Assembly (NCBI GenBank): GCA_048881705.1
Contig: JBHLSH010000024.1
Span: 1 to 45,228 of the forward strand
Source of the DNA: Candidatus Heimdallarchaeota archaeon
GTDB lineage: Archaea > Asgardarchaeota > Heimdallarchaeia > Hodarchaeales > Hodarchaeaceae
Direction: 5' to 3'
DNA length: 45,228 bases
This document shows positions 1-45,228 of this stretch, one piece after another. The first letter of the stretch is position 1. Each line of letters opens with the position of its first letter. The position numbers were made by a program, and so were the translations under genes. The notes under the pieces are model-generated. The model was not told where the DNA came from, did not search any database, and saw only the letters and a program-made list of their open reading frames with translations.

Positions 1-1
1 A

Positions 2-355
2 GTAGTGGTTTCATTCAAAGATCCATGTGAGCTTGGACGCCATTGTAACGTGTACGACGAGGCACGTGATCTTATCAATCTGCTGCCTGGCGTTGAAAAT
101 CGAGAACTAGCCAATAATCGGGAAAACGCGCTGTGTTGCGGAGCTGGTGGACTACTTAAAGTAAATAATCCAAAGATGGCAGGAGAAATTGCAGGTAGAC
201 TTATTGAGCAAATGGAGGAGGTTGGAACAGAATACTGTTTGAATGCGTGCCCATCGTGCCTTCTTAACATCGACCAGTACTTGCGCCGCAGAAACTCTCC
301 CATCAAATCTATCGATATTGCCCAATTGGTCCACGATCGGACGAAGCTAGCGTGA
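2..355 (+). CDS. 5'-truncated CCG-domain Fe-S oxidoreductase (GlpC/HdrD-like), C-terminal part
   Basis: Cys motifs DPCELGRH, CCGAGG and CPSC typical of CCG domains; the frame is open to the window edge; the stop overlaps the next start (GTGA). Confidence 0.85.
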   Translation, partial: VVVSFKDPCELGRHCNVYDEARDLINLLPGVENRELANNRENALCCGAGGLLKVNNPKMAGEIAGRLIEQMEEVGTEYCLNACPSCLLNIDQYLRRRNSPIKSIDIAQLVHDRTKLA

Positions 356-1242
356 CTTCTCTCGATGTTTTGAAAGTATGTGTACTTCAACCTACCCGGC
401 ATCTAGGAGATTTTCGAAAGAATCTCAAACAGTATGAACGGCTGCTGGAGGATCATTCTGCGTTTCTTGAGCAATCTCACATATTCTGCCTCCCTGAATA
501 CTGGAATGGAGTTGGTTCTCATAACTTTTCCTTAGCTCTCCACCAAAAGTCAATATCATTCTTAATAGATCTGGCGGTCTCTTTCCAAACCTGGGTTATC
601 GGGGGTAGCCATTTAGTTGAAAATCAGGAGAAATTCTATAATCGGTGTCATGTTTTCGATCCGACAGGAAAACTAGTGGGCACCTACGATAAAAGACGTC
701 CGTTTGGATATGAGAAGGTCAGAGGTTTAACCGCGGGGACTAGTGAATTAATCTTGTCAATTGGAAAATGGAAAATAGGAGTACGCATTTGCAATGATCT
801 TTGGAATGTCAGTGATTATGCCCAGCTGATCAAAAAAGAATTGGACGTATTATTCTGTCCCATTCTAACCACGGTTCCCAATAAACTTTTTACTAACTAT
901 GGAAGATTTATGTGGCACAATTTAGCTTTGATCAGGGCTAAAGAAGGGGCAACTGTATTAGTAGTTAGTGATTCAGCAATGTCTCCGATTCGTGAACCCT
1001 ACTGGAGTGTCGGTGCAAGCTGTATTGCTGATCCTTCACAAAGATTCCAAAACTCAGATGAAATAGGGCAAGGCCTTCTTAAGACAATATCCAGCGGAGA
1101 GGAAGGGATTTTGACGAAAAAACTGGATTACCAGGCGATCCGAAATCAGAGACAGTATCGTATAGAAATGGGGCTATTGGATGCTCAATTGAATCCCCCT
1201 ATCAGTGACTTTGACAGTGAAAATTCACAAGAATTGAAGTAA
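352..1242 (+). CDS. Carbon-nitrogen hydrolase (nitrilase superfamily)
   Basis: Glu-Lys-Cys triad contexts LPEYW, YDKRRPF and ICNDLW. Confidence 0.85.
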   Translation: MTSLDVLKVCVLQPTRHLGDFRKNLKQYERLLEDHSAFLEQSHIFCLPEYWNGVGSHNFSLALHQKSISFLIDLAVSFQTWVIGGSHLVENQEKFYNRCHVFDPTGKLVGTYDKRRPFGYEKVRGLTAGTSELILSIGKWKIGVRICNDLWNVSDYAQLIKKELDVLFCPILTTVPNKLFTNYGRFMWHNLALIRAKEGATVLVVSDSAMSPIREPYWSVGASCIADPSQRFQNSDEIGQGLLKTISSGEEGILTKKLDYQAIRNQRQYRIEMGLLDAQLNPPISDFDSENSQELK

Positions 1243-1275
1243 AAAAGAGAAAAAGAAGGAGAGGGGAAAAGGGGA
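1240..1275 (-). terminator. Pyrimidine/oligo-T tract downstream of the M48 protease gene (archaeal-type terminator)
   Basis: Minus strand reads ...TTTTCCCCTCTCCTTCTTTTTCTCTTTTTT about 20-55 nt after the stop, between convergent genes. Confidence 0.45.
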
Positions 1276-1294
1276 TTAGCTAGTTACTCATTAG

Positions 1295-3112
1295 CTAAAA
1301 CGAAAATCCACCGATTACCATAAAGATTCCCAGCAGAATGATAACCCACATGAATAGCCAATTCAGCCCAGACCACCTGTTATGAAATTCTTGTCCATCA
1401 TCGGTAAGAATTTTCCAAACTTGAAGTATAGGGGCAGGTTGACGATGATACCAGCCGTATGCTCTGACATTTCGGCCTTGAAGTTCCCCTGCTCGAAACA
1501 GTGCAAAGAAGAACGACATAAGACCTCCGATAATGGGGATGGCAGGCGAATAATCCAAGGTGATTATCCCCGTATTATCTTGGATAACAAGATCCTCACT
1601 GAGGAAATATCCAGGTGTTCCCCGTCCTACCACTTTTCCCTCAATCACAGCTTTCTTACCTCGTAACGGCGATGCCTCATAATATCCATTCTTGGTTTGG
1701 TCGGTCAAACAATGAGTCACCGTTACTGTAGGATCACTCAACCGTATCTTGGGATACTTCTCCCAACGACGCCATTTCCAAATGAGTCCACAGAGAATTA
1801 AGGCAAGTCCTGCACCAATGGTTCCATTCATGAAGGAGATTCCTGCTGGTCTTACTATTTCACCCAGGAAGAAACCCAATATTGGTAAAATGAAGAAAAG
1901 AAAGGGAGCAATATATTGGAGAAATATATCGATGAGAAATTCATCCCAAAGTGATTCTGGAAGTTTTACCTTTCCTACCCCTGGAAATTCAGGAGCCTGA
2001 CCCTTTTCTTCCTGCATACGGTTCAGGGCAATTATTCTTTTGGCTGGAAGAGGATGGGTGGATGACAGCTCTAGGAATCGACCCCATGGGTTTGAAAGAT
2101 CCCATTGGGCCGCCTTGGCGACATTTTCATCATTCAGCTCTATCCCACGGCCGTATGCGGAATAAGCTAAATTCTTGGCACCTGCAACATCAAAGATACC
2201 CAATGAACGCATTCCTGTGTAGAAGGCAGATTGTTTGGAGGCTTGTCTTCTGGCTGTTGGAGAAAGAGATTCGTCATGTATCCGTTCGGCTACTGCCGCG
2301 TCTTCTTTCACCATTCCGTAAGCAATTTTCACTAACGCCCTCGATAATGCACCAGGCTGCCCTGTAGCTTCGGCCGAAAAACTATCAGCATAAAATTCTC
2401 GTACTCGAGACAGAAACAGTACTATATAGCGTGAAAGAACATAAGCTATGAGTGCCCCTACTGCCGCAACAGCAGCAATTGCTCCCACACTTGCCGCGTC
2501 ATCACTCCCGCGGCGTCCGCCCCTGCTTTGTGTACTGTATCTAGCAAAAGTCCATAGACCCTGATAGAATGAATATGCGATCAAAGGAATTGCCGCAGCA
2601 ACGGTCATCCAGATAAAATCTCTGTGGATAATGTGCCCAGATTCGTGTGAAACTACTGCGATTTGCTCCTCCTCTGTCAGATAGTTTAAAATTCCCTCTG
2701 TAATTGCCATACGAGCTCTTTTTTTAGTGTGGCCATAAACAAACGCATTAGGATTGTTATCATGGATGATGGCCACCCATTTGAGGGAAAAATTATTCAA
2801 TTCCATTTCGTGCCGGAGATAACCAACAAGATGGGGAGGAAGATCTTCGACCTGATATTTGGTCGCATTAAATACCCAACCAATCGTAAAATCCATGATC
2901 CATGGAGATATCAGATATTGGATAAAAACTACAAAAAGTGCGAATAGGACAGGTAATAAGATTATCATGTACTCGGATCCAGGTGGGAACAACCCGGGTA
3001 CGGTTAGTGAAGCCACTGCAATTAGGGCCATACCTAAAATAAATATAAGTCCCCATAGCGCGGACATGATGAATAGACTACGGATGTACAAGTTCCTTGG
3101 CATTTTTGACAC
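1295..3112 (-). CDS. htpX: M48-family (HtpX-like) membrane zinc metalloprotease with C-terminal extension
   Basis: NPNAFVYG, HESGH (HEXXH), SRVREFYAD (third Zn ligand), STHPLPAKRI; several TM helices; about 250 extra C-terminal residues. Confidence 0.85.
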   Translation of the reverse strand: MSKMPRNLYIRSLFIMSALWGLIFILGMALIAVASLTVPGLFPPGSEYMIILLPVLFALFVVFIQYLISPWIMDFTIGWVFNATKYQVEDLPPHLVGYLRHEMELNNFSLKWVAIIHDNNPNAFVYGHTKKRARMAITEGILNYLTEEEQIAVVSHESGHIIHRDFIWMTVAAAIPLIAYSFYQGLWTFARYSTQSRGGRRGSDDAASVGAIAAVAAVGALIAYVLSRYIVLFLSRVREFYADSFSAEATGQPGALSRALVKIAYGMVKEDAAVAERIHDESLSPTARRQASKQSAFYTGMRSLGIFDVAGAKNLAYSAYGRGIELNDENVAKAAQWDLSNPWGRFLELSSTHPLPAKRIIALNRMQEEKGQAPEFPGVGKVKLPESLWDEFLIDIFLQYIAPFLFFILPILGFFLGEIVRPAGISFMNGTIGAGLALILCGLIWKWRRWEKYPKIRLSDPTVTVTHCLTDQTKNGYYEASPLRGKKAVIEGKVVGRGTPGYFLSEDLVIQDNTGIITLDYSPAIPIIGGLMSFFFALFRAGELQGRNVRAYGWYHRQPAPILQVWKILTDDGQEFHNRWSGLNWLFMWVIILLGIFMVIGGFSF

Positions 3113-3233
3113 CTTTTAGGTTTAATAAAGTTTAGGTTTAGACCAATACAATGGATTTGAAAAACCTTTAGGTTGCCGAAGGTTTGTATTTTTGGTATTC
3201 AGCGGCGACACAGCATGCCCACGATTACGTAAA

Positions 3234-3266
3234 GAAAAGAAAGGTAGCCCCCTCTAGATGAGGGTA
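3234..3266 (-). terminator. Short hairpin plus T-tract after the MFS gene
   Basis: Minus strand CCCTC-ATCTA-GAGGG followed by TTTCTTTTCTTT, just downstream of the stop at 3275. Confidence 0.35.
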
Positions 3267-3274
3267 CAAATCGT

Positions 3275-4522
3275 TCATTTGGATTGAGTGTTGGCCTGTT
3301 GAGCTCGTTCTTGTAGAATTGTTCTGATTTGCGCTGATTCCCCATGGATCATTGGGATGCAAAGGGCCCATGCAAGTGCTGCCACTCCATAAAACCCAAG
3401 ACTTACAGTGAACACGATACTGTAAGTCGTAACAGTAAGCAATAGTGTGCCAACAATAATTCCAACGATTGCGCCAATTTGATCTGTAATTGAAAATAAC
3501 GCCCCTAAACTCCCCCGATGCTCTGGTAGCGACACTTCAAACATTAAAGAAGTACGATTAGGGCCAGAGCCGCCCCCAATGAAGCTACCTAACCAGAAAA
3601 ATACACTAAAAAGAAAAAAGAAAATCCAAAATGGATCCATGACCATAAATGCCAGGAAAAACGCTACAGCTTGGCCTATCATACAGTAGGCTGCGATTTT
3701 TGCCCGTACCTTCGGAGTTTGTTGTTTCTTCATCATTACATCTCCAATACGTCCAAAAACAGGATAACCTATCGCTCTTCCACTAGCAATTGTAATAGCA
3801 ATTACACTCGCCATTCCGATGGGGATTGACAACCCCGTGGCAAGAAAAGATACCAGAAAGTAGGTAAAAATGGTTCCAGGTATTAGAGCAAAAACTCCTT
3901 GAAGCATAAGCCAAAATATGGTTCGAGAGGTAAGGATCTCTGGAAGATGAAAGATCTGGATCCTCCATGGATAGTCATATTCATCCAAATGGTGAAATGC
4001 AGGTTCTTGTCGTCCACGCTGGGGCATTTGGAGGAAAGACAGCCAAATCAAGAGAATCATGCCAATAATCGAGATTACGCCAAAGGATATCTTCCAAGTG
4101 GAAGGGGTGGCAAAAAGCCCTCCTAAGAGAATACCGGCCGCAGAAGACCCCACCCAAGAAAGATTCAAACCTGACGCGATCACTCCCCGATCGTCATAGG
4201 CCGCAAAGTCTGCCAACAACGAATAAGCAAGCGGTGAAAACGTTGACAGTCCAACAGCCATTCCCCACCTTCCCAGAACGTACAAACCTAGATTCACGGG
4301 AGAGAGATAAAGTGTGAATGAGGGAATAAGCCACAAGACAACTCCAATTCCAAGGAGCCTTTTCCGTTCGAATCGATCTGTAATATATCCCCAAGCTAAT
4401 GAACAAAAAGCTGAAATCGCCAAGTAACCCGCTTCAACTAATCCCATCAGTGGGAATTCAAATATATCTGCGAGTAAAGTCAAGTATGGGATCGGGAGCG
4501 TCGTCCCGATCCCATTTATCAA
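3275..4522 (-). CDS. Major facilitator superfamily transporter
   Basis: About 12 hydrophobic helices; MFS motif A WGYITDRFERKRLL and repeat GRIGD; EHRGSLGA in the C-terminal half. Confidence 0.85.
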   Translation of the reverse strand: MINGIGTTLPIPYLTLLADIFEFPLMGLVEAGYLAISAFCSLAWGYITDRFERKRLLGIGVVLWLIPSFTLYLSPVNLGLYVLGRWGMAVGLSTFSPLAYSLLADFAAYDDRGVIASGLNLSWVGSSAAGILLGGLFATPSTWKISFGVISIIGMILLIWLSFLQMPQRGRQEPAFHHLDEYDYPWRIQIFHLPEILTSRTIFWLMLQGVFALIPGTIFTYFLVSFLATGLSIPIGMASVIAITIASGRAIGYPVFGRIGDVMMKKQQTPKVRAKIAAYCMIGQAVAFFLAFMVMDPFWIFFFLFSVFFWLGSFIGGGSGPNRTSLMFEVSLPEHRGSLGALFSITDQIGAIVGIIVGTLLLTVTTYSIVFTVSLGFYGVAALAWALCIPMIHGESAQIRTILQERAQQANTQSK

Positions 4523-4639
4523 AATTAAGGTGAAAAGGAAGCTGAGAGAAAATAATTGACTTCGTTGTCTTGCCAGGTGGATATCTCTCCTCAGCTGGAG
4601 TTTTTTGTTCTTACTTGACTTAGACTTTCAGGAGAATGC

Positions 4640-6178
4640 TCATGGAAAAATGGAGCTAAGAGATCCCAAACTTATTCCAATGAAAGATAAAGCAGCTCCT
4701 GCATACCCTATCAATTTTGCTCCCAACACCTTGAAATAGTGAACTAAATCCCGATGTACAGTTATAACAACGGACTTACCACTTAATATTCCCTCTGTTT
4801 CAGTCGACATGGCAACATTCACTACATGCGTACCGTGCCGATTGGGGCGAAACTGTAGGCTTATGGCATCTCCCACCTGAAGAATGCCGCTCACTAAACT
4901 AAGTACGTCGTCTGATTCGGTGGTAGAGGTGAACTCTAAACGAGTATTCGTTGAAGGAATCTCCAAGGTTCCCTCATCCAGTAATAGTGCCTGGGAGGCA
5001 TCATCTGGATCAAGAGAACTCATCGAGGTTTGCGCTTGAATTTGAACCATTCTTCGACGTTTTGTTAAATTTAGGACAAAAATTAGGATTCGAAAGGGAT
5101 CAATATTTCCCATTACTGAAGTTGGGTGTGTTATGCTTACATATTCCTGATGTTTCCTCAGCAAACCAAGATTATCTTTGACTAGCACAAAAATGCGTTG
5201 TACAAGCTCGAAAACTTGGGGGATCTCATCTTTTATGTCTCGTAGAATTACCCGAAGCGTATTTTCGCTAATCCCGCTTTCCCATCCCTCTTGGAAACGT
5301 CCTAGATAGTTCGGAGCGATAATTTCGCTTAGCTCTCGTTGAAAAACATTGTCGGTCATTAGCTCGGGTTTAAATTCTCTTAAGTATGTCAGTAGAAAAA
5401 TTTTCTCACGAGCTCGTTCCATTCTGGTTTGTTCGTCCAGTTCGGGGAGGTATGTTGGGTTAAAGTGTTCAATGATTGAATTAGACCACTCATCAAAGTG
5501 AATTCGGGTAATAGGATCGAGCCTGACTAGGATTGAATCAGTTAGAATATTATCTAACCGAATGGGCAAGCTTTTTGGGGAATAATAGCGCATCAGACCG
5601 CCAGGATGGAGGGCTGTCTTGTTTGGCAAACGTAAGAGTAAGGAGGCCCCACTCGAGATTGCCAAAAGCCCTATGCTCGCTGTAAAAATAAATAAACGCG
5701 CAACATCTGTAATTTCTAGTAGCCAGACTGCTGTGACGAATACAGCGAAAGAAATAATGACTGTAATCGTTACCGAGTACGATCCTCGATATAAGAGCCG
5801 TATTCTACCAGCCACCTCATCAAATCCTTCTACACCTTCTATTAATAGTCCAGAACTGGTTATCTTCTTAATTTCCTCGTTAAAAGCCCTTTCCTGGATG
5901 AACCCATTAACAGCGAAAGGGAAAGCAGCAACGATAAGCAGCAGGTATGTTACAACAGTCGCATCGCGAATGAATTGAATAAATGCTCTTGGTTCTGACG
6001 GAACACCGGCAATATCAGGAATAAATAGATTCCATCGTGAATCCGTCAAATCACTAGGAATAATGGCTTGATAGTAAAGTAATATGGCCAAAACTATCGG
6101 GAGTAACCCCAAAAAGATTATTCCAACCCGTCTGCAATACGAATTTAAGATCGAATCAAAATTCATCTCCGATACCAT
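4640..6178 (-). CDS. Hypothetical multi-pass membrane protein with a large soluble domain
   Basis: 512-aa ORF; about 4 N-terminal TM helices, then a helical region, a beta-rich region and a hydrophobic C-terminus; no recognised motif. Confidence 0.7.
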   Translation of the reverse strand: MVSEMNFDSILNSYCRRVGIIFLGLLPIVLAILLYYQAIIPSDLTDSRWNLFIPDIAGVPSEPRAFIQFIRDATVVTYLLLIVAAFPFAVNGFIQERAFNEEIKKITSSGLLIEGVEGFDEVAGRIRLLYRGSYSVTITVIISFAVFVTAVWLLEITDVARLFIFTASIGLLAISSGASLLLRLPNKTALHPGGLMRYYSPKSLPIRLDNILTDSILVRLDPITRIHFDEWSNSIIEHFNPTYLPELDEQTRMERAREKIFLLTYLREFKPELMTDNVFQRELSEIIAPNYLGRFQEGWESGISENTLRVILRDIKDEIPQVFELVQRIFVLVKDNLGLLRKHQEYVSITHPTSVMGNIDPFRILIFVLNLTKRRRMVQIQAQTSMSSLDPDDASQALLLDEGTLEIPSTNTRLEFTSTTESDDVLSLVSGILQVGDAISLQFRPNRHGTHVVNVAMSTETEGILSGKSVVITVHRDLVHYFKVLGAKLIGYAGAALSFIGISLGSLSSIFP

Positions 6179-6264
6179 CCACGAAGATCGGATCTAATCA
6201 CCCGATCAACTTTCTTTAGGAAATAAAATATCTGCTGAACTGGCGAAATACTCTGGCTAGCCCC

Positions 6265-6293
6265 TTATAAACGGTAGCTACCGCCACTTAAAC
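6265..6293. promoter_or_regulatory. Back-to-back TATA-like boxes flanking a 12-bp palindrome (divergent promoter)
   Basis: TTATAAA at 6265-6271, CGGTAGCTACCG at 6272-6283, and a minus-strand TTTAAG at about 6287-6292, between divergent genes. Confidence 0.4.
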
Positions 6294-6327
6294 CAGAAAA
6301 CGTACACTAATTTAGGAATGAAAGCTA

Positions 6328-6810
6328 TTGGAAGATCCTTCCGATCCATCAAAACCATTGGATGACCAAAATTATAGAAAATCAGTTCTTTTTCTTTGTA
6401 CACATAATAGTGCCCGATCTCAAATGGCAGAAGGTATCCTTAAGGCAAAATTTCCCTCCAAATACAAAGTGTATAGTGCGGGGACTCATCCAACCTCGGT
6501 GAAACGTGAGGCCATCCAAGTCATGAAAGAAGTTGGCATCGATATCTCTAGAAATACCTCCAAGGGCCTGGTAAACTTCCTTGATATGGCAATTGATTAC
6601 GTTGTAACAGTGTGCGATACAGCAAAAGAGAATTGTCCCTATTTTCCAGGAGCGAAAGAATATATACACAAGAGCTTCGACGATCCATCAACTTTGGTTG
6701 ACTTTCGAAGGGTACGAAATCAGATACAAAAGTGGATTATCAATCGGTTCGCGGAATTTCCTAATCCAGTTAAAGGGAATAAAGCCAAAGATACGGCAAG
6801 AACAGAGTGA
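6328..6810 (+). CDS. arsC: Arsenate reductase, thioredoxin-coupled LMW-PTP type
   Basis: P-loop CTHNSARSQMAE, SAGT, VVTVCD...CP (the three redox Cys), and FDDP. Confidence 0.85.
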   Translation: MEDPSDPSKPLDDQNYRKSVLFLCTHNSARSQMAEGILKAKFPSKYKVYSAGTHPTSVKREAIQVMKEVGIDISRNTSKGLVNFLDMAIDYVVTVCDTAKENCPYFPGAKEYIHKSFDDPSTLVDFRRVRNQIQKWIINRFAEFPNPVKGNKAKDTARTE

Positions 6811-6869
6811 ATGGATCCTTTTCTCGAATTTTTGTTCAAACGGGATCAATACATAGAAAACGGGGTGTC

Positions 6870-7904
6870 CTAGTTTTCCTTTGGTGTATCTTGGTCAACG
6901 GGTGGGGGGGCATACGTTACTTCGGTTTGACCTTGATCATCAGTTAAAGTAACCGATGTAACTCCGTATCCGACCTCAATCGAATCAACAATCAATTGAT
7001 AGAATTTTCCCTGGAAAAAAATGTTATAGAAGAGAACAATGAGGGTTAACATCAGGGAAACGTTTACAATACAGAAGACCACAAGACCGCCAATCAATTC
7101 AATCCGATTCCCAAAATCAGTGATGACATTCGCTCCCAAAGCTACCACTGAACCTGCCGTGATAATCCCCGCTGTAATATTTAGAACCTTGGCGCCCACA
7201 AACCAATTGAGTTTTGCTGCAGAGTTATAGGCCTTAAGATTTGCATCAATTAACATCCAACCCACTGGATAAATTAAAGAAAATACAAGTGGCACAAGAA
7301 TCAAAATGATGACAAATCTTAATATGAAAGAGATTATATCTGTTTCCGCAGTGGCGTTCAAAATGACTCTAGGATCACTGCCCAAGAAATCTGAAAGTAA
7401 ATTCAGGAGGAATGCCGAAACGGAGACCCACGCAATTAGTAAGGATATGAATTTTGTTGTAATCTGGGGATTCCCTATTCTTCTGTTTTCGTATGGAACA
7501 AATTCCATATAGTGAACATCACCTCTGGTAAATAGAAGTCTGAGAGCCTTATTGTCAATCAAATAGTGGGCAATCCGTGGTGTCGCAAAGGTTCCAATGA
7601 TGAACCAAATGTAAATAATAATGAAGGCAACTATTATACTGATAGGAATCCCAAGCAAATTTGGGGAGATAGAAAATACAGTAAATCGGAGATCCAGAAT
7701 GAATAATAGAGATGAAACCAATCCTAATATTGCGACCAGAATTACCCCTCCCCTTGTGAATCGGAATTTGGGGTATCTTAAGCTATTGAACATATCCCTA
7801 AGAGTCATTATCATAAATTCGCTTAGGCGCTCTTTCTTCGTGGATTCAGTGGACTGATTAAGATCCTTGTTCTGCCGTGTTTCTTGCGCTAGGTCATCTT
7901 TCAT
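6870..7904 (-). CDS. Hypothetical integral membrane protein
   Basis: 344-aa ORF with about 6-7 TM helices and an SD-like GGAG upstream. Confidence 0.7.
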   Translation of the reverse strand: MKDDLAQETRQNKDLNQSTESTKKERLSEFMIMTLRDMFNSLRYPKFRFTRGGVILVAILGLVSSLLFILDLRFTVFSISPNLLGIPISIIVAFIIIYIWFIIGTFATPRIAHYLIDNKALRLLFTRGDVHYMEFVPYENRRIGNPQITTKFISLLIAWVSVSAFLLNLLSDFLGSDPRVILNATAETDIISFILRFVIILILVPLVFSLIYPVGWMLIDANLKAYNSAAKLNWFVGAKVLNITAGIITAGSVVALGANVITDFGNRIELIGGLVVFCIVNVSLMLTLIVLFYNIFFQGKFYQLIVDSIEVGYGVTSVTLTDDQGQTEVTYAPPPVDQDTPKEN

Positions 7905-7997
7905 CTGTCAATAGACTCCTTACTCATCCTTTTCTCTTTTCTTGTATCCAGAAGGCATATTGATATAGTTATGGGAAGAGATTTGGTCAACTTCAAC

Positions 7998-10145
7998 CTA
8001 TCTCCTCCTTCCACCCCAATCTAGCCGCCTCCAATCTTCTGACTCACTTTTTGTCTCTTCGTCCTCCTTTTGACCTGAGGTTTTAGAGGTGGGTGATGTC
8101 GTGGATAATCTCCGATTAACTTCTTCCCGAACCACATTGATCACCCTACTCAATGATTTAACATCAATTTCTAGGATTTCCAACTTGGGTGCTACTAATT
8201 GGGATATCTGATTTGATATAGTATCTAAGTATTCGATGATCTTGATTAGCTCTTCTTCGGGGATTGAAGTTCCAACCTGAGGTGTCGGATCAGCTTCATC
8301 CTTACTTGGAGCGAACGTGACCCTGAATGGAGTTGATTCCTCTAAAGATCGAGATTCAGAACCTATAGAAGCTCTGGCGGAACCGAGAAACTGGGTCTTA
8401 ATTATTTCCCCTGAATTATCAATCGTTAGAACGGTATTGGCTTCATCAACCCACAGAATTCCCCGAACTGGTTCCGTGTGTCGACAAATTTCTTGTACAC
8501 CTATCACATGATAATTATCTAAATTCATTAGATAAAGAGTTTCTTGCGCCGCAAAAAATACCCATTTGTTGTTTATAATCTTTATGCGTTGGACGGAAGC
8601 AGAAGCATCATAAGTTTGGAGTAATCTGTTGGAAATTTTCTCAAAGATTTTGATCGCCCCGCTTCTGTGCCCAGTGATATTGTACTCATAGTCCCCTGTT
8701 GTTTCAAAACACTTGATCGGAGAATCTGTTTGGATGGAGCTAATCAGCCTTCCATCCCGGTTCCAGAACTTCAAAAGGCCTGTATCGGAACCTGAAACTA
8801 TTAGATCATCGTTCAGATATGAAACAGTTCCAATGTAGTCTTCATGGGCTTCCCAGGATGTTATCCGTTTTCCTTCGACTGTAAATACCCGTATATAATT
8901 ATCACCGCTACATCCTACCACGAATTTATCCCCCGTGGGAGAAACAGCTAATGCAGATCCAAGCGGAACTTTTTTTATGCGCCTGATCTCCTCCTGACGG
9001 CCTAGGTGCCAGATAGATACCGTATCATCATAGGAAGCGGCTATCACAATGTCCTTGTCCGGAATGTGTACAAGGGATGAAACAGTTTCATGATGTTGCG
9101 CAAGGAGCTGATCTTCTCCTGTTGCATAGTTAATTAAGTGAACGCCCTTGTCTCCAGATGCAATCACCAGCTTTGATCCCTCAATGAACACAACATCTTC
9201 CACTGACCCAGAACGTCCTCTCAATTGCGATACAATTTCACCTGATAATGAAAAAACACTGATATCACGCTCACCTGTCCCTTTGAGTATGGTAGAGTCG
9301 GATAATACAAGGGGATTACACCCTGATAGCTCCTGTCCAATAACTGTGATATCCCCACTACGAGTACTTACCACAAGCAGGTTACGATCTCCAGTAACAG
9401 CAATAATCCCGTTCTGTGCATTAAAATCGACACTAACGGGAGTAAAAGGGATTTTAAACCCCGAGACGAACTTAAAGTCCAAGGTGAGTACTTTTCCAGT
9501 TCCATCCTCTGAAACTGTAACAATTTTATCCGTATCACGACAGATTGACGTAATCAGACCCTCATGGATCGATATTTCTTGCTCGATTGCCATTTTCGAA
9601 CTGTCAACCACTGCAAGATTTCCATTCCGTTTGGGAACCACTAATCGCTCATCATCTAACCAGACCAGAGCATCACCAGATGGGTTTTCAACAAATACAG
9701 TTTTGCTGCTTACAGTATTTGAGATATGATCATATAGGTAGAGATCGTCATCGAAAGTGAGAAAAGCAGTTAATTCCGAGCTTGAGTTGGTACCAAAGAT
9801 GTTTCTGATGACTAAATTTCTATTTTTTCCAATTTCATGAATAACGTTATCTCTTAAGTGAAGTACAAACGCTTTAGATGAGTTAGAAAGCACAACAATT
9901 ACTTTTTGATCATCCTCAGTAACCTGAAGGCCTTCTATTGCTTCAGGAAAAAAGAATAGTACTTTTTCCTGACGTTTTCCAGACCAAATGCGGACAGTTC
10001 CATCAAAACTACATGATGCGATGCGTGAGGAATGATGAAATGACGCCAACCGCATAACAGCAAATCGGTGTCCAGTTTCGCCAGGAACTAACACTTGGGA
10101 ATTTGGGGTGAGATCATCAAACATGCAAAGATCACCGCTGGTCAT
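7998..10145 (-). CDS. WD40-repeat protein (probably two beta-propellers) with C-terminal helical tail
   Basis: Repeated WD40 blades: SCSFDGTVRIW, TVSEDGTGKV, ASYDDTVSIWH, SGSDTGLLKFWN, HEDYIGTV, HTEPVRGI. Confidence 0.85.
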   Translation of the reverse strand: MTSGDLCMFDDLTPNSQVLVPGETGHRFAVMRLASFHHSSRIASCSFDGTVRIWSGKRQEKVLFFFPEAIEGLQVTEDDQKVIVVLSNSSKAFVLHLRDNVIHEIGKNRNLVIRNIFGTNSSSELTAFLTFDDDLYLYDHISNTVSSKTVFVENPSGDALVWLDDERLVVPKRNGNLAVVDSSKMAIEQEISIHEGLITSICRDTDKIVTVSEDGTGKVLTLDFKFVSGFKIPFTPVSVDFNAQNGIIAVTGDRNLLVVSTRSGDITVIGQELSGCNPLVLSDSTILKGTGERDISVFSLSGEIVSQLRGRSGSVEDVVFIEGSKLVIASGDKGVHLINYATGEDQLLAQHHETVSSLVHIPDKDIVIAASYDDTVSIWHLGRQEEIRRIKKVPLGSALAVSPTGDKFVVGCSGDNYIRVFTVEGKRITSWEAHEDYIGTVSYLNDDLIVSGSDTGLLKFWNRDGRLISSIQTDSPIKCFETTGDYEYNITGHRSGAIKIFEKISNRLLQTYDASASVQRIKIINNKWVFFAAQETLYLMNLDNYHVIGVQEICRHTEPVRGILWVDEANTVLTIDNSGEIIKTQFLGSARASIGSESRSLEESTPFRVTFAPSKDEADPTPQVGTSIPEEELIKIIEYLDTISNQISQLVAPKLEILEIDVKSLSRVINVVREEVNRRLSTTSPTSKTSGQKEDEETKSESEDWRRLDWGGRRR

Positions 10146-10208
10146 TATCCCGGAAGAGTATTGCTCTTGTTTATGCGATACTTGGAGTGAGGGCGGTAAT
10201 TCAAAAGT

Positions 10209-10952
10209 TTATTTCCTTTTCTTGGACAATCTATGGGTCTCAGTTCTTTGAATAAGCGAGGGCAGTTCTTCCAAACTTTCAACTCTAGGACAATCGGCAT
10301 TACGCTGGAATGGTCTCCCATGCATGCCAGTGGGCCCTTTATCGTAAAGAACTGCATTAATTTGGAGCATTTTGGCAGGCAAGATGTCCATTTGATAGTC
10401 ATCCCCCAAGTATATTGTTTCCTTTGCCTTTACCTTCGGAAAGTCATCCAAAGCTGATTTAAAGATAGTAGAGCCAGGTTTTCCACTTCCAATTTCACCT
10501 GAAATTGTGACGGAATCAAAATAATCCAAAATTCCAAAGTCAGTAAGAAGATCCCGTAATGAAGGATCCCAGTTTGAGATAATTCCTAAATTGTACTCTG
10601 TAAGGCTTTTCAGAAGAGAGATTGCCCCTTGCTCTAAAATAAACTCTATTTCAAGACGTTCGGCAAGTTCGGCCTCGATTCTATTGATTTGTTTTCGTCC
10701 TTGAACTCCTAAGACCGAATAAAACGCATTTTGATATTTTCTCTGGTCTAGATCACTGAATAATAAACCAGGTCTCTTTCTAGTCAAAACCCATTTATCT
10801 GCGTTTTTAAATGCTTGATAAACTTGATGATCAGAAATCTGTTTTTTTAGGATCGCAGAAAGATGATTGGCATATTGAGAAGGTATCGTGCCTCTCTTTG
10901 GCTGGATTAATGTTCCTCCTACATTGAAATAAATGGCTTTAAAATACCGCAC
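10209..10952 (-). CDS. HAD-superfamily hydrolase (subfamily IA, REG-2/HDHD3-like)
   Basis: Motif I FNVGGTL (Asn at the Asp nucleophile position), motif II ISNWD, motif III KP, motif IV GDDYQMD. Confidence 0.8.
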   Translation of the reverse strand: MRYFKAIYFNVGGTLIQPKRGTIPSQYANHLSAILKKQISDHQVYQAFKNADKWVLTRKRPGLLFSDLDQRKYQNAFYSVLGVQGRKQINRIEAELAERLEIEFILEQGAISLLKSLTEYNLGIISNWDPSLRDLLTDFGILDYFDSVTISGEIGSGKPGSTIFKSALDDFPKVKAKETIYLGDDYQMDILPAKMLQINAVLYDKGPTGMHGRPFQRNADCPRVESLEELPSLIQRTETHRLSKKRK

Positions 10953-11036
10953 ATTACTACCTTCTAAGACCTGCTCCGTAAGAAGTCGACAACATTAACA
11001 GCCTGAAAAGCTAATCATCTCGCTTCCTCAAACGAT

Positions 11037-11053
11037 TAGATTTTTAAAATCTA
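11037..11053. promoter_or_regulatory. 17-bp inverted repeat overlapping a TATA-like core
   Basis: TAGATTTT-T-AAAATCTA in the intergenic region between divergent genes. Confidence 0.4.
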
Positions 11054-11320
11054 GGGGGTTACGTTTCATCAGAAGTTCTAGAGATCTTCAAACCAAGTTT
11101 GGAAAGAAGGACACGAGATACTTCAGTTTTAATGACAAGATTCGTAGGGTGCCAAGAGATTAATATCACGAGGCAAGAGATATCTTTTTGTCTTTAGGAT
11201 TTGAACCATTTGGTGTCTTACTTACTGGAACTCTCAGAAAATGTTCCCTAGCTACGTAGGGACAATCAACGAAGTCTCTTCGGGTTCTAAACTATTGTAG
11301 GGCCACGAAGTTGTTTACAG

Positions 11321-11698
11321 GTGATTCCAATGACTGTTCATTCGCGAAGAAATAAACGGACTAATGTAGTTCGTGATATAGCAACCGATTATTGGAACGA
11401 AGAAAAAGAAGAAACTCAGAAGATCTTGAAACGAAAAAAAGGGCTGAATGCCCCAGATACGGCTAAGACTTCTGATTCATTACCTAAAAAAACCTCTGAG
11501 AAGAAGAAGAAAACCCAGAAGGATTTCAAAAACCAAAAATCAAAACTCAAACGCTCATCCAATAATAAAGGATCTTCTAAGCCCAAGGCGAAGATCCGAC
11601 CCCAAAGGCGCAGGATAGTTATGAAAAAAAGTCGCGAGGGAAAAACTCGGGTTAAAAAGCGTTCCCGCGCACAATATTTTCAAAGATATAGAGTCTAG
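11321..11698 (+). CDS. Small Lys/Arg-rich, probably disordered protein
   Basis: 125 aa with 43 K+R by hand count; fills an otherwise empty gap; start may be ATG at 11330. Confidence 0.6.
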   Translation: MIPMTVHSRRNKRTNVVRDIATDYWNEEKEETQKILKRKKGLNAPDTAKTSDSLPKKTSEKKKKTQKDFKNQKSKLKRSSNNKGSSKPKAKIRPQRRRIVMKKSREGKTRVKKRSRAQYFQRYRV

Positions 11699-11786
11699 AA
11701 GGGAACAAATTCTTCTTCTCCTTTTTCATTTTTCAAACAAGTTGTGGGGGAAGTTAGCTGGTTGTAATAGGGTTTGCACGAGCCCA

Positions 11787-12233
11787 TTATTTGTGATCTA
11801 ATTTAATATGCTTCAGTTCAATGCCTGCGGATTGGGCAGCATCAAAAATCCGATCATCACGGTAAAATTCACCATAGAGGATTTTTGTTATCCCTGCATT
11901 CGCCAACAACTTGAAACACGTCCAACAAGGTGATGCCGTTATATAAATCTCTGCATTCTCCACTGTAACACCATTTTTTGCCGCCTGGGCAATAGCATTA
12001 GATTCTGCATGAACTGTTCTCACACAATGGTTCCCAGGCTCGTCCATCAGGTGACCCACATCATCACAATGAGCCAAGCCACGAATAGAACCATTATAGC
12101 CCGTGGAAAGAATGGTTTTATCGCGAACAATAACTGCACCAATATTCTTTCTGTCACAGGTGGCACGGGTAGCCACTTGATGAGCTATTCGCATGAAATA
12201 ATGTTCCCATGTGTCTCTAGGTTTTTTCTTCAC
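11787..12233 (-). CDS. dCMP deaminase (ComEB-like)
   Basis: RATC...GAVI, STGYNG, HAESNAI and PCWTC zinc-deaminase motifs. Confidence 0.9.
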   Translation of the reverse strand: MKKKPRDTWEHYFMRIAHQVATRATCDRKNIGAVIVRDKTILSTGYNGSIRGLAHCDDVGHLMDEPGNHCVRTVHAESNAIAQAAKNGVTVENAEIYITASPCWTCFKLLANAGITKILYGEFYRDDRIFDAAQSAGIELKHIKLDHK

Positions 12234-12419
12234 TTAATTCACCATAACCATGAACAATAGACGGATCAACACACTAAGTAGTTGTGCAGACCTATAAAGA
12301 TACTGTAAATCAAGTTTCCGTGCAATTAAAACAGATCGTTATATTCAAGTAACAATCCATAAAGCTTGATGTTGATAACATTTCTATCCAGAACTCATCA
12401 AAATTGAGATTGCAGGTCA

Positions 12420-12788
12420 ATGACTCGCCGACGTTACAAAACCAGATGGCATCGCGATGGAACGATAATTGCAATAATTCTAGCTGCCCTTGGAGGGCTA
12501 TTACAAATCCTCTTTGGTGTGGAAGGTCTAATAGGACAAAGAAGTCCCACCTATTTTTATATTGGATCCCTGATCCAGTTACCTGCTGACTTGATTATCA
12601 TCTACGCCATGGTACCAATTGTATGCGGTATAATAGTATTGGTGATAACATTCAAACAGCAACCACTCAAAAACGATGAGTTGGTTTGGATGATTATAAC
12701 AGCAATAGTGGGTGTTCTTGGTGGAACGCTTGGAGGTTTAATCGTCCTCGGAGCAGTATTCATCTATATAATTCTTTACTTTATCTAG
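12420..12788 (+). CDS. Small hypothetical membrane protein
   Basis: 122 aa with 3-4 hydrophobic helices. Confidence 0.6.
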   Translation: MTRRRYKTRWHRDGTIIAIILAALGGLLQILFGVEGLIGQRSPTYFYIGSLIQLPADLIIIYAMVPIVCGIIVLVITFKQQPLKNDELVWMIITAIVGVLGGTLGGLIVLGAVFIYIILYFI

Positions 12789-13060
12789 AAACCCAATACC
12801 CGGAAATATTCCCCTATTGGAATCCAGATGGGGGACTTTTGCAATATATCTAACATAAGAGGGAAGTATTCAATGTAATTCAATTTCCTTTCCACCAATA
12901 CCAGAATTTTATGTGCTCTAATCAGAAGAAAAAACCTCTCTTAAGCGGAGAGATTTGCTTCTCGAAATTTTGGGGAATTGATAATCCTAATCGGGGTAGT
13001 TACACAGATAAAATTCCTGATCTCTCCCTCGCCGAAGATTTTTAAAAGTCATTTAAGGAA

Positions 13061-15094
13061 ATGGAATCACAATCTAAGGTGCAGACGAGTTCGAAGGGAT
13101 ACCAATCAATGGGTTCGGCAACTCAATCTCGAAATAAAGTAGAAGAAATCAAGAAGCTAGCCAATCAAATCCTTTTTCACAAAAAGAAGTACTATGACGG
13201 CGAACCCGTTATTTCTGATGAAGCTTACGATTCGCTTGAAGATAAACTTCGAGAACTTGATCCAACCAATCCCGTTCTGTTTATGGTGGGAAGTAATGAA
13301 GCAGGCAAGGTGTTTCATGACCCCCCCATGCTTTCGAGTCAAAAAACAACGAATGTTGATGATGTCGTGAAATGGAGCGGGGGACGAGACCTCATGGTTG
13401 GAAATAAGATTGATGGAGTATCTTTATCATTAATATATGAAAACGGTAGGCTTATCCAAGCGGCCACCCGTGGAAATGGTACCATGGGAGATGATACGAC
13501 TATTGCAGCAATGAAAGTGGCTGCCATCCCTAAATCGATTCCTGAAATCACCCCTAGGATCAATATCAGGGGGGAGCTATTTATGCGGCTCTCTGAATTC
13601 GCCCGTATCAAAAAAACGGAATCAGATCAGTATAGCAGCCCGAGGAATCTAGCTGCGGGGACCATAAAGCAAAAAGATCTTAGCCTACTAGATAAGCGAG
13701 TTCTTTCGTTTAGTGCGTTTGAACTCCTCGGATTAAGGGATGAGGAAGCGACTCTGGAAGAGAAAGTTGGTCTCTTGCTCGAATGGGGGTTCGAGACCAC
13801 TGAATTCAAACTGTTAAGGTCTCCCTCAAAAGAGTCCATTGAAGCCCTTTATCGGAACACGGCCTCAGCACGAGGGAACCTTGATTTCGAAATCGATGGG
13901 TTGGTTTTAAAGTATAACGATGCCAAAGAACGTGCCAACGCGGGCGCAACTGCTCATCATCCCCGATGGATGATGGCATTAAAATTCAGAAGTCAGGGAA
14001 AACTATCAAAAGTTAACAGTATCACCTGGCAGGTTGGGAGATTAGGAACGATAACACCTGTGGCTGAATTGGAGCCAGTTGAAGTAATGGGAGCCGTTAT
14101 CCAAAGAGCTACATTACATAATGCTGATTTCCTGGAAACCCTTGATGTTGCACCAGGAGATAGCGTCTGGGTTATCAGATCCGGCGATGTTATACCGAAA
14201 ATCACTGAGGTGGTTGAAAAAGGCCCCAATAGCGCGTTACTGCCATCTCGATGCCCAAGCTGTGATTCAAAGCTACGACGTGACGGCGTTAATTTGCTCT
14301 GCAATAGTCCAATATGTCGAGACCGAGAAATCCAACGAATCCGTCACTGGATTAAAATTACAGATATAAAGGGCCTAGGCAGTAAGAACGTTGCCAAATT
14401 GTATGACAACGGGCTGATAAGACATTTCGCAGACCTTTATGACAAAAACCTGACCGAGAGAAAACTGGTTTCGCTATTAGGAAAAAACGGCTCCAAAATC
14501 TTCCAAGGTATTCAGGAAACTAAGAACATTCCCTTCCACCTGTTTCTTGCGGGTTTGGGTATTGAAACTTTAGGAAAACAGATGGCTAAAGTTCTCACAA
14601 ACCATTTTTCCACATACGAGGCTTTAAAAAATGTAACTGCTGATCAGTTAATGGAAATTGAGGGGATTTCAGAGATCACTGCTGGGAAGATCCTTGAAGG
14701 GATTCATGATCCTATGTTGGCTGATCACTTGCTTGAGAAAGGGGTCGTAATTTCTGAAGGTACGAGGATATTGAAGCGGGAGTCTCAACCCCCAACACGA
14801 CTAACCGATTTCTTTGGATCAAAAGATGAATCCCCAGAATTCGGAATTCGTCCTCAAGGATTAGAGCGGTTACGGGATTTACCCAAGGTTTATGTTACAG
14901 GTACAATTCCTGGGATGACAAAAAAAGAAGTTCAAACTTTTCTGGAGCAACATAATTACGAATGGGCTGCGATATCAAAAAAGCTGACACTTCTAATCGT
15001 CGGGGAAAAGCCAGGCAAAAATAAACTAGAAAAAGCGCAGAAATATGGTATTCCTCAAAAATCATGGGATGAATTCATTAAAGAACTCCGCTAG
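13061..15094 (+). CDS. ligA: NAD+-dependent DNA ligase
   Basis: Domain Ia YYDGEPVISDEAYD, adenylation motif KIDG, RGE, EIDGLVLK, ALKF, OB-fold VGRLGTITPVA and RSGDVIPKI, C4 zinc finger, HhH repeats, C-terminal BRCT. Confidence 0.97.
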   Translation: MESQSKVQTSSKGYQSMGSATQSRNKVEEIKKLANQILFHKKKYYDGEPVISDEAYDSLEDKLRELDPTNPVLFMVGSNEAGKVFHDPPMLSSQKTTNVDDVVKWSGGRDLMVGNKIDGVSLSLIYENGRLIQAATRGNGTMGDDTTIAAMKVAAIPKSIPEITPRINIRGELFMRLSEFARIKKTESDQYSSPRNLAAGTIKQKDLSLLDKRVLSFSAFELLGLRDEEATLEEKVGLLLEWGFETTEFKLLRSPSKESIEALYRNTASARGNLDFEIDGLVLKYNDAKERANAGATAHHPRWMMALKFRSQGKLSKVNSITWQVGRLGTITPVAELEPVEVMGAVIQRATLHNADFLETLDVAPGDSVWVIRSGDVIPKITEVVEKGPNSALLPSRCPSCDSKLRRDGVNLLCNSPICRDREIQRIRHWIKITDIKGLGSKNVAKLYDNGLIRHFADLYDKNLTERKLVSLLGKNGSKIFQGIQETKNIPFHLFLAGLGIETLGKQMAKVLTNHFSTYEALKNVTADQLMEIEGISEITAGKILEGIHDPMLADHLLEKGVVISEGTRILKRESQPPTRLTDFFGSKDESPEFGIRPQGLERLRDLPKVYVTGTIPGMTKKEVQTFLEQHNYEWAAISKKLTLLIVGEKPGKNKLEKAQKYGIPQKSWDEFIKELR

Positions 15095-15369
15095 TATTGA
15101 TAATCTTTGTTATCATACCTGAAAGTTCTTTTATGTGCTTGAAACTGAGCTTATGACTATAGTTGTATATCTATCTTTTAATTCCAGCTCTATTCACAGA
15201 ATAATAGATCATTGGGTTATTATATGATCCAATCTCATGATTGATAACATCTTTTCTCCTCAAAGCTTCCTATTGAACAGTTTCAATTCTTAAATCGTTA
15301 GCTTTATTATAAATAGAATTTATTTGATGATAGAATTATTCGGTTACACTGTAAGGAATTGATTCTCCC

Positions 15370-17634
15370 ATGTCTTATGAGTATTATGGCGAAGAAGAAG
15401 ATATGCGTACTTGGAAGGCCATGCCTCTCCTACAGGCGCTTCTTGTATCTATTCTAATCCCTGTCGTTCTGGCAGTTGTATTTACCTTTGCCGGAGCAGC
15501 AACCAATCCACTTCTGCTACAAATTGAATTAATTCTGGTCGCTATCGCATTTTGTTCGATGGGGATTCTCACCCGTTCGAAATCACGTGGCCTCCTTAGC
15601 ATTATAGCAGCTCCGATCTCTTGGGGAATTCTATATTTAGCTGACACCCTTTCTGGTGGCTTTATTGTCAATCCATATGGACTGATTTCAGGACTTGCAG
15701 AGCCCTTGGCAGCGATTGCCCAAAGCCCTCTTCTCAGTGGATTAGCTGGGGATATGGGTATAATAACTCAGGTCGCAATTATCATTGACCTGATCATTGT
15801 TGAATTTTTTGCCTTTTTTCTGGGATTTTTCCTTGCGATGTTGGCAACAGGCTTATGGAAGAAGGACGGGAGTTTTGCGATTATTTCTGTCCCTTTTAAA
15901 CTAATTGCTGCTGCTTTTGTCATTGGAATTCTTGCCATAGTCCCCTTTGCGTACCATGGTATCGGAACCCTTGCTGATGGTGGAATATCATTGGGCGCAG
16001 GGGCTGCGGAAATCATGGGTATGTTTGGGGCCGATCTTGCCGGTGGCGGAGCACAAGCAGGTCTATCTTTGGATTTGAATAATGCGACAGTTCTTGCTGA
16101 ACTTAGTGCCGCAGCGGCACGAGCAGAAGCGTGGTTTCGGAGATCCAGTATTTCTTTCAAACAAGCCCAAGAGAATATTTTGATCCAAGCTGCCCTCAAT
16201 GCCCTGTTTCCTGAAGGTTCTGATTTTCGGGGCCTCAATATGCGTGAAATTACCTCTATACTTTCGATCTCTGACATTCTCGTCTCTATTTCCAGCGAAC
16301 TACCTGCGCTCTTAGCGGGGTACCAGAACTTTGCCAACGGATTCGACATTACCTTTTCAATCCTTGGTCAAACCAGTATAGGAGGCGGCCAAGGAGGGTC
16401 AATTGAGACCGTGGTTGCAACCTATGACCCATATTTTGTGGTTGGCCTCAATAACATGTCCGCCGCGCTCGATAATTTCACCGATGCTCAAGATGGAATT
16501 TTAGATGCAATTGCCGGAGCCAGTGCAATCATAAATCAAATCATTGTTGATCAAACAAGCGATTACGCAATAATTACGGATTTAATAGACGAAATGCAAG
16601 CGTTTTTCCCGATCCTTCTCGATGTAGCTCGTAGTGGAGTTTTCTTTTTGAATGGTACTTATAAGACCGCATTATCGATCGAAGATATAGGTGACAATGA
16701 TTTTGATGGGGCAAACTTCTGGTTAGACAGCGCAGCTCAGGATCTAGGTAGTGCGAATTCGACTCTTCAAAATGTGAGTACCTCTGCCCTTGATCCTAAT
16801 TCTCCTCTACCATTCTGGGGTACGGTGGAGATCATCAGAGATCTCGTGAATTTGCTGGGGTGGTTTACTCGCGCTGCTGCTAATACCACTGAATGTTATA
16901 CACGGATCGATGATGTACTTATAAGCCTGAATGCCCTGGATTTCCAGGGCACCTCGGTTCTTGCTACCAACTGGGATAATCTTTCAGCAAACGTATCAGC
17001 AGCCAACACTATTTTTGATGCAGCTCAGTTTAACATTGGTCAAGCTACCAGCCTCAGCGATCAATTAAGCAGTAAGAGCTATGGACCCGTTATTGATGGA
17101 AGCCTGGGTTCGGCAATTACCGACTTTTCAAATATGATGATGCAGTTTACTCATAATATCACTGAAGTCGATTACCTCTTGGATGCCTTGGAGTATACTG
17201 TGTTTTCTTTCCAATCATTCACAGAAGGATTTGCCTTGTTTAACAGTACCTTCGATTATGCCAGTAGCAACTCTGCGGACGGACCTACCTTCATATCACT
17301 CCTCACTGGCAATGCAACATGGAATCAAACAAAGGATAAATTTGGATACAGTATCGCCAACTCCTCCCTAGGATGGATTGCTATTGACACAACCACCGTC
17401 ATAGCTGGGAGTGTCCGGACATCATGGAAAAATATGCTTTACACACCGTCCTGGCCGATTACACCACCTACTGAACCCTCGATTGCTGGACTTTCTCAAA
17501 CAATCTTGGACCTAATGGCCGCAATAGAAACTCTTGCCGAATATGCTAATAAAGATTCGAATGCCGCATTGATCCAGACTGCTTTCGAGGGTATGGACAG
17601 CAATGACCCGTCTACCATTTTCGGTGGTGGATAG
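15370..17634 (+). CDS. Large membrane-anchored protein with a long acidic helical ectodomain
   Basis: About 5-6 N-terminal TM helices, then about 550 aa rich in Ala/Asp/Asn/Ser with many N-x-S/T sequons. Confidence 0.75.
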   Translation: MSYEYYGEEEDMRTWKAMPLLQALLVSILIPVVLAVVFTFAGAATNPLLLQIELILVAIAFCSMGILTRSKSRGLLSIIAAPISWGILYLADTLSGGFIVNPYGLISGLAEPLAAIAQSPLLSGLAGDMGIITQVAIIIDLIIVEFFAFFLGFFLAMLATGLWKKDGSFAIISVPFKLIAAAFVIGILAIVPFAYHGIGTLADGGISLGAGAAEIMGMFGADLAGGGAQAGLSLDLNNATVLAELSAAAARAEAWFRRSSISFKQAQENILIQAALNALFPEGSDFRGLNMREITSILSISDILVSISSELPALLAGYQNFANGFDITFSILGQTSIGGGQGGSIETVVATYDPYFVVGLNNMSAALDNFTDAQDGILDAIAGASAIINQIIVDQTSDYAIITDLIDEMQAFFPILLDVARSGVFFLNGTYKTALSIEDIGDNDFDGANFWLDSAAQDLGSANSTLQNVSTSALDPNSPLPFWGTVEIIRDLVNLLGWFTRAAANTTECYTRIDDVLISLNALDFQGTSVLATNWDNLSANVSAANTIFDAAQFNIGQATSLSDQLSSKSYGPVIDGSLGSAITDFSNMMMQFTHNITEVDYLLDALEYTVFSFQSFTEGFALFNSTFDYASSNSADGPTFISLLTGNATWNQTKDKFGYSIANSSLGWIAIDTTTVIAGSVRTSWKNMLYTPSWPITPPTEPSIAGLSQTILDLMAAIETLAEYANKDSNAALIQTAFEGMDSNDPSTIFGGG

Positions 17635-17647
17635 GCCCAGGCCGTTC

Positions 17648-17665
17648 CCCTTTTCCCTTTTTTTT
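17648..17665 (+). terminator. Oligo-T terminator-like tract
   Basis: CCCTTTTCCCTTTTTTTT starting about 14 nt after the stop at 17634. Confidence 0.5.
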
Positions 17666-17820
17666 AAATTGTTCTTGAAATCCGAGATCGCTCACTTCAG
17701 ATACAGCGAGTCGTGGATCTTTCCCCGTTATGAGGCGGGTACTCCACGTTTCAGAGTTAATAAACTAAAATCATGGTCTAAAAATATCGAAGAAATAGGT
17801 GATAATCATCGTGAAACCCT

Positions 17821-18819
17821 TTAGAATTCATCAGGATCCTGGAGCCAACGTTCTGCATCAATTGCCGCCTGACATCCCTGTCCCGCAGCGGTAATCGCCT
17901 GACGATATCGAAAATCCACCACATCTCCTGCTGCGAAAACCCCGGGAATCGAAGTCATAGTATGTTTTTTCTGGACGATGTATCCATTAAAAAATTCGAG
18001 TTTGTCCTTAAATAGCTGAGTTTGGGGAATGTGACCGATAGCAATTAATAAACCCCCTAGAGCGAGCTCTGATTCGGTTTGGGTCTCATTGTTATAGACC
18101 TTGATCCCTGCGAGTTTCTGATTGCCCAAAATTTCTATTACTTTGGTATTATAGATAAAATCGATTTTCTCTTCATCATAAGCCCGTTTTTGTAGAGATC
18201 GGTTGGCGCGCATATTCTCTTTTGGCCCCCGGTATATCATACGGACGCTAGTGGCGTATTTTGCCAGGAAAAGGGCTTCCTCGAATGCGCTATCGCCAGC
18301 GCCTATTACTGCGGCATTTACATCTTTGAAAAAGGGGGCATCGCAGGTTGCACAGTACGAAATTCCTCGGCCACTTAGTTCGTGTTCATTTTTGAGGCCT
18401 AATCTTTTGGGTGACGCCCCTGTTGCGATAATGACGGCTTTAGCTGTGAGCTGATGCTGCCCTGTTATGATAAAAAAGGGATATTGATCAAGGTTAACGT
18501 CTACTACATCTTCCTCAACAAATGTCGTACCTAATCGTTGCGCTTGTTGTCGCATACTCATGATTAAGTCGGGGCCTTGAATTTGTTCTGGAAATCCTGG
18601 GTAATTCTCAACCTCCGTAGTAGTCATCAGTTGGCCGCCTGATTCCACCCCCGCGACGACCAGGGGATTTAATTGCGCTCGAGCCGCGTAAATGGCAGCA
18701 GTTAACCCAGCGGGGCCACTACCAATGATAATAATTTCTTGATTCGGATCGACTTCCTCAGATGGACTAGGTCTATGTAGATATAATTGCATACCTATAC
18801 CCTCTGTTAAAAGGTTCAA
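17821..18819 (-). CDS. trxB: Thioredoxin-disulfide reductase
   Basis: GSGPAGLTAA, GGQLMTTTEVENYPGF, CATCD active site, GAGDSAFEEA, VFAAGDV, QAITAAGQG; true start may be ATG at 18792. Confidence 0.95.
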   Translation of the reverse strand: MNLLTEGIGMQLYLHRPSPSEEVDPNQEIIIIGSGPAGLTAAIYAARAQLNPLVVAGVESGGQLMTTTEVENYPGFPEQIQGPDLIMSMRQQAQRLGTTFVEEDVVDVNLDQYPFFIITGQHQLTAKAVIIATGASPKRLGLKNEHELSGRGISYCATCDAPFFKDVNAAVIGAGDSAFEEALFLAKYATSVRMIYRGPKENMRANRSLQKRAYDEEKIDFIYNTKVIEILGNQKLAGIKVYNNETQTESELALGGLLIAIGHIPQTQLFKDKLEFFNGYIVQKKHTMTSIPGVFAAGDVVDFRYRQAITAAGQGCQAAIDAERWLQDPDEF

Positions 18820-18952
18820 ATAGATAAAACCGTATACTTTTCTAGTGCTTTTCTGGTTTTATATCGTAAAAGGTCTTTTGTAGTTTATTCTTAAAGAAAC
18901 TGATTATTCTTATCTATGCACTCAATTGCCATAGCGTAAGAGGTATCTGCCA

Positions 18953-20278
18953 ATGATTTATGGTGTACATCCAAACTGGCGGAAAAATAGCACCCAAGAT
19001 GTTACAAGCTCGAATGACGCAGAAAAAGTTCTCGTCAGCGGATGGGTTCAACAAATAAGGGATAAGGGCAGTCTGGTATTCTTAACAATTCGGGATGCCA
19101 AGGGGATCTGTCAAGTAACACTTCATAAGAAAAAAATCACTGCTCAGGTCTGGGAAGATTGCCAAACCCTGACACTGGAATCTGTGGTTTCAATTGAAGG
19201 TCAGGTTAAAAAAGATCCGCGATCCCAACTTGGCGCTGAGTTAATTCCCTCGAATATTTTGATTCATTCTTTGGCATCGCATAAATTCCCGATTGATCTG
19301 ACTAAGAAAAAGACAAAGATGGATCTAGATACCATTTTTCGGTACAGGGAGTTGTCAATACGTGATCCCGATGTAGTAGCTGTTATGGAAATAAAACATC
19401 TGATTGCTCAGGCTACACGAGAATTTTTTACAGGAAAGGGATTTATTGAGATCTTCACTCCCTTGATTCTGGCTACATCCACTGAGGGGGGAGCTGAGCA
19501 GTTCAATCTAGACTACTATGGGGTTCCAGCTGTTCTCGCTCAATCATGTCAATTTTACAAACAGGCGGCTCTCGCCTGTCATGAGAAGGTTTTTGGGATA
19601 ATTCCTTCCTGGCGAGCAGAAAAATTCCATACCCCGAGACACTTGGCTGAATTCTGGCAGGTAGAAAATGAAATTGCATTTGCCACCGATGTTGAAATTA
19701 TGAATGTTCAAGAAGATTATATTATTTCAGTATTGGAACATGTTGTGTCCAAAGGTGCCCCTCAATTGGAGAGAATGGGGCGTCAAATTTCTATCCCTTC
19801 AAAACCGTTTAAACGTGTTCCTTTTGCAGAAGCAAAGAATATTCTCACCGAATTAGGAGTGGAAGAAGAACCAGATGAAGATTTTGGAGCCCCTGGTGAA
19901 CAGGCCCTGTCAAAAGCTTTTAATGACCCCTTTTTCATTATCGACTTCCCTTCGAAAATACGCGGCTTGTATTATGCTCGCAATCCAACCGATCCAGCTA
20001 TCACGCGATCTATTGACCTCATTGCCCCTGAAGGGTTTGGGGAGCTTTCCAGCGGTGGACAGCGTGTTTCGAATCATGAAACACTCAGAGCTCGAATATC
20101 CCAAAAAGGGTTTGATGAGGCCGATTTTGCTTGGTATCTGAGGATGTTTGAATATGGGATGCCCCCCCACGCGGGCTTTGGTCTAGGATTCGAACGTCTT
20201 GTTCGCTGGATAACGAATGTTTCGCATATCAGGGAAACTTCGATGTTTCCGCGAACACCCGAATTGTATCAGCCCTGA
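18953..20278 (+). CDS. aspS: Aspartyl-tRNA synthetase, archaeal/eukaryal type
   Basis: N-terminal OB anticodon domain; STEGGA; QFYKQ (Asp-binding Lys); motif 2 WRAE...RHLAE; ELSSGGQR; motif 3 GMPPHAGFGLGFERL. Confidence 0.88.
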   Translation: MIYGVHPNWRKNSTQDVTSSNDAEKVLVSGWVQQIRDKGSLVFLTIRDAKGICQVTLHKKKITAQVWEDCQTLTLESVVSIEGQVKKDPRSQLGAELIPSNILIHSLASHKFPIDLTKKKTKMDLDTIFRYRELSIRDPDVVAVMEIKHLIAQATREFFTGKGFIEIFTPLILATSTEGGAEQFNLDYYGVPAVLAQSCQFYKQAALACHEKVFGIIPSWRAEKFHTPRHLAEFWQVENEIAFATDVEIMNVQEDYIISVLEHVVSKGAPQLERMGRQISIPSKPFKRVPFAEAKNILTELGVEEEPDEDFGAPGEQALSKAFNDPFFIIDFPSKIRGLYYARNPTDPAITRSIDLIAPEGFGELSSGGQRVSNHETLRARISQKGFDEADFAWYLRMFEYGMPPHAGFGLGFERLVRWITNVSHIRETSMFPRTPELYQP

Positions 20279-20293
20279 TAGCCGCTTATTTCT

Positions 20294-21082
20294 CTAATTT
20301 CCCATAAATAGTTGAAAATGCAGTCTTAATATAAACCTCCACGCCCAGAAAGGGAAAAGGGGGTGAACCGGAATATTATTACGGAATTTAAGAAATTCTC
20401 CTATACATACATCCTCTGCTTTGTAGGCCTTAACAATTTGTAGAGGCGTAAAGTACATTGCATTATGGTAATTTCTCCATGTAAAAAGGCTCCATTTAAC
20501 GGCCTCCATGGAGAATTTGATGATTCGTGGATGAACGAGAGATAAAGCGAGCGCTCCTGTCGCTAAGAGCCATGTCATCATAAATGATTTTGTAATATCC
20601 CACTTTGTTAACGTAAGAAACTTCGGCCACTCAGTAAACACGTTTTTCCCCCAAACGATTCGGTGTTGGCGTAACAGCGACATCCACACTGAGTTTTGGG
20701 GCGCTAATACTGCGCTCAAGATCAGGTTCACGCTAAATACTTTAGAAAACTTCCTTTGTTCAAAATCCATTAATCTACAGACAAAACAATTCGTGAACAT
20801 CCCAGTCGAGGATTGTAGACCTCGTATAAGATTTATATCATACTCCTGATCAATGAGCAGCTTCCTTTCGATTTTAAAGACAGATTTCTTGATAAGTTTT
20901 AGCTTTTCGTCAGAACAGCGATCGTGCATAACAATAAGCAGGTCAACATCAGTCGACCGAGAATCTTTGCTTGGAAAAGCAACTGATCCGAATAGGATTA
21001 CCGCAATGAGATCATGATGATAATGGGTTTCCAAGTAATCTGTTACCGATTTGACATATCGACGGGTATTCGTGCGATTCAT
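20294..21082 (-). CDS. Nucleotidyltransferase (MNT-like) domain protein with a helical C-terminal domain
   Basis: Pol-beta superfamily motif LFGSVA...DVDLLIV; C-terminal RNNIPVH. Confidence 0.75.
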   Translation of the reverse strand: MNRTNTRRYVKSVTDYLETHYHHDLIAVILFGSVAFPSKDSRSTDVDLLIVMHDRCSDEKLKLIKKSVFKIERKLLIDQEYDINLIRGLQSSTGMFTNCFVCRLMDFEQRKFSKVFSVNLILSAVLAPQNSVWMSLLRQHRIVWGKNVFTEWPKFLTLTKWDITKSFMMTWLLATGALALSLVHPRIIKFSMEAVKWSLFTWRNYHNAMYFTPLQIVKAYKAEDVCIGEFLKFRNNIPVHPLFPFWAWRFILRLHFQLFMGN

Positions 21083-21146
21083 AAGAACACAGGATTTTAT
21101 GATGAAAGGATGTTAATCGTCGAATGTACCCAACAAAACTTAAGTA

Positions 21147-21845
21147 GTGCGGATTAATGAATCCATGTTGGTGATCTTGATGATTGAATATGAATCTCTC
21201 AAATTTCGCTGGCTTGGTCATGATGGTTTTATTATCTCGAATGAAGCAGGAACCCGTGTTGCTATTGATCCATTCAAGATAGAAGGGGATTTCGACCCTG
21301 TGGATGTCCTTATCAGTACGCACGAGCATTTTGACCATTGTCATCCCGATAGCATGAAAAAATTGGTTTCTTCAAAAACCGAAGTAATAGGCATTCCTAT
21401 GGCCAAGAAGACATTAGAAACCTTAAATTGTAAAAAACTTCATTATGTTGCCCCTGGAGATACCTTAACGGTAGGAAATCTTAATTTCGAGTTTGTTGCC
21501 TCCTATAATGTAAACAAATACCGAGATCCTGACAAAGGTATCCATTTTCATCCTAAAGCAGATAAAAAGATTGGAGTAGTAATGGAAATGGATGGACATA
21601 GGATTTATCATGCAGGGGACAGCGATCATATCCCCGAAATGGCCGATATCAAGACAGATGTTGCTTTATTACCTGTGAGCGGTACTTATGTAATGACAGC
21701 CGATGAAGCCATTGAAGCAGCGAAGACTCTCAACCCTAAACTAGCTATTCCAATGCACTTTGGTACCATTGTTGGAGAGAGAGCCATGGCGGATAAATTC
21801 GCCAAGAGCGTTACTTGTGAGGTCAAAATCCCCGAATTAGAGTAA
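21147..21845 (+). CDS. Metallo-beta-lactamase fold hydrolase
   Basis: WLGHDGF, IDPF, THEHFDH, YHAGDS, IPMHFG; probable start ATG at 21180. Confidence 0.9.
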   Translation: MRINESMLVILMIEYESLKFRWLGHDGFIISNEAGTRVAIDPFKIEGDFDPVDVLISTHEHFDHCHPDSMKKLVSSKTEVIGIPMAKKTLETLNCKKLHYVAPGDTLTVGNLNFEFVASYNVNKYRDPDKGIHFHPKADKKIGVVMEMDGHRIYHAGDSDHIPEMADIKTDVALLPVSGTYVMTADEAIEAAKTLNPKLAIPMHFGTIVGERAMADKFAKSVTCEVKIPELE

Positions 21846-21854
21846 TCTGAATTA

Positions 21855-23297
21855 TTACCCTTTTACCACTCCGACTGGCTTAACCTGAACAACCTTTTTC
21901 ACCACACCTGAATCGTGCATAGCATCGACCACATGTTCTACGTCCTTATAGGCGCCTGGAGCTTCTTCCGCCACCCCCACAAATGAATGTGCCTTAACGA
22001 CAATTCCCCGTTCAGCTAATTGCCGTACAATATCCTTACCGTAGTATTGCTTTTTTGCTCGTTTGCGCGACATACTGCGACCGGCGCCGTGGCATGCACT
22101 ACCGAAGGTTTCTTGCATCCCCAATTCGGTTCCTGTCAGGATATAGGATGATGTACCCATGGTTCCACCAATAAGGACGGGATGACCCACACTCTTGTAT
22201 TTTGAAGGAACCTGAGAGTGTTCGGGACCAAATGCTCGTGTGGAGCCCTTTCGATGAACCAAAACTCTTTTACCGTCGTGAGTCTCGAATTTGGATGTAT
22301 TGTGTCCAACATCGTAAAGCTGGTGGACTTCGGTCCCTAGAACCTTGTGAACAGTCTCACGGACAAGATGAGCGATTACTTGGCGGTTTGCAAAAGCGCA
22401 ATTGATGCCTGAATTGACAGCCGCAATGTAATCTTGACCCTCCTTGCTCTTAATCGGAGCGGAGCCCAATTCTTTGTCTGGTAATGGTAGATTGTATTTC
22501 TGGGAAGCCTGAACAAGAACTTTAGAGTAATCGGTCCCAATTTGGTGGCCTAGCCCTCTGGAGCCGCAGTGCATCGTTATCAAGAGCTGCTCGGGGAATA
22601 ATCCGAATTTTTTGGCAATAACTTCATCAAAGACCTTACTTACCACTTGTAGCTCGAGATAGTGGTTTCCTGACCCTAATGTACCGATCTGGTTATATTG
22701 TCGTTTCTTCGCTTTTAAACTGACTCTTTCTGGATCTGCCCCGTCAATACGTCCATTCTCTTCTGTATACTCGAGATCTTCTTCGGTACCATAGCCTTTT
22801 TCTACCATGTACCCTGCCCCTTCTCTCATCAGCTCATCCACTTGGGAGATCTCAAGCTGGATCTTGCCAGGTTTACCAAGCCCGGCCGGAACGGTTCGAA
22901 ACAACTCATTCATCAACTCGTTTTTCTGCGGATTGAGATCGGCCAAAGTGAGCTCGGTTAACATAGTACGAACTCCGCAATTTATGTCGTAACCAACGCC
23001 AGCCATGCTTACTACCCCTTCCTCTGCATCAAATGCGGCTACACCACCGATTGGGAATCCATAGCCGGGGTGGACGTCTGACATCGCCAACATACCCCGC
23101 TGAATGCCAGGTAATGATGCCACATTCATGATTTGGCGGGTAGCACTCCAATTACGGACATAATCGCGCTGGAGTTCCTCAATAATAGCCTGGTCACCAT
23201 AAATATATGCTGGTACTCGCATATTCCCTCTCTTTTCGATCGTCCAGAGATTCTTTCTGCCATTTACTTTTTTAAAGATATCAGATTCTTCTGTCAT
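21855..23297 (-). CDS. rtcB: RNA-splicing ligase RtcB
   Basis: DVHPGYGFPIG, GYDINCGVR, GSGNHYLE, HCGSRGLGHQ, HRKG, GTMG, HGAGR, EEAPGAYK. Confidence 0.97.
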   Translation of the reverse strand: MTEESDIFKKVNGRKNLWTIEKRGNMRVPAYIYGDQAIIEELQRDYVRNWSATRQIMNVASLPGIQRGMLAMSDVHPGYGFPIGGVAAFDAEEGVVSMAGVGYDINCGVRTMLTELTLADLNPQKNELMNELFRTVPAGLGKPGKIQLEISQVDELMREGAGYMVEKGYGTEEDLEYTEENGRIDGADPERVSLKAKKRQYNQIGTLGSGNHYLELQVVSKVFDEVIAKKFGLFPEQLLITMHCGSRGLGHQIGTDYSKVLVQASQKYNLPLPDKELGSAPIKSKEGQDYIAAVNSGINCAFANRQVIAHLVRETVHKVLGTEVHQLYDVGHNTSKFETHDGKRVLVHRKGSTRAFGPEHSQVPSKYKSVGHPVLIGGTMGTSSYILTGTELGMQETFGSACHGAGRSMSRKRAKKQYYGKDIVRQLAERGIVVKAHSFVGVAEEAPGAYKDVEHVVDAMHDSGVVKKVVQVKPVGVVKG

Positions 23298-23747
23298 TTA
23301 TACATCCACCAAACATTGAGCTATCCACTTGTTATCTGTAGTTTGCGTTATCTGTAGCTGGGTCCAGGTAGCTGCTTTAACCTCCAGTTTAAGTTTATGG
23401 CGGTCAATATCTATCGGTTCACCATAAATTTTGGCAACCAGACTGGTATCACTCAACTTTTCAACCTTGAATCGGCCGTACATTTTTCCTTCAACATCTT
23501 TCAAGTACAGGAGTTCGCTAAGCCATTCTAGAAGCAGTTCCTCCCGATTCGATGCCTTAATCTCGATCATGTCTGACTCACCCAGCTGGAGGTCTTTTGT
23601 TTCCACCATTATCTCGAACATGGCAAGGGCTACCTGTTCAAATGCTTCCACCAAGGTTGCACCCACACCTCTAACACCAATGTCCGCTTGATGCTCAAAA
23701 TACTCATAAGACATAGGCATCGACTCCAACCACACGAAAAACTCCAC
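23298..23747 (-). CDS. Archease (RtcB cofactor)
   Basis: YEYFEHQADIG, EVKAATW and C-terminal DV; its stop abuts the rtcB ATG (TAAATG); true start probably 23720 or 23714. Confidence 0.93.
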   Translation of the reverse strand: MEFFVWLESMPMSYEYFEHQADIGVRGVGATLVEAFEQVALAMFEIMVETKDLQLGESDMIEIKASNREELLLEWLSELLYLKDVEGKMYGRFKVEKLSDTSLVAKIYGEPIDIDRHKLKLEVKAATWTQLQITQTTDNKWIAQCLVDV

Positions 23748-23835
23748 GGATTTACTACTTTATGCACTTAGAACTTGGATTGGCCCTGAAAGCTTCTGAT
23801 GAAGAGTATTATGATTCGAAAAATAAGTCCCATTT

Positions 23836-23870
23836 TAAAAAGAAGAAAGTCCAAAAAAAAAAGAGGAGGG
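23836..23870 (-). terminator. T-rich tract downstream of the surface-protein gene
   Basis: Minus strand CCCTCCTCTTTTTTTTTTGGACTTTCTTCTTTT. Confidence 0.45.
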
Positions 23871-23904
23871 TATAAATGCCCTCAATATGTTGTGCTGTTT
23901 TGAG

Positions 23905-25755
23905 CTAGCGTTGTTTGCGCCTTTGCACCACTATTACCGCGAGAATGGGTAGAGCAATGACTGCCACGACTAGATCGAAACCAGGAATTGGGGCCGTTCC
24001 TGTTCCATCTCCAGCCACTGATCCTGCGACTGCCGCATACGTGGGATCATGCGTAATGCTCTTACCATCCCACTGTGGATAAGAAACTGAGTATAAGAAC
24101 GTTTTTCTCTGAACACTGCTCCGAATTCCGCGGATCAAGTCGGCTTCACTGGAAATCTGCCCATACGTGAAATCAATCAAGTTCATGGGGATTAGTTGCC
24201 CCGTGGCATTGACTTCTACAGTTCCATCCCACATATAAGGGATGTCATCCAACCTGATCTCACCAAAGGATGCTTGACTGTCACTAAATCGGATTCGTTG
24301 TACGCGAGACGCATTTTCAAACTGATCACTGATTTCAGTGGCGCTGTCATCTGCCCGCCAGCGGATCGATTCCTGTAGTTTCGCATCTACTACAGTAGAA
24401 GCCATCAACTGATTGAAGGATAAGCCAGTGAGCTGGCTAGCTGTATCCCACTCGCCTAGAACATAGTCAAACTTAAGGTTCGCGGTTCCATTATCGACAC
24501 TAAAATGAAATAGGGTGGACACTTCATCAATAGTATGGAGTCCCGATAAACTTTCATTAAACATAGTTATATCTTGATTTCGTTCAATGGGGTGTAAAAA
24601 ACCCTTCACGTTGGTAAAATCGGAACCAAAATCCAAAACGTTGTTCGTAGTTGTTGGACGGTGATAGGTTCGTGTATCTATGGACTGTGTATCAAAACGG
24701 AATAGAGCTTCATCCCCGATGGTGGGATAAACGAGCGTATTTTGTCCGATTGTAACGTTTTTGACGCCAATGTCCATGTATCCGTTATTGTTGGTATCAT
24801 TATAGACCAAACTGCCCAAGAGATGATGTTCAATATATTTATAGTCGAAATCGTTTATTAGTAGTCTTTGTCCCGTCTTTCGTAACGTTAGTTCATTGAT
24901 TTGCAACTGAGACACCGAGAACCGACCGCGTTTGAAAACGCGAGCATCCTTGTTAATCCAGTTAATGTCGGGGTGCGAAAAAGTACGCATCTGGTTGACC
25001 GCTGGAAGGCGAAAGAGAAGCCCAAGTTCCCTTGCGAGCCATTCGTGCGAAGTCAACCGAAAAATAAATCGCTTCAATAGTGTGGCATTGGATCCATCGT
25101 TGTATTGCCACTCGTTTTGAAGAACATAATTACCCCTAACTTCGTCCCGTACTAATGACATGAAGACGCTCGTGAGTATTTCATCGCCTGTAAATGGTTG
25201 AGAATCTAGAGTTTCATTGTTGGCAATTTTGGTGAACGCCTCAATGACAGACCTATCATGGTCATAAAAGATTGAAACTGCTTTCCGATCGTGTGTACTG
25301 TTTATCAACAGATTTGCATCGACGTTTTGATTGATCGAAAGCGATGTTTTGTCCGCTACTTCAGCGTAAAGGTTTGTTAGATAGACTTTCGAGGCAAGAT
25401 CTACCGTTGGATCGTTTTCTATGCCATTAATTGTCTGATTTAAGACATTAATGAAACGTGCTAAGAATATATTATGAGTTCTAGTACGAACACCACCTAT
25501 GGGATATTCGTATGAACCAACACTATTATAAACATCAAAATAGACGTTATCAGGCGTGAAATTTGCACTTTGCATACCACGTATTAACCAGAGTAAGTTA
25601 TTGTGCAATTGCGTTCGCATGATGCCTTGCGGGCGCTGTGGAACGATGGGGCCAATGGTAGTTTCATTTGCTGTTCCTGTGCTTGGTAGTATTGCTGAAG
25701 CAATAAGTAACCAACACACCATCGCTAATATTAGACCTTTTCGAGTTGTAATCAT
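23905..25755 (-). CDS. Secreted surface protein with a PGF-like (Heimdall/Loki-CTERM-like) sorting signal
   Basis: N-terminal signal peptide; C-terminal PIPGF-hydrophobic helix-QRRKQR after a Gly/Thr linker; DTNNNG Ca2+-loop-like motif. Confidence 0.8.
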   Translation of the reverse strand: MITTRKGLILAMVCWLLIASAILPSTGTANETTIGPIVPQRPQGIMRTQLHNNLLWLIRGMQSANFTPDNVYFDVYNSVGSYEYPIGGVRTRTHNIFLARFINVLNQTINGIENDPTVDLASKVYLTNLYAEVADKTSLSINQNVDANLLINSTHDRKAVSIFYDHDRSVIEAFTKIANNETLDSQPFTGDEILTSVFMSLVRDEVRGNYVLQNEWQYNDGSNATLLKRFIFRLTSHEWLARELGLLFRLPAVNQMRTFSHPDINWINKDARVFKRGRFSVSQLQINELTLRKTGQRLLINDFDYKYIEHHLLGSLVYNDTNNNGYMDIGVKNVTIGQNTLVYPTIGDEALFRFDTQSIDTRTYHRPTTTNNVLDFGSDFTNVKGFLHPIERNQDITMFNESLSGLHTIDEVSTLFHFSVDNGTANLKFDYVLGEWDTASQLTGLSFNQLMASTVVDAKLQESIRWRADDSATEISDQFENASRVQRIRFSDSQASFGEIRLDDIPYMWDGTVEVNATGQLIPMNLIDFTYGQISSEADLIRGIRSSVQRKTFLYSVSYPQWDGKSITHDPTYAAVAGSVAGDGTGTAPIPGFDLVVAVIALPILAVIVVQRRKQR

Positions 25756-26053
25756 TTTTCTGTCCCTATTATTTGGATTATCATTCTCATGAATGCATGT
25801 GTATTGAGGATTTTCCCTACTTAAGTCGCGTCTTATACGATTATTGAACTCGGCCGCGATGACTTAGTTTTTTTATTTCAGTCATCTCCTTAAAATTTTT
25901 CTGCATGGAATGCCATCAAGATCTGAATACGATGATTCACAATCCTTGACCCTGTGAATAGGAATATCGGGCAAGATTGACGCTTCATTGGATGCAATAT
26001 AAATGGAGGTGACGTTTAAGCTGTAATAGTTTATAATGACATAAAAAACCAGC

Positions 26054-26935
26054 TCAAAGAATTGTTGAAATAACCAGACTCAGAATAGAAAACCCGTAGA
26101 GGACAATAAATACAGGAATAAGGGCCCGCTCGAATTTAACGGTCTTGATAACTTGAAGAAGTTGAATCACAAAGACCGCAGTTATTATCTGAAGGATAAA
26201 GATGACGAGAATAGAGACCGTTGGATTGGCTAAGAGCGTGGCCAGTATGAAAAAATCTCTGCTTAATATTATTATAGCTGGGTACAGGAAGAGCGGGAGC
26301 AAGGCCAATGGGATACCGCTGAGGAGCTCTCGTGAGAAACCTTTAATAGAAAAATAGCGGGTAATGATTTCGAGACTCAACCATATCACGAGAATTGATG
26401 CTAAATACTCTCCCAAACAACCTATCAATCCAAAATACAAATCACCATCGAGATAGAAAGGAATCATCCCCAATTGGGAGAGATCAAGCAGTATGAGTTG
26501 ACAAACCATGACCCCAAAAACCAGTAAATTGAATTGACTTGTAAAAGCTCGTCTTCGGATGAATTCTCCAAAGAAAACACTGGAAAATCGTTTAGGAATC
26601 TGGGGAATGAACACGTCATCATGATTATTAGCCTTTTGAGCGTCATCGTGGAATTTTTCACCCGATTGAACTAGTTGATATGCAGTTTTTCCCATTTGTG
26701 TCAGATAAAACCGTTTCTCCTCATCCTGAGCAACCAATTGACCCAACTTCTTGATATGAAAATAAAAAGAACCAGGCTTAATTTGAAGCCACTCTACTAG
26801 TTCGGTATATTGTACTGCCCGATGAAAAGATCCTAAATATCGAACAATATCGTAGCGGATTGCATGCCCAAGGGCAGAGTAGAATTCATGTAAGGGAATG
26901 GATTTCTCTGCCACGGGCGCAATACCTACGTCCAT
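26054..26935 (-). CDS. Membrane-tethered winged-helix (ArsR-like) transcription regulator
   Basis: N-terminal ALGHAIRYDIV...GSFYFHIKKL...FYLTQMG wHTH pattern, then about 5-6 TM helices. Confidence 0.75.
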   Translation of the reverse strand: MDVGIAPVAEKSIPLHEFYSALGHAIRYDIVRYLGSFHRAVQYTELVEWLQIKPGSFYFHIKKLGQLVAQDEEKRFYLTQMGKTAYQLVQSGEKFHDDAQKANNHDDVFIPQIPKRFSSVFFGEFIRRRAFTSQFNLLVFGVMVCQLILLDLSQLGMIPFYLDGDLYFGLIGCLGEYLASILVIWLSLEIITRYFSIKGFSRELLSGIPLALLPLFLYPAIIILSRDFFILATLLANPTVSILVIFILQIITAVFVIQLLQVIKTVKFERALIPVFIVLYGFSILSLVISTIL

Positions 26936-26985
26936 TGAGATGCCTCGGTTTACCTTAACTGCTCGTAGTACCCTGAAAGCTGATT

Positions 26986-28374
26986 TTATGGCCGTTCAGT
27001 AAATTTGCGAATAATCACTACGATTCCTAGGAGAAACCCAGACACCAAGATCAGAAGACTGGTAGGTAGTAAGAACGAACGATTAGGAATAGGGAGAATC
27101 TGAAGTTCCACGGGATTGATTACCTCGATCAGAACCTCTGGATCATAAAAGATCTGGTTGCCTTGTGGAAATACGAAAATTCCCGTGAGGTACAACATGG
27201 AAACGAGATTGTATGGTGGACTTGGATTAACCAATCGGTTCTGTTCACCAGAAGATAGTGATTGAAAATAAACTGGGAAATCTATACTATCCGCTAAAAC
27301 AGTGGGGATCCATGTGAAATTGAGAAAATCACGATCGCGGTTTCCGAACGAAAACCGCGAATTAACGAGTCTGTGACGTGCAAACTCGATTCCCTGGCTT
27401 TTATCATGCTCTAACTCGTACGATTGGTTTATTGATTTGTCCCGTTCCTGGGCAACGAATTTTAAGCGTCCTAGAAGATTGGTCGCTTGTAGAATGTTTC
27501 TAGAGAGATTAAGCTGAATCAGCGGTCTAGTGATCTGGAACTGTTCTCTTGCAAAAGTAGTGATCTTCAATGCTAGTTTAGAGGTTGGACTATTGAAATC
27601 CCAACCTGTAATATTCATTGAAAACTTCAATCGAGGAGTGAGGCGTATTGCTCTGAGGGGTAATGTTGTGGGTTTCACCGTGACATCTAGGCTTCGGCCT
27701 TGTGGTCTGATTCGAATCGTTGGAACCTGAACCTGCTCAATCATTTCTCGTGTTATCGTCAGTTCAAAGCTAAATGCGATCTTTTCTAGTTTCGAAGAGG
27801 TAGTTGTAGAATTTCGAAACCTTCTACCATAGGATACGTCTAAAGCTGAGAAAATAATTTGATATTGCAGGGCCGTGGAATTAATCTTTTCACTGAGCTT
27901 TTGAACCGAGAATACAATATTAGAGATGTTCACGCTGCGGATAAGGCGATCTGTTCCACGAGGATCATACCAGCTGTTGCCATTATTATCCTCGAATTCT
28001 ACTAGGTTATCGAGCTGGAAAAGGATAGAGTTTGTTGTGTTAAGCTCTAGCTCTTCCACTACGGTTCCACGGGTATTTAGGCGCTCAATCTTAGCGATTC
28101 GTTGCGTATATTCCGCAAAAAAACGAATTGGTTGTGGGTTTTCGGAGGTTCGATGCAAAATTCCTATTCTAGAGGTACCGATGACAGCTTGGATCGATTT
28201 AACGCCACCCATATAAGAAATTTCATCTTGTACGATCTGAAATGGCATGGATTGGTTCAAATCATTAGGCTTGTTCGGAATAGCTCCGAGACTTACAATA
28301 GGGTTTAAACATAAGACAAAAATAACAAGAAATCTTGTGAAAAACCCTAAGGATGATGTAAGTCCAAGTGTCAT
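26986..28374 (-). CDS. Secreted protein with a C-terminal TM anchor; paralog of 23905-25755
   Basis: Signal peptide; DNNGN loop; LKFSMNITGWD; FYDPEV; C-terminal TM helix plus basic tail. Confidence 0.75.
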   Translation of the reverse strand: MTLGLTSSLGFFTRFLVIFVLCLNPIVSLGAIPNKPNDLNQSMPFQIVQDEISYMGGVKSIQAVIGTSRIGILHRTSENPQPIRFFAEYTQRIAKIERLNTRGTVVEELELNTTNSILFQLDNLVEFEDNNGNSWYDPRGTDRLIRSVNISNIVFSVQKLSEKINSTALQYQIIFSALDVSYGRRFRNSTTTSSKLEKIAFSFELTITREMIEQVQVPTIRIRPQGRSLDVTVKPTTLPLRAIRLTPRLKFSMNITGWDFNSPTSKLALKITTFAREQFQITRPLIQLNLSRNILQATNLLGRLKFVAQERDKSINQSYELEHDKSQGIEFARHRLVNSRFSFGNRDRDFLNFTWIPTVLADSIDFPVYFQSLSSGEQNRLVNPSPPYNLVSMLYLTGIFVFPQGNQIFYDPEVLIEVINPVELQILPIPNRSFLLPTSLLILVSGFLLGIVVIIRKFTERP

Positions 28375-28516
28375 ACGCTAGCTCTCAATTGAAGTTGGAA
28401 AAATCCTGATTAAAGCGTAGTGTTAAAGGTTCCCTGAACATATGTTCAAAACGGGGAAGGACAGATCTCCTAAGGAGTGTCCCCAAAATTCGGGTTGAGT
28501 TTCCTAAACAGACTGT

Positions 28517-29854
28517 TTAAGACATGGAAGAACCCTGAGATAATGGAAGTTCAAAAAATATGGTAGTACCAATTCCTTCAGTACTCTCCATCCATATTCT
28601 ACCGCCATGGGTCTCCACGATTTTTTTTACGTGCGCCAACCCTATTCCTGTACCCTCAATTTCCCGAGTTCTCAAGCTAGGGGCCCGTGCAAATAAATTA
28701 AAGATACGGGACTGAAATTTCTCCGGAACTCCAATACCATTGTCTCTAACATAAATTGTGATGAAATTTTCATCAACGGCGTGTTTACCAATTTCGATTA
28801 TGGGAGAAGGATTATCACCGCGATATTTAATGCTGTTCCCGATCAAATTACTGAATAACTGCATCATGCGATTTTCTTCAGCATGTATCTGTGAAAATTC
28901 GTCTGAAATAACGATCTTAATGTTGTTGTTCTTGATTTGTGTTGTATATTGGCTAAGACACTCCTCTATGATTTCTCGAAGATTCAAATTACGTTTTGGA
29001 GTCGTAACTATCCTTCCGATACGTGAATACTCTAAAATTTGTTTAATTTGCATCTCAATTATCTGTACATTCTTAATAATTCTGTCTAGATAAAATTGAG
29101 CTTCCTTAGGCAGATCCTCCCCATATTCCTCCTTAATCGCAGCTGTAAACCCTTGAATTGAAATTAACGGAGCCTTTAGATCATGGCTAATTGTATAGAC
29201 AAACTCCTCAATCTCCATATTTTTATTTTTGAGAGTTTTTGCTTGAACGCTCAATTTCCGTAATAATTCTCGTCGCTGTTCATACTCTCGTCGTGCCCGT
29301 TCATCTTTTTCTTTAGCAGACAGACCTGAGTCTGGAAGTGAATTATTTAGCGGAAAATGCTCAATTATAAAGAAAACCAGATTTGATACGGTTTTAAAGA
29401 AAGAGAAATCTTTCTGTAAAGGTCTAAAGGCGGGATCAAGACCAACATATCCTAAACACAAATCCTCGGAAGTTTTTCTCCCCTTTCTTTGAACAAGTAA
29501 TGCCGAATGAATCGTTTTCCCATTTAAAACCAATGAAAAACCTGGGGTCTCCTCTAGAGAGTAAACGCCTATTTCCTCTTCAAATTTTTCTCCTTGAAGA
29601 CTTCGTAGAAAGCTGTTTAACGAATCAAGATCTTCTAATAATTTAGAATTTAAGCTAGCATGTGAAAGAATCTTGGAACCATCTTGTAAGACTATTAGCT
29701 CAATGGGATAGATCTCTGATAGAAGTTTCAGAAGATTCATGATGAAATGATTAAGATTATCAAAATCTAGTAGGTTGTATGAGAGTTCTAGAACGATCCT
29801 TTGATGACTTTCTTGTACTACATTGCTGTGGGCAGACTCTTTTTCTGAATTCAT
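28517..29854 (-). CDS. Cytoplasmic sensor histidine kinase
   Basis: H-box SHDLKAPL, N-box QLFSNLIGNSIKY, G1 VRDNGIG, F-box RIFNLF, G2 GTGIGLA, GTTIFF. Confidence 0.95.
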   Translation of the reverse strand: MNSEKESAHSNVVQESHQRIVLELSYNLLDFDNLNHFIMNLLKLLSEIYPIELIVLQDGSKILSHASLNSKLLEDLDSLNSFLRSLQGEKFEEEIGVYSLEETPGFSLVLNGKTIHSALLVQRKGRKTSEDLCLGYVGLDPAFRPLQKDFSFFKTVSNLVFFIIEHFPLNNSLPDSGLSAKEKDERARREYEQRRELLRKLSVQAKTLKNKNMEIEEFVYTISHDLKAPLISIQGFTAAIKEEYGEDLPKEAQFYLDRIIKNVQIIEMQIKQILEYSRIGRIVTTPKRNLNLREIIEECLSQYTTQIKNNNIKIVISDEFSQIHAEENRMMQLFSNLIGNSIKYRGDNPSPIIEIGKHAVDENFITIYVRDNGIGVPEKFQSRIFNLFARAPSLRTREIEGTGIGLAHVKKIVETHGGRIWMESTEGIGTTIFFELPLSQGSSMS

Positions 29855-30079
29855 GATTCATCTTCTTGAACTGAATGTCTTTTAATTCTCCACTGCTGAA
29901 CTTATAAGCTGCTCGGGTGATTCAATCCTTTCAAAATGAAAGCTTATTTCTAGCATTATCTATGCAATTGGATCAGACCTGGAAAACGATGCGAAATTTG
30001 GATTCAAAGTTCCAACAATACCTCTAGAAGCAATAAGAGTTCTCCTTTCTCCCTTTTGTGTAATAAATTTTAGGGAAAT

Positions 30080-30334
30080 TCATATATTCCTTATTTCTTG
30101 AAGATCAGGATGTTTTTGTTGTAAAGTTCGTTTGATACCAGCGGCTAACGTCATTTCGCTATAAGGACAACCTCTACAAGCTCCTGTTAGTCGAACTGTG
30201 AGGGTACCGTCTTCATAATCGATAAATTCAACATCCCCACCATCTTTTTGGAGATAGGGACGTAACTCTTGTAAGGATGCTCTGATATCATTTTTGGCTG
30301 CCATCGGAATATTCCTTCTACCAAAATCAGACAA
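30080..30334 (-). CDS. NifU/Nfu C-terminal-domain Fe-S carrier protein
   Basis: RPYLQKDGGDVE and LTGACRGCPYS; probable start ATG at 30304. Confidence 0.9.
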   Translation of the reverse strand: MSDFGRRNIPMAAKNDIRASLQELRPYLQKDGGDVEFIDYEDGTLTVRLTGACRGCPYSEMTLAAGIKRTLQQKHPDLQEIRNI

Positions 30335-30523
30335 ATGTGTTGGAGGTTAGGTACGGGAAACCCCTTGTGTCTTTTTAGGGTTTCATTAACCATAGTTATG
30401 TGTGTAGAAATAATCCTTCTCGATCGACCTCTCCCAAATGCTATCCAATGAAATGACGTAATCTAATCTAGTTAATCCAATATTTGAACATTCTTTAGAG
30501 AGAAGAGGAAGGAGCTCTGTATT

Positions 30524-31561
30524 CTAGGCTGTAGAAATATCCATCCTACTGAAATTTTCTGGTTCGTTTGCATCACTCTCATGAACCAAGTCCCCTATAT
30601 CAATGGCGGTCTCTCGTAAGTCACGTAAGAAATTAAGGAGGTAAGTGAGTTTCCAGACATCTTCTTTGGCGAGACGTGAGATTTCCCTTTCAACTTCCTC
30701 GTGGATTCCCGTTAACTGTCTTCTAATCCTTCCTTTCAATTGTTCTGCGCCCTGACCATTTTGTTCGAAGAAACAAACTAAACTCTGATTCAAGACATCG
30801 GTTGTCAGCTCGCTAAGACGGCTGATCTTTGATAATGTGTCGGAACTTAGCGCATCTTTCATTTCAGGATATTTTTTGACAACTCGTGCGAATTCCACAG
30901 AGGAATCCCCCAGATCTTCACTGTAGCTGGCAATCATACGCCAATCCAAACACGCGGTCGATTTCAGATAAGACATCTCCCGTTTATCGTTGACCATGAT
31001 CTTTAGCATCCGAACAATCAAGAAATAGAGCCTATTGACCTCAACATCACGTTCGATGACTTCCACTGCCAGAGTAACATCTCCTTCCAGAAATGCATTG
31101 ATCGCATCGCTTTGCATTTGGTTAGCGATCGAAAAACAACGGTTCACATATTCGGTAGGATCGGGCAGAGACGAAGAGTCTATAAGAAAATGGAGTTCGA
31201 TGGATCTCTGGGTTTCACCGAGGATCTCCAATCCCACCAATTGACGTGTAAGTTCTTTGATAGCGGCCTTATGGGTCAGAGGTTGCTTGATATCAGGTGA
31301 TCTAACCGCAATTATATCACTTCCCAACAAATAGGCCCCGAGAACATCCCGACTAACATGATTTGATTCTACAATGTTGGAAATTCGTTTTGATGGTATG
31401 GGAGATTTCTGCGGGTAAATTATGAGGTCACCTGTCGATAACTCCTTGATAACGATATTTGATCCCTTGGTAAGTTGATGTCGTTCTGCCCAGTCTTTCG
31501 GGAGTGATATAATACGCGTGTCCCCAGCCCCCGTTACTTGTACCTTCCTACTAAATTCCAT
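30524..31561 (-). CDS. phoU: Archaeal phosphate uptake regulator (AbrB-like N-terminus plus PhoU domains)
   Basis: RKVQVTG...ISLPKDWA, GAYLLG, VIERDVEVNRLYF, EDLGD, AIDIGD. Confidence 0.88.
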   Translation of the reverse strand: MEFSRKVQVTGAGDTRIISLPKDWAERHQLTKGSNIVIKELSTGDLIIYPQKSPIPSKRISNIVESNHVSRDVLGAYLLGSDIIAVRSPDIKQPLTHKAAIKELTRQLVGLEILGETQRSIELHFLIDSSSLPDPTEYVNRCFSIANQMQSDAINAFLEGDVTLAVEVIERDVEVNRLYFLIVRMLKIMVNDKREMSYLKSTACLDWRMIASYSEDLGDSSVEFARVVKKYPEMKDALSSDTLSKISRLSELTTDVLNQSLVCFFEQNGQGAEQLKGRIRRQLTGIHEEVEREISRLAKEDVWKLTYLLNFLRDLRETAIDIGDLVHESDANEPENFSRMDISTA

Positions 31562-31593
31562 CTAGCATCCTTCTAGCATTCTATGATGACCAA

Positions 31594-32691
31594 TTATACT
31601 TCCAACATTTCATAACGTGGGATATCACTGGTTAGTATACCATCGGCCGTCTTTATGACGTTATCCTCTATTCGAACACCAAACTCATTTGGCAGATAAA
31701 TCCCTGGTTCAATTGTGAATACGTTACCCGAGGACAACGGAAATCGATTGGTTCCTACGATATAAGGGTGTTCATGAACTTCTAAACCTAGGCCATGGCC
31801 CGTCCGATGAGTAAAATACTGTCCATATCCTTTACTGCTAATATAGTCTCGAACACGATTGTCAATTTCGTAGGGTAACTTTCCTTTAATCACAGTATCT
31901 TTTCCGTGGGTATTTGCTTTGAAAACGATGTCGTAAATCTCTTTGAACCGCTGAGAGGCCTTCCCAAACACCGTCGTCATTGTAATATCCCCCCAATAAT
32001 TGTTCAAGGTTCCACCTGCATCGATCAGGACCACATCGTCGTTTCTAAGGCGTCTTTCTCCTCCGTGATAATGAGGAAGAGCTGAATTGTCTCCAAATTG
32101 AACGAGGGAGAATGTTTTTTCGCGAGACCCCCATGTTAGACGTTCGACTAGTATTTTTTGAAGCTCTGCTTCCGTTATACCCGGTTCAAGTTCTTCCAGG
32201 GTTTTCACTATTGCATCCCCGGTTTTTTGGGAGGCCTTTAAGATGGCTTTTTGCTCGGTTTCGTCCTTGATTGCCCTTCCCGCATCAAAGATGGGAGCTG
32301 CTGATACTATCTCGGTATTTTTGGGCAAGGTTTTCGTTAAAAGAGAGTAAACTGAGAACCACATTTTTGGATCTACTGCGATCTTTTGACACTTTCCGAC
32401 TAAATTCGGTACCATTGTATAGGGGTCTTGAAGTTCCTCCCAACCAATAACTTCGGAGATACCTGTTGCGCGTTTCATTCGATCTACTTCAAACGCGGGG
32501 GCCACTATTATAGGGGATGCTTCAGGTGTTAGAATTGCCAAGACAAGACGCTCGCTCGGTTCTTCAAGAATCCCGAATGTCCACCTGAAATTTATCCCTA
32601 GGGGGATAAGAACACAATCTATGCCATGTTTTGGGAGGATATCACGGATCGTGGCAATTTTATTGTTCGTTGCGGCCGTATGACTACCCAT
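31594..32691 (-). CDS. pepQ: Xaa-Pro peptidase (M24B)
   Basis: ALPHY, LIDAG, GDIT, HRTGHGLGLEVHE, TIEPGIY, GVRIEDN. Confidence 0.92.
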   Translation of the reverse strand: MGSHTAATNNKIATIRDILPKHGIDCVLIPLGINFRWTFGILEEPSERLVLAILTPEASPIIVAPAFEVDRMKRATGISEVIGWEELQDPYTMVPNLVGKCQKIAVDPKMWFSVYSLLTKTLPKNTEIVSAAPIFDAGRAIKDETEQKAILKASQKTGDAIVKTLEELEPGITEAELQKILVERLTWGSREKTFSLVQFGDNSALPHYHGGERRLRNDDVVLIDAGGTLNNYWGDITMTTVFGKASQRFKEIYDIVFKANTHGKDTVIKGKLPYEIDNRVRDYISSKGYGQYFTHRTGHGLGLEVHEHPYIVGTNRFPLSSGNVFTIEPGIYLPNEFGVRIEDNVIKTADGILTSDIPRYEMLEV

Positions 32692-32751
32692 TTTCTTTCA
32701 CATAATTAAGAAAATTCTTTTATTCTTGTATTCTTCCTTGTTGCTCGAGGA

Positions 32752-34653
32752 TTGTTCCGTCCAAGATGTGACGAAATGAAGCCAGTCGAACCCTTATTCT
32801 GTGATGAATTTAGACTAGCCACCTTGGAAGAACGGGAAAATACGATATTAGGTTATTTAGACGAATTTTTCGACACAGAGAGCAACTACCTCATCTACGG
32901 AAAATTGTTCTCGCACATCATAACAGCCCGAATGGTTGAATTTGATAACAACGAAAATCTGAGAGAAGCATTTCAATTCCAAAAAAGCTGTGCCCAAGTA
33001 TTTAAGACCTTTTATAATCGAGTTTTGGCTCAGACAAAGAACGAGCGGGAAGCAGAAGTTAGGGCAGCAAAGATCATGTGGAACTTCATGGATGAAAATC
33101 GATTTGATGAAGCCCTGCGACTTTGTCTTCTTGAACACGGTTCAAACCCGGACCTTAGTCAAGAAAAACAACAAAAATTCATTCGCCAGTTTGATGTCAT
33201 TCAAAATCTGATTAGAATCGTCCAGGGAGATACGTTAAAACCTGCACCTCCCCTTGCGGCCTATCTAGAAGCTGTCAATTTTGCCACCAAAGCTTTAACC
33301 AACTACCGGATGGACAAAATCAAGAGAGCGGTGGCTTTTTTTGAGCTTGCTCTAAATCAAATCATTGAATTTGACCGCGAAACAGGTGCCAAGTTTGCAG
33401 GTCTAGTGGGGGCTCTGCTTGCTCAGAAAGCAGGATTAGCATCAAAGGGATTGTATTTCCTCCATCGAACCGAGCGTTTACTGCAATCGATGAATGATGC
33501 AGCCAAAAAAATCCAATTCCAAGAGATGTCGTCCTCATATTGGACTCTGGGGTTATTCACAAAAACTCTGGAAAAATTAATGCAGGAATTGGAGCTTCAT
33601 ACGGAGGCAAGGTCACCTATCGGGATTCAACAAAGCCAAGAACATCTAAGCATTTTCTATAGGAAGCTGAACCGATATCTAGATTCCCACGATTGGGCTC
33701 TTCGGGCCTTAAGATCGACGATTCAGGCCGAGGAGAAGGAGGAACAGACAAGGGGCTTTCGTTTCTTCCAGAGTAATGTGAATTACGCCAAATCTTTGAT
33801 CGGACTCAACTCCTGGGATAAGGCCGAAAAACATCTAGACTACGCAGAAAAATCCATTAGTCAACTAGAATTCACAACAACACCACGTCACCAAGCCCAA
33901 CTTGAGATTGCGCATTTGAAAGGGCTGATCGCAATATTTACGGGTGATCTTGCTCGTGCACAAAGCTATTTTGCCAAAAGACTGACTTTTCCCCGCCAAT
34001 TGGAACCTGCGCTCCCTTTGTACTCCCAATTCCTCCGGTCTGAAGCGATGATGTATCGCAATAAACGCGATTTTCCGAAAGCCATTGAAACTCTCCAACC
34101 TTTGTTTCAGGAAAAACATGCCGTGAACCCTCAGAATGTAGCACTCCTTTCGGAATTACTGGTACTGCATTCCCACGGAAGGGAGGCACTTAAACTTCTC
34201 AAACACGCCCTTGATCTTTTGAATTCCAATTGGACGTCAATTCACACCCAGTCACAGATATATCAAAGCATCGCTTATGTTTATCTCCTAACAGGTGAAT
34301 TTGAAAAAGCAGCACAATGGTACCAGAGTTCCCTTGAAATAAACACTACAGATCTATCAGATCTCAGGATATCTCTTGATTCTCACATGAATTTGGCGTA
34401 CATGGCAATAGAAGGACAAAAAAACATTGAACTGGCAACAAGACATTGTACGACCGTTGAGGAATATGCATCGGCTTCAGGATCAATCAGCGCGCTTCTT
34501 GACGCTGGATTACTTCGGGCCTATATTCTAAAACATCAGGGGAACGATGAAGCCATGGAACGAATGATTCAACGGGTGGCCAATGAGGCCAATGGGTTCC
34601 GTATCAGCTATATCCAAGAAAAAGCAAAGTTTCTTCTAACCCATACAACCTAA
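32752..34653 (+). CDS. Tetratricopeptide-repeat-like alpha-solenoid protein
   Basis: Repeated helix pairs such as SIAYVYLLTGEFEKAAQWYQSSLEI and NYAKSLIGLNSWDKAEKHLDYA; start may be ATG at 32776. Confidence 0.75.
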   Translation: MFRPRCDEMKPVEPLFCDEFRLATLEERENTILGYLDEFFDTESNYLIYGKLFSHIITARMVEFDNNENLREAFQFQKSCAQVFKTFYNRVLAQTKNEREAEVRAAKIMWNFMDENRFDEALRLCLLEHGSNPDLSQEKQQKFIRQFDVIQNLIRIVQGDTLKPAPPLAAYLEAVNFATKALTNYRMDKIKRAVAFFELALNQIIEFDRETGAKFAGLVGALLAQKAGLASKGLYFLHRTERLLQSMNDAAKKIQFQEMSSSYWTLGLFTKTLEKLMQELELHTEARSPIGIQQSQEHLSIFYRKLNRYLDSHDWALRALRSTIQAEEKEEQTRGFRFFQSNVNYAKSLIGLNSWDKAEKHLDYAEKSISQLEFTTTPRHQAQLEIAHLKGLIAIFTGDLARAQSYFAKRLTFPRQLEPALPLYSQFLRSEAMMYRNKRDFPKAIETLQPLFQEKHAVNPQNVALLSELLVLHSHGREALKLLKHALDLLNSNWTSIHTQSQIYQSIAYVYLLTGEFEKAAQWYQSSLEINTTDLSDLRISLDSHMNLAYMAIEGQKNIELATRHCTTVEEYASASGSISALLDAGLLRAYILKHQGNDEAMERMIQRVANEANGFRISYIQEKAKFLLTHTT

Positions 34654-34661
34654 ATTCACGA

Positions 34662-36233
34662 TCAGAAAAAATCAGTAAGTGATTTTTCTTTTTTCTTAAC
34701 CCTTTTTTTCTTCTTTTTACGATTTTCATGGAGTATTGGGGTTTTTGAGTTTTCTAAATCCTTAATATCAGTTGAAAGATGGTTTCTATCAACGCTCTCC
34801 GTTTTTTGCACATTCCCAGGTTTAAGTTCAGATATTTCTTGTTGGCTAGTAAGTTGTTGTAAGATACTAGGATCAATCTCCCGTCTGATGACCCTTTCCA
34901 CGGAAGGATAAAGCGTGCGGATGATCTTTTTTATTTCACGATTTGTTTCTTTTCGTTTGCAGAGATGATCAATCTCTCCATTCCATACTATTCTGGTCCG
35001 GCGTTTTCCTGGCGTAATATCAAAGAATCCAAAATCAAGGGCAAGATGCGCCGCCATTTCAGCGTTGTTTTCGAAAATAACCTTTATATACGGGAGATAA
35101 ATGTTCAAAGCGTCTTTTTCTGAAACATTACATACCTTGGCGACTTTTAGCGCAATTTTCCTTTTTCTTCTTAATCTAGAAAGGAGAATCCAATATTGTG
35201 GTACCTGGAGGCGAAAATCAGGAAATGTAGGGGAGTTTTCATGGGATGGAACGAAGCTTGCGAGATTTCGTGTAATGAAATTGTAAAAATAGCTCAGTTG
35301 GGTCCAAAACCGGTGTCTTTGGGCACGCGTAAGGGCCAAGTCAGCCACTGCGAGAATATCATAGATCTTAGCAATAGCGGTGTAGCTGTTTCGGGGTAGA
35401 TAATCAACGGCGAGATCGCGGAGAATAAGGAGTAGTTTACTATAGGTCATATCACTAAGCTGCCGAGTCAATTCATGAGCTTTGTCACCGTTGCGTGCAA
35501 TGAAAATAGTATCAAGAAATTCCTTGGTAGCAACCATTTGATCTCGAAAAGAAAGCACGCCAATATCTTCTTGTGTGATTTGATTCCTTTCAGACGCGAT
35601 TGTTTGAAAAGAATTGATCGATCCCCTGATGTCATTTTGGCTTTTTTCGATGATATCTAGAAGAACTTCGTCGGAGGCTTGAATCAATTCTGCATCCGCT
35701 ATTCTTCTTAATATACGTGCGATTTCTTGTGGTGACGGGTTTTCAAATTCCCGAAGTTCACAATGTCTTAGGAGGCTCTTGAATTTCTGCGGAGAAACAT
35801 CATTGGCTGTTAGAATAATTGGAACACGGGTGTGTTCTATGATTTCAATGATTTCTCGGATTCCACCTCTGTCTGCCGTTCCACTCAACCCGTCAATTTC
35901 GTCAATAAGTAAAATCTGTCCAATTTTGGCTTCTAAATCCTCCTTGAGAGATCTAGAAGACGAAGCCTGACGGATGGCTTTCAAGGATTTTTTATTACGT
36001 TTATCACTTGCATTTACCATCACAACATCAAAATTCAACGCTGTAGCAATGGCAAGGATTGAGCTCGTCTTTCCTATCCCAGGTGGACCATACAACAAAA
36101 GAGCCCTTTTCTCTAGTTTTTCCCGTAGGGATGGGTTACGAAAGCGATTTAAATATACCACAATAGAATTAACGCTCTTCTCATTTCCCACAATTTCAGA
36201 ACGCCGTGTCGGGGCATACTTCTGAACCCACAA
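34662..36233 (-). CDS. rfcL: Replication factor C large subunit
   Basis: MWVQKYAP, Walker A GPPGIGKTS, NASDKR, Walker B LIDEIDG; C-terminal PIP-like EKSLTDFF. Confidence 0.95.
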   Translation of the reverse strand: MWVQKYAPTRRSEIVGNEKSVNSIVVYLNRFRNPSLREKLEKRALLLYGPPGIGKTSSILAIATALNFDVVMVNASDKRNKKSLKAIRQASSSRSLKEDLEAKIGQILLIDEIDGLSGTADRGGIREIIEIIEHTRVPIILTANDVSPQKFKSLLRHCELREFENPSPQEIARILRRIADAELIQASDEVLLDIIEKSQNDIRGSINSFQTIASERNQITQEDIGVLSFRDQMVATKEFLDTIFIARNGDKAHELTRQLSDMTYSKLLLILRDLAVDYLPRNSYTAIAKIYDILAVADLALTRAQRHRFWTQLSYFYNFITRNLASFVPSHENSPTFPDFRLQVPQYWILLSRLRRKRKIALKVAKVCNVSEKDALNIYLPYIKVIFENNAEMAAHLALDFGFFDITPGKRRTRIVWNGEIDHLCKRKETNREIKKIIRTLYPSVERVIRREIDPSILQQLTSQQEISELKPGNVQKTESVDRNHLSTDIKDLENSKTPILHENRKKKKKRVKKKEKSLTDFF

Positions 36234-36245
36234 GGGTCGATCCCT

Positions 36246-37262
36246 CTATCTGCTTTGGGCTGCTACAATAAATTTCGCCAGAAACGCATCAAACTGGACC
36301 AGAGGATTACAACCAGCTGAGAGACGATAATCAATCTCTGATAACATTGATAACGCTGTAAACCGCACTGTATCTGATAATTTCTCATTTGGGAATCGAA
36401 TTAGTTCCCTATTTAGATATCTGACAATATCCTGTCCTGAGAGGCCGTACACTTCCATTAAATCTTGAAGCAGTTTCCTTGCGGTCAGGAAGTTGGGCTG
36501 GGGTTTGATCGCTTCTTGGATGATTTTCCTCACTTGATCGGGCTTCACATAGCCTTGAAGGGTCTGGATCGTTTTTGATGATATCTTAGTATCCATTACG
36601 GAGGCGGCCTGAAGCACGTTGATAGCCTGCCGCATATCTCCTTCAGAACTATCGTATAGTGCCTCTAATGCCTCCTCATCTACTGCTAAGTTCTTTTTGT
36701 CAGCAATAAATCGTAAGCGTTCCATAACTTCCTCTTTTTCTAGATTACGGAACCGAAAAATGGCACATCGAGATTGAATTGGGGGGATGATCCTCGAACT
36801 GTAATTGCAGATCAAAATAAAACGGGTAAGCGCATTGTATTGCTCCATAGTTCGACGTAATGCATGTTGGGCTTCGCTGGTCATTTGATCCGCTTCATCT
36901 AGAATAATGATTTTGAAGGTTGCGGATCCTGAGGGGATGATTCGGGCAAAATTTTTGATATCTTCACGAACTACTCCGATTCCTCTGTCATCCGAAGCAT
37001 TTAATCTTTTAACGTTCGCCGTTCGATCCCCAGATTGATATATACCATTAACTATGGCCTCAGCAGTCGTAGTTTTTCCTACGCCAGGAGGACCAGCGAA
37101 AAGCATGTGGGGGAAATCAACGCGACGTACGAATTGCGTGATTCGCTCTATAATTCCCACTTGGCCTACGATGTCGGCTAAATTCCGCGGACGGAAAGAC
37201 TCAGTCCACATTCGCTCGATAGTAACCACTATTTCACCCTGATACTCTAAAGGTGGAGACAC
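36246..37262 (-). CDS. rfcS: Replication factor C small subunit
   Basis: WTESFRP, GPPGVGKTT, LNASDDRGI, ILDEADQM, QSRC, GDMRQAIN. Confidence 0.96.
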   Translation of the reverse strand: MSPPLEYQGEIVVTIERMWTESFRPRNLADIVGQVGIIERITQFVRRVDFPHMLFAGPPGVGKTTTAEAIVNGIYQSGDRTANVKRLNASDDRGIGVVREDIKNFARIIPSGSATFKIIILDEADQMTSEAQHALRRTMEQYNALTRFILICNYSSRIIPPIQSRCAIFRFRNLEKEEVMERLRFIADKKNLAVDEEALEALYDSSEGDMRQAINVLQAASVMDTKISSKTIQTLQGYVKPDQVRKIIQEAIKPQPNFLTARKLLQDLMEVYGLSGQDIVRYLNRELIRFPNEKLSDTVRFTALSMLSEIDYRLSAGCNPLVQFDAFLAKFIVAAQSR

Positions 37263-37277
37263 GAATGAATTCTATAG

Positions 37278-38144
37278 CTATTCTTCGTCTTCATTTTCTT
37301 CTTCATAGTCCTCCCACTCTTCGTCATCATCAGAGGATCCTTCTTCTTCGTACTCTTCTGATTCGTAATCCTGTTGCATGGGAGCAAGGAGGTATCCTAG
37401 GGCAAGATTATTCTCATATTGATACAACAGTTTTAGGGGTTTATCAGAATCGAACCATAGTTTGGCCGAAGCAAAGCTGTTGTCCACTAGAATGATATTT
37501 TTAAAGTAGTCAGTCGGATACATCGACTCGGCGGCTTTATCCATAGAAATACTTGTGAGTGCCGAATTACCCTGCTGATCTACTTCCATTTCAACACTGA
37601 CCTCCTTTTTATCATGTGAACTGCTAAAGATCATTTTTCCTGCATCTGCTCGAATACTTACAAGATCCCCAACAATCGAAACATCACGTACAATTTCAGA
37701 AAGGGCTCCTCCAACTAGCTCGGCTGTTACGCCGAAATCCAATTCCGAAGGATCGGGTAGTTGGGTTTCTTCTGGCGCTGAAAGGGGAAGAATAAAGTCC
37801 CTTGTTCCCCGCCCCGTATATGCTAATTTGAGGACATCGTTGTTCTCATCAAGCTCTAGTGTAAGAATATCATCTTTCCTGGCCCTCTGAAGCACCTTCT
37901 TGAGGTCCTGCATATGTACCGCTATAACGTATTCTTTATCACAGGTAAAGCTGCCCGCGCCTGTGAAGTATGAGGGGTGGATTTTAAGGTCGACCATGGC
38001 AAAACGACCTTTATCCATGTTTCTGAGGAGGATTCCATCTTGCGGCCGGATCACAAATGTCCCTTCATCTTCGAGGATCGCCGCTGCAGCGTTTAACACT
38101 TTTGAAAACATATCTAATTGCTCTATCTCAATACGGAGTGTCAC
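37278..38144 (-). CDS. pcn: DNA sliding clamp PCNA with an extended acidic C-terminal tail
   Basis: PCNA pattern (GILLRNMDKGRFAMVDL, DKPLKLLY, GYLLAP); directly upstream of rfcS. Confidence 0.9.
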   Translation of the reverse strand: MTLRIEIEQLDMFSKVLNAAAAILEDEGTFVIRPQDGILLRNMDKGRFAMVDLKIHPSYFTGAGSFTCDKEYVIAVHMQDLKKVLQRARKDDILTLELDENNDVLKLAYTGRGTRDFILPLSAPEETQLPDPSELDFGVTAELVGGALSEIVRDVSIVGDLVSIRADAGKMIFSSSHDKKEVSVEMEVDQQGNSALTSISMDKAAESMYPTDYFKNIILVDNSFASAKLWFDSDKPLKLLYQYENNLALGYLLAPMQQDYESEEYEEEGSSDDDEEWEDYEEENEDEE

Positions 38145-38390
38145 GAGATGTCACCATAATCCTAATTTTCTTCCATTCTCTTATTAGGCTGCTGTTCTAC
38201 TTTAAGACGGATATTGGTTCATAACTTATAATGGTATCCTGCTATTAAGACTGGGATTACTAAGAGAGAGACATTGGAAAAGGAAGGGCGTTAATCAACG
38301 AAATGTTATGTCCACCTGGCGAAGTCTCGATTAGCGGCTATGTCCTAATAAGAGGGAAGTGCGACACTTTAGGCTCAAAGAACTGGTTAA

Positions 38391-38795
38391 TTAACATCCT
38401 ACCAATTTTAGTCGGAAACGAGAGAGAAGTTCTGATCCAATTACTCTTCCATTTTCGGACATCCAATAATCTCCCACCACATCTTGTCTGAGGAGATGCT
38501 TTCTTGTTAGATTTGCAAGATTAGATCTGACTGATTCCTCCAATTCTCCCTCAAAGATTAGTTCTAGGTCCTCTATGACTGATTTCACATTCCTTATGAT
38601 CTGCTCCTCTCCTAAACCAACATCTAATGCGGCTAGCATGCTTGTTATGAGACATTCGAACCCGTTTTGAGTTTCTACTGTAAGGAATGGATTCTCCAAA
38701 ACCTCAGTTTTTTTGATTGTGGCTGGAGTCATAATGTCAACAGATTTACCCATGTTTCTCCTTAAAACCTTATAGACACTGATTAATCCAGTCAA
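38391..38795 (-). CDS. Small hypothetical protein, possible winged helix
   Basis: C-terminal SVRSNLANLTRKHLL...YWMSENG pattern; probable start ATG at 38753. Confidence 0.6.
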   Translation of the reverse strand: MTGLISVYKVLRRNMGKSVDIMTPATIKKTEVLENPFLTVETQNGFECLITSMLAALDVGLGEEQIIRNVKSVIEDLELIFEGELEESVRSNLANLTRKHLLRQDVVGDYWMSENGRVIGSELLSRFRLKLVGC

Positions 38796-38974
38796 TCATT
38801 ATTGGGTTGAAACTGATGGCTGTCTATTGGACAGATTTAGTCCCCACTGTAATGGACATCCCAGGCCGTGATCGATCATGGCAGGAATGTTATCAATTAT
38901 AAACACATGAGACCGAATGGCAATGAATCAGGGGATAAATCGTCCTCTTGAGAGAATTAAGCGTTTGAGGAATC

Positions 38975-40051
38975 TTACACAGTTGAAGTGGAATTCCGCA
39001 GTTTTCCCAACTGTTCTAGTCCCTGAATAATGTGATCCGCACTCGGGGGACTAATTAGACGACCTTCAATGGTAAATGACTGTTTTTTTTCTGTTATGTA
39101 CCCAATTACCTCGGCAGGTTGGTCATTGTGACGTAACGTGGAAAGTATTTCACGTGCATTGTCGGGATCGCATACCAAAAGAACCGCACCAGATGAGATC
39201 AGGTTGTATGGATCAATACTAAGAATGTCAGAGATTTTCTTAGTGACTGGAGCAAGAGGGATCATTTTGGATTCAATCTCGCATCCGACTCCTTTTGGAG
39301 CCAGACATTCATATAATGCGCCTAAAATGCCCGCCTCGGTAGCATCATGGACAAGATGTAAGGATTCATGGTGGATTTTATTGCATTTCAGAATTCGGGA
39401 GGTAATCGCAAGATTTTGACCGATCGTTTCTCCCTGATCGTATTCTGACCTAGTGAGTCCTAGATCTCGCCAGAGTTTTCCTCCTTCAGCAAGGAGGATG
39501 CCTGTTCCCTCAGCAGCGACCCATCCTGAACACACAATGGCATCACCAATCCGTGGTTTTCGTGGTATGTAGTACTCGGGCGGAACAAAACCGATCATGC
39601 TTGCAGATAGAAGGGGATAGGAAACACCATTCGTTATCTCTGTATGTCCTCCAAGGATTGTAATGTTGTTTTCGATACAAACCTCAGACAGGCGGGACTG
39701 AATCTTCCTCAAAACTGATTTTTTTGTACCTGGAGGTAACAGAATTGTTACTGTTATACCATACGGAATTGCACCAGCAGTCGCGAGGTCATTCATATTC
39801 ACGGTAATTAAATATTTTGAGGGATCGGGGGTCGGAAACGTGATTGGATCCGCCTTGTAAACTAGATATGGAACACTCTTTGTCTCGTAAATTGCATTTA
39901 CTTGGTCAAACACCTCCTGGAGCGCCAGTACGGCTACATCAATTCCAGGTTCTGCTGGCTGCATTATCCCTTTGTTTGAACTAGATCCCATTTTACCTAG
40001 TAATTCCGTTAGCAGTTTCCAAGGAACCTTCCCAGAAAGCAGTGTATCCAA
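38975..40051 (-). CDS. AIR synthase-related protein (PurM/HypE/ThiL superfamily)
   Basis: VNMNDLATAGA, ILGGHTE, GDAIV, HDATEAGILGAL, ISSGAVL. Confidence 0.88.
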   Translation of the reverse strand: MDTLLSGKVPWKLLTELLGKMGSSSNKGIMQPAEPGIDVAVLALQEVFDQVNAIYETKSVPYLVYKADPITFPTPDPSKYLITVNMNDLATAGAIPYGITVTILLPPGTKKSVLRKIQSRLSEVCIENNITILGGHTEITNGVSYPLLSASMIGFVPPEYYIPRKPRIGDAIVCSGWVAAEGTGILLAEGGKLWRDLGLTRSEYDQGETIGQNLAITSRILKCNKIHHESLHLVHDATEAGILGALYECLAPKGVGCEIESKMIPLAPVTKKISDILSIDPYNLISSGAVLLVCDPDNAREILSTLRHNDQPAEVIGYITEKKQSFTIEGRLISPPSADHIIQGLEQLGKLRNSTSTV

Positions 40052-40650
40052 TGATATCTACCTCTTTGGAAACTATAATAACTCCAGATTTTTTAATCAT
40101 GCTTAAGTTTCCGAGTGAGCCCCTGATGAGTCAGGAACAGCCTATCTTTGCCGAGAGTTTTTTTCAGATTCGTCCACGTAGAATTTTCCAGGCTCTGTTT
40201 TTTTATTATCACGATCCAACTCAAAATTATTTCTATTTAAAGGAGACAGGGGCGCTTGGGGGAGAAATTGAAGTCATTCACCAAAATCTTCAAGCTTTCA
40301 TTGACGAGGACACCTTATGGATAAATGATCGTAAGACCCGAATGCTTATTTCCCAAGTCCAGCTGGAATTCCGGAAAAATCGACGTATCTTACCGTACCT
40401 TAACTTTAAAATCCAGTCCGAACCATTTGGTTTACACGATGGGAAAATCAATGAAATACGCTTGTATGCCAAACCTGAGGATCTTGCCTATCCTGCAATC
40501 TCGTGTTGGCAAACGACGATTGGACTTATTGATAGGGTAATATCCTCCTCCTTTCATCAATTAAGCATGGATAAGACCCGGGTGACATTTTATATGTCCA
40601 AGGGGGACATTGTCGGGGGCGATGAGCGGATTTTCATCGATTTGACGTAG
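40042..40650 (+). CDS. Hypothetical protein
   Basis: 202-aa ORF; the annotated start overlaps the divergent gene, so the real start is more likely ATG at 40099 or 40126. Confidence 0.6.
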   Translation: MYPMISTSLETIITPDFLIMLKFPSEPLMSQEQPIFAESFFQIRPRRIFQALFFYYHDPTQNYFYLKETGALGGEIEVIHQNLQAFIDEDTLWINDRKTRMLISQVQLEFRKNRRILPYLNFKIQSEPFGLHDGKINEIRLYAKPEDLAYPAISCWQTTIGLIDRVISSSFHQLSMDKTRVTFYMSKGDIVGGDERIFIDLT

Positions 40651-40787
40651 ATAATGTGAAATCGGTCTCCAATCGGATTTTTAAAGTGCCCGACAGCAAA
40701 ATAATCTCGGTATTTCCCGCTTTAATCCGTTCAATTCTGGGCTCTTTGTGGCCTATTGGGCAACACCTTTTAGGACCTGAGACATAG

Positions 40788-41432
40788 ATGCCAGAGCTTC
40801 CCCAAATCCTTGTTGACAGCATTGTTTTCATTCTCCCACTTTGGGTTGCCAATGCGGCTCCCACGTTATTGGGTGGAGGGCCACCTATTGATGGCGGTAG
40901 GCTTTGGCGGGATGGACGCAGGATTTTGGGGGATGGTAAGACTATTCGTGGTTTTTGGATGGGCGTACTGTCAGGAACCCTAACAGGGGGATTGGTAGCT
41001 ATCCTAGTCCCCATTTTTGAGGGTGTTTTATTACAAGGGAGCACGGTAGATACAACAACTTTTCTGAGACTTTATTACCTTGACCTATGGCCAACAAGTT
41101 CCCTGTACCAGGTTCTTGGGGCCCTTCAAATTGAGGATTTACTTTCTGATCCCCTTCTCTTTGGTTTAATGGCGAGCTTTATTATGTCATTTGGTGGATT
41201 AGCCGGTGATATTATCGGGTCGTTCATTAAACGTCGGAGTGGTATTGAACGAGGTCATACCTTCATTTTTTTGGATCAGTTGGGTTTCTTACTTATGGGA
41301 ACCATCTTCGTTTATCCTTTGATTCCCGTTCCCATTGAATGGTTCTTGGTACTCGTCCCTATTACTTTCATAACCCATATTGCGGCAAACCTCTTCGGAT
41401 ACTTTACAGGAATCCAAGATGCGCCCCTATAA
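40788..41432 (+). CDS. carS: CDP-archaeol synthase
   Basis: LPLWVANAAP, PIDGG, GDGKTIRG, GDIIGSFIKRRSGIERG, DQLGF. Confidence 0.93.
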   Translation: MPELPQILVDSIVFILPLWVANAAPTLLGGGPPIDGGRLWRDGRRILGDGKTIRGFWMGVLSGTLTGGLVAILVPIFEGVLLQGSTVDTTTFLRLYYLDLWPTSSLYQVLGALQIEDLLSDPLLFGLMASFIMSFGGLAGDIIGSFIKRRSGIERGHTFIFLDQLGFLLMGTIFVYPLIPVPIEWFLVLVPITFITHIAANLFGYFTGIQDAPL

Positions 41433-41614
41433 CCATCTCTGGAAGCCCCAGTTTTTATCGGCCTATTGAGCTTTCATTTTTATCGATCTGGAATAATCAG
41501 AAAAATTTTTCAACTCGTTCGAAAAATATGGTACATAGCTAGCAGTACTAACTGACTATCCCACGAAAATCAGTAAAACCACCCCACGATCGAATACAAA
41601 GGAGTTTATTCAGT

Positions 41615-41902
41615 ATGACAGCGAATAATCAGGAAAACGTAGTATTCATTGGCAATAAACCAGTAACAGCGTATGTAATGGCCTGTGTTACTCAATTTAA
41701 TCGAGATGCTGAACAGATAGTTTTAAAAGCAAGAGGCCGTGCTATTAGTCGAGCTGTCGATGTAGCTGAGGTTCTTAGACGCCGATTTATGACGAACCAG
41801 GTAGATGTAACCAATATTGAAATCGGAACTGAGCAGATCGAGACTAGGGAAGGAAACATGAGCAACGTTTCCGCCATTGAGATAACCATCAAGAAGATCT
41901 AA
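41615..41902 (+). CDS. albA: DNA/RNA-binding protein Alba
   Basis: [33 protein letters not shown]; SD-like GGAG upstream. Confidence 0.97.
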
Positions 41903-42157
41903 TCCGCTATATCGATCTGGCCATGTTGTACACATGAGATCGTCACCTCCTCTTTACAATATTAGGTGATACCCTATTTAATCAGCCAGGTATGTACAAT
42001 ATCATCCAATGAGATCTTCTTCCCCTTTTGGGCTGATTGAGAAAGCTTTATTATCCCCGTAATCCTGAGAATACCACACGAACCTATAAAGGACGCCGTT
42101 TTTTCTTACAGGATCGTAATTTTCATTTCAATGTAACTGGATTTTGGAGGCCTAAGT

Positions 42158-42781
42158 TTGAAAATCGTAGATCAGGTAGTTGAGAAAATTAAGCCTCGTT
42201 TAAACCCTGCATATCAATCTGGCAGGATGAACGTTTCAGAGTTCCGTCACCTCTTAAAACAGATCGAATTTACCAAACATGAGCGTCAATATATTAGTGC
42301 GAACTTTCGTTTCGTCGTCACTAGGCTTGGACTTTTCCATTATCTTCCCGAAATTCAAGGTAATGAGGATGCGGCTGTCTTTCAGCTCATCGAAGTAGTT
42401 GCAGAAAATTGGGTTACCACAGGCCTTGCCAAAAATAGGAATGCTGCCATTAATCGACTGATCAAGCAAATTAGGAAACGCTTGGAAGGAACGCTTACAC
42501 CCGTACAGTCGGCAACCGAAGTGGGTAGCCTTCGGATTGAAATTCAGTCGTTACGCGAAACTATCTCCCGAATATGGGAGGAAAGGCTGGAAAAACCCGA
42601 AAGCATTCCAAATTTGATAGAAACGTTCCGTGATGACCTCGCGGATACTATTCAATCTTCCAAATTATTATATGACATCTCCAAGTTCAGCCGCGAGTTG
42701 AGATCGGGTAAAATCAAGTATTTGGAGGAGGTACTAGACGAAATCGATTCGTGGGAGCAAAGGCTAAATCTAACGCGATGA
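42158..42781 (+). CDS. Hypothetical helical protein
   Basis: 207-aa ORF with a TTG start, amphipathic helices and coiled-coil-like segments. Confidence 0.65.
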   Translation: MKIVDQVVEKIKPRLNPAYQSGRMNVSEFRHLLKQIEFTKHERQYISANFRFVVTRLGLFHYLPEIQGNEDAAVFQLIEVVAENWVTTGLAKNRNAAINRLIKQIRKRLEGTLTPVQSATEVGSLRIEIQSLRETISRIWEERLEKPESIPNLIETFRDDLADTIQSSKLLYDISKFSRELRSGKIKYLEEVLDEIDSWEQRLNLTR

Positions 42782-42800
42782 TCATCCCGAATTTACAGAT

Positions 42801-44228
42801 TTACGGGTATTCTTCTTTAACAATAGCGAATAAATCCTCTTCGAAGCTTCCAAGTTTAGGAACTTCAATAATACGGCCTAATTCCTTTCCTTTATTGCTT
42901 ATTATGAATGTAGGGATTTTTCTTATATTATATTTGTCCCGAATTCCATTTGAATCGCGATTTTCGATGTGAAATTCCCATTCTGGAAGATATTCCGCGA
43001 TTCGGGCCATTTTGGGCACACCACGTCGACAATCGGGACACCAGTGGGCCGAAACGATTGTTACGGTAATTTGATGTCCCTTAAGCTTACATATCTCTCT
43101 TATGGAGGTAATTATTTCTGTTCGTGGCGTGTAGCGCTCATAAGAAGCGACGAACCCTTTGTCAGCGTGGACATAGGCGTATAATTCCCCTGCAACAGCT
43201 TGCTGACCGCTTGTCGTAGGAGCTTCCATTTTGGCCTTCGTATATCCCCATTGGATCGTCTTTAGCTTTTTCGAACTTAATCCCGTTCTTTTTAGATAAT
43301 CAATTGCTCCGATAGCTGCACGGGCACCATCACCCGCAGATACTATGGCTTGACGTGCAATCCCTCCAGTTATGTCCCCCGCCGCAAAAACGCCATTTAT
43401 ATTGGTAGCTTGCATCGTTCCAACTTGAACAAATTGTCCATTCAGTTCCACCCCAAGGCCAGCGACCAAAGCTGAGGATGGTGTTACTCCGACTTCCACG
43501 AATACCGCTTTGACCTGAATGGTTTTTATCATCCCATCAATATCAAACCTGAAGGCTGTTACAGTCTTATCATCCCCTCCTATGATTTCCAGAGGTTTGA
43601 TATTTTCACAAAAAATGATATTTTCAGTATTATCTATTTCGTCAACTAACTCTGGATCGGCCCCTACACGTGCTTTGGTAGCGAGAAGAAAGACCTCACT
43701 TGCAATATCAGCCATCCTGAGAGCGGCCGTTGCGGCCTCGTTGCCAAATCCAACTATGGCAACTGGAGCCTCCTTATATAAAGGACCATCACAAATTGTA
43801 CAGTAGCCCACTCCGCGTGCATAAAATTCCTCTTCGCCCTTGATGCCCAGTCTCTTGTGTTTCGTCCCAGAAGCTATAATAACAGTGTTGGCGCATGAGG
43901 CCCTCCCTTCAGCATCAAAAAGTTGAAAAGCGCTGTGTTCTCCTTCTCCCCGAACGATTTGCCTTATTTCTTGTTCATCTAAGACCGCACCGTACTGGGT
44001 TGCGTGATCAATAAACTTATCTATGAGTTCAAGGCCTTTAGTCTCGGGGTTGGTCCAAGTGGGGTAATTTTCTACAACCCGAGCTTTAGCTAATAAACTA
44101 GCGTAAGGATCACCCCATACAACTGTATTGAGTCCGGCTCGCGCTGCATACATTGCCGCGGTCAATCCAGCAGGCCCAGCTCCCACAATAGCCACGTCTA
44201 CTAAATCATGATCAGAACAATCAGTCAT
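42801..44228 (-). CDS. Thioredoxin reductase-like flavoprotein fused to a C-terminal thioredoxin-fold domain
   Basis: GAGPAGLTAA, VENYP, CTICDG, VFAAGDI; C-terminal HWCPDC plus cis-Pro motif KIPTFI. Confidence 0.88.
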   Translation of the reverse strand: MTDCSDHDLVDVAIVGAGPAGLTAAMYAARAGLNTVVWGDPYASLLAKARVVENYPTWTNPETKGLELIDKFIDHATQYGAVLDEQEIRQIVRGEGEHSAFQLFDAEGRASCANTVIIASGTKHKRLGIKGEEEFYARGVGYCTICDGPLYKEAPVAIVGFGNEAATAALRMADIASEVFLLATKARVGADPELVDEIDNTENIIFCENIKPLEIIGGDDKTVTAFRFDIDGMIKTIQVKAVFVEVGVTPSSALVAGLGVELNGQFVQVGTMQATNINGVFAAGDITGGIARQAIVSAGDGARAAIGAIDYLKRTGLSSKKLKTIQWGYTKAKMEAPTTSGQQAVAGELYAYVHADKGFVASYERYTPRTEIITSIREICKLKGHQITVTIVSAHWCPDCRRGVPKMARIAEYLPEWEFHIENRDSNGIRDKYNIRKIPTFIISNKGKELGRIIEVPKLGSFEEDLFAIVKEEYP

Positions 44229-44393
44229 CTTCTTTCATCCTCGTACATGTCTTCTCTTTTTTTTGCGAATTTTAAGATGAGTGGAGCGAAATAAAAATAC
44301 TAAGAAAATCTATCTCTAACATCCTCAGGAAATTCCAACGATTGAATATAATGTTTAAAGCGCGCTAGAGCTATAATTAAGGATTTGAGGCTT

Positions 44394-45228
44394 TTGACTT
44401 GGTTACATCTAGGTGAATTAGTTCGAATTAATGCAGAAAAGGCACCTAATAAGCTGGCATTCAAAGATGCTAAGCGTTCCCTTACCTTCAGGGAATTTGA
44501 CTTACGTACAAATAAATTGGCCAATGGATTGTTGTCAAGAGGTTTAAAAAAAGGGGACAAAATTGCTGTGCTGGCCAATAATTGTGTTGAGTTCGCTGAG
44601 ATCTATATTGCTGCGGCAAAAGCAGGATTGATCGTTGTCCCCTTAAATTTTCGGCTGTTACCGGAGGATCTTTATTGGATTGTACAGAACGCAGAATGCA
44701 AAATGGTGATGATTGAACAACGCTATTATCAGACCACACTCGATAATTGGGATTTGGTGGTTGAATTCGGCCTGGATGCTCTTCAGAGTGTTATAATTGG
44801 AACTCTTCCAGTAGGTGCTGGTTGGAGCTATTTTGAAGATATCGTGGGTGCGGGCAGTGAGGACTATCCCCAGATTTCGATTGATCCAGAGGATACCTGG
44901 ATCTTGTTGTATACGAGTGGGACAACTGGAAAACCCAAGGGGGTTGTCCGGTCTCATCGTTCATATATTGCCTTTTTTCTAATTAACGCAGCTGAATATT
45001 CTTTTACTCCCAGGGATTACGGACTAGTACTAATGCCGCTTAGCCACGTAAATTCCACGTTCTACGCATTCGTATTTACTTATATCGGAGCTCCTTGCTA
45101 CATTCATCGCGAGTACAACTTTGATCCTGAAGAATTACTCCAGATTTTCGCCCAAGAAAAGATTACTTTTACCTCGTTAATTCCTACACATTATAATCTA
45201 ATTTTGAATCTCTCTGACGACATTAAAA
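44394..45228 (+). CDS. Acyl-CoA synthetase / long-chain fatty acid-CoA ligase (AMP-binding), 3'-truncated; missing from the supplied ORF track
   Basis: Hand translation from TTG 44394 gives MTWLHLGELVRINAEKAPNKLAF...GLKKGDKIAVL...VVPLNFRL...LLYTSGTTGKPKGV (A3 motif at about 44904-44945); no stop before the window end. Confidence 0.93.
   Translation, partial: MTWLHLGELVRINAEKAPNKLAFKDAKRSLTFREFDLRTNKLANGLLSRGLKKGDKIAVLANNCVEFAEIYIAAAKAGLIVVPLNFRLLPEDLYWIVQNAECKMVMIEQRYYQTTLDNWDLVVEFGLDALQSVIIGTLPVGAGWSYFEDIVGAGSEDYPQISIDPEDTWILLYTSGTTGKPKGVVRSHRSYIAFFLINAAEYSFTPRDYGLVLMPLSHVNSTFYAFVFTYIGAPCYIHREYNFDPEELLQIFAQEKITFTSLIPTHYNLILNLSDDIK

Follow-up and report, generated by a model that had tools for sequence, protein, structure and literature searches.

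Core replication proteins are thought to be resistant to horizontal replacement, since they must fit multi-protein machines. The canonical PCNA-interacting (PIP) box has the form Q-x-x-[LIVM]-x-x-[FY]-[FY], and a PIP-type motif is expected to form a 3-10 turn on a flexible tether. The Hodarchaeales, the order to which the ligase described here belongs, are the archaeal group closest to eukaryotes. In the archaeon Haloferax the NAD+-dependent ligase LigN can supply the essential ligase function redundantly with an ATP-dependent ligase (PMC7776575, PMC1684257); the paper on the biochemistry of LigN mentions neither PCNA nor a PIP motif (PMC1684257). The ligase of P. furiosus binds PCNA through a QKSFF loop, which lies in the same region as the Lig1 motif described below (PMC13136779). 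A C-terminal PIP motif has also been documented in the protein Nre (PMC7776575).

Identification of LigA and its linker

The window, which is the whole 45,228-nucleotide stretch of DNA that was analysed, encodes a NAD+-dependent DNA ligase, LigA, at positions 13061–15094 on the plus strand. The translation of 677 aa was annotated with Pfam and NCBIfam; database models begin at an alternative start, M17 (nt 13109, plus strand), giving a protein of 661 aa. LigA scores 482.5 bits against the LigA equivalog model TIGR00575, above the curated cut-off of 444.45, and Pfam agrees, which bears out the identification as a bacterial-type NAD+ ligase made in an earlier note on this DNA. The protein contains an adenylation domain (PF01653, aa 83–311, E 1.5e-49), an OB domain (PF03120, aa 316–387), a HhH domain (PF12826/PF14520, aa 495–551) and a BRCT domain (PF00533, aa 610–665). 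The KxDG adenylation motif (K116, D118 and G119) is invariant across 80 sequences and the cysteines of the Cys4 zinc finger (C398, C401, C414 and C419) are invariant in the homolog alignment. Domain Ia is identified as PF22745 (Nlig-Ia) in precomputed annotation, its residues Y44, Y45, D53, Y56 and D57 being at least 90% conserved. With this NAD+ specificity domain present, the enzyme is predicted to use NAD+. Judged by its sequence, the protein is a true LigA, every defining feature examined being in place. Its closest solved relatives are bacterial LigA proteins (1V9P, 1DGS and 2OWO; E 1e-76 to 1e-81), and the alignments to these structures stop at the HhH domain.

Between the HhH and BRCT domains lies a lineage-specific linker of 44 aa (aa 566–609, positions 14756–14887, plus strand). 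The earlier note had reported LTDFF in this region, and translation places the peptide RLTDFF there, at aa 580–585 (R580 to F585, positions 14798–14815, plus strand), with a conserved core of L581, F584 and F585. Nucleotides 14786–14815 encode the longer peptide Q576–F585, QPPTRLTDFF. The insertion had been put at about 40 aa; relative to bacteria it is closer to 29 residues, since the alignment columns that hold 44 residues here hold a median of 15, and never more than 22, in 65 bacterial LigA. The glutamine had been described as sitting two residues upstream of the canonical position. That is where Q576 lies, and the motif is indeed non-canonical, but Q576 is not conserved and is outside the conserved motif. 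Position 1 of the canonical box (three residues before the leucine) is P578, with no glutamine, and position -5 of the motif is K, R, E, Q or V across LigA orthologs. Three of the 11 residues upstream of the motif are basic in LigA of this genome, fewer than in most orthologs.

The pentapeptide LTDFF occurs four times in the ORFs of at least 100 aa in this genome (about 1.2 million residues), where about one occurrence is expected. The four proteins are LigA, the RFC large subunit (RFC-L), Nre and one unknown protein. With four observed for about one expected, the five-letter match is weak when taken alone. It was therefore set aside as stand-alone proof and superseded by the conservation analysis, in which the strength of the case lies.

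Conservation of the motif

A first alignment contained 120 LigA homologs, those with a named source being mostly from Hodarchaeota, Hodarchaeales, Heimdallarchaeota or Kariarchaeaceae. Across these the HhH–BRCT segment is hypervariable in both length and sequence except in one register, where a lead-in rich in K and R is followed by L, two polar residues, F, Y or W, and finally I, L, F or W. L581 is invariant in the alignment of LigA homologs.

A survey of linkers covered 184 sequences, 114 of Asgard type and 70 outgroup representatives from a library of 1.8 billion proteins. The motif [LIM]xx[FYW][FLIWYM] is present in a single aligned register in 82 of the 83 linkers of at least 30 aa, and in none of the 101 shorter linkers. 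Composition-matched shuffles of each linker yield the motif 4.5% of the time. The first residue of the motif, which corresponds to position 4 (aliphatic) of the canonical PIP box, is leucine in 82 of 82 sequences, and the residue at +3, corresponding to position 7 (aromatic), is F in 71, Y in seven and W in four; the motif agrees with the canonical box at both positions. The residue at +4, corresponding to position 8, is F in this genome and I (33), L (29), F (14) or W (6) among the orthologs. The two middle positions are [DTA] followed by [DQ], and K or R occurs at positions -8 to -3. Aromatic residues account for only 3.7% of the remainder of the linker. All full-length LigA proteins of the same genus carry the motif, and both this and its presence in nearly all of the long linkers confirm that the feature proposed in the earlier note is kept in close orthologs.

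Restriction to the Asgard LigA clade

A tree of LigA was built with FastTree without the linker columns. All of the motif-bearing sequences fall inside one clade of 116 tips (support 99), which holds all of the Asgard-type sequences. Neither the insert nor the motif is found among the outgroup representatives (0/70), and the motif is likewise absent from a separate set of LigA proteins from 65 named bacteria of many phyla (0/65), in line with the earlier proposal that a bacterially acquired ligase gained the motif. Within the named set it is present in Hodarchaeota, Candidatus Hodarchaeum mangrovi, Heimdallarchaeota and Kariarchaeota MAGs; all of the genomes compared in this work are MAGs. At the level of sequence, selection has thus kept the insert and its motif in the clade of Asgard LigA, and bacterial LigA has neither. 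The nearest bacterial LigA proteins are only 30–38% identical, which indicates that the acquisition of LigA is old.

Within the Asgard clade the motif is distributed as a mosaic that takes 11 or more changes of state to explain, or 15 losses under a single gain, numbers that are approximate because the deep nodes of the FastTree topology are poorly supported. No member of the Hodarchaeales-type subclade is without the motif, and it is missing from several subclades of Heimdall type, whose linkers have 13–25 residues. These repeated gains and losses suggest that the motif is dispensable in lineages that retain Lig1. One long-linker clade (P0113–P0122) has a soil-metagenome contig context, with no taxon placed.

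PCNA, RFC and the PIP-type tails of the genome

The window also contains a PCNA, RFC small subunit and RFC large subunit operon on the minus strand (38144–34662). The PCNA gene (37278–38144, minus strand) is the only one found in the genome, and its product is the proposed docking partner of LigA. The protein ends in a hyperacidic C-terminal tail of 33 residues (nt 37281–37379, minus strand), and an acidic tail of 27–42 aa with about 65% D/E is present in all of the Hodarchaeales-type PCNAs. A search for the bacterial beta-clamp (PF00712) in this genome, which is 90.9% complete, did not find one. The RFC small subunit (36246–37262, minus strand) has AAA and Rep_fac_C domains. RFC-L (34662–36233, minus strand) scores 285.1 against NF003229, for which the cut-off is 280; towards its end a polybasic run (nt 34683–34721, minus strand) precedes a terminal PIP motif, SLTDFF (nt 34665–34682, minus strand), with the stop codon directly after it. 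Translation therefore agrees with the EKSLTDFF tail reported earlier.

The motifs of LigA and RFC-L had been called identical. LTDFF is shared by the two proteins in this genome, but sister genomes have LigA motifs such as GLDQFL, NLLDFI and SLMDFL against RFC-L tails such as TLTDFL and TLSEFF. In 20 sister genomes all of the RFC-L orthologs end in a basic run, then [ST]-L-[TSA]-[DE]-[FY]-[FL] and a stop codon. Since the two motifs within a sister genome are of one class but usually not identical, we regard the identity seen here as convergence on a shared consensus, and we rejected both a copying of the LigA motif from RFC-L and a co-variation of the two.

ORFs of at least 150 aa were scanned for a loose form of the motif in their last 14 residues, and 20 with a terminal motif directly behind a basic or polar tract were annotated. 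At their C-termini Fen1 has SLDQFF, two PolB polymerases have NLMEFFT and KLDQFL, a Y-family polymerase has SLERFFN, UDG has GLDRFFL, a SRAP/HMCES-like protein has TLSEFF and Nre has RLTDFF plus six residues. PIP-like tails were also annotated on MGMT, four DNA methylases, DUF72 and a pair formed by a radical-SAM/HhH protein and DUF4130. The others belong to a CDC48 ATPase (ending LKDYL), a TPR protein, the beta subunit of pyruvate-ferredoxin oxidoreductase and two proteins without a family. No listed tail has the canonical spacing of the glutamine, so a Gln-less PIP is the norm in this lineage. The LigA motif conforms to the Gln-less consensus of the genome, having a basic or polar lead-in, L-x-x-[FYW]-[FLIW] and a disordered segment around it; its earlier description as a host-style clamp motif fits the tails of the PCNA-client families of this genome.

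Predicted structure

The AlphaFold2 model of LigA, made from 80 sequences, has a mean pLDDT of 88.9, and all of the domains are confident. The stretches 568–579 and 585–605 have pLDDT below 50. DSSP assigns a lone three-residue helix to this region, at 581–583 (L-T-D), and the first BRCT strand begins at 609. AlphaFold2 docks the motif onto no LigA domain. The motif is predicted to be exposed, as a helical turn within a tether of pLDDT below 50, which is how a 3-10 turn of PIP type should look, and burial, which had been raised as a way in which the idea could fail, is not what the model shows.

The complex of PCNA (aa 1–262) with the LigA linker (560–612) was predicted in three runs, together with three controls. 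The median score was 0.51, against 0.00 for the best of the three controls, a verdict of weak support. Of 80 solved complexes, 58 reach the score mark that this passes, as do 2 of 110 mismatched pairs, and scores of 0.60 or below include only 7 of the 80 solved complexes, yet both of the passing mismatches. The partner had a pLDDT of about 40, and at least 46% of contacts were common to the runs. Solved PCNA–PIP structures are abundant, so the pass may reflect recall, and the prediction, of a kind suggested in the earlier note, was set aside as evidence of docking.

DNA ligases of the Heimdall-class genomes

Of 41 Heimdall-class genomes, 31 contain PF04675, the Lig1-type DNA-binding domain. 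The genomes in which it was not found include the one studied here (G000, 90.9% complete), its nearest relative G001 (94% complete) and G002, G004, G005, G009, G014, G018 and G020. Searches with PF04675, with PF01068 and with a Lig1 query from the same genus found no ATP-dependent ligase in G002, G014, G018, G020 or G005; weak PF01068 matches in G002, G014 and G018 fall inside the LigA gene, and G005 and G020 have none. The completeness of these five genomes is 93, 91, 86, 84 and 74%. Were misses independent, a gene present in all five would escape detection with a probability of about 1e-5 to 1e-4, a figure that is indicative as the MAGs are related, and since every genome is a MAG an ATP ligase that is not found is not thereby proved absent. 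A motif-bearing LigA is present in all five, as it is in G000 and G001, and LigA may be the sole DNA ligase in the five sister genomes.

The genomes in which a full-length LigA is without the insert, G032 and G036, have the ATP ligase domain PF04675. Where no LigA was found, the genomes have PF04675 or, in G039, a strong match to PF01068. The lone exception is G009 (80% complete), in which neither kind of ligase was detected.

The only ATP-dependent ligase of G000 is encoded on contig C52. It matches only the catalytic domain PF01068; its scores lie under all of the curated NCBIfam cut-offs, and neither an OB domain nor a DNA-binding domain of Lig1 type could be detected in it. Its gene shares a 10-nt overlap with that of a KaiC-like ATPase upstream, and RtcA, a Hel308-like helicase and EndoIII are encoded nearby. 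This atypical ligase is found only in G000, G001, G004 and G015, apart from a broken remnant in G020. Since G015 has a canonical Lig1 as well, the atypical protein is accessory rather than a divergent ortholog; the possibility that it is a fast-evolving Lig1 was rejected on this ground and because of its sporadic distribution.

Lig1 of the sister genomes has a PIP-like motif of its own at about residues 85–108, for example QQQLGTFF or KSLDSYF. The coupling of a ligase to PCNA would therefore seem to be the rule in this lineage.

Proposed function and alternative explanations

RLTDFF has the features of a Gln-less PIP-type motif on a disordered tether, and we think it probable that it docks in the hydrophobic pocket of archaeal PCNA. 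Conservation, clade restriction, predicted exposure and agreement with the host consensus all support the proposal of the earlier note that a bacterially acquired NAD+ ligase was fitted with a host-style clamp motif. From these we infer that LigA would bind PCNA physically, be stimulated in its ligation and act at the replication fork.

Once RFC had loaded PCNA, the turn formed by L581, F584 and F585 would tether LigA to one of the PCNA subunits by sitting in the pocket beneath the subunit's interdomain connector loop, where the tails that end RFC-L, Fen1, PolB and Nre in this genome may also dock. A tether of about 44 residues would let the core (domains Ia, NTase, OB, Zn and HhH) encircle the nick and leave the BRCT domain mobile. 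The K and R residues upstream of the motif probably complement the hyperacidic PCNA tail of this lineage. LigA would in this way be brought to nicks in DNA on which PCNA is loaded, both in Okazaki-fragment maturation and in the sealing of repair patches. The three PCNA pockets would be contested between LigA and other clients such as Fen1 and PolB, as in the tool-belt model of archaea and eukaryotes.

Conservation shows that the motif is under selection, and it does not identify the partner. The motif might then bind something other than PCNA, such as RPA, the clamp loader or Hel308, or act within LigA as a latch that sets the mobile BRCT domain in place on the core of the enzyme. The missing glutamine and the final I or L of many orthologs mean that the affinity for PCNA may be low or that the partner may be different, and the complex prediction, at 0.51, gave PCNA itself weak support. 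The spacing, basic lead-in and disordered context nevertheless match the tails of known PCNA-client families, and PCNA is, to our knowledge, the only archaeal hub for motifs of the PIP type; a latch also fits poorly with a model in which the motif docks on no LigA domain. We consider a partner other than PCNA distinctly unlikely. It is far harder to see the insert as a neutral low-complexity expansion with a coincidental likeness to a PIP box. For it speak the length of LTDFF, five residues at four occurrences for about one expected, and a linker that is otherwise hypervariable and often lost. Against it, the motif is in register in 82 of 83 inserts when shuffles give 4.5%, and the leucine is invariant in a linker with 3.7% aromatics elsewhere. 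Essentially all inserts carry the motif, so the insert appears to exist for carrying it, and we regard chance as extremely improbable.

A further alternative accepts the motif as a real PIP and confines LigA to PCNA-coupled repair (BER and NER patches), with replication left to a missing or divergent ATP-dependent ligase. The genomes are MAGs of 74–94% completeness, in which such a gene could be missed, and G000, G001, G004 and G015 do encode the atypical ligase in an operon with the KaiC-like ATPase. That protein, however, falls below the curated cut-offs, has no detectable Lig1-type DNA-binding or OB domain, is sporadic and co-occurs with canonical Lig1 in G015, and three queries found no ATP-dependent ligase in five sister genomes. 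A NAD+ ligase can also supply the essential ligase function in Haloferax (PMC7776575), which makes a replicative role for the acquired LigA plausible. A LigA restricted to repair therefore seems to us unlikely, and docking on PCNA to serve both replication and repair remains the preferred reading.

Our tentative suggestion is that in at least two Hodarchaeales lineages the acquired NAD+ ligase, with its PCNA-docking peptide, displaced the ancestral Lig1 and became the sole or principal replicative ligase. If this were true, the gain of one short motif could suffice for non-orthologous displacement inside a PCNA-centred replisome.

Comparison with known systems

It appears that a disordered insert of about 30 residues, with its five-residue motif, made a bacterial ligase fit an archaeal, eukaryote-like clamp, and this gain may have allowed the native ATP-dependent ligase to be lost in some lineages. 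It is a concrete and testable case of a short linear motif whose gain would enable non-orthologous gene displacement in the replisome, and the recurrent gain and loss of the motif beside the presence or absence of Lig1 provides a natural experiment. In the literature outside subscription journals we found no description of a PIP motif in an archaeal NAD+ ligase. New here are the tree-based restriction of the motif, its mosaic of gain and loss, the named bacterial control, the ligase complement of the genomes and the PIP motif on Lig1 of the sister genomes.

Bacterial LigA, as in E. coli (2OWO) and T. filiformis (1V9P/1DGS), has the same full architecture of domain Ia, KxDG motif, OB domain, Cys4 zinc finger, HhH domain and BRCT domain, but is without the disordered PIP-like insert of about 29 residues found in Hodarchaeales LigA; the host here has PCNA, and no beta-clamp was found in it. 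Haloferax volcanii LigN is likewise a bacterial-type NAD+ ligase acquired by an archaeon. Its published description gives no link to PCNA or to a PIP motif, and Haloferax keeps an ATP-dependent ligase whereas several Hodarchaeales genomes show none.

ATP-dependent ligases, including that of P. furiosus with its QKSFF loop, the S. solfataricus ligase that pairs with PCNA3 and human LIG1 with its N-terminal PIP, follow the same logic of tethering by a flexible peptide. They belong to a different branch of the superfamily and use a different cofactor, and in LigA the motif lies in a C-terminal inter-domain linker instead of at the N-terminus or in the DNA-binding domain. The LigA motif was acquired independently of the PIP motifs of ATP-dependent ligases, after horizontal transfer. 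The PIP motif of archaeal RFC-L is of the same class, and in this genome the LTDFF core is identical in the two proteins, with basic residues before both. In RFC-L the motif closes the protein, behind a polybasic run that is much the stronger of the two, whereas in LigA it is internal.

Genomic context of the DNA ligases

The NAD+-dependent DNA ligase LigA (window 13061-15094, + strand) is preceded by a dCMP/cytidine deaminase gene (PF00383; 11787-12233, - strand), which lies just upstream on the opposite strand. Directly downstream of LigA is an ORF of 754 amino acids (15370-17634, + strand), for which no match was found in Pfam. The region from LigA to the PCNA/RFC-S/RFC-L operon spans window positions 13061-38144, the same region is present in the related genomes G001, G002, G004, G008, G010, G011 and G012. 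Across the genus, a distance of 20-25 kb separates LigA from the operon in eight or more genomes. Their proximity is probably a conserved gene order, not a functional cluster.

A separate metagenomic clade of LigA proteins (P0113, P0116, P0118-P0120 and P0122; locus L182), one member of which is derived from soil, has even longer linkers of 55-62 amino acids, in which the same combination of a basic run and an LxxF[LI] motif recurs.

At contig C52:10222-13262 (equivalent to L181:5823-8863), the genome under study (G000) also has a locus encoding an atypical ATP-dependent ligase of 646 amino acids, which matches PF01068 only and scores under all curated cut-offs. A gene for a KaiC/RadA-like ATPase lies upstream and overlaps the ligase gene by 10 nt, and RtcA, a Hel308-like helicase and EndoIII are encoded nearby. 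This locus may be a dedicated repair module. The ligase is sporadic within the genus, being found in G000, G001, G004 and G015, and as a broken remnant in G020.

PCNA and its putative clients

PIP-like tails are found at the termini of further G000 proteins (loci L051, L044, L056, L047, L052, L042 and L043, on contigs C29, C10, C77, C17, C36 and C7). Four of these are DNA methyltransferases, one belongs to DUF72, and there is also a radical-SAM/HhH and DUF4130 pair. These motifs suggest that the Hodarchaeales lineage has an unusually broad range of PCNA clients.

The PCNA encoded in the window has a hyperacidic C-terminal tail (37281-37379, - strand) of 33 residues, 21 of which are D or E, interspersed with W and Y. 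In the Hodarchaeales lineage this tail may pair with the basic runs upstream of PIP motifs. A tail of 27-42 amino acids is kept in all Hodarchaeales-type PCNAs, whereas in ordinary PCNAs the chain ends 4-7 residues past the LAP strand.

Follow-up and report, generated by a model that had tools for sequence, protein, structure and literature searches.

Transmembrane transcription regulators, in which a DNA-binding domain and at least one transmembrane (TM) region share one polypeptide that regulates transcription from the membrane (PMC10269533), are established in archaea (PMC10269533, PMC6396743). Archaeal examples include ArnR and ArnR1 of Sulfolobus acidocaldarius, membrane-bound helix-turn-helix (HTH) one-component regulators of genes for cell surface structures (PMC6396743). 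In bacteria, the ToxR/ToxS and TcpP/TcpH systems of Vibrio, like CadC, tether a winged helix to the membrane; in ToxR/ToxS and TcpP/TcpH the regulator is accompanied by a neighboring, co-transcribed single-pass protein with a domain on the outside, and ToxR/ToxS-type systems control surface or exported products. Two further points of comparison come from surface and membrane proteins. The eukaryotic glycoprotein GLMP (NCU-G1; PDB 6NYQ, 8R8Q), an accessory of the lysosomal transporter MFSD1, is a heavily N-glycosylated protein of type-I topology that has one supersandwich ectodomain and a multi-pass partner. Archaeal PGF-CTERM substrates, such as the Haloferax S-layer glycoprotein, end in a tripartite signal of PGF motif, hydrophobic helix, and basic tail. 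The PGF-type sorting signal is normally cleaved.

Here we analyze a three-gene locus from Candidatus Heimdallarchaeota archaeon (Hodarchaeales) that resembles each of these systems in part. The middle gene, B293, encodes a winged helix tethered to the membrane, as in ToxR, TcpP, and CadC; its upstream neighbor A462 encodes a single-pass protein with an outside domain, for which we propose a partner role, and control of a surface product is proposed here too, as it was found for ArnR and ArnR1. B293 nevertheless falls outside the ToxR-like receptor family, whose members join an OmpR/PhoB-type HTH through one TM helix to a sensor domain in the periplasm, whereas B293 has an ArsR/DUF7347-type HTH and 5–6 TM helices, with no outside domain. 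The candidate partner differs from ToxS and TcpH in being a putatively glycosylated supersandwich of about 380 residues, and the host is an archaeon with TBP/TFB-type promoters. ArnR has a different domain layout from B293 and, to our knowledge, lacks flanking genes for paralogous surface-protein partners. A462 is predicted to share with GLMP all four of the properties named above, and the third gene, C616, carries the tripartite signal of PGF-CTERM substrates, although its tail scores just under the NCBIfam cut-off and its ectodomain is unrelated to known S-layer proteins. The first-pass annotation of this DNA had stated that no system with this layout was described. For the specific combination this stands: literature on DUF7347, Heimdall-CTERM, and GLMP together with Asgard archaea yielded nothing, and that on archaeal genomic dark matter, winged HTH (wHTH) proteins, and membranes yielded only unrelated work. 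As a statement about the kind of system it was too strong, because transmembrane regulators with co-transcribed single-pass partners (ToxR/ToxS, TcpP/TcpH) and the archaeal ArnR are known.

Results

Layout of the locus

The locus lies in a 45,228-nt stretch of contig JBHLSH010000024.1 (assembly GCA_048881705.1), which we refer to as the window. Its features are as follows:

23905..25755, minus strand: C616, a 616-aa ORF; secreted putative glycoprotein with a signal peptide, a larger supersandwich ectodomain with helical insertions, and a PGF-type (Heimdall-CTERM) tail
23914..23991, minus strand: Heimdall-CTERM/PGF-type tail of C616, residues 589–614 (PIPGFD, a 19-residue hydrophobic stretch, RRKQR)
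25832..25851, minus strand: conserved element with a TTCAAT-N4-GTATAA core, found by an unsupervised EM search; it lies 77 bp ahead of the C616 start codon
26054..26935, minus strand: B293, a 293-aa ORF; N-terminal ArsR-like winged helix (DUF7347), a linker of about 45 aa, and 5–6 TM helices with very short loops
26672..26887, minus strand: wHTH (DUF7347) domain of B293, residues 17–88, from Pfam
26986..28374, minus strand: A462, a 462-aa ORF; putative membrane glycoprotein of type-I topology, in which a signal peptide precedes a galactose-mutarotase-like beta-supersandwich ectodomain of about 380 aa, followed by a conserved PNR motif next to the membrane, a TM helix with GxxxG, and a short tail of basic residues
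27007..27087, minus strand: C-terminal anchor of A462, residues 430–456, from invariant columns of a 20-sequence orthologue alignment
28422..28441, minus strand: diverged copy of that element, 48 bp ahead of the A462 start codon, assigned by its position match with strong copies in relatives

All three ORFs lie on the minus strand and, as first described, are co-directional. The gap between A462 and B293 is 50 bp in the window (16–51 bp across loci), and that between B293 and C616 is 298 bp; the latter spacer measures roughly 270–320 bp across loci, with three shorter values reflecting over-called C starts. We propose that A462 and B293 form one transcription unit and that C616 has its own promoter in the B–C spacer. 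Rfam returned no RNA family within positions 23000–29000.

B293 is a candidate membrane-embedded regulator

The middle gene had been read as a wHTH fused to 5–6 TM helices, and profile searches and hydrophobicity agree: B293 matches Pfam DUF7347 above threshold (E 2.5e-7, 31.3 bits, cut-off 27.6 bits) and contains five hydrophobic segments, each of at least 19 residues, at 137, 170, 205, 242, and 271. The TM segments are kept in an alignment of distant homologues, and very distant homologues retain a K-x-G-x-LYHHL-x-KL consensus that resembles the ArsR recognition helix. Matches to the classical ArsR families are sub-threshold, both for B293 against the NCBIfam ArsR/SmtB profile (HTH_metalloreg; E 0.029, 14.2 bits, cut-off 55 bits) and for its paralogue on contig C36 against HTH_5 (19.7 bits, cut-off 22). 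B293 has 69 relatives at 50–60% identity, and HTH_5, HTH_20, or HTH_24 is found among its relatives; look-alike clusters that join HTH_5, HTH_20, or DUF7347 to TM regions occur in several archaeal phyla, and DUF7347/ArsR-type HTHs are also fused to unrelated membrane or sensor modules (RDD, MEDS). Pfam and NCBIfam profiles gave no Trans_reg_C match for B293, and sequence links to PDB entries were absent. A stand-alone version of the membrane domain, lacking the HTH, occurs in Asgard archaea. B293 thus joins a recognized DNA-binding domain to TM region(s), the two sequence hallmarks of a transmembrane transcription regulator, and we regard it as a candidate member of that class, predicted to bind DNA.

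Two remotely paralogous surface proteins with different anchors

Pairwise BLASTP detected no relationship between A462 and C616 (E 0.44), nor did hhalign with a narrow profile of A orthologues (probability 0.4%). The link is visible only to a broad A-superfamily profile, with which hhalign aligned residues 114–421 of A to 305–579 of C (probability 96.1%, E 3.1e-9); with signal peptide and TM segment trimmed, the A–C match had a probability of 94.3% and an E of 1e-7. The three collinear blocks that the two proteins had been said to share all fall in register in the broad-profile alignment. Block 1, a DxNxNG loop, does not vary within the C family but is only loosely kept among A orthologues. 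Structural homology between the proteins, on which the first-pass annotation had made its reading depend, was found as well: both predicted models are galactose-mutarotase-like supersandwiches, and they superpose on solved members of that fold over most of the domain. A462 and C616 are remote paralogues of one fold. Their superfamily comprises 182 representatives at 50% identity and corresponds to no Pfam family; Pfam gave no match for A462, C616, or 100 superfamily members.

The best solved structural match is GLMP, for A462 and C616 alike; its lead over bacterial mutarotase-like proteins is only about 1 Z unit, effectively a tie. The A-superfamily profile retrieved nothing relevant from PDB sequences, and the Pfam NCU-G1 family (PF15065) had no match anywhere in the genome at E ≤ 1. 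Judged from the predicted models, the likeness to GLMP is at the level of fold only. Separately, an identification of A462 as a ribophorin I homologue was considered and rejected, the PF04597 match in this genome being a separate one on C73 and the OST1 fold matches being weak (probability <0.2).

The difference in anchoring noted earlier is confirmed. The C-terminal anchor of A462 is a plain TM helix with a PNR...SGxxxG pattern, in which P430-N431-R432, S439, and G446-x-x-x-G450 are invariant among 20 aligned orthologues and are followed by basic residues. C616 instead fits the tripartite architecture of archaeosortase substrates, with a signal peptide, a PGF-type motif, a hydrophobic helix, and a basic cluster. 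Its tail scores 20.9 bits against NCBIfam NF045529 (Heimdall-CTERM), under the 24-bit cut-off, and its orthologue P0048 is annotated as Heimdall-CTERM by NCBI. About 18 signal-peptide proteins of the genome carry this type of tail, among 23 raw regex matches, and two archaeosortase-family genes are present (on C35 and C28; TIGR04178, above cut-off); PF09721 found no exosortase in the genome. On this sequence evidence, C616, which is single-copy, rich in sequons, and 49–57% identical across the genus, probably undergoes export and archaeosortase processing at the PGF tail.

Conservation and recurrence of the cassette

Gene neighborhoods, which had been proposed as a check, proved to be conserved. 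All 12 same-genus loci with sufficient flanking sequence have the genes in the order A-B-C, two further loci being cut by contig ends. B and C orthologues occur together in 15 of the 21 other genomes of the genus and neither was found in 6, which include one 96%-complete single-contig genome; C616 is missing exactly where B is missing. A seventh genome (G006) gave weak partial matches only. The source genome itself contains only two B-family genes, which adjoin all four of its A/C-superfamily genes, and it thereby holds a second copy of the A-type plus B-type pair.

Outside the genus, a DUF7347 wHTH-TM gene lies directly beside the A-type gene at 18 of 40 Asgard loci fetched around A-type genes, and the same pairing is seen at L047 and L049, two loci that were retrieved by way of their B genes. 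Such pairs cover nearly all Heimdallarchaeia-class loci sampled, whereas in Loki/Thor-type Asgard families the loci fetched around A-type genes had no detectable B-type neighbor, and in the few non-Asgard cases, from a Thermoplasmatales MAG and metagenome contigs, no DUF7347-TM gene neighbored the A-superfamily gene. In three genomes of another Asgard family (f17), a wHTH-RDD gene stands between two paralogues that are 47% identical to each other, one TM-anchored and the other PGF-anchored. In our favored reading, the cassette is an accessory module, conserved by vertical descent in Heimdallarchaeia of the Hodarchaeales type.

A promoter-proximal element shared by the flanking genes

A pseudo-palindromic element is common to the promoters of A and C across 12–14 loci. 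Upstream of C, the unsupervised EM search placed it in all 12 orthologous B–C spacers. Scored with a leave-out PWM (the window and its nearest relative being excluded from its construction; reporting threshold 13 bits), the C616 site ranks first in the 3.96-Mb genome at 19.9 bits, the next site reaching 17.8, and its exact pattern occurs 3 times genome-wide. Upstream of A, strong copies (TTCAAG-N4-GTTTAAC) occur in 11 of 12 other genus loci, L038 scoring only 3.2; the A462 site of the window scores 19.7 in-sample, but with the leave-out PWM it does not reach 13 bits. In 5 loci the stop codon of B is followed by a perfect palindrome, TTCAAC-N4-GTTGAA, which the window lacks. A different palindrome, of the GTTTTCT-N4-AGAAAAC type, is shared by the f17 loci and precedes both of their flanking genes. 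Because one conserved element precedes both A and C, co-regulation of the two is indicated; the element may also simply include the core promoter (BRE/TATA), or another factor may bind there.

Discussion

The reading that we favor, with a probability of roughly 0.5, is that B293 is a transmembrane transcription regulator, A462 its co-transcribed membrane partner or co-sensor, and C616 a co-regulated, archaeosortase-sorted output; in it, we infer DNA binding by B293, contact between A and B, a ligand, and the direction of regulation. The ArsR-like winged helix of B293 would face the cytoplasm, tethered by the 5–6-helix membrane domain. With no sizeable outside loop, B293 would therefore be unable to sense the exterior alone. 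A462, presumably a heavily glycosylated, single-pass protein displaying a mutarotase-like supersandwich (a carbohydrate-binding type of fold) outside the cell, would act as its extracytoplasmic partner, as co-sensor and/or stabilizer, through packing of TM helices at the conserved GxxxG. A B293 dimer would bind the pseudo-palindromic element next to the TATA-like boxes of the A–B operon and of C616, and this binding would set the level of C616. The first-pass annotation had likewise envisaged a one-component trans-envelope system, with one paralogue as sensor or partner and the other as a regulated surface structure. The conserved cassette, the paralogy, the membrane wHTH, and the shared element support that outline; the division into sensor and output is plausible, because the widespread core consists of A-type and B-type genes only, and because A has the GxxxG TM helix and C the sorting signal.

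Several of these observations would also suit a structural envelope complex, in which B293 provides the membrane platform for both glycoproteins or helps to assemble them, its winged helix serves protein contacts or chromosome tethering, and some other factor acts at the element. Such a complex would account for the tight adjacency of A and B, the conserved GxxxG helix of A, the presence or absence of the cassette as a unit among genomes of the genus, and the existence of the membrane domain by itself. We consider it unlikely, however, since an ArsR-like recognition-helix consensus is kept across very distant B homologues, the same HTH is fused to the unrelated RDD and MEDS modules, as expected for one-component regulators, and a lineage-specific palindrome marks both flanking promoters in two lineages. 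The effective tie of GLMP with bacterial mutarotase-like proteins, and the lack of any sequence signal in the PDB and PF15065 searches described above, likewise leave little room for a pair of the GLMP–MFSD1 kind, in which A462 would be the protective glycosylated accessory of a polytopic B293 with transport or other membrane activity and the family an archaeal relative of eukaryotic GLMP; with 5–6 helices, a DNA-binding domain, and no recognizable transporter in B293, we find this quite improbable despite the shared topology, fold, and glycosylation.

It is similarly hard to credit that C616 is a major envelope (S-layer-type) glycoprotein beside which A and B persist by inherited synteny, with no functional tie. 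Its conservation, single copy, PGF-type anchor, many sequons, and long upstream spacer of its own would all be in keeping with that role, and N-glycosylated S-layer proteins have been reported from cultured Hodarchaeales (KTGHC1_P6247 and KTGSC1_P0196, forming a homotetramer with a central pore; bioRxiv 10.1101/2025.02.26.640444). Those proteins are, however, reportedly conserved across many Asgard lineages, unlike C616, for which no orthologue turned up in 6 of the 21 other genomes of the genus, precisely those in which B is missing and among them the near-complete single-contig one. The independent recurrence of the layout in f17 and the promoter element common to both flanking genes also speak against mere synteny and fit the regulator–partner–output reading. 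A bolder extension of that reading, to which we assign only a slight chance, is that Heimdallarchaeia carry a family of paralogous trans-envelope modules in which an ArsR-type membrane regulator reads the exterior via a glycan-binding GLMP-like glycoprotein, the archaeal ancestor of eukaryotic lysosomal GLMP.

Asgard archaea are the closest prokaryotic relatives of eukaryotes, and their cell surface, whose building and regulation are little understood, mediates obligate syntrophic contacts. The general kind of system, a transmembrane transcription regulator with a partner, is already known, and for the specific combination we found no description; its recurring layout suggests an undescribed route linking the cell surface to gene control in these organisms. 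The module also defines an uncharacterized archaeal superfamily with a carbohydrate-binding-type fold, and it constitutes a concrete, testable circuit in which the regulator is defined and there are candidates for the operator (20 bp, present at two promoters), the membrane partner, and the output protein. Since cultured Hodarchaeales now exist, these predictions can be checked by experiment.

Cassette genes and their surroundings

The first-pass annotation had proposed three co-directional genes here, and their coordinates match exactly, all on the minus strand:

28374..26986, minus strand: A462, TM-anchored surface glycoprotein with an N-terminal hydrophobic signal and a single C-terminal TM helix
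26935..26054, minus strand: B293, wHTH-TM protein with a Pfam DUF7347 winged helix (E 2.5e-7, above the cut-off), then five hydrophobic segments
25755..23905, minus strand: C616, PGF-tailed surface glycoprotein with a signal peptide and, at its C terminus, a PIPGFD-helix-RRKQR tail

The intergenic gaps are 50 bp (A-B) and 298 bp (B-C), and the C616 tail scores 20.9 bits against NCBIfam Heimdall-CTERM (cut-off 24 bits). Archease and RtcB genes lie downstream, and the upstream neighbor is a cytoplasmic histidine kinase gene. Judging by the names that relatives bear, the genome belongs to Hodarchaeales / Heimdallarchaeia. We note that the upstream order at 28517-31561 (this HisKA + HATPase_c kinase, a small NifU-like protein, and an AbrB/PhoU-like protein) is also found in several genus members; since at least one relative (L043) has no kinase gene at its locus, a tie to the cassette is doubtful.

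Conservation within the genus

With ORFs in relatives called mechanically, the order A-B-C is kept in all 12 same-genus (GTDB) loci that have enough flank, two further loci cut by contig ends falling outside this count; the conserved co-localization that the first-pass annotation had put forward for checking is thus borne out. Of 21 other genomes of the genus, the same 15 hold orthologues of both B and C and six hold neither, one of these six being 96% complete and on a single contig; in a seventh (G006), each gene has weak partial matches only. This pattern marks the cassette as an accessory unit, rather than an essential envelope gene set. The genome that holds the window has just two B-family genes, and these adjoin all four of its A/C-superfamily genes. 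In the second, paralogous module (contig C36:28215-31666, equivalent to locus L083:4216-7667), two tandem genes for A-type supersandwich proteins (402 and 416 aa) precede a B-type wHTH-TM gene (290 aa); two relatives (L106 and L093) carry orthologous copies of the module.

Remote homology of the two surface proteins

Neither BLASTP of A462 against C616 (no significant match, E 0.44) nor hhalign of a narrow A orthologue profile against C (prob 0.4%) detects a relationship. When the A orthologues served as the profile in an exhaustive search, 182 representative proteins were gathered at E<=1e-3, an uncharacterized superfamily of 430–680 aa with a signal peptide and a C-terminal anchor, without a Pfam family. 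In hhalign, the resulting broad profile aligns with the C616 family over 244 columns (prob 96.1%, E 3.1e-9; 94.3%, E 1e-7 once signal peptides and TM segments are removed), pairing C 305-579 with A 114-421, and its HMM matches C616 directly in a search of the genome's 3554 ORFs (E 3.7e-5). All three collinear blocks reported earlier are in register; block 1, a DxNxNG loop, is invariant across the C family and loose in A orthologues. The proposed paralogy is therefore supported as remote homology. The density of N-glycosylation sequons in both ectodomains is ~3x the genome's. Separately, a 700-aa open frame in the same genome (C73:5551-6960; L051, L052) matches Pfam Ribophorin_I (34 bits, above the cut-off), a eukaryote-signature OST-subunit homologue.

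Recurrence in other lineages

Around A-type genes, 40 Asgard loci from outside the genus were retrieved, and in 18 of them a DUF7347 wHTH-TM gene lies directly beside the A-type gene; the same pair occurs in two loci retrieved around B genes (L047, L049). Together these are nearly all of the class Heimdallarchaeia loci examined, Loki/Thor-type family loci mostly having no such neighbor. In three genomes, another Asgard family, f17, has the cassette layout with a different membrane module (RDD):

L117:3905-7708, L132:5783-9562, L133:2166-6018: TM-anchored paralogue, DUF7347-RDD membrane protein, PGF-anchored paralogue (PGF-CTERM)

Its flanking paralogues are 47% identical to each other. The strongest argument for a functional layout is that plain-TM and sortase-tail paralogues recur independently on either side of a membrane wHTH.

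Two further arrangements were observed:

L045:4873-7947, L046:4906-7980, L048:8895-12086 (some Heimdallarchaeia): B-type gene, then a 1024–1063-aa signal-peptide, C-terminally anchored protein
L125:1-1197, L126:668-3535, L127:754-3501 (non-Asgard metagenome contigs): A-superfamily gene divergent from an adjoining 915–955-aa cytoplasmic protein gene of no recognized family

The anchored proteins of the former match neither A nor C profiles, which suggests that the regulator family also pairs with other surface proteins; in the latter, the neighbor of the A-superfamily gene is not a DUF7347-TM gene.

Shared elements at the flanking promoters

Unsupervised EM search of the regions upstream of A and C in 12–14 orthologous loci settled on a single 20-bp element, core TTCAA(C/G)-N4-GT(A/T)TAAC, present 5' of C in 12/12 loci and 5' of A in 13/14 (the exception, L038, scores 3.2), ~50–120 bp ahead of start codons and beside TATA-like boxes:

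25832-25851: element upstream of C616
28422-28441: element upstream of A462

A PWM that left out the window and its nearest relative, run over the 3.96-Mb genome, put the C616 site first (19.9 bits vs 17.8 for the next) and left the diverged A462 site under threshold. A perfect TTCAAC-N4-GTTGAA palindrome stands just 3' of the B stop codon in five relatives and is absent there in the window; exact element and palindrome patterns are rare across the genome. In f17, a different shared element, partly palindromic (GTTTTCT-N4-AGAAAAC type), lies 5' of both flanking genes. In each of two lineages, therefore, both flanking promoters carry an operator-like element specific to that lineage. These elements fit a local dimeric wHTH regulator, without proving that B binds them. 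Elsewhere, C79:10541-10560 matches the cassette element well (18 bits, in-sample PWM only), 139 bp 5' of a GlmS-like gene (609 aa, starting MCGIIA) with a divergent ArsR-like gene beside it; this match may be chance.

A possible transmembrane regulatory system

The first-pass annotation knew of no described system with this layout. Transmembrane transcription regulators are widespread, archaea included (PMC10269533), ArnR being an archaeal example (PMC6396743), so the kind is already known. The searchable literature gave us no account of DUF7347, of Heimdall-CTERM proteins, or of this pairing.

N-glycosylated S-layer proteins are present in cultured Hodarchaeales (bioRxiv 10.1101/2025.02.26.640444), and C616 could be such a protein with incidental neighbors, a reading that we consider improbable. 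It is similarly hard to favor a GLMP-MFSD1-like accessory pairing of A and B. A purely structural complex of A, B, and C is somewhat less remote, yet still unlikely alongside the features of the B family: its ArsR-like recognition-helix consensus is kept in homologues only 15–25% identical, and the DUF7347 HTH is elsewhere fused to RDD or MEDS modules. HTH fusion to varied modules is usual for one-component regulators.

B293 itself has no outside domain. The TM helix of A carries invariant S439, G446, and G450, a GxxxG packing motif. Archaeosortases remove tails of the C616 type, and the genome has two archaeosortase-family genes. Together with the B-family features, these observations lead us to favor, at a probability of roughly one half, a model in which B293 would be a transmembrane transcription regulator, A462 its co-transcribed membrane partner (a co-sensor or stabilizer, likened to ToxS/TcpH), and C616 the co-regulated, exported output.
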